Source of the DNA: a virus
Lineage: Duplodnaviria > Caudoviricetes
DNA: 64,000 nt
IMG/VR virus record: IMGVR_UViG_3300011868_000001
Coordinates: 32,001-96,000 of that record
Reading direction: 5' to 3' (one strand)
Positions within the stretch are counted from its first letter, which is position 1, and each line of letters begins with the position of its first letter. A program made the position numbers and the translations under genes. The notes under the pieces were generated by a model. That model did no database searches, was not told where the DNA came from, and was given only the letters and a program-made list of their open reading frames with translations. This document shows, piece by piece, positions 1 through 64,000 of this stretch.

Positions 1-1428
1 AGCGTCATAGAAGTCTTGCTCGTCCAGGTAGAACAGCGAACTGAACGAACCCAGTGTCCCAGAAACGATCAGCGATTCTACAGCCGCAGGGCCCAGGTGC
101 TTGACATCAATCCCATCACGGCTGACGAAATACACCATGCGGTTGATGATCTGTGCAGGACACAGTTGCGTATTGGTGCAATACAGCTCGACCCCACTGG
201 CTTCTGATTTCTTCACCTCCCCGCCACAGGCCGGACATTCGGTCGGGGTATGAATCAGACCGTGTTCATCTGTGCGCAGGTTGGTGACCACACTCTCAAT
301 CTTAGGGATAACATCCCCTCGACGAGAAACGACTACCGTATCCAGCAGACGCAGGTCAAGGCGCTTGATCTCCTCGAAGTTGTGCAGGGTCACGCTACTG
401 ACCGTCACACCACAGAGTTTGACCGGCTTGATCTTTGCCACTGGCGTCAGGACACCGGTACGGCCGACCTGAATGTCCACGCGCTCAAGTACACTGGTGG
501 CTGTCTGTGCTTCGAACTTGTACGCCACTGCCCAACGAGGAGACGTGGAACGAAAGCCGAGCTTCAAGCGGACCTTAGGATCGGTGATCTTAAGGACAAG
601 GCCATCGATGTCAAAGCCGATGCTGTCACGACTGGCAGCCACTGCCGAGATTCGATCCATGATCTTATCCAGGCTGCCGGTCAAGCCACGCCAGACATGA
701 TTGGCGGTCTCGAACGGCCAGGCCAGATCATCCATCACCTGACGGAAGGTCTTGTCCAGCCAGTCATTGTCCTCGTGAACGATGGCTTCGTACGCAATGA
801 ACTTAAGTCCCAGACCTTGGATGGTTTCTCCATCTTTACGGCGCATGATCCCAGCCACCATGTTGCGGGGGTTGGCATAGGTCGGTTTGCCAGCTGCTGC
901 GCGGCGTTCGTTGGCTTTATGGAAGTGACTGTGTGGAACGATCACTTCACCCCGGATTTCCAGATGGCCCTTGATGGGCTTGCCGATCAACTCCTGCGGC
1001 ACGCCTTCAAAGAACACCGCATTGTCCGTGATGTCATCGCCTTCGATGCCATTGCCTCGGGTGACTGCATGGATCAGCTTGTTGTTGCGGTAGATGAGAT
1101 TAAGGCTTGCCCCGTCGAACTTGTATTGCAGCTCGGCCAGCGCAGGTACCCCAAGACCCATGGTCCAGTCGGTCAACTCCTCTTCGTTATAGGCGTTTTC
1201 CAAGCTGAGCATAGGCGACAGATGACGAACCTTCTCGAAGCCGCCATCCGAAGCTGCACCCACCACATTGAGCGGCGAATGAGGATCGTCGGTCTCACCT
1301 TCCAGCTCACGCAGTTCTCGCTTGAGCGAGTCATAGACCTCATCGGAGGCATCTGACTCACCGCGGTTGTAATACAGATCATTCAGACGCAGAATCTCAG
1401 CACGTAGCGCCTCGATACGATTGTCCAT
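1..1428 (-). CDS. ligA: NAD-dependent DNA ligase (N-terminal part; runs off the left edge)
   Basis: Manual minus-strand translation from the ATG at 1428: MDNRIEALRAEILRLNDLYYN...SDEVYD...HLSPMLSLENAY...KFDG (adenylation motif)...TRGNG.EGDDIT...EIRGEV...ANPRN. It is absent from the ORF track because it has no stop in the window; the + ORF 250..1356 is its shadow. Confidence 0.95.
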   Translation of the reverse strand, partial: MDNRIEALRAEILRLNDLYYNRGESDASDEVYDSLKRELRELEGETDDPHSPLNVVGAASDGGFEKVRHLSPMLSLENAYNEEELTDWTMGLGVPALAELQYKFDGASLNLIYRNNKLIHAVTRGNGIEGDDITDNAVFFEGVPQELIGKPIKGHLEIRGEVIVPHSHFHKANERRAAAGKPTYANPRNMVAGIMRRKDGETIQGLGLKFIAYEAIVHEDNDWLDKTFRQVMDDLAWPFETANHVWRGLTGSLDKIMDRISAVAASRDSIGFDIDGLVLKITDPKVRLKLGFRSTSPRWAVAYKFEAQTATSVLERVDIQVGRTGVLTPVAKIKPVKLCGVTVSSVTLHNFEEIKRLDLRLLDTVVVSRRGDVIPKIESVVTNLRTDEHGLIHTPTECPACGGEVKKSEASGVELYCTNTQLCPAQIINRMVYFVSRDGIDVKHLGPAAVESLIVSGTLGSFSSLFYLDEQDFYDA

Positions 1429-1432
1429 TAGG

Positions 1433-1915
1433 TTACTCCTGGTAACTGGGACGCTCTTGGGAATGTCCGATTGGCAATGCCGGATTAGGCACTACCACGG
1501 CTTTGGAGATCCCAATGAGCTTACGCCCTTGTGTCGGGTCGTTAGGGTCGCGGTCGACGGTGTTGACCATCAACTGCATCATCATCAATGCACTGGTATC
1601 GACCAGGTCACCGGCATGGTAGTGAACTGTGGCATCTAATACCCACCTTTCTTCTACTTTTACCAGTGCCTTGGCATGCAGCTCACCCAGAACGAACGGT
1701 TTACGACGATCGAACAGATCAATGAGGTTGGGATACTGGCTGGTATCGCGCTTTGGCCACTGGCCGTAGACTGGAATTACCGCCGTGGTGATGGTCTGTT
1801 CGATTTCTTCTTTACTCAACCCTTCGCTATGGGCGACCGGGAGTAAAACCTGACTGCCGTGAGTCAGGTATGCTTCGAAATACTCTTTATCTTCCAGCGA
1901 CATCATCTCGTTCAT
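1433..1915 (-). CDS. hypothetical protein
   Basis: 160-aa ORF packed co-directionally between neighbours. Confidence 0.7.
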   Translation of the reverse strand: MNEMMSLEDKEYFEAYLTHGSQVLLPVAHSEGLSKEEIEQTITTAVIPVYGQWPKRDTSQYPNLIDLFDRRKPFVLGELHAKALVKVEERWVLDATVHYHAGDLVDTSALMMMQLMVNTVDRDPNDPTQGRKLIGISKAVVVPNPALPIGHSQERPSYQE

Positions 1916-1924
1916 GACCGGCCC

Positions 1925-2404
1925 TTATTTCACCGCTACCAGCTTCGGACGTTTCTTGAGTTTATCGGCAGCTGCCTCGACTTCCTGACGCTCCTGTTCA
2001 GCCGCAAACAGCTGATCGTGCGTCATGGGGCGCAATGCCATGCCACCGCCTGTGATACCGGTGATCGGAATCGTAGCGAAGTCGTAGAGAAACTCCTGGC
2101 CGGGTTCGCCCATGCCGATCACATCCCCGTAGCAGATGTCCAGACGGTGCTTCTCGCCTTTGAACGCGGCCATGAAGCTGAACCCGTGCTCATGGTGCTC
2201 CAGGTCACGCGCGGCATCATAGCCGATGTTGAGGATAACAAATGCCATCCCATCGATGGTGGTGATGACATTCTTGAGGACAGGGTGCTTCTCGATGAAA
2301 TGGTCGGTGACGCGCACGAAGATGTGTACCTTGTCGGAACGACTCGCTACATAGGTGCGGCAGGCATCGAAATACAGGCGGACCAGATTATTAAGATCGG
2401 TCAT
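1925..2404 (-). CDS. sspB: SspB-like ClpXP adaptor protein
   Basis: VILNIGYDAARDLE...FSFMAAFKG...LDICYGDVIG follows the SspB core (IVLNIAPRAVGNLEL...RFNARFGG...VSVPLAAVLA). The C-terminus RPKLVAVK resembles the ClpX-binding tail RPALRVVK. Confidence 0.8.
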   Translation of the reverse strand: MTDLNNLVRLYFDACRTYVASRSDKVHIFVRVTDHFIEKHPVLKNVITTIDGMAFVILNIGYDAARDLEHHEHGFSFMAAFKGEKHRLDICYGDVIGMGEPGQEFLYDFATIPITGITGGGMALRPMTHDQLFAAEQERQEVEAAADKLKKRPKLVAVK

Positions 2405-2420
2405 GATGATGAATTCCCCG

Positions 2421-2753
2421 TTAAGGATTAAGGCAAAGGTAATCGGTGCTGGCAGTGGCTTTAAGCTCCTTGAGAAGCCCGCTACGCGCTTTCTTGGCCT
2501 TCATGGGGTACTCGTATACCCGAATGGCCGAATCGCGTGCATAGAGCTCGTTGAGCAGTTTGTGCGGGTGTTTCCCTAAAGCCAGTTGTGAAAGTTGTTT
2601 GTCAACCTCTTTGCTGACATGGACGCTCTCCCCTAGATAGAAACGTCCAGTGGCATCATGCTCTAACACAAAACAGCCGTCTTGCACTTCTTCTGTGCGC
2701 TTACTACGTCCACTGGGTGAGTGGAGCCATTTGATGACGGTTGGTGTGTCCAT
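2421..2753 (-). CDS. small degenerate GIY-YIG-like domain protein
   Basis: GCFVLEHDATGRFYLGES...LALGKHPHKLL pattern. Confidence 0.55.
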   Translation of the reverse strand: MDTPTVIKWLHSPSGRSKRTEEVQDGCFVLEHDATGRFYLGESVHVSKEVDKQLSQLALGKHPHKLLNELYARDSAIRVYEYPMKAKKARSGLLKELKATASTDYLCLNP

Positions 2754-2761
2754 GGTGATAT

Positions 2762-3208
2762 TCAGCTCTTGTCAGGTGGGGCGATCTCAGCGAGGATATG
2801 CCCCAGGCGTAGAAGCCGGGAGCCCTTGCTGATATCAGCCGGATCAATGAATGAGTGGATCGGTACCAACTCCATACACAGGATGCGACTTTCATCGAAC
2901 TGATGGGTGGGTTGGTAACACACCATACCGATGACAGACCAGGGTATGGGTAGATTGGGGAAGTGACTGATGACTTCCGGCTTGAATGTACCGATCAACG
3001 TGGGCTGGCGATAACGATTGATGCTGGCAACCTTTTCATTGCTGCCGTCGTCATAGTCTGGCCAGACCATAAAAATATCGATGCTGTCATGGACAGCAAA
3101 ATGAACGTCACCGGGGGTGGTTTGCCGACTGACGCCCAAGGGAAAGTCTACACGGGTGCGATGCTGGAATGTCGTCTCCTTGTCGCGATATACCGCTAGG
3201 GTTTTCAT
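2762..3208 (-). CDS. hypothetical protein (likely start MKTLAVY)
   Basis: ATG at 3208 preceded by a GAAGGA RBS-like sequence. Confidence 0.6.
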   Translation of the reverse strand: MKTLAVYRDKETTFQHRTRVDFPLGVSRQTTPGDVHFAVHDSIDIFMVWPDYDDGSNEKVASINRYRQPTLIGTFKPEVISHFPNLPIPWSVIGMVCYQPTHQFDESRILCMELVPIHSFIDPADISKGSRLLRLGHILAEIAPPDKS

Positions 3209-3260
3209 GATGGTTCCTTCTGGGTGTGCTGCCGAGAATCCCCGGCAGCATAAGGTGACT

Positions 3261-3842
3261 TTACTGGCAGAACTGCTCGTAGTCGATGACCGCTGCCTTC
3301 TTATCCATGGTGACGACATAGGTGTGAGCCGGCTTAAGCAATTGGATGCCTTTCTCGCCCATACCCACAGGGATAGCCCACCACTTCTCGTTGTCGAGCC
3401 CAACAATCGTCAGCGCGTTGCCATTGATGTCGATCTGCGTAGTCTCGATAACGTTGTCGCTTTGACGGAAGTCATGGCCGAACATGGACTTCTGCATGTA
3501 GGAGTATTCCCGGCGACCGGTAATCCTGAACTTCTGACTCTCGTCGACGAATTCACAGTTCTTGTACGTGATAATGCGCAGCCCTGGCTTGTGGTACTCC
3601 AGGTACACGTAATAGACAGCCGCTGCGATAACGGCAAGTAGTAGCAGGGTCAGTGTGACGTAGGTCCGTACGATGACACGCCTGACCTTAATGCCACGGG
3701 CTTGAACCTTCTCGCGGGCTTTAGTGCCAGCGTCGGCACGAATCTGATCTAACATCGTGTCAACCGTGTTGTCAACGTCGCTGACACGGATGTCGGATTT
3801 AGTAACGGTAACGTCATTGCCCATCAGATCATGGTGAGACAT
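3261..3842 (-). CDS. single-pass membrane protein
   Basis: Hydrophobic helix TYVTLTLLLLAVIAAAVYYVYL; RBS AAGGGG. Confidence 0.75.
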   Translation of the reverse strand: MSHHDLMGNDVTVTKSDIRVSDVDNTVDTMLDQIRADAGTKAREKVQARGIKVRRVIVRTYVTLTLLLLAVIAAAVYYVYLEYHKPGLRIITYKNCEFVDESQKFRITGRREYSYMQKSMFGHDFRQSDNVIETTQIDINGNALTIVGLDNEKWWAIPVGMGEKGIQLLKPAHTYVVTMDKKAAVIDYEQFCQ

Positions 3843-3946
3843 ATTGCAGTTCCCCTTTTGGTTATAGTTGGCATTAGTTTAATCACGCTTATAATGTATT
3901 GCTCCAGAATTTTTAATTACGGAACAAGAAAAAAAAAGAAGGCGGC

Positions 3947-3980
3947 GGCATAGAGCCGGGGTAATCCCCGGCTCTATGTT
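3947..3980. terminator. intergenic stem-loop of the CATA-hairpin-TATG family; T-rich tract follows on the minus strand
   Basis: CATAGAGCCGGGG-TAAT-CCCCGGCTCTATG; A-run at about 3925-3940. Confidence 0.75.
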
Positions 3981-3983
3981 CAA

Positions 3984-4397
3984 TCATCGCCGATAACCAA
4001 GGTCAGCATATGGATCATCGCGTTCTTCATCGGACGGTACAACCAAGACAGGCTTGGGCATGGTCACTTGAGCCGGAGCTTTAGTGACTTCTGCAATTGC
4101 CTTGTCAAGATCACGTTCCGCCATGAGCTTACCCATCCAGTCGACATTAAAGCCAACGAAGTTACGCTTACCAGCGACACTGGTAATTCCGCGTCTAACA
4201 CTTAGCATTTGAACCAGACGGTCCATCTTTGCTTGTGTGGCAAGTACAGCAAAGAAGACGGGGTCAGGGTCGTTCAACGCCTCACCACTCATCTGACTCA
4301 ACGGATACGCGTGAGATACGCCGAGTTTGACCAGTATTGCGTCTACCTCAGTTTCAGAATCCGCCAACACAACACTCACCCCAGTATTATTGCGCAT
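3984..4397 (-). CDS. hypothetical protein
   Basis: 137-aa ORF with RBS GAGGA, ending at the hairpin. Confidence 0.7.
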   Translation of the reverse strand: MRNNTGVSVVLADSETEVDAILVKLGVSHAYPLSQMSGEALNDPDPVFFAVLATQAKMDRLVQMLSVRRGITSVAGKRNFVGFNVDWMGKLMAERDLDKAIAEVTKAPAQVTMPKPVLVVPSDEERDDPYADLGYRR

Positions 4398-4797
4398 GGT
4401 AACTGATCCTCGTTGTTTGTAGTTAGATGCCGACTACCTTGATCATCACGGTGACGACACTACGTTTTTGAAACCCTTCCGACGTGAAATGACCACCCGA
4501 CCCACCAGTTACAATCGGCTGGGAAAGTTTCGAACGGCGGTAAGCAATGGTGCAATATCAACGTTCATAGATTTACCTAAGGTAAATGAGTAGGCGGCCG
4601 GCATAAATGCTCTGCATGGTTTGTGCCATGCAGAGCACCGTACAGGCGCCGTGGTCGCAGGTGTCGACTTCCCGTCGAGGCCATTTTGCAGACCGGGTAT
4701 CGCTGAGCTGGATCACCCCCTCACTAGACAGAATCACTGCCTGTACATACAATAGGTATTTCTCCCCTACACAATGTAGGGTTGAAAGATTGTTCAT

Positions 4798-5376
4798 TCA
4801 AACTGGGAAGACCACACGATTAGACGTCGAGAGTTTACACTGAAGCATCCCACGTTTGATTCCAGCACCGACACCACATTTCGTGGTCTCGACTTCAAAC
4901 GAGGTGTAATAAGCCGACGGCAATAAGAACGAGATAACAATGTTACCATTGGCATCAGCATACTGATCGGTTGTTATCGTGCCCATTGCTTCCCGATTGA
5001 GGAATGATTCGGCCGGGCTGTAGCTATATCCAACGTACGTACAGTCAATCACTTTAGCAGAGCCGTAAGAATACCCTCGGATGCGAACATGGTGCATCCA
5101 GGTATTGCGCTGGATGTTCCCTGGCAATTTAATGTGGACATAGACATTGTTTTGTGTACTGATGCCGGAGACATCCACAGGGTCGCCACTGACCTGTTTC
5201 GTGGTTGCATCGATGTTGTAGATCATCAGGCGGTAGACATTGCGAAACACAGTCCCGACTGCCGTTTCAGGCCCAATGATAAACTTCTGGTTCTCATAGT
5301 GCATCAGGGTGTTGCGCACAATGAAGAGGTAGTTGCTCAGTTTGTCTTTAAGGGTGGCCCAAATAGTGCTATTCAT
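4798..5376 (-). CDS. tail-module protein, paralog of 5384..5929
   Basis: Shares N(V/I)Y(V/I)H(I/F)KLP, GY.YG..K(V/I) and Y.DANG with the adjacent ORF. Confidence 0.7.
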   Translation of the reverse strand: MNSTIWATLKDKLSNYLFIVRNTLMHYENQKFIIGPETAVGTVFRNVYRLMIYNIDATTKQVSGDPVDVSGISTQNNVYVHIKLPGNIQRNTWMHHVRIRGYSYGSAKVIDCTYVGYSYSPAESFLNREAMGTITTDQYADANGNIVISFLLPSAYYTSFEVETTKCGVGAGIKRGMLQCKLSTSNRVVFPV

Positions 5377-5383
5377 GACTGAC

Positions 5384-5929
5384 TCAGAAGGTAAGGGTGG
5401 TGGACAGACTGGCTTTAGCGACGATGTTGCTAAGAGCAGCACGATGCGCATCGTTCTCGGCAAAGCCTGAGACCGTCAGACTAAGTACATAGGCACTGCT
5501 GAAGAACAGTCGACAGACTACATACCCGTTGGCGTCGACATACACAGCAGGGCTATGCGCTGTGGTTCCTTGGACGTGACTGTTAACGACACCGGCCAAT
5601 CGCCCTACAAAAAACTGCCCACGTACAATCTTACCGCCGCCGTATTGATAACCGTCAATGTCCAAACGACAACAGAAGTCCTCAGTAGGGGCAAAGGGCA
5701 ACTTGAAATGGATGTAAATGTTCTCAGTCTGACCCAGATCATCGGGTGGGAGACCTGTGGTACTCGGCGGACCATGGATACCGCCTAGCGACCAGACTGA
5801 TACTACCATGACTCGAGCTCGCCACCAGCTACCGGTTTCGGCATGAGTAACCAGGCTGGTATACCCTGCTTCAAGCAAGCTTGTAATCTTCGCGGCGTAC
5901 CGGTTATACGCGTCAACAACAGCGCCCAT
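5384..5929 (-). CDS. tail-module protein, paralog of 4798..5376
   Basis: Same shared motifs; likely start MGAVVDAY. Confidence 0.7.
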   Translation of the reverse strand: MGAVVDAYNRYAAKITSLLEAGYTSLVTHAETGSWWRARVMVVSVWSLGGIHGPPSTTGLPPDDLGQTENIYIHFKLPFAPTEDFCCRLDIDGYQYGGGKIVRGQFFVGRLAGVVNSHVQGTTAHSPAVYVDANGYVVCRLFFSSAYVLSLTVSGFAENDAHRAALSNIVAKASLSTTLTF

Positions 5930-5977
5930 GAGACAATCTCCATTATGAAAAGGTAAGGATACATACCATTTCACACG

Positions 5978-6011
5978 ACATACGGAGAGGGCTTAAGCCC
6001 TCTCCGTATGT
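5978..6011. terminator. stem-loop, CATA-hairpin-TATG family
   Basis: ACATACGGAGAGGGC-TTAA-GCCCTCTCCGTATGT. Confidence 0.7.
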
Positions 6012-6018
6012 TTATCAC

Positions 6019-6465
6019 TTACCGACCGCACCAGGAGACCTTAGTCCCACCGGTGTAATGGTCAGCCAGCCCGCTTTCAATTAGCCGGGTGGCCACATCG
6101 GTACCATCTACCGATACGCGCGCCAACAACCTGAAGTACTTGTCCCGACCTAGGTCAGACAGGACAATGACGCGTCCTTTACTGACCAGATCATCCACTA
6201 ATTGCCGGGCCTGCTGAGCTTTTAACTTCTCAGCAGTTTTCAAGGCAGCTGTGGAACAGGTGCTGATTAGCTCTGGGGTGTTGACATCTCTGATCCGTAC
6301 CCCGAGTGCTGCACCAAAGACGGGCAACTGACCCGGTAGATTGACGGTGATGGTGTCACCATCATAAACCCTGACCACATTCATGGACGTGAGTTCGATG
6401 GTCTCGGCATTTGTATTTGGGATATAAATGCAAAGACCCAAGATGATCAGTAAGATACGGATCAT
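6019..6465 (-). CDS. thermonuclease (SNase-like) with N-terminal signal/anchor
   Basis: VVRVYDGDTI, VRIRDVNTPE, DKYFRLLARV and LIESGLA motifs; hydrophobic N-terminus. Confidence 0.9.
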   Translation of the reverse strand: MIRILLIILGLCIYIPNTNAETIELTSMNVVRVYDGDTITVNLPGQLPVFGAALGVRIRDVNTPELISTCSTAALKTAEKLKAQQARQLVDDLVSKGRVIVLSDLGRDKYFRLLARVSVDGTDVATRLIESGLADHYTGGTKVSWCGR

Positions 6466-6476
6466 GGCGCATGTCC

Positions 6477-7337
6477 TCAGAAAATGAGTTCCAGTACAGG
6501 ACGCCAGTGGCCGGGGTTGGTGGCGGGCGCAGAAGTAATGCCGTTGACCCCATTCCCGCCACGGGAAACTCGAGAAGAAGCAACGGAACCTAGATCCTGC
6601 ATGAGAAATGCCGCGCTGCCATTGGCCGAATCAGTTCCGGAATGGGCATAGTCGTCCCACTTAGGTCCTTCAGTGGCAACCTGACCTTGTACGATACGAT
6701 AGATCAGACGATCCCATTCGCTTTTATCGGTCGGACGGCCGCTACTCGACATGGTTTCAGTCGGATTGTTAGTGCCGGTGAACAACCTGACCGCAAAACG
6801 ATGACCGTTCTTCTCAACCTGAGCAGGTGGGTTCGGTCCGTTAAACCCAAACACCAGATTCTTCTGGTTCAGGTTATCCCAGGTCACGCTAGTGCTCATG
6901 GAGCTATTAGGGGTGAACAGGATTTTCCCATCCAGTGCGAATTTGAACCACTTGGTTGCGGTGTTTGGCCTGGTGCCACCTGGACTCAGGAGCGCATGCA
7001 GTTCCGTATCGGTAAACATCTCCGACATGGTCAAGGTGCCGAAATAACCATCGCGGAAGTCTCCCCGCAGTGGTTGATTACGACCGGGTCCAGTGTACGG
7101 GAACGACCCTAGCACATGTTCAGACGACTGTAGTTTGTCGTTGCCCTTGAACGTTTCAAGGATGTAGTAGTACAGTTTGTTCTGTACCACGTCATTGTCG
7201 ATGTAGCTCATGACACCGGGCGCTAGGGTGACCAAAGGCGCTGGCAGCGCCGCCGGGCTCATGGGCTGTTCGCTGCGATAAATACGCGTGCCGTCTGAAA
7301 AGAGGTTACGGTCTTTCCAGGTCAATTGGAGAGGCAT
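6477..7337 (-). CDS. virion tail-associated protein, WRPVLEL paralog family
   Basis: N-terminal FN3-like region, GYFG, WFKFALDGKILF, SEWDRLIYR and C-terminal WRPVLEL. Confidence 0.8.
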   Translation of the reverse strand: MPLQLTWKDRNLFSDGTRIYRSEQPMSPAALPAPLVTLAPGVMSYIDNDVVQNKLYYYILETFKGNDKLQSSEHVLGSFPYTGPGRNQPLRGDFRDGYFGTLTMSEMFTDTELHALLSPGGTRPNTATKWFKFALDGKILFTPNSSMSTSVTWDNLNQKNLVFGFNGPNPPAQVEKNGHRFAVRLFTGTNNPTETMSSSGRPTDKSEWDRLIYRIVQGQVATEGPKWDDYAHSGTDSANGSAAFLMQDLGSVASSRVSRGGNGVNGITSAPATNPGHWRPVLELIF

Positions 7338-7350
7338 GTCTTAATTCCCC

Positions 7351-8304
7351 TTAGATGGACAGGTTAACTTGATAGTCTGGAATTAGTTCCAGTACAGGAC
7401 GCCAGTGGGCACCCGTCGTTATCTGAAGGATGCTAGCGTTTGACAACGCGCCTTTAGTTGACAATGTGCTTGTTCCACGCATGATGCAGTTTGTTGGGGT
7501 GTCAACTACAAGCTCCTGCTTCAGACACGAGCTAAAGCTGTTAAAGTCACTTCGTGTCTTGCTGCCAAAGTTCGAACCACGTTGCGTCGAAGGAACCCAT
7601 TCACACACCCGATAAATCAGATCATCCCATTCAGAACCGATTGTCTGCGTAGGTAGTTCAATAGTGCCGCCTGGGTAGACGATGCCGCGGTCGGGCCTCG
7701 GTGCAGCCGTTGTCATCAGACGGACAATAAAAGTCTCAAGGCCGATCTTGACGGTGCGGCGCTGATTAACCTTAGCACCAGTATAGAGACTCGATCCATC
7801 ATCGTTAGTCCCGTAGACCAGTCCTGCGTCGTAAAGTGCTTTCCAACTGATGCCGGAAGCCAGGGGCTGTACTGGAATGAACAACGTTTTGCCCTTGTAA
7901 GCAAACTTCATCCATACTGGCGCGTCGGTAATGACACTACCGGCATTGAAATTCAACGCTGCGCGCAATTCAGTGAGCGTGATGAAATTGGCAGATAACA
8001 AGTCGCCGTAATAACCGACTTCATGATCACCACCCAGCAGGGTCTGGGGGCCAGGACCCGTACGTGGCAAAGCCCAGGCCTCGATGTTGTGCGAGACAGC
8101 TCGATCACGCGCCGACAGGCTTTCCAGGACGTAGTAGTACCGTTGGCCAGCGATGGCTGTAGTATCGGTCCAGGTGGTCTCGCCCTGAGTTAGCGTAGCC
8201 AGTGGGTTACTCAGGTTAGCCCGATCCAGAGGCTGGGTGCCACGGTATACCTTGGTGGTCGTGGCAATGACGTTGGGGTTCTCCCAAACAAGTTTAATCT
8301 GCAT
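7351..8304 (-). CDS. virion tail-associated protein, WRPVLEL paralog family
   Basis: Same motifs (GYYG, WMKFAYKGKTLF, SEWDDLIYR, WRPVLEL). Confidence 0.8.
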   Translation of the reverse strand: MQIKLVWENPNVIATTTKVYRGTQPLDRANLSNPLATLTQGETTWTDTTAIAGQRYYYVLESLSARDRAVSHNIEAWALPRTGPGPQTLLGGDHEVGYYGDLLSANFITLTELRAALNFNAGSVITDAPVWMKFAYKGKTLFIPVQPLASGISWKALYDAGLVYGTNDDGSSLYTGAKVNQRRTVKIGLETFIVRLMTTAAPRPDRGIVYPGGTIELPTQTIGSEWDDLIYRVCEWVPSTQRGSNFGSKTRSDFNSFSSCLKQELVVDTPTNCIMRGTSTLSTKGALSNASILQITTGAHWRPVLELIPDYQVNLSI

Positions 8305-8315
8305 CAGAAACTACC

Positions 8316-9284
8316 TCAAACAGTGATGCCTTGGATATCGGCGATTGAAACCAGGGGTTCGTTAGCACCGCCAATGACGAAACGCGGCGCTAAAGCAGAT
8401 TCGAATGGCTGACCTTGAATGTCACCAACAATCAACGGAGAATCCGCTTGCGGGGTGATGGCGCGCATCGCTACAAGCGTTTCGATACCAGTCCCTTCCA
8501 GACCTGCCGGAGTCAGCAGAGTAGGCGTGCCGCCTAATGACTGCACCTTCTCAATGGCGAACGTATAGAGATCGTTCGGAATCAGTTCCAGTACAGGACG
8601 CCAGCCGTGGCTGGTGTTCACTCCTGTTTTCGGTACAGTTAGGAACGCATCCTTTAGCGAGGCGTTGGTACTGGCGATACGCCGCAGCACATGGCCCTCA
8701 GGCGAGAGTACCGGTTCCTGACAGATGTTGTATTGTCCATTACCACCAAACCCCAACTGAGTTGGTGTCTGCCGGGTCCAGAACGTACCCGATGGATCAG
8801 ATTCCCACAACTTAAACAACAGGTCGTTGACTTCACCACCGTTTTGAGTGGCTGGAATGGCGTCACCGCCCTTGATCAGTCGGACGATGTAGGCATTGCC
8901 CTTGATGACCAGGATCTTGTTTTGGTTGACAGGACCTTGGCTTCCGTGGTAGGGACCCGGACCGTCAGTACCATAGACGATACCTGCGTTGTATAGGTGG
9001 TCCCAGGAAAGGCTGTAGCGGAGGGTGGACTTAGGCATGAACAAGGTTTTGCCCTTGTGCATGAATTTCAGCCAGTTGATCATGGTGTTATGGGCAGTGC
9101 CCTGCGTCAGTCCCACCGCAGTAGCCAGTGCCGCCCCATCGATCAGGTCGGTAGCCGGTATCTCCCCAAAGTAACCGCTACCTACATCACCTGCAATGAG
9201 GTCCTTAGCGCCCGGACCTGTAAAACGAAAGGGATTGAACCCTTTACGGCGCCTGGCTGCTGCCATCAGTAACGCATGGAGCAT
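8316..9284 (-). CDS. virion tail-associated protein, WRPVLEL paralog family, with C-terminal extension
   Basis: GYFG, WLKFMHKGKTLF, WRPVLEL. Confidence 0.8.
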   Translation of the reverse strand: MLHALLMAAARRRKGFNPFRFTGPGAKDLIAGDVGSGYFGEIPATDLIDGAALATAVGLTQGTAHNTMINWLKFMHKGKTLFMPKSTLRYSLSWDHLYNAGIVYGTDGPGPYHGSQGPVNQNKILVIKGNAYIVRLIKGGDAIPATQNGGEVNDLLFKLWESDPSGTFWTRQTPTQLGFGGNGQYNICQEPVLSPEGHVLRRIASTNASLKDAFLTVPKTGVNTSHGWRPVLELIPNDLYTFAIEKVQSLGGTPTLLTPAGLEGTGIETLVAMRAITPQADSPLIVGDIQGQPFESALAPRFVIGGANEPLVSIADIQGITV

Positions 9285-9300
9285 AGTGCTTACCTCGCGA

Positions 9301-9332
9301 ATAAAAAGACCTGTGTGGACTCCACACAGGTC
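9301..9332 (-). terminator. intrinsic terminator
   Basis: GACCTGTGTGG/CCACACAGGTC stem followed by TTTTATT on the minus strand. Confidence 0.75.
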
Positions 9333-9342
9333 TCGGTGATGG

Positions 9343-9855
9343 TTAAGCCACCTTTACCATGCCCTTGCCGAGCAGGTAGCCGTCCCAGGTCAGACCACCG
9401 TCAACGGTGCTGAACGCCAGGGTGTCACGACCGGCTGCCGACAGTTCTGGTTTGGTACCGTCGGACCAGAAGATGTTCGGCCACCAAGTGATGGCATGAG
9501 CACCACCATTGGTCAGACGCAGGGTGAAGGTGTAAGCACGGCCGCCGGCCGGTACACGCTCCAGGGAGAACGTGGTCGCTGCGGTGATGGTTTTGCCGAA
9601 GTGGTTGGCCACGTGGCAGTCGATGACGCTACCAGTGCCCAGCGGTTCGAAGCGCTCGGTAATGGCTACACCCATGTCGCCGCCGGAGAACATGCCCATC
9701 TCGATGTTTTCGGCATCGTAGGATTGACGCAGTTCTTCCATCAGACGATCGAGTTCAGCAACCGCGGCTTTGTCGCCGTTTTCGATGGCTGTTTTGACCT
9801 TGCCGCTGTAATTGGCCAGCGAGGCCAGCAGTGCCTGCATTTGAGCTTCTTGCAT
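9343..9855 (-). CDS. tail-fibre-related protein
   Basis: Helical N-terminus plus a beta-rich C-terminal domain (TWWPNIFWSDGTKP...DGGLTWDG) typical of phage fibre ends. Confidence 0.6.
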   Translation of the reverse strand: MQEAQMQALLASLANYSGKVKTAIENGDKAAVAELDRLMEELRQSYDAENIEMGMFSGGDMGVAITERFEPLGTGSVIDCHVANHFGKTITAATTFSLERVPAGGRAYTFTLRLTNGGAHAITWWPNIFWSDGTKPELSAAGRDTLAFSTVDGGLTWDGYLLGKGMVKVA

Positions 9856-9885
9856 GTCGATCTCTCAGTTGAAAAGTAAAACGGG

Positions 9886-10323
9886 TTACCCCTTAAAGTG
9901 ACTTTCTCCACCGATGCGGACACCGGTATAGAAAATCCCAGCGCGCCAGCGAGCGATACCTTCATCTCGCAAAGCACGGTAGAACACGGCATCTGCTTCT
10001 TCCCGCGTCAAGGCACGCACGGTGCCATCGGCGAGTGTCACAGGGTTGCCGCTGTACAACCAGTCGTGAATGGTGGCGGATTTGTCCCCGTAGTCTGCTA
10101 GTAACGCATAGAGCGGAAACAGGAACAGATTGCGCAACGAATCAAGACTGGCATAGTTGGTCTCGAAGCCTTTCTTGACCGTGATGGGTCCGAAGACTTC
10201 ATCATGATACGTAAAGTCATCGAGCATCAGATACAGGCGACGCTTCAGTTCACGGGTATCGAAGTTGGAGAACTTCCCGATCCCTAAGGTGTCGGTGTAC
10301 TGAGGAAGCGAAAGCTCAAACAT
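9886..10323 (-). CDS. DUF1353 family protein
   Basis: TVKKGFETNYAS, ATIHDWLY, REEADAVF and GVRIGG motifs. Confidence 0.85.
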   Translation of the reverse strand: MFELSLPQYTDTLGIGKFSNFDTRELKRRLYLMLDDFTYHDEVFGPITVKKGFETNYASLDSLRNLFLFPLYALLADYGDKSATIHDWLYSGNPVTLADGTVRALTREEADAVFYRALRDEGIARWRAGIFYTGVRIGGESHFKG

Positions 10324-10383
10324 GAGTCAAATCCTCGCATGAGGCGGAATATCCAGTCTCATAGGATTGGTGGCCCTGTCGAG

Positions 10384-10992
10384 TTATTCTACCAATTCCA
10401 ATACCGGACGCCAGCCGTTATTCTCATGTGACGCACTTTTCACAAGAAGGTTATATATCGTGGAAATTCCGGTTTCACCTCGATGAACACCTACAGTGGA
10501 GGTTTGGCCAGCCTCAGCCGTGATGGACGCTCTACCGCTGCCGGATACCGCCCCCACACCTAATTGCTGTTCGCTGAAACGCGCCCAGACGCCTTTCCTC
10601 ACATCAGACACCCGGTAGAGCAGGTTAGTCCATTCTGAACCAGTTATGAGTCGACAAATGAAATTCCGCCCTTGGACGTTGACCACTTTACCGGCCATTA
10701 ATCCTCTTGCATTTAGGTGGTTCCACGATACGTTATAACGCCTGGGTGTCTGGGCGATCAGGAGTTTCTTATTTTGATGCGAAAACCCTAACCAATTGCC
10801 GGTGTTGTTCTTCACACTTCCGGCGGTGAGTCCAACCAAACTGGCCAATTCACTGCCAGTAATGACCTCACCGGAGGTATATGTCCCGTAGTAACCTGTT
10901 ACTGCGTCACCGCTCAATAGATCTCGTCCAAGAAGTCCAACGGAAGGCCCTTTCATGCGCTGTCGGGCCGCCCCTAATAAAAGAATATTCAT
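10384..10992 (-). CDS. virion tail-associated protein, WRPVLEL paralog family (short form)
   Basis: GYYG, SEWTNLLYRV, GWRPVLEL; N-terminus resembles that of 8316..9284. Confidence 0.8.
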   Translation of the reverse strand: MNILLLGAARQRMKGPSVGLLGRDLLSGDAVTGYYGTYTSGEVITGSELASLVGLTAGSVKNNTGNWLGFSHQNKKLLIAQTPRRYNVSWNHLNARGLMAGKVVNVQGRNFICRLITGSEWTNLLYRVSDVRKGVWARFSEQQLGVGAVSGSGRASITAEAGQTSTVGVHRGETGISTIYNLLVKSASHENNGWRPVLELVE

Positions 10993-11046
10993 GTCCAAAC
11001 TATCCATAAGCCGAGTAAGAAGGCCACACATAGGATTGGTCACACG

Positions 11047-11079
11047 GCATACAGGGCGGGATTACCCCGCCCTGTATGC
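11047..11079. terminator. stem-loop closing the desaturase cassette (CATA-hairpin-TATG family)
   Basis: GCATACAGGGCGGG-ATTAC-CCCGCCCTGTATGC. Confidence 0.7.
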
Positions 11080-11082
11080 TAG

Positions 11083-12006
11083 TTAGGCAAATGCCTGCAG
11101 GATAGTGTCGATGACTTTATCCTTATCCGCGATGGCCTGGTTGAGAGCAATGCGCACCCGATGCCGACCATTCATGGACACCGCTTGGACCCGCCCCATC
11201 TGATTTTTCTTCAACATCTGAAAGATCTCAGGGGTCTCGTAGTTCACCATGCCCATTGGCGATGAACCTACAAAACAATTACCTGTGGTCTCACTTTGAC
11301 CATGTGCAATCATCAACCGGGTAAGGTTTTCATGACTGCAGTCCAGAGAAAAACGACCGTTCTTAAGCGATCCGGAACCATACAGGGAGTAGTGCCCATA
11401 ACAGTGCTCAAACCCTTCCAGAATCTTGCTGGTGATCACGTTCGGGTTTCCCAAGGCCTCACATGCAGCCTGAGCCAGGAAGTCCTGTACGCGCATGCCA
11501 GCCGCTTTAGCACGCTTTAAGTAATTGTCACTGATAAAGACAGTGTGGGTCTCAGCCTCACCCTCGATGCCTTCAAAGGTGAATTCCCGTGGGTTGAACA
11601 AGTTGTTCGGTACAATCTTAGGCACAGTCGAAGGCGTCTCATAAACACCGAGTTCGCCGCCGGCCGCTACCCTGAAGATTTCCTGAGTCAGACGGCTGTA
11701 ACTCCAGCCATCAAGGAACTCATGCGTAAAGGACATCCAGTAGCCGTCGTCACACTCGATCACCTTAAAGCAGCTAGGGTGATCAAGGTGATCCCGTGGA
11801 TGACCGGTCAGCAGTACCAACCGCTCTGCCAGCTCTACCTTGCCATCCTTCCAGTCAGCACGCATGAACGGGATCTGCTGAGCGATCTCATTTGCGGCCT
11901 CCATCAGGACATGTGACGGACAATCGAACTGCGGGATAAACAATGCCCCGTAGGTCATCTGCTTACCATGGCCTGAGAAGGCCCGTTGCATCGGGTTCAG
12001 TCTCAT
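11083..12006 (-). CDS. stand-alone condensation-domain-like / CoA-dependent acyltransferase
   Basis: Likely start MRLNPMQ (C1-like LxPxQ) overlaps the upstream stop as ATGA; active-site-like THEFLDGWS (HxxxDG). Confidence 0.7.
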   Translation of the reverse strand: MRLNPMQRAFSGHGKQMTYGALFIPQFDCPSHVLMEAANEIAQQIPFMRADWKDGKVELAERLVLLTGHPRDHLDHPSCFKVIECDDGYWMSFTHEFLDGWSYSRLTQEIFRVAAGGELGVYETPSTVPKIVPNNLFNPREFTFEGIEGEAETHTVFISDNYLKRAKAAGMRVQDFLAQAACEALGNPNVITSKILEGFEHCYGHYSLYGSGSLKNGRFSLDCSHENLTRLMIAHGQSETTGNCFVGSSPMGMVNYETPEIFQMLKKNQMGRVQAVSMNGRHRVRIALNQAIADKDKVIDTILQAFA

Positions 12007-12746
12007 TTCTTGATCATCCTCACAAACCAGGAGGTGGGGTCGACTTCCCACTTCTTGATGGCAAAGTTCCACCGGTTAGGGAACTTGTGGTGGTTGTTAT
12101 GCAATCCCTCGCCACCGAATAGCCAGCCCAGTATCTTGGAGTTCTTCGAACCCTCACCGGTCTCATAGGACACGTAACCGAACTCGTGAATCCACTTGAT
12201 GGTCACGTACTTACGGGCAAACTGCATCGCCACCACTGGCAGGGCCCACAGGTAAATCAGCGCTTCCAATGAGATCAACGACAGCAGGACAATGGCTGCG
12301 AACGAATACGCAAAGTAGTACCGGTAGGTACGCATCATGATCGGATCGGAAATGAACCGCCGTTTCATGCCTGGAGTCATCTTGACGTTGATGTTCTTAA
12401 ATGATACCATGCCGCTTTGGGCGTAGTAGTGGTGCGGATCGTCAGGCTGGTCAGACTTTAAGTGATGCTCCAGATGGATGATCGCGTAGAAGCCTGGGTG
12501 ACCAGATAGGCTGGTACAAGTCGCCCAGATCATAAACTCACGCCAAAATGGCGTGGTCTCAAATGAGCGATGAGTGAAGTAGCGATGGTTCCCGGCTGAG
12601 AGTCCTGCAATCCAGTATACCTGGAACATACAGAACGAGCCTAAGAGCCACCATCCGTTCGGCATAAAAAGCGCCCCGACAGAGATGACCATCGCAAGGA
12701 TGGTCATCGCCGCAGCCTGTCGGTGATCAGACTGGAGCAGGCGCAT
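12003..12746 (-). CDS. membrane fatty-acid desaturase (delta-9-like)
   Basis: His boxes HRYFTH, HLEHH and GEGLHNNHH; WEVDP; transmembrane segments. Confidence 0.92.
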   Translation of the reverse strand: MRLLQSDHRQAAAMTILAMVISVGALFMPNGWWLLGSFCMFQVYWIAGLSAGNHRYFTHRSFETTPFWREFMIWATCTSLSGHPGFYAIIHLEHHLKSDQPDDPHHYYAQSGMVSFKNINVKMTPGMKRRFISDPIMMRTYRYYFAYSFAAIVLLSLISLEALIYLWALPVVAMQFARKYVTIKWIHEFGYVSYETGEGSKNSKILGWLFGGEGLHNNHHKFPNRWNFAIKKWEVDPTSWFVRMIKK

Positions 12747-13543
12747 TACGCAGCCCCAGCCTTCTTGCTACGAATCAGGCAGATGAACCAGTAACCCGGA
12801 TCGAACTCCCACCACTTCTCGCCCAGCTTAGCGCGCTTGGGACGTTTGTGATGGTTGTTGTGCCAGCCTTCGCCGCCTGCAATCAGAGAAGCGAACCACC
12901 AGTTGTTACTGAGGTCGCCATTGTCGTAGGTCTGATAACCCAGTCCCTTGACGTGCCCGGTCCAGAGGACGAAGCGAAGGGTCAGCTGGGACAAACCTGC
13001 CGGCACCATCCACAGCCAGAAGATAGCCTCGAACGCGTTCAAACCCGCCAACAGACCCAGTGCAGTCATACCCACGACGTAGGACGCCACGTAGAGCCAG
13101 TAATACTTGATCGTCAGTTGATGCAACGGATCACGTGCCACCATGGTCAGCAGGAACCGCTTGCTCACCGTGGTCTTGTGGTCGAACGGTGATTCACCGG
13201 TCAGCTGCAACTTACGATAAGGGTCTTCTGGCGTATCCGCCTTGCGGTGATGGGTCATGTGAGTGTCAGCCCAGATGCAGGGCGGGCCGACCAGCGAGAC
13301 CATAGCGCAGTACGACATCACCCATTGCCAGAACCGATTGGTTTCAAAGGCATTGTGCGAATAGTACCGGTGGACGCCGACGCTGATACCCACGACGTTC
13401 AGGACTTGCCACAGCACGAGCGCTGCGATGACCAGAACTGGATTGAACTGAAAGAACGCAACGATCGGCGCAACTGCCGCTGACGTCATGATGATCCGGT
13501 TCCCCCAGACCATGTTAGTGTTGGTTGGTTTGAACATGTTCAT
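12746..13543 (-). CDS. membrane fatty-acid desaturase (delta-9-like), second paralog
   Basis: His boxes HRYYSH, HMTHH and GEGWHNNHH; WWEFDP; RBS GAGGAG before the ATG at 13543. Confidence 0.92.
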   Translation of the reverse strand: MNMFKPTNTNMVWGNRIIMTSAAVAPIVAFFQFNPVLVIAALVLWQVLNVVGISVGVHRYYSHNAFETNRFWQWVMSYCAMVSLVGPPCIWADTHMTHHRKADTPEDPYRKLQLTGESPFDHKTTVSKRFLLTMVARDPLHQLTIKYYWLYVASYVVGMTALGLLAGLNAFEAIFWLWMVPAGLSQLTLRFVLWTGHVKGLGYQTYDNGDLSNNWWFASLIAGGEGWHNNHHKRPKRAKLGEKWWEFDPGYWFICLIRSKKAGAA

Positions 13544-13551
13544 GTAGCTCC

Positions 13552-14181
13552 TCACCCCTGTAGAATTTGTACGCTGGCCATGGCCTCAGGTGACACTTCA
13601 GGATAGAGGGACTTGACCTCCTCCTTCGTCACTTCATACATATACACCAAGAAGGCATTTTCTTCACTGTTGTTAATGAAGGTGTAGGGGATGGGTTTGG
13701 TTAGCTTCAGATGTTTGAAGCTGTTGTGACGCGATGGGCCTATGTCAACACTACCTTCGACTATGAAGACATTGCGCTCATTGCCAGTGGTTTCAATCGT
13801 CACGGATTCCCCAGGAGCCAATGGGAAGTTTTGGGCGGCGTACAAACGCTTACCGGGTTCATTGGCCATGATACAGACAAACTTCGAGTTGTCTTCTTCA
13901 CCCTGTATTCTATATTCACCACGCACTGTTAAGCGTGCGTTAAGTGTGGTGTCACCGCGATAACGGACGAATTCAGGTAAGGTGGCCGACTTAAATCTTA
14001 CCGCCCCAGAAACAATGGCATTGGCCCTATGAACGTTGATTCCAATCTCTTGTCCATTGAACGCGAGTTGAGGAGGCAGGTCAACAGCAACAACCGCGTA
14101 TTGATCCTTATTGAGCGACAATTCATAAATGGTGAATTCGCTAAGTGGTCTGACGACCCATGCAAACGGCTTGAATTCCAT
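13552..14181 (-). CDS. bicupin/pirin-C-like beta-barrel protein
   Basis: Two cupin-like stretches (AIVSGAVRF; LAPGESVTI...VFIVEGSVDIG); no obvious metal-binding His motif. Confidence 0.5.
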   Translation of the reverse strand: MEFKPFAWVVRPLSEFTIYELSLNKDQYAVVAVDLPPQLAFNGQEIGINVHRANAIVSGAVRFKSATLPEFVRYRGDTTLNARLTVRGEYRIQGEEDNSKFVCIMANEPGKRLYAAQNFPLAPGESVTIETTGNERNVFIVEGSVDIGPSRHNSFKHLKLTKPIPYTFINNSEENAFLVYMYEVTKEEVKSLYPEVSPEAMASVQILQG

Positions 14182-14183
14182 AC

Positions 14184-14417
14184 TTAGATCTCCTCGCTTT
14201 CCGCGTTGCGGTCAAAGCGCGTATCAGGGACCGGGTCCATGATCGGTTGGGGAATTGGGTTACCGCAGTTTTCTAGCAACGAATAAGCCATGCCCAAAAC
14301 AAAAGCTTGTTTCACGCTCAGACCACCTAAATCTAACGGTCTGAATTCCATAGTAACGGGCATGTTACCGTTCTCTACGACTGCGGAGCTTGACCCTATT
14401 GAAATGATTTTAATCAT
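14184..14417 (-). CDS. small hypothetical protein
   Basis: 77 aa, tightly packed between the tip-protein and bicupin genes. Confidence 0.7.
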   Translation of the reverse strand: MIKIISIGSSSAVVENGNMPVTMEFRPLDLGGLSVKQAFVLGMAYSLLENCGNPIPQPIMDPVPDTRFDRNAESEEI

Positions 14418-14431
14418 ACCGATTACTCATG

Positions 14432-15019
14432 TCAGTTGAAGACGACAGTAGTGGTCTTATTGATAATGGCGTTATATATCTGATTGTATTGTTGAACAGT
14501 GATACTGATACCATAGATCTTGAACGCCGCCGTCGATGAGGTATAAAACGTAGAAGTGCCTGTCGGTGTGGAGGCTGATCCTTTGTAGGAAAGCGACATA
14601 TCTACACTGAATATACCTGCTATAGTCAGACCACCTATGGTCACACTGCGTGGGGTCATATGTGACCCGGATGCAGATGACGTGTCTATCATCAACATGA
14701 GGTGACAGATAGGACTGGTACCACCAGTGTTTTCAATGTAACATTGTCTTATCGGTATTCCGAATACAGACGTAGGGGAAATTGAACCGAACGCACCTCT
14801 CGAAAATCCACACATCGTACCGCTTGCCACGGCAGATAGGTTAAACGACCCTAGACCGATGGCAGCAGACTTGCCCCGCAGAGCAGACATTGCGATAGCG
14901 CCTGAAGCCAGGCCTGCCAGAGAACGGACGTTGCTCTGACCAAGACTGATAGCGCCTGAAAGACCTAGTTCTGACCGGATATCGGCCATCGAGATAGGAC
15001 CAGTTGAAGGTAGTGGCAT
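14432..15019 (-). CDS. tail-fibre tip/adhesin-like protein
   Basis: N-terminus MPLPSTGPISMADIRSELG...SGAIAMSALRGKS is a type commonly found downstream of chaperone-ended fibres; variable Ser/Thr/Gly-rich C-terminus. Confidence 0.65.
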   Translation of the reverse strand: MPLPSTGPISMADIRSELGLSGAISLGQSNVRSLAGLASGAIAMSALRGKSAAIGLGSFNLSAVASGTMCGFSRGAFGSISPTSVFGIPIRQCYIENTGGTSPICHLMLMIDTSSASGSHMTPRSVTIGGLTIAGIFSVDMSLSYKGSASTPTGTSTFYTSSTAAFKIYGISITVQQYNQIYNAIINKTTTVVFN

Positions 15020-15046
15020 GATGCTCTCCCGGAGTAGATACCGTGA

Positions 15047-15077
15047 ATATAGAGGAGGGGCGACCCCTCCTCTATGT
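15047..15077. terminator. stem-loop (hairpin-TATG family)
   Basis: ATAGAGGAGGGG-CGA-CCCCTCCTCTATG. Confidence 0.65.
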
Positions 15078-15086
15078 CGTCAGTCC

Positions 15087-15548
15087 TTAGACGGGTTCAA
15101 CCGGTTCATCACCGCCAACTGGCGGGTCTTCCGGAGCAGATTCATCTACCGGCTCTTCATCTTCGGCAGGCAGTGCCTCTTGTTCTTCCTGCTCGAGCAG
15201 CTCTTGTAGACGACGAGCTTCCTCATCACGCTTGTCAGCGAAGTGCACGTACGCCGAGGTCAGCAGGGCTGCCAGCTGCGCAACACTTGCCGTCTGACCA
15301 GAAGACGTACCGTCCGGGTTGAGCACGGCGTACTCTTCGAACAGGTTGGTGTTGTCAATGGCCATCATCAATTCACCTGCTGGTCGACGGAAGATACTAC
15401 CATCGACTTCGACGATCTGTTCTTCGGCGAAGAGCACGCGTGGAATCTGACCGTAGTCATTATAGATGATGATCGATGCTGCCCGTTTCCAGGTATCGCC
15501 GATTGCTTCTTGCTTGTTGTACTTGAAATCCATCGAAGGGATTGTCAT
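15087..15548 (-). CDS. putative tail-fibre assembly protein with acidic tail
   Basis: Directly downstream of the fibre; E/D/P-rich C-terminus. Confidence 0.5.
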   Translation of the reverse strand: MTIPSMDFKYNKQEAIGDTWKRAASIIIYNDYGQIPRVLFAEEQIVEVDGSIFRRPAGELMMAIDNTNLFEEYAVLNPDGTSSGQTASVAQLAALLTSAYVHFADKRDEEARRLQELLEQEEQEALPAEDEEPVDESAPEDPPVGGDEPVEPV

Positions 15549-15573
15549 TTTGTGTTACCTTAAAGCGAATGAG

Positions 15574-17820
15574 TTATTTGGCAACCAGTTCTTCAAACAG
15601 AGCCTGGAGTTCATCGATACGCTGAGTCAAGGTATCGACCTGGGCTTCCAGCGACACAATGCGCTCGCCTTGCGCGATCACAATCTCGTCAAGTTCTTTG
15701 ACGCCTTCTGCCAGCAGTGCAGTGACGTTGCCGTAGCAGATACCCATCTTGCCAGAGCCCGGTTCACCGACCACCACTTCCGGGAGGATCTTGTACATCT
15801 CCTGGGCAATGAACCCAGCCTGAACCTGACCGGTGTCCTTACGGGTGAAAGTCACACCCCGCGTGCGACGGATACGGCTCAGTGCATCAGAGATGAGCTT
15901 GATGTCGGTTTTCAGGCTGAGGTCTGAGTAGGCTGTGATGTTACCGCCTGCATAGATATCGAGCACGACACCCAGACCACCCGATACGCGCAGGGCACCG
16001 GTAGTCGCGCTGGTAGCGTTACTGGTGTTGCTGAACGTAGTCACGCCAGTGACAGTGCCACCGGTGGTGTTGAACTTGGCATCCAACGACGTCTGCAGGT
16101 TGGTGATGGTCGAGATCGCCTGTGCACCGGTGTGGTTAGCACGGTTGAGCAGGGTGGCATCAGTGGAGTTCGCTGTCGCACCTGCCGCAATACCATCGAG
16201 TTTGGATTTGTCAGCCGCGACCATCAGACCTGCCAAGGCAGTAGTGGCTGCGGTCAGCGCAGCGTTACCACCTGTGGAACTCGAAACCGTACCGCCAGTG
16301 GAGGTAGCCGACCAGGACAGGTTCGTGGCAACGTTGACTTGCGCCCCTGCTTGAATTCCATCCAACTTGGACTTATCTGCCGAGGTCAGCAGGCCGGCTG
16401 CAGCGGTAGTAGCAGCCGGTAGCGTAGCGTTGTTACCGGTGGAGCTGGTTACAGTACCCGAGCTGGCTGCTGTGGTGTAGCCAAGATTAGTCCCGCCGAT
16501 GTTGCTCAGTCCGTCGAGTTTGGTTTTATCGGCGGCGGTCATGAGACCCGCTGCCGCGGTAGTGGCTGCTGGCAGGGTCGCGTTGTTGCCAGTCGAGCTA
16601 GTCACCGTACCATTGCTGGCAGCACTGGTATAGCCCAGGTTGGTGGCCACGTTGACCTGTGCCCCAGCCTGGATACCGTCGAGTTTGGTCTTGTCGGCAG
16701 AACCCGCCCACCATGCAGCAATCGCCTGACGGACGCGCTGTGCAGTCCAGGCACGACGAGTGGTGGCTGTGCCGGCTTCAGCTTCAGCTTGTGTGACCGT
16801 TACAGCATTCCATTCACGAGCATCGCTAAGACGTGCATCGGTCGAGTCGACCTTAGCGTCTAGTTCAGTCTGCAAGCCGCTGACAGTGGCGATCGCTTGA
16901 GTGCCCGTGTGTGTGGCACGGTCACGCAACTGAGCATCGGTCGAGTTGGCGGTGGCGCCAGCAGCAATGCCATCGAGTTTGGTTTTCTCAGCACTGGCGA
17001 TCCACCAGGCAACGATAGCTTGACGAACACGCTGAGCAGTAAAGGCACGCCGAGTCGTGGCCGTACCGGCTTCTGCTTCAGCCTGCGTGATGGTGCTGGC
17101 AGTCCACTCGCGGCTGTTGGTCAGACGGGCATCATCATCATTGACTTTGGTGCCCAGCTGAGTTGCAACAGTGGTGGCGAAGTTTGGATCATTACCCAGC
17201 GCCGCGGCCAGCTCGTTGAGGGTGTTCAATGCCTCTGGAGAGGAGTCAACCAGCGCCGCAATCGCAGCATTACAGAAGGCCTTGTATTCGCTCTCGATGG
17301 TTGCCAGTTGTTTACCGTCAAGGGTATCGGCATCCAGACCCGATCCTGCGCCGTCAACCGTGAGCAACTTAGCCAGTACATCAGCTGCCGTGTAGAGCGC
17401 AGCATTGAGTTTGCTGTTAAGGGCGGTATCCAGACCGGTGACCTTGCTGGTAGGTAGGGCCGGAATCCGATCGACATGGAAGGCACCGGTGGTGACTTTG
17501 GCAGCATCTAGCACCGGAATGTCCGCTGCAAGCAGCAGTTCACCTTTGGTGACGCGGCCTTTAGCGTCGACCGTCACTTTAGGGTAGACACCAGGGGCCA
17601 CTGCCGTGTTGGCCAGTGTCAGGGCAATCGAGACATTGGCATCGCCCGATACCGATTGGGTGCCGGTGGCATCGCCGGTGACGATCAGGTTAAAGGGATT
17701 GGTCAGTTTATAGGCGCTGACCGCTGGGGCTGTCTTGTCGAGCTTACTGTCGATCTGATCCGAGATCGACGACAGCAGCCCTGAAAGCTTAAGCTTGAGT
17801 GCTTGAATTTGAGGCGACAT
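15574..17820 (-). CDS. long tail fibre with C-terminal intramolecular chaperone (peptidase S74-like)
   Basis: KVTVDAKGRVT, SPEALNTLNELAAALGNDPNFATT, repeated KTKLDGI units, autocleavage YSDLSLKTDI, GFIAQE, terminal coiled coil. Confidence 0.92.
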   Translation of the reverse strand: MSPQIQALKLKLSGLLSSISDQIDSKLDKTAPAVSAYKLTNPFNLIVTGDATGTQSVSGDANVSIALTLANTAVAPGVYPKVTVDAKGRVTKGELLLAADIPVLDAAKVTTGAFHVDRIPALPTSKVTGLDTALNSKLNAALYTAADVLAKLLTVDGAGSGLDADTLDGKQLATIESEYKAFCNAAIAALVDSSPEALNTLNELAAALGNDPNFATTVATQLGTKVNDDDARLTNSREWTASTITQAEAEAGTATTRRAFTAQRVRQAIVAWWIASAEKTKLDGIAAGATANSTDAQLRDRATHTGTQAIATVSGLQTELDAKVDSTDARLSDAREWNAVTVTQAEAEAGTATTRRAWTAQRVRQAIAAWWAGSADKTKLDGIQAGAQVNVATNLGYTSAASNGTVTSSTGNNATLPAATTAAAGLMTAADKTKLDGLSNIGGTNLGYTTAASSGTVTSSTGNNATLPAATTAAAGLLTSADKSKLDGIQAGAQVNVATNLSWSATSTGGTVSSSTGGNAALTAATTALAGLMVAADKSKLDGIAAGATANSTDATLLNRANHTGAQAISTITNLQTSLDAKFNTTGGTVTGVTTFSNTSNATSATTGALRVSGGLGVVLDIYAGGNITAYSDLSLKTDIKLISDALSRIRRTRGVTFTRKDTGQVQAGFIAQEMYKILPEVVVGEPGSGKMGICYGNVTALLAEGVKELDEIVIAQGERIVSLEAQVDTLTQRIDELQALFEELVAK

Positions 17821-17860
17821 GGAAATTCAACCTTAATAAAAGGGTAGCGCACGACTAACG

Positions 17861-19378
17861 TCATGTGCGGAACATTGCTTGCAACACTCGCAGGTTCCTG
17901 GGCAACGACGGCGTGAATTCGACAGCAGCCTGGTTGGGCACTGTCTTAAGATCAGCGAACAGCTGTCGCATCAATTTTACGGGTGTCGCGGTGGGTGCGT
18001 AGCTCTGCAAGGTCTTCAGTGACACCGGCAGTCGCTCAACATCCAGATCAGGCTGGAAACGCTTGACTCTGAGCAAGGCAGTCATGTTCAACGGGGCGGT
18101 CAAGATGATCTTGAACTCATCTCCATTTTTCACCTGGAAGGTTCCAGTGATACCGTTATCCCAAGTCAGACGTGAGCCGACCGATGGCGCGAAGGAAATC
18201 GTTCCAACCCGGACATCTTTGAAATACACAATGCCTGATACCGTTTCCTGCGGGGTGCCGTTGATTACTGCTGAGATGGCAACTACGTTACTCAATCCTG
18301 CGTTGATCTCCTCACCACTGACGACTCCATTCCCCGTACTGATAAACAACACTTGGAAATCCAGCACGTAGTAGTACACCCGAAGAATCTCAACGCTACC
18401 GTCTTTGAGGTTAGCAGCTACTTGAATGGTAGTGCGTCCCTTACCGATTTGGAACGACGGCACGTTGCCCGGCAGATAAGACGGGGTCTGAGCCACGAAC
18501 ACACGGCTCTCGGAGCCGCCTGCATGGATCGATTCAGCGTTGGTCATCCCGGCATAAAGCGGATGATCGCCATAGGTACTGCGCAGGAAGCCAACGTTGA
18601 CTGGGACCCGATTATAGTCCCCTGAGAACCAGCAACCGAATCGTGTCACCACCCGGTTGGCCATGTTGAAAAACCCAGCCCGTGAGGCAATGGCTTCTTC
18701 GATGGTGTTGAGAACAGGGCCGTGGTCGGTCACAACAAACAGTCCGTTGCCTTGTTCACGATAGAGGACCATGGCATCAACCGCTTGCTCGGTGATCCGG
18801 TCAGAACCAGCAGCACTGGTACTGGACATCAGAATGACGCAGGCGTACTGATTCAGTTCGCTCAAAGTCGGATTGAGTCGAGTATTGGGGTAATCGGCTG
18901 CATCTTTGATCGTGAGTTCAAAACCTGCAATCTGGGCCAGTCGAGTAAAGCTCACCGCAAAACCACTGCTGTTGACAGCGTCTTTGACCATGTAACTGCC
19001 AGTGGTCTGATCACCCAAGAGCAGGACCTTACGATTGCCGATGGCTAGCTTTTCAGGATTGGCAATGAAGTTCAGGGTGTTGTAAAGGAACTTGAAGCTT
19101 GCAGGAAGCTGAGCAAACGGTGTCCCTGCGGCTGGCGCCATGCTGTTATAGAACTTTGGAAAACCACCGTCATAGACGACATTGCCCAGACCATCTTGAG
19201 TGACAGCAATAAACGGAACCGGCGGTGAACTGGTGTCGTACGCCACGTACTTGGAAATCGATGGCGCACCCGCATTGACGGTGTACTGTACACTCTCCAC
19301 CTCGCCAGACAGTACGAGGTTGACGGTGGTGGGGTTATCGTAAAACCCCGGCTGCTTATCGAACGATACGTTGGACAT
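17861..19378 (-). CDS. putative virion/tail structural protein
   Basis: 505 aa, within the tail operon. Confidence 0.55.
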   Translation of the reverse strand: MSNVSFDKQPGFYDNPTTVNLVLSGEVESVQYTVNAGAPSISKYVAYDTSSPPVPFIAVTQDGLGNVVYDGGFPKFYNSMAPAAGTPFAQLPASFKFLYNTLNFIANPEKLAIGNRKVLLLGDQTTGSYMVKDAVNSSGFAVSFTRLAQIAGFELTIKDAADYPNTRLNPTLSELNQYACVILMSSTSAAGSDRITEQAVDAMVLYREQGNGLFVVTDHGPVLNTIEEAIASRAGFFNMANRVVTRFGCWFSGDYNRVPVNVGFLRSTYGDHPLYAGMTNAESIHAGGSESRVFVAQTPSYLPGNVPSFQIGKGRTTIQVAANLKDGSVEILRVYYYVLDFQVLFISTGNGVVSGEEINAGLSNVVAISAVINGTPQETVSGIVYFKDVRVGTISFAPSVGSRLTWDNGITGTFQVKNGDEFKIILTAPLNMTALLRVKRFQPDLDVERLPVSLKTLQSYAPTATPVKLMRQLFADLKTVPNQAAVEFTPSLPRNLRVLQAMFRT

Positions 19379-19390
19379 CTTCCCAGCCCC

Positions 19391-19915
19391 TTAGACAATC
19401 TTCGGCGGCACTGTCACTCGAACGTAACATTCGATGGCCTTACCGGATTCATTGGAGACCATGACGTAACGATTACCCTTGATCCCGTAGACGACGTAGG
19501 CCTGGGCACTGACGAAGGCATTGAGCGTAGGTGAGCCAGCTACAGTGTCTTTAACACGTACCTCAATGTCCACAGCGGTCAGGTCGTACAGCGCAGCGTT
19601 GGTACCAAGCAGCGTCTGTAGATCGTATTGCTTGAGTTGGTCAATGGCCAGGTTGACGGTTTCTTTGACCGGGGTAACGGTCCGCAGTTGTTGCTTGGCA
19701 GCCGCGCTCAGGGCGACTTCCAAAACAACAGTCTCATCTCCGTGAACCATCTCGCTACCGGTGACGTCACCGGTCACACGTAGTTCGAACGGTGCACTCA
19801 ATTTATTGGCACTGACGGCTGCTTCCGTCTTCCCGAGCTTGTCGTCGAGTTTTTCGGAGATTGCTGTGAGCAGCGTCATGAACTTAGCCTTAAAGGCTTC
19901 GATTCTATTTGACAT
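19391..19915 (-). CDS. short tail-fibre-like protein sharing its N-terminal attachment domain with 15574..17820
   Basis: KLGKTEAAVSANKLSAPFELRVTGDVTGS versus KLDKTAPAVSAYKLTNPFNLIVTGDATGT. Confidence 0.75.
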   Translation of the reverse strand: MSNRIEAFKAKFMTLLTAISEKLDDKLGKTEAAVSANKLSAPFELRVTGDVTGSEMVHGDETVVLEVALSAAAKQQLRTVTPVKETVNLAIDQLKQYDLQTLLGTNAALYDLTAVDIEVRVKDTVAGSPTLNAFVSAQAYVVYGIKGNRYVMVSNESGKAIECYVRVTVPPKIV

Positions 19916-19960
19916 TTTGTTTACCTAATCGTACGACAAGGGGATATTCGTATTTTTTTA

Positions 19961-19969
19961 CATAGAATT
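19961..19969 (-). promoter_or_regulatory. putative late promoter (AATTCTATG) heading the tail operon
   Basis: TATG is the established phiKZ late-promoter motif; the same extended motif precedes many structural genes here. Confidence 0.55.
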
Positions 19970-19990
19970 GCCCCAAAATAAAAGGGAGGC

Positions 19991-20034
19991 GACATACATG
20001 CAGGAGGGTCCGAAGACCCTCCTGCATGTATGTC
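19991..20034. terminator. 20-bp perfect stem-loop (CATA-hairpin-TATG family)
   Basis: GACATACATGCAGGAGGGTC-CGAA-GACCCTCCTGCATGTATGTC. Confidence 0.75.
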
Positions 20035-20830
20035 AAGGATAAATGCTGTCTCGCCAAATACGAATCTGGTTTTTACACCAGTACGGGGAACGACCTTTAT
20101 AGGTAATCGGTTTGGGAAATGGAGGTTTATGAGAGGGGACTCGTCCATAACGGTAACGTGACAATGTAGTCGAAGCGATGCCCAGTGCTTTCATCACTTC
20201 AGCGGCTGACAACAGATTACTCCAATCTATCTCATCTGGAAGGCGATCAACATCAACCTGCATGATCTGTCTGATCGCATCCAGCTGTTTATCCCATGTA
20301 CACCCCCATTGAGCTAGTAGATCTATAGCCGTCTGAGACGGTAGTTGACGAATCAATGCCTTGGCCCAGGTGTCGATCTCGCTGATCAAGGTTTTGACCA
20401 GCACAGGCGAACCTCCCTGGACCGGACATCCTTGAGAGTTCAGGCACAACACAGTGCCGACCGGAACAGCCAACGCCCTTAGCATGGGATCAGATACCAC
20501 CAACATTCCAAGTCGGGTGGTTTTATCAGTTACCTCGACGCAGACTCGTTGTTTCTCCGGCGGTCCAAAGACACCATGGTTAGTCGAATGCGTAATCAGT
20601 AGACGATGCAGTTTACGCATGGTCTTACTGTAATCATTCAAGGTTTGTAAAATTTCGGCCCAGTCGTCCAACACCACCGCATTGGTCAGAACTTCTTCCA
20701 GTGCCTCACGACCGGCTTTAACTGACCGAATAACCACCCCGGTCAACAGTTCTATCACGACCCAGCCTTCGAACGGCAGGGATTCAAAGCGACAAATTCG
20801 CTTGTTCGTTACATCGTGAAAATAGATCAC
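20033..20830 (-). CDS. protein with C-terminal AlpA/excisionase-like HTH
   Basis: LLSAAEVMKALGIASTTLSRY...FPKPI...RSPYW; GTG start after AAGGAG. Confidence 0.7.
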   Translation of the reverse strand: MIYFHDVTNKRICRFESLPFEGWVVIELLTGVVIRSVKAGREALEEVLTNAVVLDDWAEILQTLNDYSKTMRKLHRLLITHSTNHGVFGPPEKQRVCVEVTDKTTRLGMLVVSDPMLRALAVPVGTVLCLNSQGCPVQGGSPVLVKTLISEIDTWAKALIRQLPSQTAIDLLAQWGCTWDKQLDAIRQIMQVDVDRLPDEIDWSNLLSAAEVMKALGIASTTLSRYRYGRVPSHKPPFPKPITYKGRSPYWCKNQIRIWRDSIYP

Positions 20831-20885
20831 GGAATTCTCCTTATCGGTTAAGCGGCATAGAGGCTCCCGAAGGAGCCTCATGTCA

Positions 20886-21119
20886 TCACTGCTTGGAAAA
20901 GATCACCTTACCATGCTGATCGCGGATACGGATGACGCTGTGCTGATCGACACCATGGTCAATAGCGAAATCCTTAAGCGCTCTGATTTCCCAGGCCTTG
21001 GACAAGGCTGCCCGGAGCCTGAACCACGTGCTTACTGAAACCGGGATGTAGTACCCATCGGCCACAATGGTGTAATCGGCACGAGTATCGGCTTTGGGAA
21101 TCATCAATTTTACAGCCAT
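20886..21119 (-). CDS. hypothetical protein
   Basis: RBS AGGAGG before MAVKLM. Confidence 0.65.
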   Translation of the reverse strand: MAVKLMIPKADTRADYTIVADGYYIPVSVSTWFRLRAALSKAWEIRALKDFAIDHGVDQHSVIRIRDQHGKVIFSKQ

Positions 21120-21132
21120 GACAACCTCCTTG

Positions 21133-21438
21133 TTAACGGAATGCGCCTTCGAGCAGGTCGGCCAGTGCGGCGTAGCCTGGTTCGAAGCCATCAGCGGTGA
21201 TGAACAAGCCATAGCCTGTCGGTAGGCGTGAGACCGGGTCGGGTCCGATATCATTGATCAGCAAGATACGGTGTCGATCGCTCTTTAGGCGATAGGCGTG
21301 GTTCTTCTTGAAGTGCGTGACATCCAAGGCCACCAGGTCTTTGGCTTTCTTGAGCTGGGTACGCAGTCTCACGGTCGCATTGAACAACAGTGCATCGCCC
21401 TCGGTTACATCGTCGTCATCGACATGGTTGTCGGTCAT
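21133..21438 (-). CDS. hypothetical protein
   Basis: ATGA-coupled to the upstream gene; RBS AGGAG. Confidence 0.65.
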   Translation of the reverse strand: MTDNHVDDDDVTEGDALLFNATVRLRTQLKKAKDLVALDVTHFKKNHAYRLKSDRHRILLINDIGPDPVSRLPTGYGLFITADGFEPGYAALADLLEGAFR

Positions 21439-21800
21439 GCTGGTGCTCCTGTTAGCAGATACTGGGTAATGAACCAGAGGTAGAAATACACCGCCGGGTA
21501 ATTCAGTCCGCAATCGATCATGTGCTGCGCGAGTGACTTGTCGTTCATGGTCACCGGTTTGGTGCTCATGGATATCAGTGAGGTGATATCGGCCTTATTG
21601 ACGGGGTTCCAGCCACCGAATGCCCAAAGGTAGAACCGACCGGCATTGATAAAGGGAATCCGACCAATGCGATACCGCCAGGTCTGATCTACAGCCTTCA
21701 GTTCACCTGAGACCTGAGGGTAAAGGGTGCTGTGAACAACGTACGCGATCAACACGGTGCCAATCAACGCGATAGATGAGATGAGGAAATAGTGCCACAT
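21435..21800 (-). CDS. membrane protein
   Basis: N-terminal hydrophobic helix; TATG motif upstream. Confidence 0.65.
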   Translation of the reverse strand: MWHYFLISSIALIGTVLIAYVVHSTLYPQVSGELKAVDQTWRYRIGRIPFINAGRFYLWAFGGWNPVNKADITSLISMSTKPVTMNDKSLAQHMIDCGLNYPAVYFYLWFITQYLLTGAPA

Positions 21801-21874
21801 GGTTAACTGCCTAAGGGATGGTAAGGATTCATAGAATCCCTACCGGATGTGTTAAATTAATAACGATTGATGAC

Positions 21875-22390
21875 TCACTCCTTTTCAGGTGTGCAGAATC
21901 GATCAAGCCAGGTTCGTCTGAACTCCCGACGTTTGCGGGTGATCAATCTCCGGATGGACAACTCACCACTGATCACCTGGTGGGTCTCATCGACCGAGAG
22001 CGTGATGTCACCGTAGACAATGACGTTATTGACTGACCAGAAGACCTCGCTGCCGTCCTCACCAAGTTCGGCCTGGAATTTATCCCGGTGGATACCGGTA
22101 ACGTACTCCAATGCCCGAATCAGCTCCGTACCGTAGCCTTTACGACGTAAGGTGGGTTTCACATACGCCATGATCTTGTTGGTGCGCCTATGGTGCACTG
22201 CACAGCCCACCAGCCGACCATTGACTTCAAGGGCGACGACCTTGTACTGAGAGGGTTTGTGGCCGTCCCAGATTTCATCAAGGATGCCGTGCATAGTGCC
22301 CAGCCGACCGTTGTGCAACTCGGCATCAAGACACATTGAAGCCACAGCTACTTGGTCGTTGAACACATACTTAACGACGTCTTCTGTCAT
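21875..22390 (-). CDS. GNAT family acetyltransferase
   Basis: AYVKPTLRRKGYGTELI acetyl-CoA-binding motif A. Confidence 0.85.
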   Translation of the reverse strand: MTEDVVKYVFNDQVAVASMCLDAELHNGRLGTMHGILDEIWDGHKPSQYKVVALEVNGRLVGCAVHHRRTNKIMAYVKPTLRRKGYGTELIRALEYVTGIHRDKFQAELGEDGSEVFWSVNNVIVYGDITLSVDETHQVISGELSIRRLITRKRREFRRTWLDRFCTPEKE

Positions 22391-22640
22391 AACCCCCTCG
22401 CTTCATGTGTGGAATGCGTTCTGATCGCGGGCGGTTGACATTGCTGTCCAGCCCCTTGAGCTTGTTCTTAAACCGTTTGGACGTGATCAGCAGGTCGATA
22501 GCATGGCGTTCGTCTGGATGAATGGCGTCGACTACCGGATACATTTCGCACCCTCCTCTATTTTCGTTTTCAGCTTATCGATGATGTCGACATAACGGGC
22601 CGACAAGGACGCCGGCTGCGCCCTTGACGACCTCGTCAGC

Positions 22641-22910
22641 TTATTGTTGCGGCACGGTCAGATCAATCACAGGGCCGGTACCCCATTGATCGTAACGGCG
22701 CTTGAGGTGCACATAACGCTCGGTCATCTGCAACTGGGTACTCAGACGTTCGTAGGCAGGATCACTGGTCGGTGTACTGGCCAAGACACTACGATACCAC
22801 TTGATGTCCTCCTCCATGTCATGTAATTCACAGCCATGAAGCGAATGGCTGTTGTATTCATCATACTGCTCTGGAGTCAGAGGACCGGTGTTCTCGACAT
22901 CATGTTCCAT
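22641..22910 (-). CDS. hypothetical protein
   Basis: Likely start MEHDVEN. Confidence 0.55.
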   Translation of the reverse strand: MEHDVENTGPLTPEQYDEYNSHSLHGCELHDMEEDIKWYRSVLASTPTSDPAYERLSTQLQMTERYVHLKRRYDQWGTGPVIDLTVPQQ

Positions 22911-23586
22911 GGTTATTCTCTTGGGTGTCTGATGGGGTGCGCACTGCAGCGAGGGCTTCTTGAAGATCACGCAGAGGCACTCGCCATTTGTGATTGCCAT
23001 CGAGATGATAGGTAAATGGGTAGAAGAATTCGTCGAAGTCTTCGCGGGTCATCCACAGCGTCTCGCCTGTTTTGAGGGGTCGACTGAAACACTCCCCCTC
23101 ATCGAGTTTGATGGAGGCGACATACCGTCCGTGGTGTAGATTATCATGGGCGGTGTTGATACGCACCTCCATACCGCTTTGCAAAACTGCTCTGATTGGC
23201 GGGGCGTCCTGTTGACGGGCTTTGGCAGCGATCATCATCTGATGCGCTGTCCAGTCTCCATATGGTCGGTCCTTATCAACCGGCTGCATCGCTTCGGCGA
23301 TGTCGGTATCGGTGTGTTCTCCAATGGTGACTTTGATCAGTGTCTTAGAACCTCGTCCCAAGCAATGTCTGAGGCTTCCGGCAGCGGCACCGATTGCAAA
23401 CTCATTGGTTGACGAGCCACGGTTGGTGTCGATCAAATATTGTAGCCAGCGGATCTTGGTGGCCAGGTCTTCGAAGTTTGGTTCATAGTCTTTGACGCAT
23501 GAACGACAGAGGCCAAACGCATTCAGCGAGAAGGGATTCGAGACGTGCTTACACTCTATGCACGCGGCTGGCTCGAGAAAATTCAT
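22900..23586 (-). CDS. hypothetical protein with N-terminal CxxC-CxxC zinc finger
   Basis: CIEC...CRSC; RBS GGAG. Confidence 0.6.
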   Translation of the reverse strand: MNFLEPAACIECKHVSNPFSLNAFGLCRSCVKDYEPNFEDLATKIRWLQYLIDTNRGSSTNEFAIGAAAGSLRHCLGRGSKTLIKVTIGEHTDTDIAEAMQPVDKDRPYGDWTAHQMMIAAKARQQDAPPIRAVLQSGMEVRINTAHDNLHHGRYVASIKLDEGECFSRPLKTGETLWMTREDFDEFFYPFTYHLDGNHKWRVPLRDLQEALAAVRTPSDTQENNHGT

Positions 23587-23694
23587 GGCTGGTACTCCGA
23601 TATATAGGTTAGGTTCTCCCGAATGATGTATGATCAAGAAAAAATCCATTACACTTAAAGGCCCGAGGGAATCCCTCGGGCTCAGTATGTCGCG

Positions 23695-23988
23695 CTACAT
23701 CGATCCAAACCCGAAGTTACCGTCTGCACTTATGCAGCTGGCACTGATCTCGGTTTTACCGCCCACCGCCGGACGGAATTCAATCCGCACCTCGTATTGC
23801 TCAGTATCCCCGACGCATTCGGTGATGACGACGTCCCCATCCCCTTGTTGTTCCCTGTACTCATTGAGCTTGCTGATGGTGAAGTCACCTTCAAGGGTTT
23901 CGACGCACTCTGCGCGCCAATCCACCTGCGGGTCTTCCTTGAGGGCCAGCAGGTCAGCACGGGTCATTGTCTGCGGGATCTTGATCAT
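23695..23988 (-). CDS. small acidic hypothetical protein
   Basis: ATGA-coupled to the upstream ORF. Confidence 0.65.
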   Translation of the reverse strand: MIKIPQTMTRADLLALKEDPQVDWRAECVETLEGDFTISKLNEYREQQGDGDVVITECVGDTEQYEVRIEFRPAVGGKTEISASCISADGNFGFGSM

Positions 23989-24239
23989 GATTTGCTTCCT
24001 CTATGTTCGGGTGGGTTATCACGATAATGCATGGCTGCCATGTCCATGCCTTTGTCGGTCAGGAGATTCGACTGACGTTTGGTGTAATCTTTCTTGGCTA
24101 CACCGATCATGATGAGCTCGGTCATCCCTGCTTTACTGGGAAGGTCACCATCTTCCTGAGGACCGTAGAAATGCAGCTTATCCAAGACGTCAAGCGCACC
24201 GGCACTGACTTTGATGTCACCTATCTGATAATCAGTCAT
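23985..24239 (-). CDS. hypothetical protein
   Basis: ATGA-coupled chain of small ORFs. Confidence 0.65.
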   Translation of the reverse strand: MTDYQIGDIKVSAGALDVLDKLHFYGPQEDGDLPSKAGMTELIMIGVAKKDYTKRQSNLLTDKGMDMAAMHYRDNPPEHRGSKS

Positions 24240-24445
24240 ACCAGCCCCACAGGATCGCGTGTAACAAGGTGTGGGTTATATGGATCGTTGACCTTAACCG
24301 TGTGGGTCTTTACGATGGGTTTGGGTTCGGGTTTCGGTTCAGGGGGCGGAGGAGGTGTTTGACTCTGACCTAGGGCAGGTAGAGTCACGCAGACAGACAC
24401 ACTCAGGCCAAGTAGCTTGAGTAATTTACGTCGTTGCATGGTCAT
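24236..24445 (-). CDS. small Pro-rich peptide with twin-arginine-like signal
   Basis: QRRKLLKLLG, hydrophobic stretch, ALG, then PPPPPEPKPEPKP; RBS AAGGAG. Confidence 0.65.
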   Translation of the reverse strand: MTMQRRKLLKLLGLSVSVCVTLPALGQSQTPPPPPEPKPEPKPIVKTHTVKVNDPYNPHLVTRDPVGLV

Positions 24446-24451
24446 GACTCC

Positions 24452-24952
24452 TTAAACGGTGGCTGGGGTGTTATCGATAGCGTTGAGATGGAAATTCTCG
24501 CCGTCGAATTCGAAAACGAAATCCTTGTGCAGGAACTTACGCACCGGCACCTTGACACTGATAGCACCGAGTAGATTACACAGGTACATGCGTTGCGCCA
24601 GGCCCTGTATATTGACTGCGTAATCGTAACGACCGCAGTTCTCGGTGACGATATTGATAAGTGCTGTCTGCCGACTGACGATGATCTTGAAACTGCTATA
24701 GATTGGTGTCTGCAGCAGACAGATGATCTTCCGGTCAGCGAAGATATCGCACACTGCATTCAATGCCTCGTGCATCGTCAAAGTGTGCGAGCCATTGAAT
24801 AGATTGACCAGACGGGTCAGCACTTCGACCGAGACCTTACCAAACTCGGTGAAGTCAATCATTGCCTCATTGGATTGCTCATCCGGTTTCATAGCCTGGA
24901 GGAAGGGTTCGAGCGTGTCAAAATATTCTTTTACTTCTGCCCGCATGGTCAT
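24452..24952 (-). CDS. hypothetical protein
   Basis: RBS AAGGAG before MTMRAEV. Confidence 0.65.
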   Translation of the reverse strand: MTMRAEVKEYFDTLEPFLQAMKPDEQSNEAMIDFTEFGKVSVEVLTRLVNLFNGSHTLTMHEALNAVCDIFADRKIICLLQTPIYSSFKIIVSRQTALINIVTENCGRYDYAVNIQGLAQRMYLCNLLGAISVKVPVRKFLHKDFVFEFDGENFHLNAIDNTPATV

Positions 24953-25122
24953 GGCTCCTTTGACTGTTCGATAGTTAGGGGTAGCGGCTGTTTGACAGCC
25001 GCCTCCATCTCCAAGGTTGTCTGGGCAATCATGTAAAGCACCCACAAGGAGATCATGCACAGGACAGCGACCAGGAGCGCGTACCACTGAGGTTCCTGAT
25101 CTGGGGGTTTATTGCTCATTAC

Positions 25123-25506
25123 TCAACTACTTGGATGACTGACCAATTCAAAAGGTAGGGTCACTTCGTCCCCTAGACGACTGCCGACAAAGCCGCGACA
25201 GAACCACACGAGGATGTCACCGGGCTTACCGTCGATGGCATCACGCCAGTTAACACCATGCTGTTCGGTGAGCCAGGTTGTGATTTCACGCCAGTGTTTG
25301 TCGATGATGGGACCGGCTTGTTCCCAGCTGACATCCGGGCGGTAGAATCCTCGGTCCTTGTATACAAGGATGCGATGGCCCGATCCATACACCGGTGGAA
25401 ATACTTCAAACGACTCGCCACGTGCTTGGGCCATGGCGTGTCGCAATAGTGGACCGGACAGATCACTGACCGCAACCTTTACACTCACTGGAATAGGGGC
25501 GTTCAT
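25123..25506 (-). CDS. DUF2591/NinX-like phage protein
   Basis: LSGPLLRHAMA...YRPDVSWEQAGPIIDK...SRLGDEVTLP. Confidence 0.7.
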   Translation of the reverse strand: MNAPIPVSVKVAVSDLSGPLLRHAMAQARGESFEVFPPVYGSGHRILVYKDRGFYRPDVSWEQAGPIIDKHWREITTWLTEQHGVNWRDAIDGKPGDILVWFCRGFVGSRLGDEVTLPFELVSHPSS

Positions 25507-25515
25507 GGACTGGTC

Positions 25516-26187
25516 TCATTCAGTCTTCTGGGTCATGGTGCGTTGTTCGACATACTCGGCCAGTGACTCCATGTACCGAGGGGCATGCAAGTCCCAGAGT
25601 ACCTGTGCCGATGGCGTGTAGAGCTTAGCGCTTTTCATGAACGCGGTCTGTCCAGCGAGCATGTCTTGGTAGCTCACCTCAGCGCCACGAGCGATGGAGA
25701 TTTCGGCTCGCAAACCCTCCATAACGTCTTCGGGAGTGCCAAGGTGCGAGGTGTACAGCAAGTCCGCATCACGCAGGACCTGCTCCATGAGGTTGCGAGG
25801 TTCCTGAGTAAAGGGGAACACTGTGCAACGGATCGCCTGTTCAGCGGCCTCGACTTCCTCGATGGTAGCACCCGCACCAATCAGATCAATGGAGAAATCT
25901 GACAGCGCTTGAACCGCCCTTTCGATATTCTCGGTATCGGGTGCGGTACCTGCACTGTGATTGAAATCGTGGAACAGTGCCGCCATCAACAAGACCACTT
26001 CAGGACGGACGGCGGTGATGGTTGACTCTTTCTTTTCCAGCTCCCATAGTTCTTCACAGATTGCATGGACACCGAGCATGTGAGCGTTGTTATGGTACGG
26101 CGCTTCTGCAGCGGCGTTATGATTGCGCAACGCATTAAACGCCTCCATCATGATGCGGTTGATGGTAACCAACGTATCTAACGTCAT
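25516..26187 (-). CDS. HD-domain phosphohydrolase (PDEase-like)
   Basis: PYHNNAH...AALFHDFNH...RDADL. Confidence 0.85.
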   Translation of the reverse strand: MTLDTLVTINRIMMEAFNALRNHNAAAEAPYHNNAHMLGVHAICEELWELEKKESTITAVRPEVVLLMAALFHDFNHSAGTAPDTENIERAVQALSDFSIDLIGAGATIEEVEAAEQAIRCTVFPFTQEPRNLMEQVLRDADLLYTSHLGTPEDVMEGLRAEISIARGAEVSYQDMLAGQTAFMKSAKLYTPSAQVLWDLHAPRYMESLAEYVEQRTMTQKTE

Positions 26188-26203
26188 TGTAGAGTCCTTT
26201 CTT

Positions 26204-26443
26204 TTAAATGGCTGACGGATTACGTGCATGAAAAGAATCGTAAATAGCGTAATCGGCCGCTAACACGTGACGTGGATGATTCTGATTTAAATCCAATGGA
26301 CCACCCACTGTACAACCGGCGGTCCAAAATAGATTGCCATCTGAATCTCGCCCATACTGGACATAGTTTTCAGACCAACCACCATGAATCGGTTTGAAGT
26401 ATTGCCCTATACGGCATCTTCGCGCCGCTGTTTTAAAATCCAT
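26204..26443 (-). CDS. hypothetical protein
   Basis: 79 aa; RBS AGGAG. Confidence 0.55.
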   Translation of the reverse strand: MDFKTAARRCRIGQYFKPIHGGWSENYVQYGRDSDGNLFWTAGCTVGGPLDLNQNHPRHVLAADYAIYDSFHARNPSAI

Positions 26444-26521
26444 GTGACTCCTATCTTGCTTGTTGCCAGTGGGGTGTAGACCAAATGAAGAGGGTGGGTT
26501 TCCCCACCCTCCATGCCAGTG

Positions 26522-26857
26522 TCAGCGGTCGTTTGACCACCTGACCGAGTCTGGGCCGAGTTCAAGGATGTCAGCCCCCAGCCCAACGAACGCGGCGATC
26601 ATGTCCCCGACCATTGCCTTGAACGCTGGGTAATCTGTCGCGGCGAGGCCGTTCTCCGTCATGAGTCGAATGAAGGTTTCATCAGACACGGCGGTCGTGC
26701 GGTAAACCTGATTACACAGACCAGTCGCTAGCGCATCGCGCTGCAGGGCGGACATGGCCGGGTATAATGTTTGTAGACGTAGATTGAACGCCTTCTGTGC
26801 GAACGGCCGTTCAGCCTGCGCGATCTTCTTCGCCAGTTGTACTGATTCAGTTGACAT
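26522..26857 (-). CDS. hypothetical protein
   Basis: 111 aa; RBS AAGGAG. Confidence 0.7.
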   Translation of the reverse strand: MSTESVQLAKKIAQAERPFAQKAFNLRLQTLYPAMSALQRDALATGLCNQVYRTTAVSDETFIRLMTENGLAATDYPAFKAMVGDMIAAFVGLGADILELGPDSVRWSNDR

Positions 26858-26872
26858 GGTGTTTCTCCTTCA

Positions 26873-27169
26873 TCACACCGCCACAGGGGCTTTGATGTGT
26901 GGATGAGCCACGTAATCCACCAGTTCAAAGTCATCGATGGAAAACCCAAAGATGTCCGTGACCGCCTTGTTGAGTTTCATCTTGGGCAGTTCGTGGGGAG
27001 TACGCGACAGTTGTAGATCGGCCTGCTCTACGTGGTTACTGTACAGGTGCGTGTCGCCGCCGGTCCAGATGAATTCACCTAGCGCCATGTTGCAGACCTG
27101 CGCCACCATCATGGTCAGTAACGCATACGACGCGATATTGAACGGCACCCCGAGGAAAATGTCCGCACT
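26873..27169 (-). CDS. thyA: thymidylate synthase, exon 2
   Basis: [15 protein letters not shown]...GDTHLYSNH...[10 protein letters not shown]. Confidence 0.95.
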
Positions 27170-27473
27170 CGATCTGCGGAGGTTCAATCAAGTTCGTTAG
27201 ACCTGACCCGTCAAGGTTTCTCATGTCTTGACCGCTGTATGTCTCCATACAGACCAGACTATATCATGACCTCCTTCCTTAGAGGTCCCTCCCATTTCGA
27301 GGTCACTTGACCCCTACTCTACTCGGTTCGCCTGACTCATCAATGAGGCGCCTTTCGTTAGTCGTTGAACGTTCCCCTGTACGGGGCTTCGCTGCTGATT
27401 GTCTCAATGAGATGTCCCAGCAATTAGAGAGGTTATTCGACCAAGGTCACCCTTGGAAGGCGCAGTGGTGTTT
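27170..27473 (-). ncRNA. group I self-splicing intron (304 nt, no internal ORF) in thyA
   Basis: Exon 1 ends in U (CAG CGU) and the intron ends in G. Removal restores YQR|SAD in frame. P1 GCGU/GCGC has a U-G pair; P10 pairs CACU/AGUG. Core motifs AAUUGCUGGGA, AAUCAGCAGC, GUUCAACGACUA and AUAUAGUC are present. Confidence 0.92.
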
Positions 27474-28394
27474 ACGCTGGTACAGCTGGCACGACAAACG
27501 ACGCTTAGGAACACCCAGCTCATCGAGCTTAGCGTCGATCAGCTTACCCAGCTCTTCACCTCGGATATCATTATCCAGATCACACAGCCACGCCGAGTAT
27601 TCCGTGTAGCAGCCATCCCAACCCGGCTGAATGATCCGCTCACGTTCTTGCCGGGTCAGCGGCACGGTGTAGAATTGGAACATCGAATGGCACGGTGGGA
27701 GGGCTTGTTCCTCGACGACCGCAGGGTTCCAGGCGCTGACGATCATTCGGCGGCTGTCGGGATTGGTCTTCAGCATCTTGATCAGGTTACTGATCTGGTC
27801 GACCGACTCACCGTCGGGCGATGGCCAGCTGCGCCATTGCGAACCATAGACTGGACCGAGTTCACCGGCGATGAGCGTTTTGGTAGAAACACCACGTTCT
27901 TCAGCCCACGCAAATGCCATGGCGTCATAATCAGGATGTGCCCAGTAAATAGTACCTGGGATGTCCGGACCATTCTTGACATGCATGGTTTTGCCTTGGA
28001 TCTTTTCATAGCCTTCCTTATACTCGGAAAGCCAATACGGCTTGACCCACTCGATGAATTCTTCTTGCAGTCCTGCCGCTTTGATACGGGCATTAACCTC
28101 AAGAAGCGTAGCTGGTCGATATTCTTCAGTACCCGGCTTGACCCACTCATCCCAGATCGAGACACCGTGCTCTTTCAGGTAGCGGATGTTGGTCTCACCC
28201 TGAAGGAACCACAGCAGTTCGTGGATGATCGACTTCAGATGGCATTTCTTGGTCGTGACCAGCGGGAATTTACCGTCGCCAAGATCAAATCTCATCTGAT
28301 AACCGAAGACACTGTAAGTGCCAGTGCCAGTACGGTCTTCCTTGTAAACGCCATGTTGACGTACGTGCCTTAGCAGGTCGAGATATTGTTTCAT
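27474..28394 (-). CDS. thyA: thymidylate synthase, exon 1 (with two in-frame insertions)
   Basis: MKQYLDLL...DRTGTGT...ELLWFL...LGPVYG.QWR...SRR...ALPPCH...SCQLYQR. Confidence 0.95.
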
Positions 28395-28680
28395 TTCCTT
28401 ACTTCCTCAACGACGTGATATTTAAAGACCAGAGAACGCTAGTTTGCGAGTGGTAGGACTCGTCCGGATGAAACGTACACCGGCTTGGGTGAAACAATTT
28501 TCAACCAGTTCAGCAGGAGTCCAGTTAGAGGTTTCAAATGCTCATGGAAGTAACTCCCTTTAATAGGTGGCCAAAGGCCTTCATATTCCATCCAACCCAT
28601 CAGCCATCTGATAGGTCAGATACGTTCAAAAACACATGGCGACTCGGCATAGTGGGGAGGGCCGAAGCCCTCCCCTTATG

Positions 28681-28848
28681 TCAGATGAAGCCAATCACCT
28701 GGAAGATGCGCTCGATCATCAGATAGAACGCCCAGGGAAAGAAGAGGATGGTAAACAGCGTCGACCAGAAACCTTTGGCCAACACCACCCCACCGATCCA
28801 GAACACCATGAACATCATGGCTAGATGCGCTTTGACGAGGAGCTTCAT
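28681..28848 (-). CDS. small two-TM membrane protein
   Basis: MKLLVKAH...; hydrophobic; ATGA-coupled. Confidence 0.65.
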   Translation of the reverse strand: MKLLVKAHLAMMFMVFWIGGVVLAKGFWSTLFTILFFPWAFYLMIERIFQVIGFI

Positions 28849-29519
28849 ACCGCACTCTCCAGTCGACCATTGGCACCAGCGGCCGTCATGCCCACACTCT
28901 GGAACGTCTTGTCGAACGTCATGGTGGTGTAGAACGCCACGGCGTCCTGCATGTTGGTCACCGAATCGACGCAATGGATCGGCCGAGTGAAGCGCGGGAA
29001 CTCGAACGACGTCAGGTCAAAGCGCTGCTGGACCGTCAGGTTGTTGTATTGGATCGGCACGGCGAGATTCGGCATGCACTTAAGGGCCAGAGCGATACCA
29101 TCATCGTCAGCTTCACCCAGGTCCAGAGTGTCGAGGAAGTACATCTCACGACAGCTCAGGTGATTGACCGCCCGATGCCGTTTCAAGGCCGAGGCGATCT
29201 CAGCAGCCGGCAGCAGCGAGATGAACATGAGGTCACCGGCTTGACCGTACGCATGGTTACGTTCACGTGCCTGCTCAACCTCACCCATGGCGCGGAACAA
29301 CGCATTCCATGCACCGGAAGGACGGATGCGGAACAGACGCGCATTACGCTTCTTGAAGGTGGCATTGATCGCGGCGCTGGGACGCTTGTTGTTATCACCC
29401 AGAATGAAGAACTCCTTCACCTGCCCCTGATTGTTGACCACTGCTTCGGCTTTCTCATAGGAGTCGACAAAGACGATGGCGTGGCTCAGGAGGGTGAGCG
29501 GGTTGGCTTGTTCTTGCAT
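28845..29519 (-). CDS. hypothetical protein
   Basis: RBS AAGGGG before MQEQAN. Confidence 0.7.
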   Translation of the reverse strand: MQEQANPLTLLSHAIVFVDSYEKAEAVVNNQGQVKEFFILGDNNKRPSAAINATFKKRNARLFRIRPSGAWNALFRAMGEVEQARERNHAYGQAGDLMFISLLPAAEIASALKRHRAVNHLSCREMYFLDTLDLGEADDDGIALALKCMPNLAVPIQYNNLTVQQRFDLTSFEFPRFTRPIHCVDSVTNMQDAVAFYTTMTFDKTFQSVGMTAAGANGRLESAV

Positions 29520-29547
29520 TTGTTTCCCCTTAGTGTTGGCGGTAGAT

Positions 29548-29862
29548 TTAGACAGCGTCTGCTGTCTCGAAATGATCCGGGTCGATGCTACACGACAAGG
29601 CGAAGCGTCCCAATAATGAAACGGCTTCGTCGGCGGTAAATGCAGAAGGGGCGACCTCCCGTATCGACAACCGCTGTGTGATCTGCGCCAGGCGCTTCTC
29701 GACATCAGGTTTGAGCATCGGCACATACTTTAACTGTACGGACTTCAGGATACGCCAAATAGGCTTGACCTGCTCCAAAGCGGCGTACGACTTGACCTTC
29801 TCTAGTTCTTGAGTGAAGCCATCTAGCTGTTGGAAGGTTTCGTACCAAATCTCTTCAATCAT
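29548..29862 (-). CDS. hypothetical protein
   Basis: RBS GAGGA before MIEEIW. Confidence 0.65.
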   Translation of the reverse strand: MIEEIWYETFQQLDGFTQELEKVKSYAALEQVKPIWRILKSVQLKYVPMLKPDVEKRLAQITQRLSIREVAPSAFTADEAVSLLGRFALSCSIDPDHFETADAV

Positions 29863-29869
29863 GGGGTCC

Positions 29870-30337
29870 TCACGACCGGGACGCAATGAGCGGTTCGCTC
29901 ACAGGTTGTGCATCGGTATCTGTTGGTTCAGACGCTGCGGGTTGCTGACGAAACTGCGACCCCGGTGGATAGACCACAGGTGGTACCGCAATGACGTTGA
30001 TCTGACCACTCTCGGTCATGGTTTTAACACCCACAGTACCGGCATTGGCCACCACTGCCCGAACAGCATGGTACGGTACGGTCATGATGTGATCGGCCCC
30101 TTCGACTTGAATGGCGACGGTCATCTCCAGATCACCGAACTCCAAGTGTGTGGTAAAGCCAGGCGACACACAGACCACAAAATCACCGTACGTACCGCCT
30201 TGGAAAGTAGCCAGTACCGTATCGCCCAAGACCGCATTGTCGATCAATAGACACGCCCCAACGGTGCGGTCGTTAAAATAGTCAATGGCAGCCTTGATAA
30301 GGTACTTGGCCCAAAGGACATGACTGCTGTGATCCAT
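29870..30337 (-). CDS. second, divergent SspB-like protein lacking a ClpX-binding tail
   Basis: YLIKAAIDYFND...VVCVSPGFTTHLEFGD.EMTV...G....MTVPYHAVRAV aligns by eye with the SspB core. Confidence 0.6.
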   Translation of the reverse strand: MDHSSHVLWAKYLIKAAIDYFNDRTVGACLLIDNAVLGDTVLATFQGGTYGDFVVCVSPGFTTHLEFGDLEMTVAIQVEGADHIMTVPYHAVRAVVANAGTVGVKTMTESGQINVIAVPPVVYPPGSQFRQQPAASEPTDTDAQPVSEPLIASRS

Positions 30338-30396
30338 AACCAAACCCTCATGTTGTCATGGTCAGTGTATATCATAGGATCACAGCAAGCTGTCTT

Positions 30397-31140
30397 TTAT
30401 TCCCCATCCATGGCGATCTGACCGGTTTCATCATCGAAGGTCAGGTTGACCTTGGTGATATGGTCAGGTTGGTCACGTAGAAACACCTGAGCAGCCAACG
30501 CAAGGTAATCCACACTTCGAGTAGGCTCCCATTCAAAGAGAAAGGGTCGACGGTTGGCTGCCGTGCGATGGGTAGGGGTGTCGTTTATGTTCACCGAGAA
30601 GGCCCGATCAACAACCGGTGTGACTTCTGCCAGCATCTCGACATCGACCCAAGCCGAATCCAAGCCGAATAGCATCTTGACAAGCTGCCCGTAGGCAGGC
30701 TTGAGCAGATCACGACCGAAGACGAACTGTGACGCGTCGATATCATGGAAGATGAGCCAGTCGCCTTCCATGACCGGTTCTTCGTACAACCAGAGTATCA
30801 CATCGTCCTTGAATGAAGGATCAAGTTTGAACTTGAGCACCTCAAAGCATGGAGTCACCTCATCCTTAAACGAAGCGATCCACTCAACTTGAGTGTCCTG
30901 CTTGTTAGCCCCAGCGTGGACACTCAGGCGGCCACGAAAATGTGGCGTCCGAGTGGTCTCCTCATGCAGGACATCTGGGAAGGGAATCCCGGCGGCAGTC
31001 AGTAACCGCACAGCTCGCTGACAGGAAACACTCTGGAACAGTGTCAGGCGCTCGCCCTCAAGCTGTTCCAGCTCCATGTGCAGGTTGATGCCCAGTTCAC
31101 TCAGCAGACGCTCGATCCCCATCAGGGTCTTAAACGCCAT
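30397..31140 (-). CDS. hypothetical protein
   Basis: RBS AAGGAG before MAFKTL. Confidence 0.7.
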   Translation of the reverse strand: MAFKTLMGIERLLSELGINLHMELEQLEGERLTLFQSVSCQRAVRLLTAAGIPFPDVLHEETTRTPHFRGRLSVHAGANKQDTQVEWIASFKDEVTPCFEVLKFKLDPSFKDDVILWLYEEPVMEGDWLIFHDIDASQFVFGRDLLKPAYGQLVKMLFGLDSAWVDVEMLAEVTPVVDRAFSVNINDTPTHRTAANRRPFLFEWEPTRSVDYLALAAQVFLRDQPDHITKVNLTFDDETGQIAMDGE

Positions 31141-31750
31141 CGACAGGCTCCTTCTTGTATTCGATGATGGCTTTGGAAAGGCTATTGAATTCCTTAGCCT
31201 CCTCACTCGCCGTGGCTTGCGTCACACGCCCGTACGTGGTGCCGAGCTGCTTGACCAACTCGTCGACGACAAAGTTGTTCTCGCCCTTGACCTCAACCGC
31301 CCAGACAAATTCACCCTGAAGCACAGCGGGGAATTGGAAATGCTTGGTATCGAGCTCAATGCCGATGTGCGGCTGGTTGAAGATACTGATGACTTTGCCG
31401 ATGATGGTCTTGGCCAACGACATCATCTGTTCGCCTTCATTAGCGATGAAGTCATCAGGCGTGATCACATAGCTCACATAGACCGTAGGAGCGCCCTGGT
31501 TGGCTTCAAAGACGAAGTAGTGACGTACCCCTTCGATAACCGTATACGGCACCACATGGACCGCCAGAGGACGATACAGAGGGGGTTGTTCATCACTGAC
31601 GGTAAAGCAATCAAGCTCTTGACCATTGTCCTTGAGTTCGTCCATGAGTAGGTTGTCCAGTGCATAGCGACCAGACGTGTTTTCAGTAAACGCTACGCTG
31701 TCCAGAAGATCAGCCATCTTCTTAACGTTTAGTACATAGAGCTTTTTCAT
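31130..31750 (-). CDS. hypothetical protein
   Basis: 206 aa; coupled to neighbours. Confidence 0.7.
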   Translation of the reverse strand: MKKLYVLNVKKMADLLDSVAFTENTSGRYALDNLLMDELKDNGQELDCFTVSDEQPPLYRPLAVHVVPYTVIEGVRHYFVFEANQGAPTVYVSYVITPDDFIANEGEQMMSLAKTIIGKVISIFNQPHIGIELDTKHFQFPAVLQGEFVWAVEVKGENNFVVDELVKQLGTTYGRVTQATASEEAKEFNSLSKAIIEYKKEPVDGV

Positions 31751-32406
31751 ACCTTGCCCTTCCTCGATTGAATGCTTCTTAGGCGATTAATTTGCTCGAC
31801 ATGCCCCTTGATAGCACGCACATCTGCATGCTCCTCCAGCGGTATATCGTCGTTTTTAACGAAGTAATTGGTGCCAGGATAACGCTTCATCCCGGCGGTG
31901 TCCTTACTACATTGCATCTCGATGATTCGCGGGACACCTGAGAAACCGAAATGGGGGAAGAGCACGACTTTACCGAGAAAGTAGCCTTTATCGTATTCTT
32001 TCATCCACATTTCAGCAGCGTTGTGTTGAATCAGAAGCTCGTCTTCTTCATTCCAGAGATCGTCAGCTTTCAACCAGTTCTCACGGGTATCGAGTTTCAC
32101 CGGATAGATGGTTCGACACTTGTGACCGGTCATGATCATTCCGTGACAGCCATCGTCAATGAACTGTTTGATGATCACCGCACACTGCTCAACGTGATCG
32201 ATGCAGTAATGCAGGTACTTGAGCGGATTGCCTGCTACAATGAGGTCCATGAGCAGTTGGCGCTGTATGGGCAGGGTCGTCTCTTTAAGAAGGCGCGTGG
32301 CCATGGCGCGGACCTTCTTGGGGTTCTTGAGGTTGGCATCCTTGAAGACTTTGAGGATGGTCGACTCTTGGGCGAAGGAATCGGTGTAGCTGCTGCGATC
32401 TGTCAT
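31747..32406 (-). CDS. hypothetical protein
   Basis: 219 aa. Confidence 0.7.
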   Translation of the reverse strand: MTDRSSYTDSFAQESTILKVFKDANLKNPKKVRAMATRLLKETTLPIQRQLLMDLIVAGNPLKYLHYCIDHVEQCAVIIKQFIDDGCHGMIMTGHKCRTIYPVKLDTRENWLKADDLWNEEDELLIQHNAAEMWMKEYDKGYFLGKVVLFPHFGFSGVPRIIEMQCSKDTAGMKRYPGTNYFVKNDDIPLEEHADVRAIKGHVEQINRLRSIQSRKGKV

Positions 32407-32485
32407 GATGAGTGGCCTGTTGTCTATGCGTGAAACAAGGGAGGGGTATGACCCCTCCGGTTATGCTGGAAGATTAATCTGTGGT

Positions 32486-33256
32486 TTATTTACCGCGCAA
32501 ATCAGTAAACTGAGTTGCTGGCCCGGTGTTCAGATCGACCATGTCCGATACGGGAGCCGACACAATGTCGTGCACTTCACTCGGATCGAGTTCCATGGCA
32601 GCCGTCCGAAGTAGGGCGCGAGCGACGCTCTTACGGAACGCGTCGTTCTTGATCGCATGTTCATCGACCAGCGGACTGATGAACTTGTTGACGTAGTAGT
32701 CGCCTACTTGTTCGGGGGTGTGTTTGGCCAGGCCATTGACGATGGTTTCCATTTCGTCACAGCCCATGACCACCGGGATGCTGAAGTCACGGGTGGTGAT
32801 CCGACTACCGCCCGAATGCGCACCAGCAACGTTCTTGTTACTGAATACTGACCACTGAGTGGTGATGTTGTCCACGGTAAAGTAAGGACCTGCCATTACC
32901 GTCAATAGATCATAGAGTTCATCGGGGTTGATATCGGTTTCGATAACTGGATTATGGTAGCTGTCTTCGAAAACGCGGGTGTGTGGGACATAAGCCAGTT
33001 CCGTGGCTTTATCGCGCAGAGCGGCCAAGAGAACATCGAAACCCTGGTCTTCACTGTCGTATAGCCCATAGGCTTCGCCGCATGTCTCGATGGCATCCCT
33101 GACCGAAAGACTGTAGCCTTCATCTTGCACGAGGTCGAAGATGTCCGGATGATCCGTGCCTTGCAGATCGAGGACGACGACCAGCTCCTGTAGAGAAGGG
33201 TAATCATTGATGTTGGTGAAAACGATGCGGTGATATGCAACAGAACTCGTGTGCAT
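32486..33256 (-). CDS. hypothetical protein
   Basis: 256 aa; RBS AAGGAG; flanked by hairpins. Confidence 0.7.
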   Translation of the reverse strand: MHTSSVAYHRIVFTNINDYPSLQELVVVLDLQGTDHPDIFDLVQDEGYSLSVRDAIETCGEAYGLYDSEDQGFDVLLAALRDKATELAYVPHTRVFEDSYHNPVIETDINPDELYDLLTVMAGPYFTVDNITTQWSVFSNKNVAGAHSGGSRITTRDFSIPVVMGCDEMETIVNGLAKHTPEQVGDYYVNKFISPLVDEHAIKNDAFRKSVARALLRTAAMELDPSEVHDIVSAPVSDMVDLNTGPATQFTDLRGK

Positions 33257-33310
33257 GGTGTAACTCCTTCAAAATGCATAAAGCGGTGGGACACCCCACC
33301 GCCTATGTGG

Positions 33311-34000
33311 TTAAACCGCTTTCTTAAAGTGATACTTCAGGATGTTCAGCAGTTCCTTTTCGATGTCGGCAAAGACCTCTTCGATCGGACGTTCGACATT
33401 CACCACCAGATACCGTCCCGGATCTTCATGGACCTGTTCCAAGTGAATCTGCCGGCTACGTTGTTGGAACTCGAGTCCTTCCTTTTCCAGGCGATCGAGT
33501 TTACCACGGGCGATCATGCGCTCCTGTAAATTGACAGGATCGCCGTCGAGCAGGATGATCAGGTCAGGCTTGAAGCTACCGATGGTCAGGGCGTGAAGCT
33601 GCTTGAGCGTCGGCACATCGATCTTTCGACCACCGCCTTGGTGTGCGTACGTCGAATCATAGTACCGCTCGCAGAAGACCATTTTACCGGCCTGCAAGGA
33701 GGGTTTGATCAGGACTTCGGTGTGTTGAACACGACTGGCCAGATAAAGCAGGGCTTCGGTCATGTGAGTCCAGTCATCCTTGCCTTCACCGGTGCCCCAG
33801 ATGACCAGTTCACGCAAGATTTCGGCTGATGGCGTACCACCCGGTTCGCGGGTTCGGATGAAGTCGACTTCTTGACGCTGCATGAACTCAGTCACCATGT
33901 TAGCAATGGTGCTTTTGCCGGTGGCGTCGATGCCTTCTAGGGCGATGAAGAATCCAGGGGCGTTAGAGAGACTGGGTATTTTCACTTGATGTTCCTTCAT
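33311..34000 (-). CDS. tmk: thymidylate (dTMP) kinase
   Basis: FIALEGIDATGKST P-loop, TREPGGT, ERYYDST.AHQG, PDLIILLD. Confidence 0.95.
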   Translation of the reverse strand: MKEHQVKIPSLSNAPGFFIALEGIDATGKSTIANMVTEFMQRQEVDFIRTREPGGTPSAEILRELVIWGTGEGKDDWTHMTEALLYLASRVQHTEVLIKPSLQAGKMVFCERYYDSTYAHQGGGRKIDVPTLKQLHALTIGSFKPDLIILLDGDPVNLQERMIARGKLDRLEKEGLEFQQRSRQIHLEQVHEDPGRYLVVNVERPIEEVFADIEKELLNILKYHFKKAV

Positions 34001-34116
34001 TAACTAGATTGAACCACCGGTCCAGAAAATCTTGAACTGGGCTGGCTGTGGTTTCGGTAAATGTCATCACGATCCGTTTCCTGAACCAGGGTGTGCCACG
34101 GCGACGATTCTTTCTT

Positions 34117-34791
34117 CTATGGCCGATGTAAATCTTCTGTTTGCGCATGGACAGGCCCCTGTGGCATGGGAGGGATTTCAATCCCGCGTTTCGTCAACTG
34201 CTGCTCCAGCCAAGCAACAAACTTGATACGTTCTTCTTCCACGTACAGGTTGACTTTCTTCACCCCGTGCATGATGCTGATCTGTACCGCGGTGTTCGTT
34301 CCACCGTTCCATCTGGTCTGTTTCTTATTGGCCGGCTCTGCCCAAAAGATCGTCACCCAGCGTGGAAAACACAACTCCTCCGACAGCACCTGAAATGCAT
34401 TGCGGGTATGGAGGGCGATCCCGCTTGGGAAGAGCCCCTCGAAACTGCCGCGGGCTTTGAAGGCCAGTGCCTTAGCAGCTTCGTAGGTCTCGTAGCGTTC
34501 GGCCTCATGCATGCCATTGAGTGGATCGTGGAAGAGTCCGGCTCGTTGTTTCTTCAATCGGGTGTAGTACACTTGCGCCGGTGGCATGGTGTCGCGTTTA
34601 CCTTGGTTATACCCGAGGTAGAAGTACGTGTCAGAGCCTGGCGCATCGCCTGTACACAGCACGCCGCCAAGCAAGGCCATGCAATGGCCCACCCACATAA
34701 GCGTCGGGACATGCTCCTCTGGAACTTCACGACTGCCTACGCCACACCAAGTGAACGACCATTCCCAACCTGCACTCTTCCACAAATCCAT
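34117..34791 (-). CDS. SLOG/DprA-like Rossmann-fold protein
   Basis: GVGSREVP...TGDAPGSD..F...RNAFQVL...GGTNTAV. Confidence 0.7.
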   Translation of the reverse strand: MDLWKSAGWEWSFTWCGVGSREVPEEHVPTLMWVGHCMALLGGVLCTGDAPGSDTYFYLGYNQGKRDTMPPAQVYYTRLKKQRAGLFHDPLNGMHEAERYETYEAAKALAFKARGSFEGLFPSGIALHTRNAFQVLSEELCFPRWVTIFWAEPANKKQTRWNGGTNTAVQISIMHGVKKVNLYVEEERIKFVAWLEQQLTKRGIEIPPMPQGPVHAQTEDLHRP

Positions 34792-34916
34792 CTCTAACCC
34801 CCGGCTGAAGCTGCCCAATAGCCCAATAGCGAACCACCAATAAAGCCGAAGTAGGCCATCAGCCAACCTTCTTGTGAAAACATCAGTGCTGTGTCAACGA
34901 CCTGCTCGACCATGGC

Positions 34917-35465
34917 TCATTCCTTCAGTTGTTCACGCAGGGCGCACAGGTCCGGAACTTTCAACTCTGGCGTGGTGATGATGCCTGCGTACTTCTTGAC
35001 CGTGTCGTAATGGGTGATCTCGAAGGGAACGCCGAAGTAACCGTTCTCAAGGATGGTCCTGAGGGTGTCTTCACCTTCCACGTCGGCAAGCAGTTCGGTA
35101 TCGACGATCGCACTCAGTGTAACCGGCGGGATCAGCTGGCCGTTATAAAACGGGGTGTTTTCCGCCTGACGCAATGCCATCTTCAGATGACCCGGCAGCA
35201 CCGGGAAGTTACCTTCGCCACGATCAGCGGCTTCCATGATGAATAGCGAACCCATTAGGGCCCAGTTGTTCATCCACCAAACAAAGATGTGGGTTTCTTC
35301 ATGGCCCTTGGTTTCAACGAAACCCCGACCGGTGATATCGAGCTTCCAGTAACGGTTGTCACGCTCAGTATGGAAGATTTCATCGGCATGCAATTTGCCG
35401 TCAAGGAACGCTAGGTCCAATGCAGCGCGGCTTTCGAACTTGATTACACGGTTGGTGATAGACAT
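34917..35465 (-). CDS. hypothetical protein
   Basis: 182 aa. Confidence 0.7.
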   Translation of the reverse strand: MSITNRVIKFESRAALDLAFLDGKLHADEIFHTERDNRYWKLDITGRGFVETKGHEETHIFVWWMNNWALMGSLFIMEAADRGEGNFPVLPGHLKMALRQAENTPFYNGQLIPPVTLSAIVDTELLADVEGEDTLRTILENGYFGVPFEITHYDTVKKYAGIITTPELKVPDLCALREQLKE

Positions 35466-35564
35466 GCGTTACAGCCTCACTAGGGTATGATCACAGTATT
35501 GAGAGAGGGGGTTTGTTTTTACAGCCAAATCCTATGACATAATTTTTTCTGTAAGGGCTGTCCC

Positions 35565-36293
35565 ATGTTCAAAACTAAGGTGTCAGGGGCCTGGCGCGAT
35601 GTTGTCTTGCGAATCAAGGTCCTTTCATCGTGGAAAGAAGTGGTTCGCGGCTCAGTCAAAGTAAGTGGGGCGTGGAAAACCTTTTACAAACGCTTGGTTG
35701 TGTCCAACGGTCTACTTAACTGGTGGGGGCTCGATGGTGTCAGGGCCGATTACATCACCATGACATCAGTGACTCTGGCTGCCGGCGCAAGCTTCCAGTC
35801 CATTGCGGGGAAACTCGCCCTGAGGCTGGTCAGTGGCGGCTATGCGACCACGCCCAGTATGGCCTTGGGTAGCGGACCTTGGACAATCAACCTTTGGTAT
35901 TATCCGGTCAGTATCGCCTCATACAGCCATCTGTTGACGCACGCCGATGGTCAAGTTTATTTTGCCCTCAAGCTTGGGACCACCGGTGCATTTCCGGGAC
36001 GACCCTATCTGTACGCACAAAGCCTCGGCGCATCCCAGGTCGCTGATACTGCCTTGGCGATGAACCAATGGTCGATGGTGACATTTACCTATACAGCCGG
36101 CCGATTGAGAATATACGTCAACGGTGTGCTATCGAGTACATTTTCGATCACGCTCACTGTCCCGGCAGGTCAGATGAGAATGGGCGTCGGACATAACGAA
36201 GAAGCCTCCAATGGCTATCAACGTGATGTCTCACGATTCGACCGAGAACTGACCCAGGCTGAGATTACAGCACTGTACAACGATCAGTTATAA
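35565..36293 (+). CDS. LamG/concanavalin-A-like lectin domain protein
   Basis: WTINLW...NQWSMVTFTY...LRIYVNG...FDRELTQAEI; three N-terminal KVxxxW(K/R) repeats; AATCCTATG at 35528. Confidence 0.85.
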   Translation: MFKTKVSGAWRDVVLRIKVLSSWKEVVRGSVKVSGAWKTFYKRLVVSNGLLNWWGLDGVRADYITMTSVTLAAGASFQSIAGKLALRLVSGGYATTPSMALGSGPWTINLWYYPVSIASYSHLLTHADGQVYFALKLGTTGAFPGRPYLYAQSLGASQVADTALAMNQWSMVTFTYTAGRLRIYVNGVLSSTFSITLTVPAGQMRMGVGHNEEASNGYQRDVSRFDRELTQAEITALYNDQL

Positions 36294-36698
36294 GACGATC
36301 CACAGCAGCAGAGCCGTGGCAATGAGTATCCCTGTAACGACCCAGGGCCAGCGCTTGCGGCGTTGTTGTTTGGATTGCTTCTTAGCGATTTGTCGCTCAT
36401 TCCACAAGGCGTTGTATTCTGCAGCGGCCCGAGACTCTAACTCATCGTACTGCTTAGCGCTGATAGTGCCTCTTGGTCCGTGGGAAATGACATCTTGTTC
36501 TGTTGGCCAGCTTTCAGATTCCCATTCTGATTGACTCCGTTCAACCAACGGACCGAAAAAAGCACCCAAATAACTGCGAACGCTTTGATCGTTGGTCTTT
36601 AAGTTAACAATGAATGAGGTAGCTGGAACCCAACCGTGACGAGTACGAGTGTATAGCTGAGTAATGTGATACATGACAACCCTCATGATAGACGACAT
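36288..36698 (-). CDS. C-terminally anchored membrane protein
   Basis: RRKRWPWVVTGILIATALLLWIVL; start uncertain. Confidence 0.6.
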   Translation of the reverse strand: MSSIMRVVMYHITQLYTRTRHGWVPATSFIVNLKTNDQSVRSYLGAFFGPLVERSQSEWESESWPTEQDVISHGPRGTISAKQYDELESRAAAEYNALWNERQIAKKQSKQQRRKRWPWVVTGILIATALLLWIVL

Positions 36699-36728
36699 AC
36701 AGGGAGGGCCGAAGCCCTCCCTGTATGC
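36694..36728. terminator. stem-loop (CATA-hairpin-TATG family)
   Basis: CATACAGGGAGGGC-CGAA-GCCCTCCCTGTATG. Confidence 0.7.
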
Positions 36729-36730
36729 TG

Positions 36731-37024
36731 TTACTTGTAGAACTTCAGGAACTTGGCCAAAGGCATGGTGTTGGCATGCTTGTCTTCAGGCTTGTTCTTG
36801 TAGGTCACCGTATCCTTCTTGACCGAGATCAGGAAGATTTGAGTGGTCTGACCATTGCGGGTAGTGGAGTAGAACTTGTTCAGCTCGCCAGTGAACACCA
36901 AGGGCTCAGGCTGTGGCTGCGGAGCCGGCTTGATCCCATTGAGGTTCATCAGCTCCCCGAGGCTGCTCAGATCGCGACTGTGCGTGGTCTGGCGGGGCTT
37001 CCGAGATAGCGTGGACGTGTTCAT
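36731..37024 (-). CDS. small basic hypothetical protein
   Basis: Likely start MNTSTL. Confidence 0.6.
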   Translation of the reverse strand: MNTSTLSRKPRQTTHSRDLSSLGELMNLNGIKPAPQPQPEPLVFTGELNKFYSTTRNGQTTQIFLISVKKDTVTYKNKPEDKHANTMPLAKFLKFYK

Positions 37025-37751
37025 CGAGTTTCCCTGTGTCATGTGTGGATGAAATGGGGTTAGAAGAAAGAGGTGGTGCCATGTGACGCTTGAACGCATT
37101 GATACCAAAATCGGGATTGGAGATGATCTTGACCTCAGTTACCAGTACAGCGATCTCATCGACATGCAATGAGATATCGGCCTGAAGGGCCAGTCGAAGC
37201 CGTTCGATGTCGTTATCATCGATGAGGGTGTGACGATGATCCGATAGCACGGATAACCGAAGCATACCCAGCAGTTCTCCTTGTAAGTCAATCATACTGG
37301 CCATCGCAATGAACGGACTATCGATGCCGGCCATTACTGTCAGCAAGTGATTCTGGTGGTTGAACACCGTAAACGAGTTGGACTCATAACGGTGAAGGAG
37401 TTTAGCTTCCCAGAACGACTCTGGGTTGAGCTTGAAGCGATATTCATCCATCAAGCGAGCGGCCGGACGGCGCATGGAACCGAAGTGAATTCTCACCTCG
37501 TTACCGATGTGCAATAAGCGTTTCTCTGTCAGGTACTGAATAAAGCCGGGCAAGGCTTCTTCAGTAAAGATATCGCGCGAGGATCGATTAACGCTTTCAC
37601 AAAAGGTGGCCATCTCATCACTGAGATCAATGTCTGAAAGGGCCACCACAGTGACGTGACGTTTCTTTTCGGGGATGGACTCGTCGTATGTAAAGGTAAG
37701 TATTTCTCCTGCCCGGACCTTTATCCTCCCCAGCGTATGATGCTCATACAT
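36906..37751 (-). CDS. hypothetical protein (3' end overlaps the next gene)
   Basis: 281-aa ORF; RBS GAGG. Confidence 0.6.
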   Translation of the reverse strand: MYEHHTLGRIKVRAGEILTFTYDESIPEKKRHVTVVALSDIDLSDEMATFCESVNRSSRDIFTEEALPGFIQYLTEKRLLHIGNEVRIHFGSMRRPAARLMDEYRFKLNPESFWEAKLLHRYESNSFTVFNHQNHLLTVMAGIDSPFIAMASMIDLQGELLGMLRLSVLSDHRHTLIDDNDIERLRLALQADISLHVDEIAVLVTEVKIISNPDFGINAFKRHMAPPLSSNPISSTHDTGKLDEHVHAISEAPPDHAQSRSEQPRGADEPQWDQAGSAATA

Positions 37752-37799
37752 GGCTGTGGACCTCAGGTTGTGGTTCAGTTCTATAATGTAGCGTTGAAA

Positions 37800-39167
37800 T
37801 TAACTCTGTTCGTCTAAAAAGGCTTGATAGCCAGGGGCTAGACGATCGACCATAACCACAACTTCCGTGGTGGTCTGATGAGCTTTCTGATGAAGCCCGG
37901 TACCGGCCAGAGCCGAATACGCATGGGCATGGACCACTACACCATTGACAAACGCAGGTTCCCCATTGACGATAAACCCCACTTCGCATTGGAGCCCTGG
38001 GATGATCAGATCAGGATTGCTGTTCTCCCAGTTCATGACGAAATAGGCGCCATTTCGTTCGGCCAGACGACTGGCTTCATGAAACGCATTGGACCGAGTC
38101 AGGTTATCAGAAACCCTGGACATGCTGGTGCCTTTGCGTTGGATTGCCTCGTACTCATTTGCATTGTTAGTTCTTTTTGCCACGGCTTTGTTACCAGAGA
38201 CTTCGAAAAATCCCTGCAGTGCCGTGCTGGTGTCGACAAATCGCGTACCGTTGCCTTCATTGAGCAAACGGGTTTCCGAGGGGTCTAACCGGTTTACACC
38301 GCCGGTGATCAGGGCCACAAAATGCTTGTCCTGAATCCGGTAGGTGTGTTCGATCCCGCGGTAACGCTTAGAGGGTGCCAGAATAAACAATGCCGTGCGT
38401 TCAGCCTCATCATAGCGCTTGTAGTTATACAGCGGCCAGATGTACCACATGTCCTTTTGCAGGTAGCAACCAATGCCGGTGCTGTAGATGCCCCCGTACT
38501 GAGTCTGGAGCTTATCGGCGACCTGTACCAGCGGGATGCCATGAGGCAGGACCGTGTTACTGCGTTTGGTTTGGTTACTCGGCTCAACCGCGTTGATGCC
38601 ACGGATGGCATTTTCCTGATCGATATCCATGTTCTGCATGGACTGGGTCAACAGAGACAACAGGATGTCATACGGTCGACTGTCACGGAATACACCGCCG
38701 ACGATTTCCGTCCGTATTTGATCAAACGCTTCCTCTTGAAGCTGAACCTGAATGATGCGAATGCCAGTCAGGTCGGATGCATATTCGCTGGATGTCTCAG
38801 GACTGTCCGCCAGCATACCGGTTTCAGACTCTAACGGCAGCCGCGCGAGGTAGGTCTGTTCCAGTACACTGTCGGGCACCTCCACACCTGAGTGTGCGAG
38901 GGTCCGGCGAGTGAGGGTGAGTTTGAGATTTTCCTTGAACGGCAAGACCCGGTGAAGATACTGACCCCATTGGACGGCAACCTTGAGCAGGACCTCATCC
39001 GTAATCGCCTTGCGGTAATCACGGATGACGTCACGACTGATCACGGTCAAAGCGGGAATCTCTTCCCGCTCCGTGACAAACACAGCGTCGTAGGCGTAAT
39101 ACGAATCGACGCCTTCACGCTGGATCAGTTCAAGTTCCGCACCAAGGGTTGTTTGGGAGAATTCCAT
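37800..39167 (-). CDS. virion structural protein, possibly baseplate hub (phiKZ gp101-like position)
   Basis: Last gene of the structural block; assignment from recalled synteny only. Confidence 0.5.
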   Translation of the reverse strand: MEFSQTTLGAELELIQREGVDSYYAYDAVFVTEREEIPALTVISRDVIRDYRKAITDEVLLKVAVQWGQYLHRVLPFKENLKLTLTRRTLAHSGVEVPDSVLEQTYLARLPLESETGMLADSPETSSEYASDLTGIRIIQVQLQEEAFDQIRTEIVGGVFRDSRPYDILLSLLTQSMQNMDIDQENAIRGINAVEPSNQTKRSNTVLPHGIPLVQVADKLQTQYGGIYSTGIGCYLQKDMWYIWPLYNYKRYDEAERTALFILAPSKRYRGIEHTYRIQDKHFVALITGGVNRLDPSETRLLNEGNGTRFVDTSTALQGFFEVSGNKAVAKRTNNANEYEAIQRKGTSMSRVSDNLTRSNAFHEASRLAERNGAYFVMNWENSNPDLIIPGLQCEVGFIVNGEPAFVNGVVVHAHAYSALAGTGLHQKAHQTTTEVVVMVDRLAPGYQAFLDEQS

Positions 39168-39181
39168 ACAAGCCCTTTGAT

Positions 39182-39757
39182 TTAGTGTTTCCTGTTACGC
39201 TCAGCGAGCAGACGTTCAATCCGATCCATGAGCGGTGAGGTTTCTTGCACATCCACACCCACTGCCGATGTGTTGAACAGCTCTTGAGCCCCCATCAGGT
39301 TACCGAACAGGCTGGAGACCCGACGCAGTTCAGGGACGTCATTGATATCTGGCTTGAAGCCGACGACCTGGTCCTTGATGGTCTGAGCAAAGTCGGACAT
39401 CAGGTACAGGGAATCGAGGGGTGCGTCTTTGACGTTCGGATCGTTGTTGACGTAATCCGCCCAAAATCCCAAGTGCGCGGTGATCACCTCGTAAATGGTA
39501 ACGAGGTCTTCGCGGGCGTTCTGGAACTTGATGTCCGCCCCTTGCTCGTAGAGCTTGAGAATATCGGCAATGGTGCCACCAATATTGACGTACTCGGCCA
39601 TGTAACGCTGGTTGAGCTCTTTCGAACCTGTGTGCAGATGACCAACTTTCTCGTTGTATTCTTTCGAATAGCGATAGTAGCCTGGGATCGCATAGAGGTA
39701 CGTGGTGTGGAAAATATGTCGACGCACTTCTGCGGGGTCATCGTATTTCCGACTCAT
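39182..39757 (-). CDS. conserved jumbo-phage protein in structural block
   Basis: ATGA-coupled to the upstream gene. Confidence 0.6.
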   Translation of the reverse strand: MSRKYDDPAEVRRHIFHTTYLYAIPGYYRYSKEYNEKVGHLHTGSKELNQRYMAEYVNIGGTIADILKLYEQGADIKFQNAREDLVTIYEVITAHLGFWADYVNNDPNVKDAPLDSLYLMSDFAQTIKDQVVGFKPDINDVPELRRVSSLFGNLMGAQELFNTSAVGVDVQETSPLMDRIERLLAERNRKH

Positions 39758-41151
39758 TTGATTCTCCGACGGTACACCCGAAGCAGGGTGAAGAGAATAG
39801 GGAAGTAATAAAACCGTTCGACGTTGTCCCAGCGTGGGGCATGTGTGCACAGCAAGTCCAGCATGCGGATGTCGATTGCCTCACCCTTCAATGCTGCAAG
39901 GGTCAGGGTCTCAAGCTTGCTGAGTTTGGTCTGGGCAGTGTGCTCGTAGAACGCCTGACTCAGGACGTAGTAGTCGTCGACAGTCACTCGTTTGATCTGC
40001 GGCGCACGCTCGGGGGCGATCGACTCGTAGACTTCGAACGTTGGGTCGAGTTCTAAGGTCGGTTTGAATAGGCGGTTGAGTTCGCGGAATCTGGCACAGC
40101 CACGTACCAGGTCTTCCAGCTCCTGATCGACAAACCCACTGTAACCGGCATCGACATTGGTGGGCGTCAGGTCCGGGTAGACCACGGCTTCCACACCAGA
40201 GTAGTAGATGCTGTTAAGACTCGGACGGCGATTGAAGAACTTACCGACGTCAACCAAGCCTGCCTGGTGCACACTCATGGACAACAGCGCATGGTCCATG
40301 GTCTCCAGACAGTTCCACAGGGTGAACTCGTACATGGTCTGGTCGCCCTGCACGTTCAGCTCCACCATGTGCCTTAGCAACGGATGATCGTCAGTGGTCA
40401 GGATGGTTTTCACATACCGTACCAAGAACGGGTCATACGTAACCCGAGGCTGGTTCGGCACCAGCAGCGTCTTGCGTTCGCGGCTGAAGAAATCGTGAAA
40501 GTACAGCTGGATCAGACGGGCGTAGTGCTCGGCCATGTTGTTGACGAGCTGGGTGTGCTCTTCACTGAGCAGCGGGGTGTTGCCCGTGTCAAGGAAGTTC
40601 TTGTGGAACACCACCGTTTCAACGGTCTTGGATACCAGCTCGTTGCGTACCGACTCACTGGACAGCTTGATCAGGCTGTACTCGATTTCGTAAACCGCCG
40701 ACATGTAGTGCGACAGCTTGTTCGAAGAGGTCACATGGAACATGCCCTCACGACCATCGCCGATGTCAGCAAGAAAGACATCGCCTTCCTTGGGAATCAG
40801 AATACCGTAGACATTGGCAGAGCCTTTAAGGCTCATGTCTTTGGTGGTGCTGTCTTGGGACGATTGCAACGGACTGGTGACTTTAAGCTCAAAGCCTTTG
40901 ATCAGCTTGTATTGCTGATAGACCGGGTGCAGGTCCGATTCAAAGGGTCTGGCGTCGTCGTCACGGCCTTTGACCAGGGAGAAGAAATCCACATCCCATG
41001 ACTGACCGGCGATGTAGGTAGTCAGTTGATCAAAACGGACTTCCTTGGTGTCAACGCTGGCGCCGACATACGCCTTAGGTTGGATTTTGACCGGATCGTT
41101 CTCTGGCGGTTTGACCACAGTGTCGATGTTCTGAATCGTTGGAACGGGCAT
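39754..41151 (-). CDS. virion structural protein
   Basis: 465 aa; PKEGDVFLADIGDG motif; context. Confidence 0.6.
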   Translation of the reverse strand: MPVPTIQNIDTVVKPPENDPVKIQPKAYVGASVDTKEVRFDQLTTYIAGQSWDVDFFSLVKGRDDDARPFESDLHPVYQQYKLIKGFELKVTSPLQSSQDSTTKDMSLKGSANVYGILIPKEGDVFLADIGDGREGMFHVTSSNKLSHYMSAVYEIEYSLIKLSSESVRNELVSKTVETVVFHKNFLDTGNTPLLSEEHTQLVNNMAEHYARLIQLYFHDFFSRERKTLLVPNQPRVTYDPFLVRYVKTILTTDDHPLLRHMVELNVQGDQTMYEFTLWNCLETMDHALLSMSVHQAGLVDVGKFFNRRPSLNSIYYSGVEAVVYPDLTPTNVDAGYSGFVDQELEDLVRGCARFRELNRLFKPTLELDPTFEVYESIAPERAPQIKRVTVDDYYVLSQAFYEHTAQTKLSKLETLTLAALKGEAIDIRMLDLLCTHAPRWDNVERFYYFPILFTLLRVYRRRIK

Positions 41152-41155
41152 GGCA

Positions 41156-42790
41156 CTATACCTTGTTACTGTTCTGAGCGATGATCGTCAGAATCTCGAC
41201 GTAAGGGGTGTCCAGACGACGACCAAAGCCGGTGTTATCGTTGTACCAGCTCGGATCATCCAGACGGTTGTTATTGACATTGCTTGGATTGGGTTTACCC
41301 ACCGGGCGGCCGGTGGCCTGATCCCGCAAGAACCCGAAGAACTTCTTGATATAGCTGATACTGAGCTTACCATCTTCGGTCATGTGGTTGGCAACGGCGT
41401 CTTCGACGTCCAAACGGTTGAGTACCGTCTGAAACAGGCGCAGCGTCACCCAACCATGTTCGTGCATGTCCAGCAAGGCCGCTTCAGTATACTTACCAAG
41501 CTCTGTGCAAAAGCTCATACGCAGGTGATAACGCTGGCGCAGGTCAGCTGGGGTTTTAGTGCGAATCTCAAATGCCGTGGGCGTGTCGACGTATTCCAGA
41601 TCACCATCGGCAATCGGCTGGTCATCACGGTACAGGGCAAAGTGGATCGGGCTCTGACCTAACCGCAGCAGTTTGTTACCCTGACGCTTGAGGTAAGCCA
41701 AGACCTCTGGGAGGTAGTTGGTAGCCAGCACATCGTCGGCTGAGAAAGCCAGATGCAGATCCTTGGGCTCGAACACGATCATCCAGCTGATAAAGGTCGT
41801 CGTGTACGGCACGATGCTGGCAGGAATCCATTCATCGTAGTCCGGCACCACCTGACCCCCAATCGGCCGTTGCGGAATGCGCGCCAGATAATCGAAGTGA
41901 TCCAGTGCAAACCGATAATCACTCTTGTACGACGGCAGCATCAGCGGGTCTTCGACCTTAGGCTTGACCACCATGAACTGTGGCGAGATCAGTTGGTTGT
42001 GCACCACCTGCGGATACACCACGTTCAATTCAACGGGTTTGCTGTAACTGAACTTGTAGGTAAACTGCACGAGGTAGGCAGGACCTTCTTCGTTCTTTTC
42101 TTCCTCGACTGGCAGATCGAAATCAAACCAGCCCTGAACGCCCAATTGCTTCTCGGCAATGACCAGCAGGGTGTGTTCATCGTCCCCCGCCTGGTTGGTC
42201 AAGACCGTGGCACGCTTGGTGTAATAGCGCTTAAGGTATTCACCTAGGCTCTCACCGTACCCTGCCACTGCTTCGCGCAGGTTGTAGATGTGACTCAACA
42301 GTGACGAGCAGAAGTTCGGCACTGGGAAGTGATAGGTTACCTGATGCAGGTGCGACTGGCGATTGTCGGCCATGCGGACCTTAACGTCATCGCGCCAGAC
42401 CATGGCTTCGGATTTACTCTTAGCCCGGTAGGTGAAGTTCAACTCCATCTCGGTGTTGCTGTAAACCGGTTTGATGTGCACGCCAATCATCGGGTCAGCG
42501 AAAATAGGCTGAGCGTAAGGATGCCGCACTTCGGCGTTGATGACCTCAGAATCCACGTAGGTCTCGCGGAAGGTGACGATCACCCGCTCATCTTGCGCCA
42601 AGCGCAGTGGGCTGTCCTCGTCATTCAACTCAGAGCCCGGCTGGGCGGCCACAGCACTTTCACCACGGATTTCAACCCGTGCACGTTTGTCAATGTTGGT
42701 GATATCAACCACTTTGTCGATAACCGATTTGGCCACCCGGCGGGAGACCGAATCGTAGGTCATCGGAATAGGGATCAGAAGGTTAGGCAT
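41156..42790 (-). CDS. virion structural protein
   Basis: 544 aa; GATTTTATG upstream. Confidence 0.6.
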   Translation of the reverse strand: MPNLLIPIPMTYDSVSRRVAKSVIDKVVDITNIDKRARVEIRGESAVAAQPGSELNDEDSPLRLAQDERVIVTFRETYVDSEVINAEVRHPYAQPIFADPMIGVHIKPVYSNTEMELNFTYRAKSKSEAMVWRDDVKVRMADNRQSHLHQVTYHFPVPNFCSSLLSHIYNLREAVAGYGESLGEYLKRYYTKRATVLTNQAGDDEHTLLVIAEKQLGVQGWFDFDLPVEEEKNEEGPAYLVQFTYKFSYSKPVELNVVYPQVVHNQLISPQFMVVKPKVEDPLMLPSYKSDYRFALDHFDYLARIPQRPIGGQVVPDYDEWIPASIVPYTTTFISWMIVFEPKDLHLAFSADDVLATNYLPEVLAYLKRQGNKLLRLGQSPIHFALYRDDQPIADGDLEYVDTPTAFEIRTKTPADLRQRYHLRMSFCTELGKYTEAALLDMHEHGWVTLRLFQTVLNRLDVEDAVANHMTEDGKLSISYIKKFFGFLRDQATGRPVGKPNPSNVNNNRLDDPSWYNDNTGFGRRLDTPYVEILTIIAQNSNKV

Positions 42791-42874
42791 GGGGTGTCCC
42801 CGGATGAATGATCTTTGTCATAAAATCGGTCTAAAGCGCATAAAGGAGGAGCCAATTGGCTCCTCCTGTTATGT

Positions 42875-44287
42875 TTAGCGGTTGATGGCGACGTAGGCCT
42901 TCATCTGCTCCTCGAGCACACTGGTGGTCGAGTTGATCAGACGCAGGTACGGTGCGCGGCAGGTCTCGGTGTGGTAGTACGCCTTGTCCAGGAAGGTGAA
43001 CATCGAGGTGCAGGCGATATCCAGTGCACGCCACAGCTCATTGGTCATGTGAGCGAACTCCATGTTCACCACCATGCTCCAGAGCTTGTTGTAGCACTCG
43101 TTGGCTTCACGCCAGGCGATCGACAGTTCGCTGTAGTACGCGTAGTCGAAGGTCTTCTCACGCTCAACGGCGTCGATGACCACATCGAGGATAGCCTTCA
43201 GCGCCTTGAGATCGTCAGCCTGACCACCGGTACGACCGGTACGGCGATATTTCACACCCAGCTGGTTCGGCTCGAGCAGGTTGACCAGGTCCATGATCCA
43301 CTCGACGTCGCGGTAACGAGAACGATACCCCATGGAACCGTCGATGAAGGTCATGCCCGCCAGTTCACGACCGTATTCAACGGCCTTGGTGACCGGCAGT
43401 TCCTTGGTCAGTTCCTTGTACAGACCCTTCAGCTGTTCTTCCGCTGCGATACTGTCGCGCGCAACCAAGACCCCAGCCAGGACATCGGCCACGGCCGAAG
43501 AACGCTTGACCGCATCCTCAGCCAGCTTGTCGACACCGTATACGAGCACCTTGTAAGTGTCGTCGAGGGCTTTCTTCAGCGCAGTTTCGGTGAAGTCCAG
43601 GGGCTTGTTGTCCATGGAGAACGCCGAGGTCCAGCTGGCGTCGTAGCGGATCACCTTCGACGGGATGCCGTAGTCTTCCGGCATCTGCTCCATGCGCGCT
43701 TGCAGCGAGGCGATACGCTTGAGCATGACTTCACGGTACACCGCACCACGGCGGGCATTGATGGCCATGTTCTCAAACTTTTCCTTGATCCACTTCTTCA
43801 GCTTGCTGAATGCATTCTTGATGAAGTCGGTCAGGCCTTCCATCGAGGCGGTGGTCAACTTACCGTCTTCGACTTCAAGCCGCGGAGCCGTCTCGCCGGC
43901 TTGCAGGGCAATGGCACCCAGGGCGTTTTCAGCCATCTCTGCGGTGCTGTTGTCGATGCTTTCCATGGAGGCCAGGACGCTCAGCATTTCCATGGAGCTG
44001 ATCACGGTCGATACAGCTTCCTGGACATGGGCGATCTCGCCACGCAGGGCGGCATGTTCTTGCTCATTGCGTTCGAAGTAGTCTTCGGCGATTTGACGCT
44101 GAGTGCCTTCATCGCTGTAGCGCTCTTCTTTCATGTGCTCAAGCACATCTTGTTCGATCTGCTCGGCAGCGATCACGCTCAGGCTTTCGATGGGGCTGTC
44201 GAGTTCGGTGTTGGAGGTCACCGGTTCGTTCAGGTCTTTCAGGTCGCTGAGCGATGCAGCGAGGAGGGATTCGAGGCTGGATTTCAT
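42875..44287 (-). CDS. internal head protein (phiKZ gp93-97-like paralog family)
   Basis: Acidic propeptide with SLES/SMEM/SMES/SMEG sites followed by amphipathic LTDFIKNAFSKLKKWI. Confidence 0.75.
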   Translation of the reverse strand: MKSSLESLLAASLSDLKDLNEPVTSNTELDSPIESLSVIAAEQIEQDVLEHMKEERYSDEGTQRQIAEDYFERNEQEHAALRGEIAHVQEAVSTVISSMEMLSVLASMESIDNSTAEMAENALGAIALQAGETAPRLEVEDGKLTTASMEGLTDFIKNAFSKLKKWIKEKFENMAINARRGAVYREVMLKRIASLQARMEQMPEDYGIPSKVIRYDASWTSAFSMDNKPLDFTETALKKALDDTYKVLVYGVDKLAEDAVKRSSAVADVLAGVLVARDSIAAEEQLKGLYKELTKELPVTKAVEYGRELAGMTFIDGSMGYRSRYRDVEWIMDLVNLLEPNQLGVKYRRTGRTGGQADDLKALKAILDVVIDAVEREKTFDYAYYSELSIAWREANECYNKLWSMVVNMEFAHMTNELWRALDIACTSMFTFLDKAYYHTETCRAPYLRLINSTTSVLEEQMKAYVAINR

Positions 44288-44296
44288 GGCAAAACC

Positions 44297-45562
44297 TTAA
44301 TGGGAGGTGTTGAGGGATTTGCGACCGTAAGTCAGCAAGTGGCGTGAGACTGTCAGCAGGTTGGTGGTCATCTGATCGACAGGACCGGTGGCCCAGCTGG
44401 CGTAATTACGGACAAAGCGCAGGACGCTGATGTCGTAGTTATCGCCGTTATTGCTCGTGCGGTTCTGATAGGACTCACCGGCTCGCAGCACCGACTTGAT
44501 CTGACTCTCAATGCGGTTGAGTTTCATGACCTTCTCTTGCGAGTCGATCAGGTCGAGAATCTCGATCACGCGTCGTGCAATGGTTTCTACCTGTTGCCCA
44601 GAGGCAGTCTTGGCAGTACCAGACAACACGTTGCTCTGGTTGACGTTGGTCAAGGCAAACTTGACACCGGTGGTGCGCACAGCTGCTGCAAACCCAAGTG
44701 GATCGGTTTCAGCCAGGGCGCGTTGTTCATTCTCGAGGGTCAGGAAGTACAGGTTCCAGCCACCGATGATGGGCGGTGCTGCCATGGTCAGACGGCGACC
44801 AAAGCGAGGATCACGGTAGACCATGGCCTTGAGTTGACTGGCCAAGCGCTCTACTGGGATTTGCGTGAACAGCTGAGAGACTTCCTTAAGCTTCTCAACC
44901 CCGGTATCGGAGTCTTGCAGCAGGCGCTCAAACTTCTGACCGACATCGATCATGCCCGCACCATAGAGGTTGGTCACGATTCGATACTGATCCAAGGCCG
45001 CACTGACCGAACGGATCAACGCATCAGGGTCAGTGACGATGTTGTCGCCGACGATGAAGGATTTGATTTCCATGCCCAGTTGGACCGTGGGCTGACGTAC
45101 CGTGGTGATGCGGCGAGCCGAGGCATGTTTAGCCAAGTGTTCGGCACCCATGCGCAGTTGTCCACGGAAGGTGGCGATCCGGACCCAGAACTCCTTAAGG
45201 AACTTAAGGACGGCCAAGACAGCGGCGACCAGACGTGCCCACAGGGCTTTCATGCGGTCTTTCAGAGATTCGGTGGAAACCACCCCCATCTCGTGCTCTT
45301 GCAGGGTCGGCAGCAGGTCATTGACACTGATCCCTGAACTACCTACCAGGTTCTCAAAACTGATCACTACGGCCCGTTTGTGGGCTTCTGAGGCGATCTC
45401 GTTGGTGTCGAGGTGAGCAATCAAGCTCTCCAGGGAATCGGTTGCATCGAGCAGTGATTCCAGTTGGGCACGGGCGTTAGACAGATCACGCTCGGCTTCA
45501 AGGACGTCAACGAATCCCTCACTCTCATTGCCCATGACATCAGGCAGTTCTTCTTCAGACAT
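44297..45562 (-). CDS. internal head protein paralog
   Basis: SLES, SFEN and STES sites, then LKDRMKALWARLV. Confidence 0.75.
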   Translation of the reverse strand: MSEEELPDVMGNESEGFVDVLEAERDLSNARAQLESLLDATDSLESLIAHLDTNEIASEAHKRAVVISFENLVGSSGISVNDLLPTLQEHEMGVVSTESLKDRMKALWARLVAAVLAVLKFLKEFWVRIATFRGQLRMGAEHLAKHASARRITTVRQPTVQLGMEIKSFIVGDNIVTDPDALIRSVSAALDQYRIVTNLYGAGMIDVGQKFERLLQDSDTGVEKLKEVSQLFTQIPVERLASQLKAMVYRDPRFGRRLTMAAPPIIGGWNLYFLTLENEQRALAETDPLGFAAAVRTTGVKFALTNVNQSNVLSGTAKTASGQQVETIARRVIEILDLIDSQEKVMKLNRIESQIKSVLRAGESYQNRTSNNGDNYDISVLRFVRNYASWATGPVDQMTTNLLTVSRHLLTYGRKSLNTSH

Positions 45563-45620
45563 AGCGAATGCTCGTAAAAGGAATGGAGTGTGTAATTCAC
45601 CATAGAATTCGGACATTCAG

Positions 45621-45655
45621 CATAAAAACACCTACCCGACCTAAGCCGGGTAGGT
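45621..45655 (-). terminator. intrinsic terminator
   Basis: ACCTACCCG/CGGGTAGGT stem followed by GTTTTTATG on the minus strand. Confidence 0.7.
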
Positions 45656-45676
45656 ATTCCTTACGCTGAAAGAGGG

Positions 45677-46987
45677 TTAGGCGTCGGCCTTCTCTTCTTT
45701 CTTGGCAGCCTTGCCGTACTGCTTCAGCATCTGGGTGCCGGTGGAAGCAGCGGCCTTGGCAGCAGTACCCATGAAGGACAGGTACTGGTGCGAGCAGCCA
45801 GTGGTCAGACGAGCAGCCTTGTTCAGCTTGGCCAGAACGGACTTGGCGGAAGCGACTTCGTCTTTTTCCAGGGAGTCACCGCTGGCAACGAGCTTGTTAC
45901 CGGCCTTGACGACGTCGTTGATGCCTTTTTCGGCAGCAGCGGCGACGGACTTGGCAGCAACCATGTTCTTGCCGATTTCGATGATCTGGTCGGCCATCTT
46001 CTCGATCTGCTCGACGGACATCTCTTCGAACTCAGTGCCGGCCTTGGCACTGATCGACTTGTCACGCGACAGTTTCAGGGAAGCCTTGGCCAGTACTTCG
46101 AGGTCGGTACCGCCCTTGACGTAGGCTTCCGGCAGGGTCAGGTCGAAGTAGTAGCCGCCAGGCAGCTTGCCCTTCATGTCGTCCGGCAGAGCTGCTTTCA
46201 GGTCGACCTTGGCAGCCGCTTCCTTCAGACGATCCGGATGAACTTCGCCCTTGTAGACCGCCTGAATCAGGGGGCTCAGAGCGGCAGTGACCTTGTTGGT
46301 GTACTGCTTGACGCCGACGTCGAAGCCATGGTTGATGGCCGCGAGGGCTTGAGCCGGTACCAGCTTGCCGTCGACAACCAGGGTGTCAGCAGCAGCGGAA
46401 GTCAGAGAGACCTTACCACCGACCGACTTCTGACCTTTGGCAGCCTGAGCGCGCTTCTTCAGCGACTGACCGGCAGCGATCACAGCCGGACCGGATTTGC
46501 CGATGGTGGCGAAGAACTGCTTGACAGCGTTCCAGGCAGACTGGACAGCGTTGCGGATGGCGTCCCAGATCTTGGACAGCAGTTGCTTGACGTTTTCCAG
46601 CGCTTCTTGGGAAGCAACCAGCTTGTCGCCAGTGCCGCCGAAGGATTCGGTGGAGACGGTGAAGTCTGCAGCGTTGACCGGCAGCTTGCGGGTGGCGATG
46701 GCCAGAGCGCGGCTGTGCATGTCAGCAGCTTGCGGACCCATGCCGCCGTCGGCGATGAAGCTTTCCAGGGAGGAGACCAGGCTTTCCAGGCTCTCACCGG
46801 CTTCAGCCAGTTCTTCGACAGCTTCGTCATGCTCGTCGACGCTGGCTTCGTCGCCACGCACTTCTTCGAGGATTTCGTCGACGGCGACGATGGTTTCTTC
46901 GGTAACCGGGTTGATTTCCTCGTTCTCGGTCAGATCAGCCGATTCCATGGAAATGTTCAGAGCGCTTTGCAGGATCGAGTTACGCAT
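45677..46987 (-). CDS. internal head protein paralog, probably highly expressed
   Basis: SMES, SLES, STES and SQEA sites, then VKQLLSKIWDAI; strong codon bias (long antisense ORFs). Confidence 0.8.
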   Translation of the reverse strand: MRNSILQSALNISMESADLTENEEINPVTEETIVAVDEILEEVRGDEASVDEHDEAVEELAEAGESLESLVSSLESFIADGGMGPQAADMHSRALAIATRKLPVNAADFTVSTESFGGTGDKLVASQEALENVKQLLSKIWDAIRNAVQSAWNAVKQFFATIGKSGPAVIAAGQSLKKRAQAAKGQKSVGGKVSLTSAAADTLVVDGKLVPAQALAAINHGFDVGVKQYTNKVTAALSPLIQAVYKGEVHPDRLKEAAAKVDLKAALPDDMKGKLPGGYYFDLTLPEAYVKGGTDLEVLAKASLKLSRDKSISAKAGTEFEEMSVEQIEKMADQIIEIGKNMVAAKSVAAAAEKGINDVVKAGNKLVASGDSLEKDEVASAKSVLAKLNKAARLTTGCSHQYLSFMGTAAKAAASTGTQMLKQYGKAAKKEEKADA

Positions 46988-47089
46988 TGAGGTATTGCTC
47001 CACTTGTTTGCAAACAGAAGAAAGAGGTGCAGATGAACCTAGGCATTCTACACCTCTGCACACCATAGGGTGTTTTTTGACCCAAGGAT

Positions 47090-47620
47090 TTAGAGCGCCT
47101 TGGAGTGTTCGTGCCAGTTCTCTGGCAGGCTGCCGGCGATCAGATACAGCGAGTGTACCAGATCGGTCAAACCGCCTTCACGGCTTAACCAGCAGCTGAG
47201 GATGTCGCCGGGTGTGGCGGTGAAGAAACCGGTCAGGTCATGGTCGCGAATGAGTTGGTCTACATTGCGTTCAATGACGTCCTTCGGATGGAATACCAGA
47301 AGGTCACGGTAGTTCTCCAGCGCCATGCGCCGCGGGCCATCGCCTTTGATGAAGGCCAGGGTCGACAGGGTGAAGTCCAGAACCCAGCGCGAGCAAGGAG
47401 TCTTGACCTGCTGGATTAGGATGAAGCGACCATTGTGGGTGAACAGTACTTGACGGGCCGCTTGCAGCACTTCTTGCAGGTACTCAAAGTCCTCTGCAAA
47501 ATCGTGCGTGGTTTCCATGCGATGGTAGAGTCGATCCACCAGCGGCAGGTCCACATAGCCTTGCGGGTGCGCCGAGTGCGTGTCCACCGAGAACCCACGA
47601 TGAGTTTTCAGATGGCTCAT
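47090..47620 (-). CDS. hypothetical protein in head block
   Basis: 176 aa. Confidence 0.65.
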   Translation of the reverse strand: MSHLKTHRGFSVDTHSAHPQGYVDLPLVDRLYHRMETTHDFAEDFEYLQEVLQAARQVLFTHNGRFILIQQVKTPCSRWVLDFTLSTLAFIKGDGPRRMALENYRDLLVFHPKDVIERNVDQLIRDHDLTGFFTATPGDILSCWLSREGGLTDLVHSLYLIAGSLPENWHEHSKAL

Positions 47621-47623
47621 GCC

Positions 47624-48526
47624 TTATCGCTCCTGCTGACTGGCGTACTTCTCTTGCATCTTGGCAAGCTTTTCCGCCGTCTTGTTGAGGTACTGTTCGT
47701 ACTTCTCGATGGTGCGCTCAAGCTGAGCATCGTTCTTGCCTTCGGCCTGCAGACGCAGCTGCTCCAGGCGCAGTTGGATGGAACGTGCATCTTCTTTCAG
47801 ACGCTCGTACTTGGCCACCTGCAACTGGGCAAACCAGATACCGACAGCCAGTGCCACGTGCGTCACACCCGGAATGAAGTTGTTCTTCAGCGGATCGAGC
47901 TTGGTGTAGCCGACCTGCGGAACGATCACTTTCTCATCGTCTTCGGCAATGACGATATCCGGGATGGATTCGATCAGTGCGGCGACTTCACGGCTCGGGC
48001 GGGCAAAGGTGGTCAGCAGGGTCAGGAAGGCCTTCTGGTTATCGCGCAGCCAAGCCAGTTCAGGCTTGGGACGTTCTTGACCTTCGGGATGTTCCTTGGA
48101 CACGACAGACGCTTCAGCCACCAGCAGGTAATGCAGCAGTTGCATCGAGTACGAGACGACGAAGTCCATGTAACCGATGGTACGCAGCAGTTCAGCGCGC
48201 TTGTAGGTGATGCCTTCAATGACGATGTCCTGACCGTAACTCTTCTCGGCGATGGTCGAGAGCAGTTCGGTGGTCACTGCCATATTGGCCAGCACTTGAC
48301 GAATGTAACCGAACACACTGAGTTTCGGCGGCAGACGTGTGGCCTTATTCAGGTCAGCTTCGAACTGTTTACCGGCCTTGGACTTGAAGGAGGTCACAGT
48401 GGTCTCGGCGTTCATAAACGCTTCGATTGCCTTTTGCAACGCCTGGGTGTAGACCCGGATGTTCTGTTTCAGTTCATCCTTGGTCAGGGATGTCGCCATG
48501 CGGCGGAGGTATTCGAGGATACGCAT
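47624..48526 (-). CDS. virion head/inner-body protein
   Basis: 300 aa; C-terminal coiled coil; context. Confidence 0.6.
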   Translation of the reverse strand: MRILEYLRRMATSLTKDELKQNIRVYTQALQKAIEAFMNAETTVTSFKSKAGKQFEADLNKATRLPPKLSVFGYIRQVLANMAVTTELLSTIAEKSYGQDIVIEGITYKRAELLRTIGYMDFVVSYSMQLLHYLLVAEASVVSKEHPEGQERPKPELAWLRDNQKAFLTLLTTFARPSREVAALIESIPDIVIAEDDEKVIVPQVGYTKLDPLKNNFIPGVTHVALAVGIWFAQLQVAKYERLKEDARSIQLRLEQLRLQAEGKNDAQLERTIEKYEQYLNKTAEKLAKMQEKYASQQER

Positions 48527-48556
48527 TTTCAGTAGTTCCTTGGGGGTGAGGGTGAA

Positions 48557-49978
48557 TCAGATACGACCGGGCGCTTTACCGAGCTGATAGGACTTGAGGA
48601 TGTCCATCAGTTCTTTACTGTCCGACTTGCCAGCCGACTTGATGTCGTTCTTGGTCAGCTTGGTCGGCATTTCGATGCCACGGGTGTAGATGGTCACCGA
48701 TTCCCAGTCCGGATCTACCACCACCATCAGCATGCTGAAGGTATGGCCGAAAATGCCCTGACGGGTCTTGAAATTGTCCAGCGAGCCGCTGATGCGACGC
48801 TCCAGTTCTTTGGCAGTCTTGATGTCCATGACGATGATCGACGAGGCAGTCGACAGCGACGGACCGCCAGCAAGAGCCTGGGCAGCATTGTTTTTGGTAG
48901 AACGGTTGTAGACGGTTCTGTAGTAACCGGTTTCATCGTTCATCATGGCAGCGCGGTGCGCATCGACGCGGTCCATGGCCAGTACGAAGTCAGCCCAGAA
49001 CTTGATCTCACCAGCGCGCCAGGCTCTCCAGCGACTGCGGAACGTGGCATCGCGACCGCCCACAGCGAGGGTTTCGGTCATGACGTCAGACGGCATACCG
49101 GCTACACGCAGACGGATGACCACAGGAACGGTGGCTTCTTTACCGTCTTCGCTGATGGTTACATCGATCACGTTACCAACAGCCAGGTTGTTGATCTTTT
49201 CGACATACTTGGCAGCGTTGGTCACGCCAGTGCCACCATTGGCAGCGTTTTCTTTCTTCCACTCGTCGAGGGCTTTCTTAGCCAGATCGTTGGCATCTTT
49301 GGCAGTGGCCTTACGAACGCCTTCCATCTCACGCTTGAGCTTCTCTTTGAGCTTCTCATCGGTGATCTTGTCAAGGGTCTTCTGGGCTTCGCTGTCATCT
49401 TTCTTTTCACGCTCTTCCAGAGCCTTCCCGATGATAGCAGCCAGTTCCTCGGCACTGATGTCACTGTCCGCTTCCATCGAAGCGGTGGCATTCTGCTCGG
49501 CGATGATTTCATCGATGAACGGTAGACCGAACGACTCGGACTGTGTCATCGATTCCATCGAGGTCAGCATGGTCATGGTGGCGTCGTTCAGGTCACGATC
49601 CGTGGCGAACTTATCCAGACGACGACCGACGGAAACACCATTGATTTTGGCGTCGAGAGAGACGGCAAGCAACCAGTAACCGGTGAACATGTTGTACGCT
49701 GTGTGGACCACGTCCTGGATGAACGGAATGTTCACGGCGCGCTTGTCCATCAGCATAATGGGCTCAACACGTGCAGATTGTGTGAAGCGAACCAGGTCTC
49801 CGGCTTGACGAGCTGCCAACAGTTCTTTGGCAGTCTTGATGGCTGTGGTACCACCATCCTCGGATACTTTAGTCAGCAATTGCTTGACAATAGCCCCACC
49901 GAGCGTGGCCAGCAGTGAGCCGCCGATAGCGACCAGTGGGAGCGCCTCCTGGGAGACAACTTTTTTGTTCATGAACAA
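48557..49978 (-). CDS. virion head/inner-body protein
   Basis: SQEA, SMES and SMEA processing-type sites. Confidence 0.6.
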   Translation of the reverse strand: MFMNKKVVSQEALPLVAIGGSLLATLGGAIVKQLLTKVSEDGGTTAIKTAKELLAARQAGDLVRFTQSARVEPIMLMDKRAVNIPFIQDVVHTAYNMFTGYWLLAVSLDAKINGVSVGRRLDKFATDRDLNDATMTMLTSMESMTQSESFGLPFIDEIIAEQNATASMEADSDISAEELAAIIGKALEEREKKDDSEAQKTLDKITDEKLKEKLKREMEGVRKATAKDANDLAKKALDEWKKENAANGGTGVTNAAKYVEKINNLAVGNVIDVTISEDGKEATVPVVIRLRVAGMPSDVMTETLAVGGRDATFRSRWRAWRAGEIKFWADFVLAMDRVDAHRAAMMNDETGYYRTVYNRSTKNNAAQALAGGPSLSTASSIIVMDIKTAKELERRISGSLDNFKTRQGIFGHTFSMLMVVVDPDWESVTIYTRGIEMPTKLTKNDIKSAGKSDSKELMDILKSYQLGKAPGRI

Positions 49979-50005
49979 TTTCCTTCATTAAAGGCGTGGA
50001 GCAAA

Positions 50006-51151
50006 ATGAGCGAGGAATTCAAACTAATGAAACAGGTGCTTGACGTGATAGCCAAGCACGGAGGTTTCGACAGTGATGATGCTGTGATGCGACGGCTGAC
50101 TCGTGAGCAGGGAACCGGTGCACTGGGTGCTCGCTTCCACGATCTGCTTGGAGGATACAATCGTACACAGCAAGGAACTGCGGTGCCTGCAAACACAGAC
50201 ATGCAGGGGCTTACGTTTTTCACACGCCCGAATTTGAACCTGTCATACGATAACGTGATGGCGGTGCGTCAATTGTCCGTTTTGGCCAGTGATAACCCTC
50301 GATCGTACAATCGAATCATTCGGCGAATGCTGTGGCCGGACAGTATCTATTCAGATATTCGTAACGACAATCTGATCTTCGATAACCGTCAAGCGTTTAT
50401 GCCGCTCTTCTCCAATTCCCTGACGAACATGTCAGGCTGGCCAGATTTGACCCTGCATGCCTACAGCTCTAGCGAAGGCATGGCTAAGGAAGTCTGGATG
50501 ATGAACGACAGCATTGCCGAGATCAACGGTCGTTTTGACCTTGACTGCACCTTCGAAAATACCATAGGCGATCCTATACCATTGTCGCTGTTTGCGTGGT
50601 TGCTCTATATCGGCGGTGTCTACATGGGCACCAAGATTCAGCCCGCCGGTTACAGCATCGTGCAAAATGAGATCGACTACATGACCCGCATCTACCGCTT
50701 CTCAATGGATTGGTCGGGGCGGTTTATTCAAAAATGGGCGGCCTGTGGGGCGGCGTTTCCAACCGGTCTGTCCTTGGGTACGTCGTTTAACTACTCACGC
50801 GACAATCCGTATAACGAAGCAAACAAATCCGTGCAGGCTTCCTTTGCCTGTACCATCGCCGAGTACAATGACCCGATCACCTTGTGGGAATTTAACAAGT
50901 TGGTGGTCATGTTCAACCCATCCATGGGTGATGGTATTCGGGAAAAGGACATGGTTATGATTACGCCAGAGGAACGCAAGCTCTTTAACTACAAGGGCTT
51001 TCCGTGGATCAATCTGATGGGCAATAACGAGCTAGAATGGTGGGTAGATCGAAGCGAATATATCGCCGTCACCAAAGGCCAGTTGCGTGAAGGCACCCAG
51101 CTTCAGGCGATCAACACCACCAGCGATAATCTCAACCAGACGACGGTTTAA
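50006..51151 (+). CDS. virion structural protein (tail-tube/baseplate-like)
   Basis: FFTRPNLNL motif; divergent + strand pair as recalled for phiKZ-like phages. Confidence 0.6.
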   Translation: MSEEFKLMKQVLDVIAKHGGFDSDDAVMRRLTREQGTGALGARFHDLLGGYNRTQQGTAVPANTDMQGLTFFTRPNLNLSYDNVMAVRQLSVLASDNPRSYNRIIRRMLWPDSIYSDIRNDNLIFDNRQAFMPLFSNSLTNMSGWPDLTLHAYSSSEGMAKEVWMMNDSIAEINGRFDLDCTFENTIGDPIPLSLFAWLLYIGGVYMGTKIQPAGYSIVQNEIDYMTRIYRFSMDWSGRFIQKWAACGAAFPTGLSLGTSFNYSRDNPYNEANKSVQASFACTIAEYNDPITLWEFNKLVVMFNPSMGDGIREKDMVMITPEERKLFNYKGFPWINLMGNNELEWWVDRSEYIAVTKGQLREGTQLQAINTTSDNLNQTTV

Positions 51152-51163
51152 TTGGAGACTGAG

Positions 51164-54079
51164 ATGTCAAGAACCGATCTTAATGCCATGATTGAGGCTG
51201 CCAAACTCAATCCCATGGCAGTACAACGCGCAGGCATCGACTACCTGGAAGCCGTGCATAATGGCGAGGTGGAGATTGTCGACCCGAGTAACGCATTTGT
51301 CTATCTCATGGAAATGGGTTCGACGATGTTTTCCAATCTGGCGCGCAAAGACGAACTGCTTAACCGGGTCCAGTACCCGGAACTGGCCATGACCCGCGAT
51401 GAGCTGTACCGTCACATGAGTGATGTCGATTACATCAACGTGTTCTCCAGTCCTTCGACGGCGCCGTTGCTGCTGATCTACAGCCTGAGCGAGATCATGG
51501 AAAAGGCCGTGGAAACCGGGCACGCAGGCATGCGTAAACTGGTCATTCCTCGTCACACCAAGATCATGGCAGGCGATGCGCCCTTTACCCTGCAATACCC
51601 CATTGAGATTCGGGTGCTGCCACATGGGGGCTTGCAGATCGTTTACGATAACTCCAAGCCGTCGCCCCTGCAGCGTCTGGAATCGAACAAAGTCGAGTGG
51701 TCGATCGTCAACTACAACGTGGGACATGAAGAATTCGTTCAGATCGAAACCCCTACGCAGCAGATCGAAATCAAGAGCTACACCGCGCCGATGTCAGCTG
51801 CGAAGGTCTTTAATAAGACCTACGGCTTCACCGATAAGTTCTACTTCTGCCGAGTCTACCAGAGCAATGCACAAGGCGGCTGGGACGAGATCAAGACCAC
51901 GCACAGTGACCAAGTCTTTGACCCGAGTACGCCAACGGCTGTGCTGAAGCTGCTTGAAGGGCAACTGAATGTCTCGATCCCTCAGGTCTACTATAGCACC
52001 GCACTGGTGACCCGTACCCTGAGGATCGATATCTACACCACCCGTGGTGTGTTCGAGCTGGCCTTGCAGGGTTACAGCCCCGACATGTTCAAGAGCACCT
52101 ACACCGACTATGACAACGATGACAACGGTAAATATACCGCACCTGTCTCGCGTCTGGTCACCGGGTACTTCATGGCCAGTGGTCCGGCCACCGGGGGCTC
52201 TAATGCGATCAGTTTCGAGAAGCTGAAGAAGCGGGTGATCAACAACGCATTGGGTAACATCGATGTCCCGATCACCAATGTGCAGATCGAGTCGCAGCTG
52301 GACTTGCTGACTGATGCAGGCTTTAGCTGTGTGCTTCACGTCGACAACGTAACCAATCGACTGTACGCTGCCTCACGGGAATTACCCACTCCTGAGATCA
52401 AGGAAATCTCCAGTGGCATTGGGGCAAACGTCATTACTTTGACCAAGACCATCGATCAACTGCTGGCCAGCGCCGATGTGATGAACAACGGTCAGCGTAT
52501 CACGGTACTGCCCAGCAACCTGTACCGTGATGAAGGCGGTTATCTGTCGATTGTCGACAAGGAAGCTCGTGCAGCCCTGATGGCCCTGCCCAGCGATGTA
52601 CTGGTCGAGCAGGTGAGCAATGGCAACTACTTCTACACGCCGTTCCATTACGTGTACGATGTCAGTGACGATGTCTTCTCGGTGAGGTCGTATTACTTCG
52701 GTTCCCCTGCACTGTCCAAGCGGTTCTTCGTGATGGACAATGGCACCATGGGCCTCGGGATTAATTCCAGTGGGCATGCATTCTCCCGGACTGAGACTGG
52801 CTGGGTCCTGCGGGTCATGACCAACAGCACGGAAAGCACCAAGGAACTGGACGACGATGGTCTGGTGGCACAGATCGCCTACATCCCACCGGGTGAGGTG
52901 ACCCGTACCTGCCTGAACGGCACCTTCGTGGGCCGTGACCCAAGCACTCGAGAGTGGATTTTCGAATTCCGCTTCGACTCCAGTTGGGATGTGGACAAGG
53001 CCAATCGAGTCTACCTTGACGGGTTTGAAACCGAAGGCATCTCGCCCCATCCGTATCCGGCCAACATGGACACGGTGTTTGATATCTTCTACGGGGTGCG
53101 GACCGATCTGGTTGAGGTAGGGGAGGAGACTCAGATCGATCAGGTCATGGGTAAGTTCCTCTTCGAAGATGCTGTAACCGGCCTGTACCACGAGCAAGTG
53201 ACGCTCACACTGGGTCATGTACTGGATGGTCTGTGGGCACGGGCACGTTCCTCGGTCGGTGAAGAGCAGTACCTGCGTTACGACGAAGATGTTCCAATGG
53301 TCTACACCACCAACATCCCGGCCCGTAATGGCGAAACCGGGGCTGTGATGATTGAGTACGACGCCAACAACAAACCCTCGATCGTGTACGAGCACCGTGC
53401 AGGCGATGTCGTCATGGAAGGTGACAATGTCGTTTACCTGCATCGTCGAGGAGATATCATCCTTCACAACGGTGAACCAGTGGTTGCTTCGCCACGGACC
53501 GTACTGCGTCAAGTCGAGCTGTGTCTGTTCGACGGTACGTACTACTTCGTGACCAACCAGACCGATTTGACCTATCGTGACAGCGTGCCGGATCAGATCG
53601 TTCAGTGGGTCAATGTCACACTCAAGCCCATTCGCAGTAAGCTTCTGGAGAAAACCAAACTCTGGTTCCATCCGAAGGCGACAGTGGGCCTGATCGATGC
53701 ATTGGTCGACGGTAGCATGCAGGTCACTCTACAAGCTGCTCAGCACCTGACGGTTGAATACTTCGTATCCAACAACGTCTATCGTGATGAAGCACTCAAG
53801 GAAGAGATTCGCAAAAGTACCCGTAAAGCGATCACCCAGGCTTTCAAGGAAACGCAAGTGACCCGCAACGGCCTGGAGACCTCGCTCAAGGAAATGATGG
53901 GTACTGATGTCATGGGTGTGACGGTCTCGAACCTGGGCGGTGAACGCAACTTCAGCGTGATCTCCATGAGCGATGAATCGTCGCGTCTGTGCATTGGCAA
54001 GAAGCTGGTGGCGCTGCCTAACGGCACCTTCGGGGTCGAAGACAGTATCACCATCGAGTTCGTCAAGCACTCGGTGTAA
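51164..54079 (+). CDS. large virion structural protein (putative baseplate wedge)
   Basis: About 970 aa; ATGGSNAISFEKLKKRVI resembles the baseplate-J GG.D.E motif. Confidence 0.6.
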   Translation: MSRTDLNAMIEAAKLNPMAVQRAGIDYLEAVHNGEVEIVDPSNAFVYLMEMGSTMFSNLARKDELLNRVQYPELAMTRDELYRHMSDVDYINVFSSPSTAPLLLIYSLSEIMEKAVETGHAGMRKLVIPRHTKIMAGDAPFTLQYPIEIRVLPHGGLQIVYDNSKPSPLQRLESNKVEWSIVNYNVGHEEFVQIETPTQQIEIKSYTAPMSAAKVFNKTYGFTDKFYFCRVYQSNAQGGWDEIKTTHSDQVFDPSTPTAVLKLLEGQLNVSIPQVYYSTALVTRTLRIDIYTTRGVFELALQGYSPDMFKSTYTDYDNDDNGKYTAPVSRLVTGYFMASGPATGGSNAISFEKLKKRVINNALGNIDVPITNVQIESQLDLLTDAGFSCVLHVDNVTNRLYAASRELPTPEIKEISSGIGANVITLTKTIDQLLASADVMNNGQRITVLPSNLYRDEGGYLSIVDKEARAALMALPSDVLVEQVSNGNYFYTPFHYVYDVSDDVFSVRSYYFGSPALSKRFFVMDNGTMGLGINSSGHAFSRTETGWVLRVMTNSTESTKELDDDGLVAQIAYIPPGEVTRTCLNGTFVGRDPSTREWIFEFRFDSSWDVDKANRVYLDGFETEGISPHPYPANMDTVFDIFYGVRTDLVEVGEETQIDQVMGKFLFEDAVTGLYHEQVTLTLGHVLDGLWARARSSVGEEQYLRYDEDVPMVYTTNIPARNGETGAVMIEYDANNKPSIVYEHRAGDVVMEGDNVVYLHRRGDIILHNGEPVVASPRTVLRQVELCLFDGTYYFVTNQTDLTYRDSVPDQIVQWVNVTLKPIRSKLLEKTKLWFHPKATVGLIDALVDGSMQVTLQAAQHLTVEYFVSNNVYRDEALKEEIRKSTRKAITQAFKETQVTRNGLETSLKEMMGTDVMGVTVSNLGGERNFSVISMSDESSRLCIGKKLVALPNGTFGVEDSITIEFVKHSV

Positions 54080-54081
54080 CG

Positions 54082-54115
54082 GCATAAGGGGAGGGCTTCG
54101 GCCCTCCCTCTATGT
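54082..54115. terminator. stem-loop between convergent genes (CATA-hairpin-TATG family)
   Basis: GCATAAGGGGAGGGC-TTCG-GCCCTCCCTCTATG. Confidence 0.75.
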
Positions 54116-54119
54116 TGCG

Positions 54120-55466
54120 TCACATACCGAACTGGTGGATGATGGCCGCAGTGCGCTTGGACGTCTTAACCACTATCTCAGCCAAGGTGTCAGCTGCTTC
54201 AGCCATAGCCAGTAAGGTTTGCAGGTTCTGCACCTTAGCTTGGAGTGACTCTATCGCATCGTGACTGGAACCGGGGGCTGACTGTAGCTTGGTCAATTCC
54301 CCATTGGCACGGTTCATTTCAGCGTTGATCAGCCCTACGGCCTTTGCCGAGTCGCGCTGGACATTCTCAATCCAGTTGAACCGGACCTTCTTCAGAGCAT
54401 CATTGGCATCTTTCAAAACGGTGTCAAAATCAACCTTATCCATGGCATCACTCGTCGATGCCAGCTTCTTGACAGCGGCCAAAGCATCGTTGACCGAGGT
54501 ACGTAGCATCCGATGATGTTTGACGACCGTCTCGATGCGGTGGTCATCAAACCCACTGATGTTAAGTTTGGTACCTACAGTGCCTTCAAAGAAGTACTTG
54601 ATAGGGCCTGACAGTGGCACGGCCTTGTCCGAGGATACGGCCTGACTGGTGATCACCCCCAGAAGATCATCAGCAAACGTCAGAAGCTGTTGATCGTAGC
54701 CATTGATTAACTTGACAACCAGGTCATTTAACGCCCCTTTGATTTTCTCCTCGCGGGCACTTAAGACCTTCTTGACGGTCTCGGCAGCTGGCACTTCAGG
54801 GTGTGCTTTGACTTCCGCAATGACCTGTTGGACGATCTGCGTCTGGGGTACGTCTTTAATTGGACGCGGCGCCGGAGCATTTTTCATCTCGTTTTCAAGC
54901 TGACGCAGCGCATCCAGACGACGCTGAGCTTCTCTGATCAGTTCTTCGTTGGCCACAGGCTTATATTCGGTCGTAACCTTCTTAACCGCCACCTGTACTT
55001 TCTTTGTTTCAACAGGCTTATTCTTGAATAGGCCCATCAGCGCTTTGACCTTGGAGCGAATCCATTCGATGGCTTTCTTGATCGCATCGATGATCCTACG
55101 ACCAATCGAGGAGAGCAGGTTTTCCATCGAGGCATCGTAGTTGACCTTGGACGGCATCAGGGTAAAACTTGAAAGCGGCATCAGCGCAAATGTATCTTCG
55201 AACCCTTCCATGGAAGTGGTCATCGACTGAATTGTCTGAGCATCGACACGGCTGATAGCGCCGGATTCTCTGAGTTCACCGAGCATGCCACGCAGACTTT
55301 CCATTGCAGGCGCCAAGGCGTCCTCAGGCAGTTCGCCGGATTCGACCTTATCGGTAGTATCCTCAATGCCGGTCAGGTCCTCGAGAAGGTCTTCAAGCGA
55401 AGTGTTCTCGATCTGTTCGATCATTTCTGGAGTGAGTTCATTCACGACTTCTTCGGGAAGGGACAT
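54120..55466 (-). CDS. internal head protein with acidic propeptide
   Basis: SLED, AMES, SMEG and SMEN sites, then an amphipathic helix. Confidence 0.7.
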   Translation of the reverse strand: MSLPEEVVNELTPEMIEQIENTSLEDLLEDLTGIEDTTDKVESGELPEDALAPAMESLRGMLGELRESGAISRVDAQTIQSMTTSMEGFEDTFALMPLSSFTLMPSKVNYDASMENLLSSIGRRIIDAIKKAIEWIRSKVKALMGLFKNKPVETKKVQVAVKKVTTEYKPVANEELIREAQRRLDALRQLENEMKNAPAPRPIKDVPQTQIVQQVIAEVKAHPEVPAAETVKKVLSAREEKIKGALNDLVVKLINGYDQQLLTFADDLLGVITSQAVSSDKAVPLSGPIKYFFEGTVGTKLNISGFDDHRIETVVKHHRMLRTSVNDALAAVKKLASTSDAMDKVDFDTVLKDANDALKKVRFNWIENVQRDSAKAVGLINAEMNRANGELTKLQSAPGSSHDAIESLQAKVQNLQTLLAMAEAADTLAEIVVKTSKRTAAIIHQFGM

Positions 55467-55495
55467 ATCAGGTTCATCCTAGATAAACTGAATAC

Positions 55496-55523
55496 GATCA
55501 GTGGAGGGTATCCTCCACTGATC
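55496..55523. terminator. intergenic stem-loop
   Basis: GATCAGTGGAGG-GTAT-CCTCCACTGATC. Confidence 0.55.
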
Positions 55524-55539
55524 CAACGGTGTGGTTGCG

Positions 55540-55971
55540 TTAAACGACAAAGCGACGTACGAACTCAGCCACGTCGGAGCGCAGCAGGTTGCCATAGCCG
55601 CAGTTCAGGACTTCGGCATGAACCTGATCGACACTCTGCTCGAACGCCGGGCGTTTGAGTTGAGCGACGATGTCAGTGCAGCTCAGCTGACGGGGTTCGT
55701 GGCACAGTACGTAGCGGTTGCGGTAGACGTCGACCACCATGTTGTAGGTGACATTGACTGAGAACGGATACAGTTCATTCATCTCACCGATGACACGCTT
55801 GGCGGTCTCAGCATGGAACTGTTCGAAATGTGCGACCACCGAATCGACAGCCGCCGACGGCAGGGTGAAGGCGTAGCCCAGTTCGATGGCCAGAGCGGTT
55901 TCGAGGAAAGGCTTGCGCAGTTCAGGTTTTTCACAGCCTTCAAGGAGTTGGAGCAGGCGTTGCAGTTTCAT
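55540..55971 (-). CDS. hypothetical protein
   Basis: Likely start MKLQRL. Confidence 0.65.
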   Translation of the reverse strand: MKLQRLLQLLEGCEKPELRKPFLETALAIELGYAFTLPSAAVDSVVAHFEQFHAETAKRVIGEMNELYPFSVNVTYNMVVDVYRNRYVLCHEPRQLSCTDIVAQLKRPAFEQSVDQVHAEVLNCGYGNLLRSDVAEFVRRFVV

Positions 55972-55975
55972 GAGG

Positions 55976-57301
55976 TTACACCGTTTGCAGTTTGTTGGAG
56001 AGTTCGAAGAGACGGTTGTTGACCAGCTCTTCCAGTTGACGTTGCAGTTTCTGTTCGGCTGGACGACCATTGAAGATGCCAGTGAACCAAGCCGAGAAGA
56101 CAGCTGGGCCGAAGTAATGCTTGTGGGTCAGGTTATCGACGATTTCATCGATTGCCTGAATCTGCTCGATCAGACCGCGACGCTGTTGAACAGTCAGATT
56201 CTGATCTTTGGAGGAGGCAATCACTTCGCGGCGCATGGCCTTATAACGGTGTTCAATTGGGTCGTAGACGCCGTCATCGATGCCGCTGAACAGGACCATG
56301 ACAACGCTGAAGAAACCACCGATAATCAAGGCCGGGATGAGGGCGCCAGCGCCGAAAGCGACAACCATATTCCCTGCCAAGAACAGACCGGAACCCAGAT
56401 GCGACAGCCAATGCCCCATCGACGCGATGTAGTTGGCAGTACGACCTCGGTATTCGGCAAGGTACGCAGGATACGCTTTGTACATGAGATCCAGTGCTTG
56501 GACGATCAGGTGTGCGCCGCCATGACGGGCCACAAATTGGTCAGAGCTGAATTCGAAAGCGCGGCGGTCATAGAACTTGGTGCCCAATTCAGAACGAATG
56601 CTCTCGACAACCGAGGCCAGTACAATCTGCTGGATCACCAGTGGGTCACTGCTACGGTTGATTTCGCCGAGGTCACGAATACGCCAGCCAGTCTTCTGCT
56701 CGGCGACCCTGACAACTTCTTGAACCACTTTGTCATCTTCGCCTTCGTGTTGACGCCGCAGGATTTCAGAAACGACGACGTTACCCAACGCCATCTTGCC
56801 AAGGTAGCGCAGGTAGGTAAAGGCGTGACCCATTTCATGGGTCAGGATGGCCGCAATATGCTCGCCTTTAATGGCGTCTCTGAGGGACGGCCAAGTAAAG
56901 AACTCAATAGCGCAGAAGATATCCACCGGAATATCACTGTAAGCGCCACTGACCTTACCGGTCTTGATGTTGACCTCGCCTTTGAAAAGTTCTTGCTCTG
57001 ATACAGGGCGTTTCAGGCGAGTAACCCGTTCAACGATTTCATCAGAACGCATTGGGTTGGCGGCATTCGCCTGAGGTGGGATCACGAAGGCGTTCGGACC
57101 ACCTTGCTTGACGAAATGGAAGTTGAAGGTCATGCCGGTGTGCTTCTTGGCAATCTTCTTCATAGCGGCACTGACGGCATTGAACGTTGCATTAGATGGA
57201 TCGCTCAATGCAGAGTCCAGCTGAAGGGCCAGTTCAGCAATCAGTTTGGAATCTCGCTGGAAGTCAATCGCTTCCATCGAGGCAATTAGTGCTTTGTTCA
57301 T
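55976..57301 (-). CDS. virion-associated HEXXH zinc metalloprotease-like protein (M48-like)
   Basis: PNAF, AAILTHEMGH, EFSSDQF, hydrophobic hairpin, N-terminal SMEA site. Confidence 0.7.
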   Translation of the reverse strand: MNKALIASMEAIDFQRDSKLIAELALQLDSALSDPSNATFNAVSAAMKKIAKKHTGMTFNFHFVKQGGPNAFVIPPQANAANPMRSDEIVERVTRLKRPVSEQELFKGEVNIKTGKVSGAYSDIPVDIFCAIEFFTWPSLRDAIKGEHIAAILTHEMGHAFTYLRYLGKMALGNVVVSEILRRQHEGEDDKVVQEVVRVAEQKTGWRIRDLGEINRSSDPLVIQQIVLASVVESIRSELGTKFYDRRAFEFSSDQFVARHGGAHLIVQALDLMYKAYPAYLAEYRGRTANYIASMGHWLSHLGSGLFLAGNMVVAFGAGALIPALIIGGFFSVVMVLFSGIDDGVYDPIEHRYKAMRREVIASSKDQNLTVQQRRGLIEQIQAIDEIVDNLTHKHYFGPAVFSAWFTGIFNGRPAEQKLQRQLEELVNNRLFELSNKLQTV

Positions 57302-57429
57302 AGGTGGTCTCGTAAAAGTCAGGTTGGCATGAAGAACCCATCATAGAGATTGGCGTAAATTGTTACTACCTGTATATATCCATTTGAAAGAGGGCAGCGC
57401 CCTCGCCCACTTGATACAGGACACTTCTC

Positions 57430-59193
57430 ATGTCAGTTGTAAAGAAAGTCCCGCTCTTTGACAAGGATGAGGTGCTTGGCCTTGAGTGCAAGCACGCGGT
57501 TTACACCGAGAGTTCCCTGAATCCTGATGATGATCTGTTGACCGTCAAAGAACTGGTTCACCTTAAAGACGGGCGCAAGATTCCCCGGCTGCGCTTTTAC
57601 AAGAACCGCCCGCGGCCCTTTGGCATCACCAAAGAGAAATACCGCAATCACAAAGACAAAAAAGAAGTCGAAGACATCGACAAGCTGGTTGTGGTAGAAA
57701 CCACGCAGCGTGCGTTAAACCGCAATATCGTCAAGCGCCTGGGGTATGGTAACCCTAATACCCAATTGCGCATGCTGTGCCGCAGCCCGTTCATCTACGG
57801 GGCCGATATCACCCCAGCCACACTGATCAAGCAGCAATACCGTGAAAAGTGGCCGGGATTGTTCTATTCCAACCAGGTGGCTGTGCTCGATACCGAAACC
57901 GACATGTGGAACGGCGACGGTAAGGATGTGATCATCTCCACAGTGACGTTCAAGAAGAAAGCCATCATCACCATTCTTGACACGTGGATCAAAGGCATTC
58001 CCGATCCGATCAACACCATCCTTAAAGCACTGGATGAACACCTGGGACACATCACCAAACCCCGTGGCATTGAGTTTGAGATTCAGATTCAAAAGTCCGG
58101 TGGGGAAATGATCAAGACCTGTATCGATCGCTGTCATGAATGGATGCCTGACTTTGTCAGCTTCTGGAACATGGACTTCGATATGACCGTCATGATCCGG
58201 GAACTGGAGCGTTCTGGGTACAACCTGGCGGATGTGTTCAGTGCTCCAGAAGTGCCACCAGAGTTTCGTTATTTCCGCTACAAGCGCGGTCCTGATCAGA
58301 AGGTCAAAGCGGACGGTAAGTCCGAGAACCTTGCCTGGTACGACCGTTGGCACGTGGTGGAGACTCCCTCCAGTCACTTCTGGATCGACTCGGCGGCTGT
58401 CTACCGGAACATCCGTCGGGCCAAGGGTAAAGAACCTAGCTATGCACTGGACAGCATCCTGAAGAAGCAGTTGGGTGAGGACTGGGGCAAGTTGTATTTC
58501 CCCATGGGTGATTCCAAGGCCTCGCCTGGCAGTGTCGAATGGCACCGGCAGATGCAGAAGGACTACAAAGTCAACTACGTGGTCTATAACGTCTACGACT
58601 GCTTGGGTGTTGAGTTGCTGGATGAGAAGGTCACTGACCTGAACACCCAGATCGGGATTCTGTCGGAGAGTTCGGAATACACTATCTTCAACTCCAACCC
58701 TAAGCGCAATATCAATGCCTTCTACTTTGACATGCTCAAAGACGGCAAGATGGCTGGGACCTTGTCGGATCAGATGGAGGATGAGCTCGACAAGCTCTTG
58801 CTGGGCAAGGATGACTGGATCGTGACGTTGCCGACGAGTCTGGTGGAAGCCAATGGCGTGTACATGATCCAAGACCTGCCTTCGGTCAGAAGCTTTGTTC
58901 GTCGCTACACCTCGGACGCGGACATCGGTTCAACCTACCCGAACGGCGAGATCATCCTGAACCTGTCGAAGATGACCACGATGTATGAAGTTGGTCGAAT
59001 TGCCGGGATCACGGCCAGCAAGCAGCGGTTGGTGGGCATTAACCTGACGGGTGGGCCGGTTAACTCGATTGAGATTCTCACTGACGTGATGAAAGCCCCT
59101 GACCCCTTCCAGCTCTTGGAAGCGTTCGAGGCTGAACTGGCTCAGGAAGAGACTCCGGCGCAAAAGACTCTCAGGCTAAGCTCGGTAGTCTGA
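57430..59193 (+). CDS. split family-B DNA polymerase, exonuclease-containing subunit
   Basis: ExoI LDTETD, ExoII FWNMDFD, ExoIII YNVYD, and polB motif A-like DIGSTYP near the C-terminus; no motif C. Confidence 0.8.
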   Translation: MSVVKKVPLFDKDEVLGLECKHAVYTESSLNPDDDLLTVKELVHLKDGRKIPRLRFYKNRPRPFGITKEKYRNHKDKKEVEDIDKLVVVETTQRALNRNIVKRLGYGNPNTQLRMLCRSPFIYGADITPATLIKQQYREKWPGLFYSNQVAVLDTETDMWNGDGKDVIISTVTFKKKAIITILDTWIKGIPDPINTILKALDEHLGHITKPRGIEFEIQIQKSGGEMIKTCIDRCHEWMPDFVSFWNMDFDMTVMIRELERSGYNLADVFSAPEVPPEFRYFRYKRGPDQKVKADGKSENLAWYDRWHVVETPSSHFWIDSAAVYRNIRRAKGKEPSYALDSILKKQLGEDWGKLYFPMGDSKASPGSVEWHRQMQKDYKVNYVVYNVYDCLGVELLDEKVTDLNTQIGILSESSEYTIFNSNPKRNINAFYFDMLKDGKMAGTLSDQMEDELDKLLLGKDDWIVTLPTSLVEANGVYMIQDLPSVRSFVRRYTSDADIGSTYPNGEIILNLSKMTTMYEVGRIAGITASKQRLVGINLTGGPVNSIEILTDVMKAPDPFQLLEAFEAELAQEETPAQKTLRLSSVV

Positions 59194-59220
59194 CCAAAGA
59201 AAAAAGAAAGAAGCACAGGA

Positions 59221-59263
59221 GACTGGTACTAGGCCATTACAGCCTAGTACCAGTCCCTATGTC
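59221..59263. terminator. stem-loop between convergent genes
   Basis: GACTGGTACTAGGC-CATTACA-GCCTAGTACCAGTC, then CCTATG; A-tract on the left. Confidence 0.75.
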
Positions 59264-59273
59264 GTTTCTTCGG

Positions 59274-59522
59274 TTACATCAGAGAGCGAATTACATCCAT
59301 TAGCCAGTAGGCGTGTTCCGTAATTGTATCCCATCGTTTAAATACCTTGTAGCCCAGAGACAGGAGTTGCCATTTGTAACGGTCAACCCATTGCACGGTA
59401 CGGTGTAACACAGGTGTTTTCTGTGTCTTTCTTACCTCTTCGGTTGCAAGTACATTGGTTGTGGTGTAAGTTGCGTTTACTGTAACGGTCACCTTTATTA
59501 TCAAGACTTTATTATTTTTCAT
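59274..59522 (-). CDS. small AT-rich hypothetical protein
   Basis: 82 aa; RBS AAGGA. Confidence 0.55.
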   Translation of the reverse strand: MKNNKVLIIKVTVTVNATYTTTNVLATEEVRKTQKTPVLHRTVQWVDRYKWQLLSLGYKVFKRWDTITEHAYWLMDVIRSLM

Positions 59523-59696
59523 ACGTAGTTCCTTATTTAAGCCCAGGTCAATCGAGACCCAGAGCAGTTAGTGTGTCGCCCAACCAGTTACACCTACGCG
59601 ATCCCTTATCGGCAGGCAGGAGGGTTGCTCTCCTAATGCTTAAGGTATCACGTCTTGATGGGTTTGTCAAGACGTGATACCTAGTTAGTTACATTG

Positions 59697-60413
59697 TCAG
59701 ATCAGTCGATGGGATTCGATGTCCTCGGCTTTCAGGTCGATGTAAAACTCCTCGACGCTGTAAGGACCGTCTATCAGCTTGCCCTCGCTGAATCGAGCCA
59801 AGATGCGACACATACCACAGATACGGACAGCATGGCCCTCAGAGAGCTTCGCAGCCACCTTCATGACATCCTCCTGACGCTCGGCGTAGAAGTACGGCTG
59901 CATGTGGGTTTCCAACTCAATGGTCAGTTGACAATAATGGTTCTCATACGGCAGGTATTCAAACGCCTTGTTGTTGAACAGGTAGTGTTTGAAGTAGCTG
60001 TACTCACCCACGATGGCTACATCGTCGATGACGACTTTGACCAGCCGGCCGTAATTGATGCCATTTTTAATAACGGGTGTCATTTGTGGTTCTCCCATGA
60101 TCTCGGTTGGAAGGACCTCACAGGGAAGTCCGTTGATGTAGCTGATGCAGTTCACGTCCAGCCCTGACAACACGGTGGTACCATCGACTTTAAGGCAATG
60201 GTCAGCGTGCTGTTCTGCTTCAGCAACCGTATCGTCGTACAGCTCGAGCAGACGCGCGCACAACGACTCATCGACACGAATGACCATCTGCGTCTCTGCA
60301 TTGGGCATGCCACGCGCAACATTGACACTTTGACATGTCAGGGCGTAGTTCGCCCCTTCAGGCAAGGTGACTGCAAATGCAGCTAAGCGGCGTTTGAGTT
60401 CAGTTACATCCAT
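59697..60413 (-). CDS. hypothetical protein
   Basis: 238 aa; RBS AAGGAG. Confidence 0.7.
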   Translation of the reverse strand: MDVTELKRRLAAFAVTLPEGANYALTCQSVNVARGMPNAETQMVIRVDESLCARLLELYDDTVAEAEQHADHCLKVDGTTVLSGLDVNCISYINGLPCEVLPTEIMGEPQMTPVIKNGINYGRLVKVVIDDVAIVGEYSYFKHYLFNNKAFEYLPYENHYCQLTIELETHMQPYFYAERQEDVMKVAAKLSEGHAVRICGMCRILARFSEGKLIDGPYSVEEFYIDLKAEDIESHRLI

Positions 60414-60430
60414 GCTGGTATCTCCTTGAG

Positions 60431-60838
60431 TTAATCTTCGTCAACAGGCCATTCATCATCATCGATTGGGTCATCCTCGATCTCGTCATCATCGGGAAGC
60501 TCATCGAGTTCTTCGGCATAGCGTGCACGCTGATGTTCAACACAGGCTTCACAGAGTTCGTAGACCGGGCCATTGTTCCCTTCTTCGAAATCACGGTAAG
60601 GCTTGAGGTTGGAGGAGTGAGTTCCGCAACTATCACAATTACCTTCAATCGTTGCATTGCGGATTTCATCGGTACGGATGGTCAGATGTTCAGCGCAGTA
60701 GTATTCCCACTCGACGCCCATCGAATCCACTTCACCGGCGATCTTGCCAACTGCGTGCTCATTACAGTCTTCGTACTCGCAGTTAAATGCTCGTTCCTCA
60801 CTAACCAGTGACCGACGGGCACCAGGTAGAATAGACAT
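60431..60838 (-). CDS. double zinc-finger protein with acidic tail
   Basis: CEYEDC...CAEH; CDSC...CEAC; D/E-rich end. Confidence 0.7.
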   Translation of the reverse strand: MSILPGARRSLVSEERAFNCEYEDCNEHAVGKIAGEVDSMGVEWEYYCAEHLTIRTDEIRNATIEGNCDSCGTHSSNLKPYRDFEEGNNGPVYELCEACVEHQRARYAEELDELPDDDEIEDDPIDDDEWPVDED

Positions 60839-60904
60839 GGTAATCTCCTTTAGATTATGGGTTATCCACGACTATCATGTATCGTTACAATTAATTCGAA
60901 TCGG

Positions 60905-60936
60905 ACATAGAGCCAGGGCATTGCCCTGGCTCTATG
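60905..60936. terminator. stem-loop (CATA-hairpin-TATG family)
   Basis: ACATAGAGCCAGGGC-ATT-GCCCTGGCTCTATGT. Confidence 0.7.
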
Positions 60937-60937
60937 T

Positions 60938-61499
60938 TCACCACTTAAAAGCAGGAGGCAAGCTTTCCAGAGAGGCATCATCTACAGTGGCGCCCGTCTT
61001 TTGAAGCATCCGTTTGAGGTTCTTCTCCCGTTGCTGATCCGAGAACAGGGTGGAAGAATCCCAGCCCCATTGCAGCAGGCCCTGCCGTTGCTTGACATTG
61101 CACTTCTTGTCAGACAGCGAACAACTGGATTTGAGTTGGCCCATGTGCCTTGCTACAAAACTCTTCCAGCGCTTGATCTGCTTATCGTCCTCAGTGCCTA
61201 AACGACGCCCAAGGTAGTATTTGATATACCATTCCCACCAACCTAGCGGGGAGTCTCTGGTTGTCCATCCCTTACGCTGCCATTCTTTCAAAGACTGCCT
61301 GGATTTAATTCCATAGTGATTTATACTCACGTCAGGGTCAGACCCTCGCTTGAGCACTTTCTTGTGGTTTTTTATATTCGGCAGGAATGTCCTGGATGGC
61401 AGAGGTATATATTCCTTCAAATATTCCTTTGTCCAACATCTCCATTGGAGTATACGATGGACAAAAGTCGGGATGCCATAATTTCTTATCCATTTCCAT
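60938..61499 (-). pseudogene. full-length second copy of the 62204..62479 gene with a 1-nt frameshift in an A6 run (real or sequencing error)
   Basis: MEMDKKLWHPDFCPSYTPMEMLDKGIFEG... in one frame continues as HKKVLKRGSDPDVSINHYGIKSRQ... in another; the shift is at 61368-61373. Confidence 0.75.
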
Positions 61500-62148
61500 C
61501 CTCATCTAGCTTTTGGATGAATCTCTTAGCTACTGCTTGCGCAGGCGTCATGCCAGAATTTATCCTATTTAAAATCGTTTGATAAGGTATATCGAACATT
61601 TGTGAGAACTGTTTAATGGACATTTCATTACCGTTATAAATCAATTTACGTGTAGATCGCCTATTATTAGCCTGCTCTAATCGACTGGCCCATCTACAGT
61701 TATCCGGAGAGTACCCTTTGTCATTCTCTATTCTTTCTAAGGTATTACCGCCACAGTTTCCCATGTCCGAGTAAAAGTTTTCAAATGAATTAGTCCAGCG
61801 CGAACATACGGTTATACCACGCCCGCCATATGCGTGATAATTATCTGCGTTTGGATTATTGCATCTGTTTAACATAGCTCTCCATATGCGATATTCTGGA
61901 GAATTGCTCATTCCATGGGTTGTCTTTGTTTCTGTAGCGACCTCTTTATGGTAGCAGCCACAGCTGGTAGTTAAACCACCTTGTAGACTAGCCGCTCTAA
62001 CTTTAACGACGTTACCGCAGATACATGAACAATTCCAGACAACTTCCTTGGAATTAGGTTCTCTTCCAATAACAGTAAGGCGTCCGTAAACAAGACCAGT
62101 TTTATCATGAAATACGCCGGGCTTTGACAAATAACGATTAGGTTCCAT
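61486..62148 (-). mobile_element. free-standing HNH homing endonuclease gene
   Basis: YGRLTV, CSCICG, SCGC, YGGRGITVC, LERIENDKGYSPDNCRWA..EQANN; visibly AT-rich relative to the flanks. Confidence 0.9.
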
Positions 62149-62203
62149 CTATGTCTCCGTATGGAAATAGTTATATCGACTCAAATATAATGTATCGGTA
62201 TAA

Positions 62204-62479
62204 TTATTTCCACCAACCCCCTTCATCGGTCATGATCCAACCGTTAGCCTTCCATGCGGACAGGGGCTGTCTGGATTTGACACCGTAATAGTTCAGTGAG
62301 ACATCAGGTGGATCTTTGGGACCTACGACCTTTTTGATCTTCTTCCAAGAGGCCGGGATGCCCTTGATGATGTTGATGTACTTGCCTTCAAAGACACCCA
62401 TCTCCAGCATTTCTTCAGGCGTGAAGGACGGAGTGAATTCAGGGTGCCAAGTTTTCTTTTGTGCTTCCATGGAGATCAT
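62204..62479 (-). pseudogene. 5' half of the resident gene, truncated at the HNH cassette insertion point
   Basis: WHPEFTPSFTPEEMLEMGVFEG...NYYGVKSRQ...GGWW followed immediately by K-stop. Confidence 0.75.
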
Positions 62480-62564
62480 GATCGCAGTCTCGGTATGAGG
62501 TTATCCATAGCGATACGAACAAAAAAGAAAGGGAGGCCGAAGCCTCCCTGATGCATCTCATCAT

Positions 62565-62723
62565 TTACACTTTGAGTAGTTGATGATGGAGCTTTAAGTT
62601 GCGTTTAAGGAGGGTCTTCATGAAACGTGAGGAGTTGTTGTAGAAGTTCCTATTGCGCTTCTTACAAGCACCGCCAAGTGCGATCTCATCGATATTCCAC
62701 GTAAGCATGACCGGCGTGTTCAT
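62565..62723 (-). CDS. small basic hypothetical protein (52 aa, not in the ORF track)
   Basis: MNTPVMLTWNIDEIALGGACKKRNRNFY...; ATGA-coupled to 62720..63004 and followed by a hairpin plus T-tract. Confidence 0.5.
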   Translation of the reverse strand: MNTPVMLTWNIDEIALGGACKKRNRNFYNNSSRFMKTLLKRNLKLHHQLLKV

Positions 62724-63004
62724 GCGTCAACCAACCTGTCCAGAATGAACTGGAGCTTCTGGACGGCAGGGGCTTCTTCGACGATCTCGAGGTTATCCAA
62801 CGCCATTGTGTTGGGTTTGGACGTGTCGATCTCAAGGCCTGTAGTGAAATAGGTAGGAATCTCGCTACCATGCGTCACATAGATCGTGACCTCACCGTTC
62901 TCACCGGCTTCGGTGCCTACGACCTCGCTGATGAAATCCGGGATGTTGGTAAAGGACAGCTTAGCGCCGACTTGCAGTTTGGCAAGTTTCTCTTGCGGGG
63001 TCAT
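62720..63004 (-). CDS. hypothetical protein
   Basis: 94 aa; RBS AAGGAG. Confidence 0.7.
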   Translation of the reverse strand: MTPQEKLAKLQVGAKLSFTNIPDFISEVVGTEAGENGEVTIYVTHGSEIPTYFTTGLEIDTSKPNTMALDNLEIVEEAPAVQKLQFILDRLVDA

Positions 63005-63006
63005 GA

Positions 63007-63438
63007 TTAGACTCCTTGCCTGTAGTCGCTGAACGCGTCGACCATATCCTGCATGGTGATCTTGCGGTCGAGGTCCGTGATGTTAAATGAGAACAGGGTA
63101 CTGGTACTGCCCACCGTAAGGCTTTCTTTGATGCGGGTTTCACGTTTGAATTCCCATTTGTTCTCTGAAGACTTGCCGGTCTTCTCGATGCGCCCCCAAT
63201 ACGCGTACTGCGAATAGAGTTCTTTGTTGCACAGCATCGAACGCGAGCCGTTAGGCAGGGACTTGGCGGAAACCACCGTGACCTGGATCAGTTTCGGCGT
63301 GATGATCTTAACGATGTAGGCACAGCGATCAGCAATCTCGAACAGTCCGTCGTAGGCGTTATGAGTGGCGTTGATGTGGGCGTTAATCAGATTGAGGATT
63401 TTCTTGCGTGTATCTTGACGTTGTTGACGAGTACTCAT
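63007..63438 (-). CDS. hypothetical protein
   Basis: 143 aa; RBS AAGGAG. Confidence 0.7.
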   Translation of the reverse strand: MSTRQQRQDTRKKILNLINAHINATHNAYDGLFEIADRCAYIVKIITPKLIQVTVVSAKSLPNGSRSMLCNKELYSQYAYWGRIEKTGKSSENKWEFKRETRIKESLTVGSTSTLFSFNITDLDRKITMQDMVDAFSDYRQGV

Positions 63439-63505
63439 GGTGCAGCTCCTTCTAGGTGAGACGACATAGCAGGTAGGCGAACCTACCTGCTAGTCTGTTG
63501 GGTAT

Positions 63506-63901
63506 TTAGGCGATCATGGCTGACAGCTCGCTCACGGAGGCGGGCTTGGTCAGTACAACGTGTTCCAGGACGTCATAGCGCTCGTTCTTGAGCAGGCAGG
63601 CGATCATGGAGGCACTGGATTCGTCGCATGGCCGTTTGGCTTCAAGGTCCCAGCCAAAACGTTGGACGATCTTTTCGATGATGGGGTTGTATTTCCGATC
63701 AATGCTGGTCACTTCCACCGACATAACCAATTGATCGACCCCATCGCCTTCTTCATCCAGTTCTGCAGTCTTGAGTTTGACCGCCCCAAGTTCCAGGGCG
63801 TTGCCAAAAGAATCGCCGATGCACATGAACTTGCGCAGCAGCTCTTTGCTCTCAGAATGCTCGTTGCTCAGAACCGGATGGAGAAGAAAATACTGTTGCA
63901 T
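63506..63901 (-). CDS. hypothetical protein
   Basis: 131 aa; RBS AAGGGG. Confidence 0.7.
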   Translation of the reverse strand: MQQYFLLHPVLSNEHSESKELLRKFMCIGDSFGNALELGAVKLKTAELDEEGDGVDQLVMSVEVTSIDRKYNPIIEKIVQRFGWDLEAKRPCDESSASMIACLLKNERYDVLEHVVLTKPASVSELSAMIA

Positions 63902-64000
63902 GTGAAGCCCCTTATACAGCGTTCCGTGATATGTGATCGTTACCGATCCCTAGTGTGGCAAGGCGTAGTTGTAATTGCATACTGTAGTCGTATGCTGTAT

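Follow-up and report, generated by a model that had tools for sequence, protein, structure and literature searches.

In this study, we analyzed a tail-fibre locus in a window of 64,000 nucleotides (the whole stretch of DNA under analysis) from a 254-kb phiKZ-like phage genome that is 96% complete. Its nearest cultured relative is Pseudomonas phage pPa_SNUABM_DT01 (DT01), whose polymerase is 82% identical to that of the source phage. Behind an S74 tail fibre lie six open reading frames, all on the minus strand and in the order tip, ORF77, bicupin, des1, des2 and acyltransferase (Table 1), which make up a compact, ordered 4-kb block of acyl enzymes that is conserved between phage families. The module begins with the fibre, which the interval of the preliminary description did not cover; that description had reported a six-ORF unit with gaps of 14 nt or less and TAATG and ATGA overlaps; all of these coordinates and overlaps were reproduced, and the setting among structural tail genes held as well, the neighbours being tail or virion genes.

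Table 1. Features of the fibre locus, listed in the direction of the minus strand.
Feature	Position	Strand	Evidence or remark
Long tail fibre, 748 aa, C-terminal peptidase S74 chaperone	15574..17820	-	PF13884 E 5e-13; many PHROG tail-fibre families
153-aa protein, acidic tail, between fibre and tip	15087..15548	-	no Pfam family
Hairpin 5' of tip gene	15049..15075	.	perfect 12-bp stem, z -4.1, no U-tail
Putative tip protein (gp38-like, adhesin-like), 195 aa	14432..15019	-	phrog_26817, residues 1-52
ORF77, conserved small protein, 77 aa	14184..14417	-	family alignment of 10
Bicupin, 209 aa	13552..14181	-	model pLDDT 92; Foldseek and VIA matches are bicupins, Z up to 10.9
des1, membrane desaturase (SCD1/Delta9-like), 265 aa from ATG	12746..13543	-	PF00487 E 2e-19
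des2, membrane desaturase, 247 aa	12003..12746	-	PF00487 E 2e-14
Stand-alone miniature condensation-fold (CoA-dependent) acyltransferase, 307 aa from ATG	11083..12006	-	relatives start at same ATG
Hairpin closing cassette	11047..11079	.	perfect 14-bp stem, z -5.5, no U-tail

The intergenic gaps from tip to acyltransferase are 14, 2, 8, -1 (TAATG) and -4 (ATGA) nt, and the cassette genes are translationally coupled on the strand of the tail genes. Comparison with the carriers L001-L003 revealed purifying selection on all six genes, with dN/dS of about 0.02-0.08 for the enzymes and up to about 0.3 for the tip and ORF77. Both hairpins said to bound the unit are real: the upstream one keeps its position in L001-L003, and L001, L003, L004 and L022 likewise have a hairpin after their final cassette gene. 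Because a U-tail sought on the coding strand was found at neither, because they are two of 38 perfect hairpins in the source genome (after shuffling, 0), and because a hairpin sits within the cassette of L007, that the cassette is one transcription unit is something we only infer. Scans for sigma-70 promoters and for U-tailed terminators were both at chance level.

The tip protein combines a conserved N-terminal attachment-type domain of ~52 aa with a hypervariable remainder, and is 44-52% identical to the alleles of close relatives, while the desaturases remain at 89-98%. With its position after the fibre and its conserved N-domain followed by a variable C-terminal part, it resembles gp38-type adhesins and is a putative fibre-tip adhesin with a predicted virion location. 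The same N-domain also heads proteins matching PF05268 (gp38) in L076 and L229, and a weak PF05268 match was seen in L007; a Pfam search for the polyglycine sandwich (PF05268) gave no match in the window's tip protein, and no solved relative was found by sequence. The 153-aa protein occupies the same place in L001-L003 with 79-88% identity across 106 aa, and is probably a fibre accessory protein. ORF77 had no match in Pfam and PHROG searches and is absent or replaced in L004 and L022; it was rejected as an acyl carrier protein, the alignment of 10 sequences holding no conserved serine motif. A complex prediction with tip, ORF77 and bicupin scored 0.00 and was counted neither for nor against binding.

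The enzyme identities proposed earlier were borne out by PF00487 and the His boxes for the desaturases, by the bicupin fold and by the HxxxDG condensation fold. The desaturases scored 70.9 (des1) and 54.2 bits (des2) against a PF00487 cut-off of 29.7, match the acyl-CoA desaturase SCD1 across the full length, contain two long hydrophobic stretches each, and carry three His boxes plus a ninth His, so that all nine iron histidines are kept. The His boxes and H197 are invariant in des1, which has no cytochrome b5 fusion; the histidines are also invariant in des2, which has no Trp at the position four residues ahead of box 2. Profile and His ligands place both in the SCD1/Delta9 type, with cis-Delta9 activity on C16/C18 as a prediction. 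They are sister paralogues, about 32% identical (tree support for des1+des2, 0.98), and since the FastTree phylogeny is midpoint-rooted with weak deep nodes, we claim no donor for them. At the site of Tyr104, the residue that caps the substrate tunnel of SCD1 (PMC7317563), Gln is present in 24 of 24 des1 and des2 sequences and mostly bulky apolar residues in other groups; the Ala108 site holds Ile or Val. An old, separately conserved pair with Gln at the tunnel cap would suit a specialised product more readily than a role in bulk fluidity.

The model of the bicupin shows the bicupin fold of metal-dependent cupin enzymes of the pirin, OxdC and BacB type. The His/His/Glu/His metal ligands were sought in its alignment, in which no His or Glu is invariant and H157 alone is nearly conserved; the invariant residues are N49, R52, R75, D77, R83 and C103. 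The nearest viral models are unnamed phage proteins, for example from Prochlorococcus phage P-HM2. A weak search for a longer, fused bicupin found none, and the 561-aa match P0022 was rejected as a fusion, being a fibronectin/Ig protein. For a 185-aa protein of L022, homology to the bicupin could not be established.

For the last gene, a missing CoA-dependent acyltransferase fold had been named beforehand among the results that would speak against the idea; structure searches found this fold, with TM 0.76-0.80 to C-domain/PapA-like models in the Atlas, a Foldseek E of 1e-10 to SrfA-C and a VIA Z of 17.0 (rmsd 4.8, 281 aligned). The underlying model, of pLDDT 69 and poor at residues 191-240, is two-lobed and CAT-like. 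H95, D99 and G100 of the motif THEFLDG are invariant in 11 sequences, and H95 aligns to the second His of the NRPS HHxxxDG, the only His of the pair that is kept. The protein is soluble, with no TM segment or signal, and its family comprises about 9 clusters at 50% identity, all inspected ones in a phage-like context. Pfam and NCBIfam searches gave no match, and with no Pfam match, carrier or adenylation domain it does not qualify as a carrier-dependent NRPS condensation domain proper (PF00668). Neither ACP, PPTase, ligase/adenylation enzyme nor ketosynthase (searches including PF00550, PF00501 and PF01648) was found in the 96%-complete genome, so acyl donors would come from the host. The mini biosynthetic cluster of the preliminary description thus does not stand as a self-contained one, and a self-contained polyyne/polyene cluster was rejected for want of its own ACP or acyl-loading enzyme, ORF77 having no Ser motif. 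Condensation folds also perform dehydration and cyclisation; enzymes of this kind rank among the best structural matches, a point against the fibre-tip reading set out below.

Co-occurrence with the fibre and tip gene, whose lack in relatives the preliminary description had listed as evidence against its idea, extends to every testable relative and to two unrelated phage groups. The tip gene directly precedes the enzymes in 11 of 11 other contigs with enough upstream DNA, and 10 have the S74 fibre. One carrier, L022, is nickie-like (DnaB 65% identical to that of Pseudomonas phage hairong), and the remaining carriers include phiKZ-like phages; the nearest cultured relatives of both lineages are Pseudomonas phages. 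Two or three different desaturases occur per cassette, the acyltransferase identity among carriers falls to 26%, and fibre, tip and enzymes are missing together from DT01 and L298. The distances of bicupin, des2 and acyltransferase correlate across lineages (rho 0.65-0.74); tip distances against enzyme distances gave rho of -0.14 to 0.42. Because tips swap independently, and because cultured phages use the tip domain without the enzymes (the same N-domain and no cassette gene in 23 cultured phage records), the enzymes are not bound to one tip allele; judged from these comparisons, their link is to the fibre module. The proposed wiring to the tip gene is accordingly kept as a position behind a tip and lost as a tie to a particular one.

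Cultured phages have no cassette: des2, acyltransferase and bicupin were unmatched, and des1 had matches at 26-27% only. In GTDB genomes, weak pattern scans (one or two patterns each) gave no acyltransferase or bicupin relative, and desaturase relatives appeared only at 32% or less; a metagenome scan was filled by generic desaturases. So far, the cassette is phage-only in the collections searched. Four unrelated small phages (L076, L087, L112 and L229) carry a block of fibre, gp38 adhesin, small ORF, cupin-like protein and desaturase(s), with other desaturase lineages and no acyltransferase detected; their cupin-like family gave only a moderate match (probability 48%).

Literature searches for the gene combination found no paper, which agrees with the earlier view that no such module had been described; multi-copy phage desaturases are already published. 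The statement that phage desaturases are best known as single cyanophage genes has to be corrected, since two Arctic cryopeg phages of 222-230 kb, predicted to infect Pseudomonas, carry five vFAD copies each (PMC7300359, PMC10405475). Like the cassette enzymes, the cyanophage (PMC5776448) and Arctic vFADs are SCD1-like three-His-box membrane desaturases of large phages in phage-only clades, the Arctic ones in several copies per genome. Unlike them, the cassette desaturases are two fixed paralogues with Gln at the tunnel cap, coupled to acyltransferase, bicupin and fibre tip, partners that go unmentioned in the consulted passages on the vFADs. Tailoring enzymes among tail-fibre genes are likewise found in the host recognition clusters of pelagimyophages and cyanomyophages (PMC7029224) and in the Mosig island, which includes a desaturase; a host-recognition role has been proposed for such islands. 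The clusters, however, span 30-45 kb, are non-syntenic and are dominated by glycosyltransferases. In the T-even gp37-gp38 tip (S16, PMC6851490), too, a small adhesin with a variable C-terminal part is encoded by a gene of its own behind the fibre gene, although the window's tip protein is without the polyglycine sandwich and three Trp of S16 gp38. In the T5 oad-llp module (PMC4728585), accessory genes similarly travel beside the receptor-binding gene, but there the accessory gene encodes a lipoprotein and here they encode enzymes. VibH, PapA5, WS/DGAT, SgcC5 and NRPS C domains share the two-lobed fold and an HxxxDG with catalytic second His; in contrast to their 400-450 aa, the cassette enzyme has about 307 aa and 6-13% identity to them, and it differs from VibH/PapA5-type enzymes and C domains in having no Pfam/NCBIfam match and no carrier protein nearby.

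We suggest that the cassette may make up the enzymatic half of a tail-fibre module that can be exchanged. The two membrane desaturases would act one after the other, late in infection, on an acyl chain provided by the host as acyl-CoA, acyl-ACP or lipid, and would take electrons from host partners; the result would be an unusual unsaturated acyl group, probably shorter or polar-ended. The bicupin might bind or shuttle the acyl intermediate, and the soluble condensation-fold enzyme would move it onto an amine or hydroxyl of the phage's own fibre-tip complex, where the lipid tag could help the fibre engage the host envelope. Since tip sequences differ and are exchanged without regard to the enzymes, which counts against the fibre-tip reading, an acceptor site could not depend on the tip allele and would lie in a part conserved between alleles. 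Our inferences are co-transcription, the substrate, the step order, what the bicupin does and, most of all, the acceptor. That the enzymes produce an acyl group and transfer it to serve adsorption in some way, whatever the acceptor, seems to us fairly probable; the whole reading, in which an unusual unsaturated acyl group ends on the fibre-tip complex, is a tentative preference, and the general proposition that unrelated tailed phages lipidate their own fibre tip, with virion acylation as a determinant of host binding, is more doubtful again. In favour of the fibre-tip reading count the tip gene ahead of the enzymes in every testable contig of both carrier lineages, the joint absence of fibre, tip and enzymes from DT01 and L298, the translational coupling, the blocks of the small phages, the Gln at the tunnel cap and the correlated distances. 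Adjacency alone is weak evidence, because fibre loci are insertion hot spots. Further observations count against fibre-tip acylation: the tip N-domain works without the enzymes in cultured phages, the small-phage versions have desaturases and no detected acyltransferase, and in the two Arctic phages, which are compared here by their FADs, FAD transcripts were low and capsid transcripts high (PMC10405475).

The main rival to fibre-tip acylation, unlikely in our judgement, is that an envelope molecule of the host (lipid A, LPS precursor, phospholipid or surface glycan) is acylated, which would mask the fibre's receptor and thereby block superinfection or keep progeny off debris, as T5 Llp beside its receptor-binding protein. 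A receptor-blocking gene next to a receptor-binding gene, functional after the binding protein diverged, provides a precedent (PMC4728585), and enzymes of pelagimyophage host-recognition islands have been proposed to change the host O-chain (PMC7029224). Furthermore, desaturases are membrane enzymes, the strong conservation suits a conserved host substrate, and the Pseudomonas phages nearest to both carrier lineages speak for the same idea. However, the place behind structural genes would suggest late expression, a poor timing for exclusion, and the acyltransferase is soluble, unlike known phage O-antigen acyltransferases, which are integral membrane proteins. Were either of these two leading outcomes true, it would be a novelty, as a phage fibre modified with lipid in the first case and as acyl tailoring that masks a receptor in the second. 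Phage desaturases are now classed as membrane-fluidity genes; the module, together with the small-phage blocks, suggests that many may belong to the adsorption machinery, which would help to explain why tail-fibre islands abound in tailoring enzymes. With its four genes, the module is also a compact test system; it adds a condensation-fold family that is new and minimal as well as desaturases whose tunnel is unusual, and all of these can be expressed in laboratory strains.

It is quite improbable that the product is diffusible, such as an unsaturated acyl amide or ester or a polyene/polyyne-like compound serving as signal mimic, antibacterial or lysis aid, with the fibre locus supplying just late expression and mobility. 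Bacterial polyyne clusters use desaturases for tailoring steps, which the two or three desaturases per cassette recall; L070, L077 and L079 carry ACP, PPTase, ketosynthase or type III PKS with 7-9 desaturases, and the substrates of stand-alone C domains are usually small. This account nevertheless meets a source genome without ACP, ligase, PPTase or thioester-loading gene, and leaves the fixed place behind the tip gene in unrelated phages unexplained.

Even less probable is chemistry other than acyl transfer: the condensation-fold protein would then work as a dehydratase, isomerase or cyclase, or a non-lipid group would be hydroxylated or oxidised by the desaturase-fold proteins, as part of a general island for oxidative tailoring at the fibre. 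Heterocyclisation domains and the AzeD dehydratase are found among the top VIA matches (Z 15-17), the single retained His points the same way, and in Pelagibacter phage Mosig the desaturase is surrounded by oxygenases, aminotransferases and methylases next to tail fibres. Yet an HxxxDG motif normally marks active acyl transfer, and the full-length SCD1 match with all nine His argues for desaturation. Least likely of all are ordinary auxiliary genes, with desaturases that raise host membrane fluidity and neighbours that hitch-hike in a variable island: cyanophage vFADs are proven C16 Delta9 desaturases (PMC5776448) and multi-copy vFADs have been proposed to tune fluidity (PMC7300359), but this leaves unexplained why acyltransferase and bicupin travel with the desaturases over very large distances, why two or three deeply diverged paralogues have distinct tunnel residues, and why the enzymes are lost jointly with the fibre in DT01 and L298. 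Set against the vFAD class, the cassette desaturases are phage-encoded, and their action on bulk host lipids is predicted only.

The source virus record (253,747 bp, 96% complete), of which the window represents bases 32001-96000, belongs to a phage whose DNA polymerase shares 82% identity with that of Pseudomonas phage pPa_SNUABM_DT01 (DT01; PMC8541153) and about 40% with those of other phiKZ-like phages; its host is probably a Pseudomonas. All six minus-strand ORFs of the tip-desaturase-acyltransferase cassette were confirmed as first described, with intergenic gaps of 14, 2, 8, -1 and -4 nt. Every cassette gene showed dN lower than dS, and dN/dS of the enzymes was about 0.02-0.08. The virion-protein paralogue next to the cassette has seven relatives elsewhere in the genome, and its site is empty of it in the close relatives L001-L003. 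Within the tail region, 6019-6465 encodes a protein of 148 aa whose N-terminus is signal-like and whose sequence resembles that of a thermonuclease; SNase-family genes are found not far from the cassette in contigs L003 and L007 as well.

Features of the cassette locus (window positions) and fibre-adhesin-desaturase blocks of small unrelated phages
Feature	Coordinates	Remark
Virion protein	17861-19378	upstream of fibre and cassette
Tail fibre with S74 chaperone, 748 aa		between virion protein and cassette
153-aa gene		also upstream of cassette, with fibre
Tip	14432-15019	cassette
ORF77	14184-14417	cassette
Bicupin	13552-14181	cassette
des1	12746-13543	cassette
des2	12003-12746	cassette
Acyltransferase	11083-12006	cassette
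Virion-protein paralogue	10384-10989	inserted between cassette and DUF1353 gene
DUF1353 gene		beyond the paralogue, downstream side of cassette
Block in L076	5128-7594	fibre-adhesin-desaturase
Block in L087	5571-7696	fibre-adhesin-desaturase
Block in L112	5561-7675	fibre-adhesin-desaturase
Block in L229	4452-7642	fibre-adhesin-desaturase

The preliminary description had treated the cassette as one hairpin-bounded unit. Both hairpins (15049-15075 and 11047-11079) are real and far from chance, but they are two of 38 such hairpins genome-wide and lack a U-tail on the coding strand, so they serve as boundary marks and do not prove a single transcript. Both recur at matching sites in L001-L003; one follows the last cassette gene in L004 and L022, and in L007 one falls within the cassette. 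This family of perfect intergenic hairpins (11-20 bp) occupies 13 sites in the window (3949-63492) and none after shuffling; several stems start with CATA and end with TATG, and most in the genome have no U-tail.

Among other acyltransferase-bearing contigs that extend far enough upstream (L001-L004, L006/7, L015, L016, L022, L025-L027), a tip gene directly preceded the enzymes in 11 of 11, and an S74 fibre was seen in 10; in the shorter fragments L017, L019 and L021 a desaturase still adjoins the acyltransferase. Variants have gained a third desaturase, lost des1 (L007) or replaced ORF77 or the bicupin (L004, L022). Since L022 belongs to the nickie-like Pseudomonas phage group (genomes of about 110 kb), the module spans phage families. 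In DT01 and contig L298 different genes follow the shared upstream virion gene; the fibre, the tip and the enzymes are all missing there, as they are from the corresponding regions of Noxifer, RP12 and Psa21. Searches of cultured phages gave no match to the cassette, nor did pattern scans of GTDB genomes with one or two patterns each. L007 also carries, at 3155-7188, tandem adhesin genes, the first of a polyglycine type (348 aa) and the second of a short type (190 aa); behind each of these lie a small ORF and cupin-like genes, one of which has a His-rich motif.

The proposed wiring of the enzymes to the tip was borne out insofar as the two adjoin in all testable contigs, but the link is looser than implied, as tips vary independently and occur without enzymes. 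Between the window and L001, nucleotide identity is 41-72% over the variable part of the tip, ORF77 and the bicupin, rises to 90-99% at about 13650 and remains in that range across the enzymes; L001 and L003 show the opposite pattern, with near-identical tip and ORF77 and higher dS in the enzymes. Distances of the bicupin, des2 and acyltransferase correlate across lineages (0.65-0.74) and those of the tip only weakly, with non-independent pairs and noisy tip alignments. The tip N-domain occurs without the enzymes in 23 cultured phage records, including three consecutive copies in Astolliot. These patterns argue that the enzymes require a fibre-tip neighbourhood, that tips do not require the enzymes, and that the variable tip surface would not be the enzyme substrate. 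In the tip, an N-domain of 52 residues is conserved and the rest of the protein varies. This domain also stands at the start of the true gp38 polyglycine adhesins encoded by L076 and L229, which supports, short of proof, a fibre-tip role.

First, des1 and des2 score well above the PF00487 cut-off, and their profile matches mouse SCD1 over its full length (E 3e-23), with three His boxes and a ninth His invariant. They share about 32% identity, and each has its own clade made up of cassette members only, the two clades being sisters (support 0.98); the third desaturase of some cassettes has a separate origin, and the closest bacterial relatives found reach at most 32% identity. SCD1 Tyr104 caps the acyl tunnel (PMC7317563); this site is Gln in 24 of 24 des1 and des2 sequences and mostly Trp, Phe, Tyr or Ile in bacterial and other viral desaturases. 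Together with mostly Val or Ile at the Ala108 site and loss of the Trp before box 2 in des2, this suggests that the substrate is not a plain C16/C18 chain and that the two enzymes catalyse different steps. Second, the 307-aa acyltransferase had no match in family-profile searches but its fold is clearly of the condensation type (Atlas TM 0.76-0.80; Foldseek E 1e-10; VIA, Z 17 across 281 residues). It falls about 100 residues short of its structural matches and contains no membrane segment. H95, D99 and G100 are invariant in relatives as distant as 24% identity, and H95 aligns to the second, catalytic His of NRPS domains; exhaustive profile search of 1.8 billion representatives found only nine true relatives. 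Third, the 209-aa protein gave a confident bicupin model (pLDDT 92), closest among viral models to unnamed phage proteins. It lacks the metal-ligand set, has one Asn, three Arg, one Asp and one Cys that are invariant, and may bind an anionic ligand. ORF77 is a real conserved family with no carrier-protein serine.

The blocks in the small unrelated phages L076, L087, L112 and L229 combine a fibre and an adhesin with a small ORF, a cupin-like protein and either one or two desaturases, whose lineages are not those of des1/des2; no acyltransferase was detected in these blocks. Because no ACP, PPTase, ketosynthase or type III PKS supply genes occur in the window's 96%-complete genome, acyl donors and electron carriers must come from the host. 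The best-supported umbrella prediction, which we consider probable, is that the enzymes would make an unusual unsaturated acyl group from host donors, to be transferred for an adsorption-linked purpose. As acceptor we tentatively prefer the fibre-tip complex of the phage itself, given that the cassette is coupled behind structural genes and comes and goes with the fibre, and that the arrangement arose with different desaturases. Masking of a host receptor has good precedent (PMC4728585; PMC7029224) and is the main alternative, somewhat less likely. A diffusible product, other chemistry and plain membrane fluidity are each improbable, to nearly the same degree.

Phage desaturases are known as auxiliary genes, in single copies in cyanophages (PMC5776448) and at five per genome in two Arctic phages with predicted Pseudomonas hosts (PMC7300359; PMC10405475); enzyme-rich tail-fibre islands are likewise known (PMC7029224). 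No description of the ordered unit of tip, bicupin, desaturases and acyltransferase was found in the literature searched, with most subscription papers outside its reach, and to that extent the unit is new; that it constitutes a categorically new virion acylation system is less likely than not. Arrays of seven to nine desaturases in other viral contigs (L070:2561-12388, L077:2306-12086, L079:574-12510) are phage-borne lipid gene clusters, and L070 and L077 add ACP, PPTase, type III PKS or ketosynthase, and TauD or ATP-grasp genes. In the cultured Pelagibacter phage Mosig (L014, 11363-24597), a desaturase lies among hydroxylases, an aminotransferase, a methylase and an acetyltransferase, directly upstream of tail-fibre genes; Mosig might therefore serve for experiments on the wider class.
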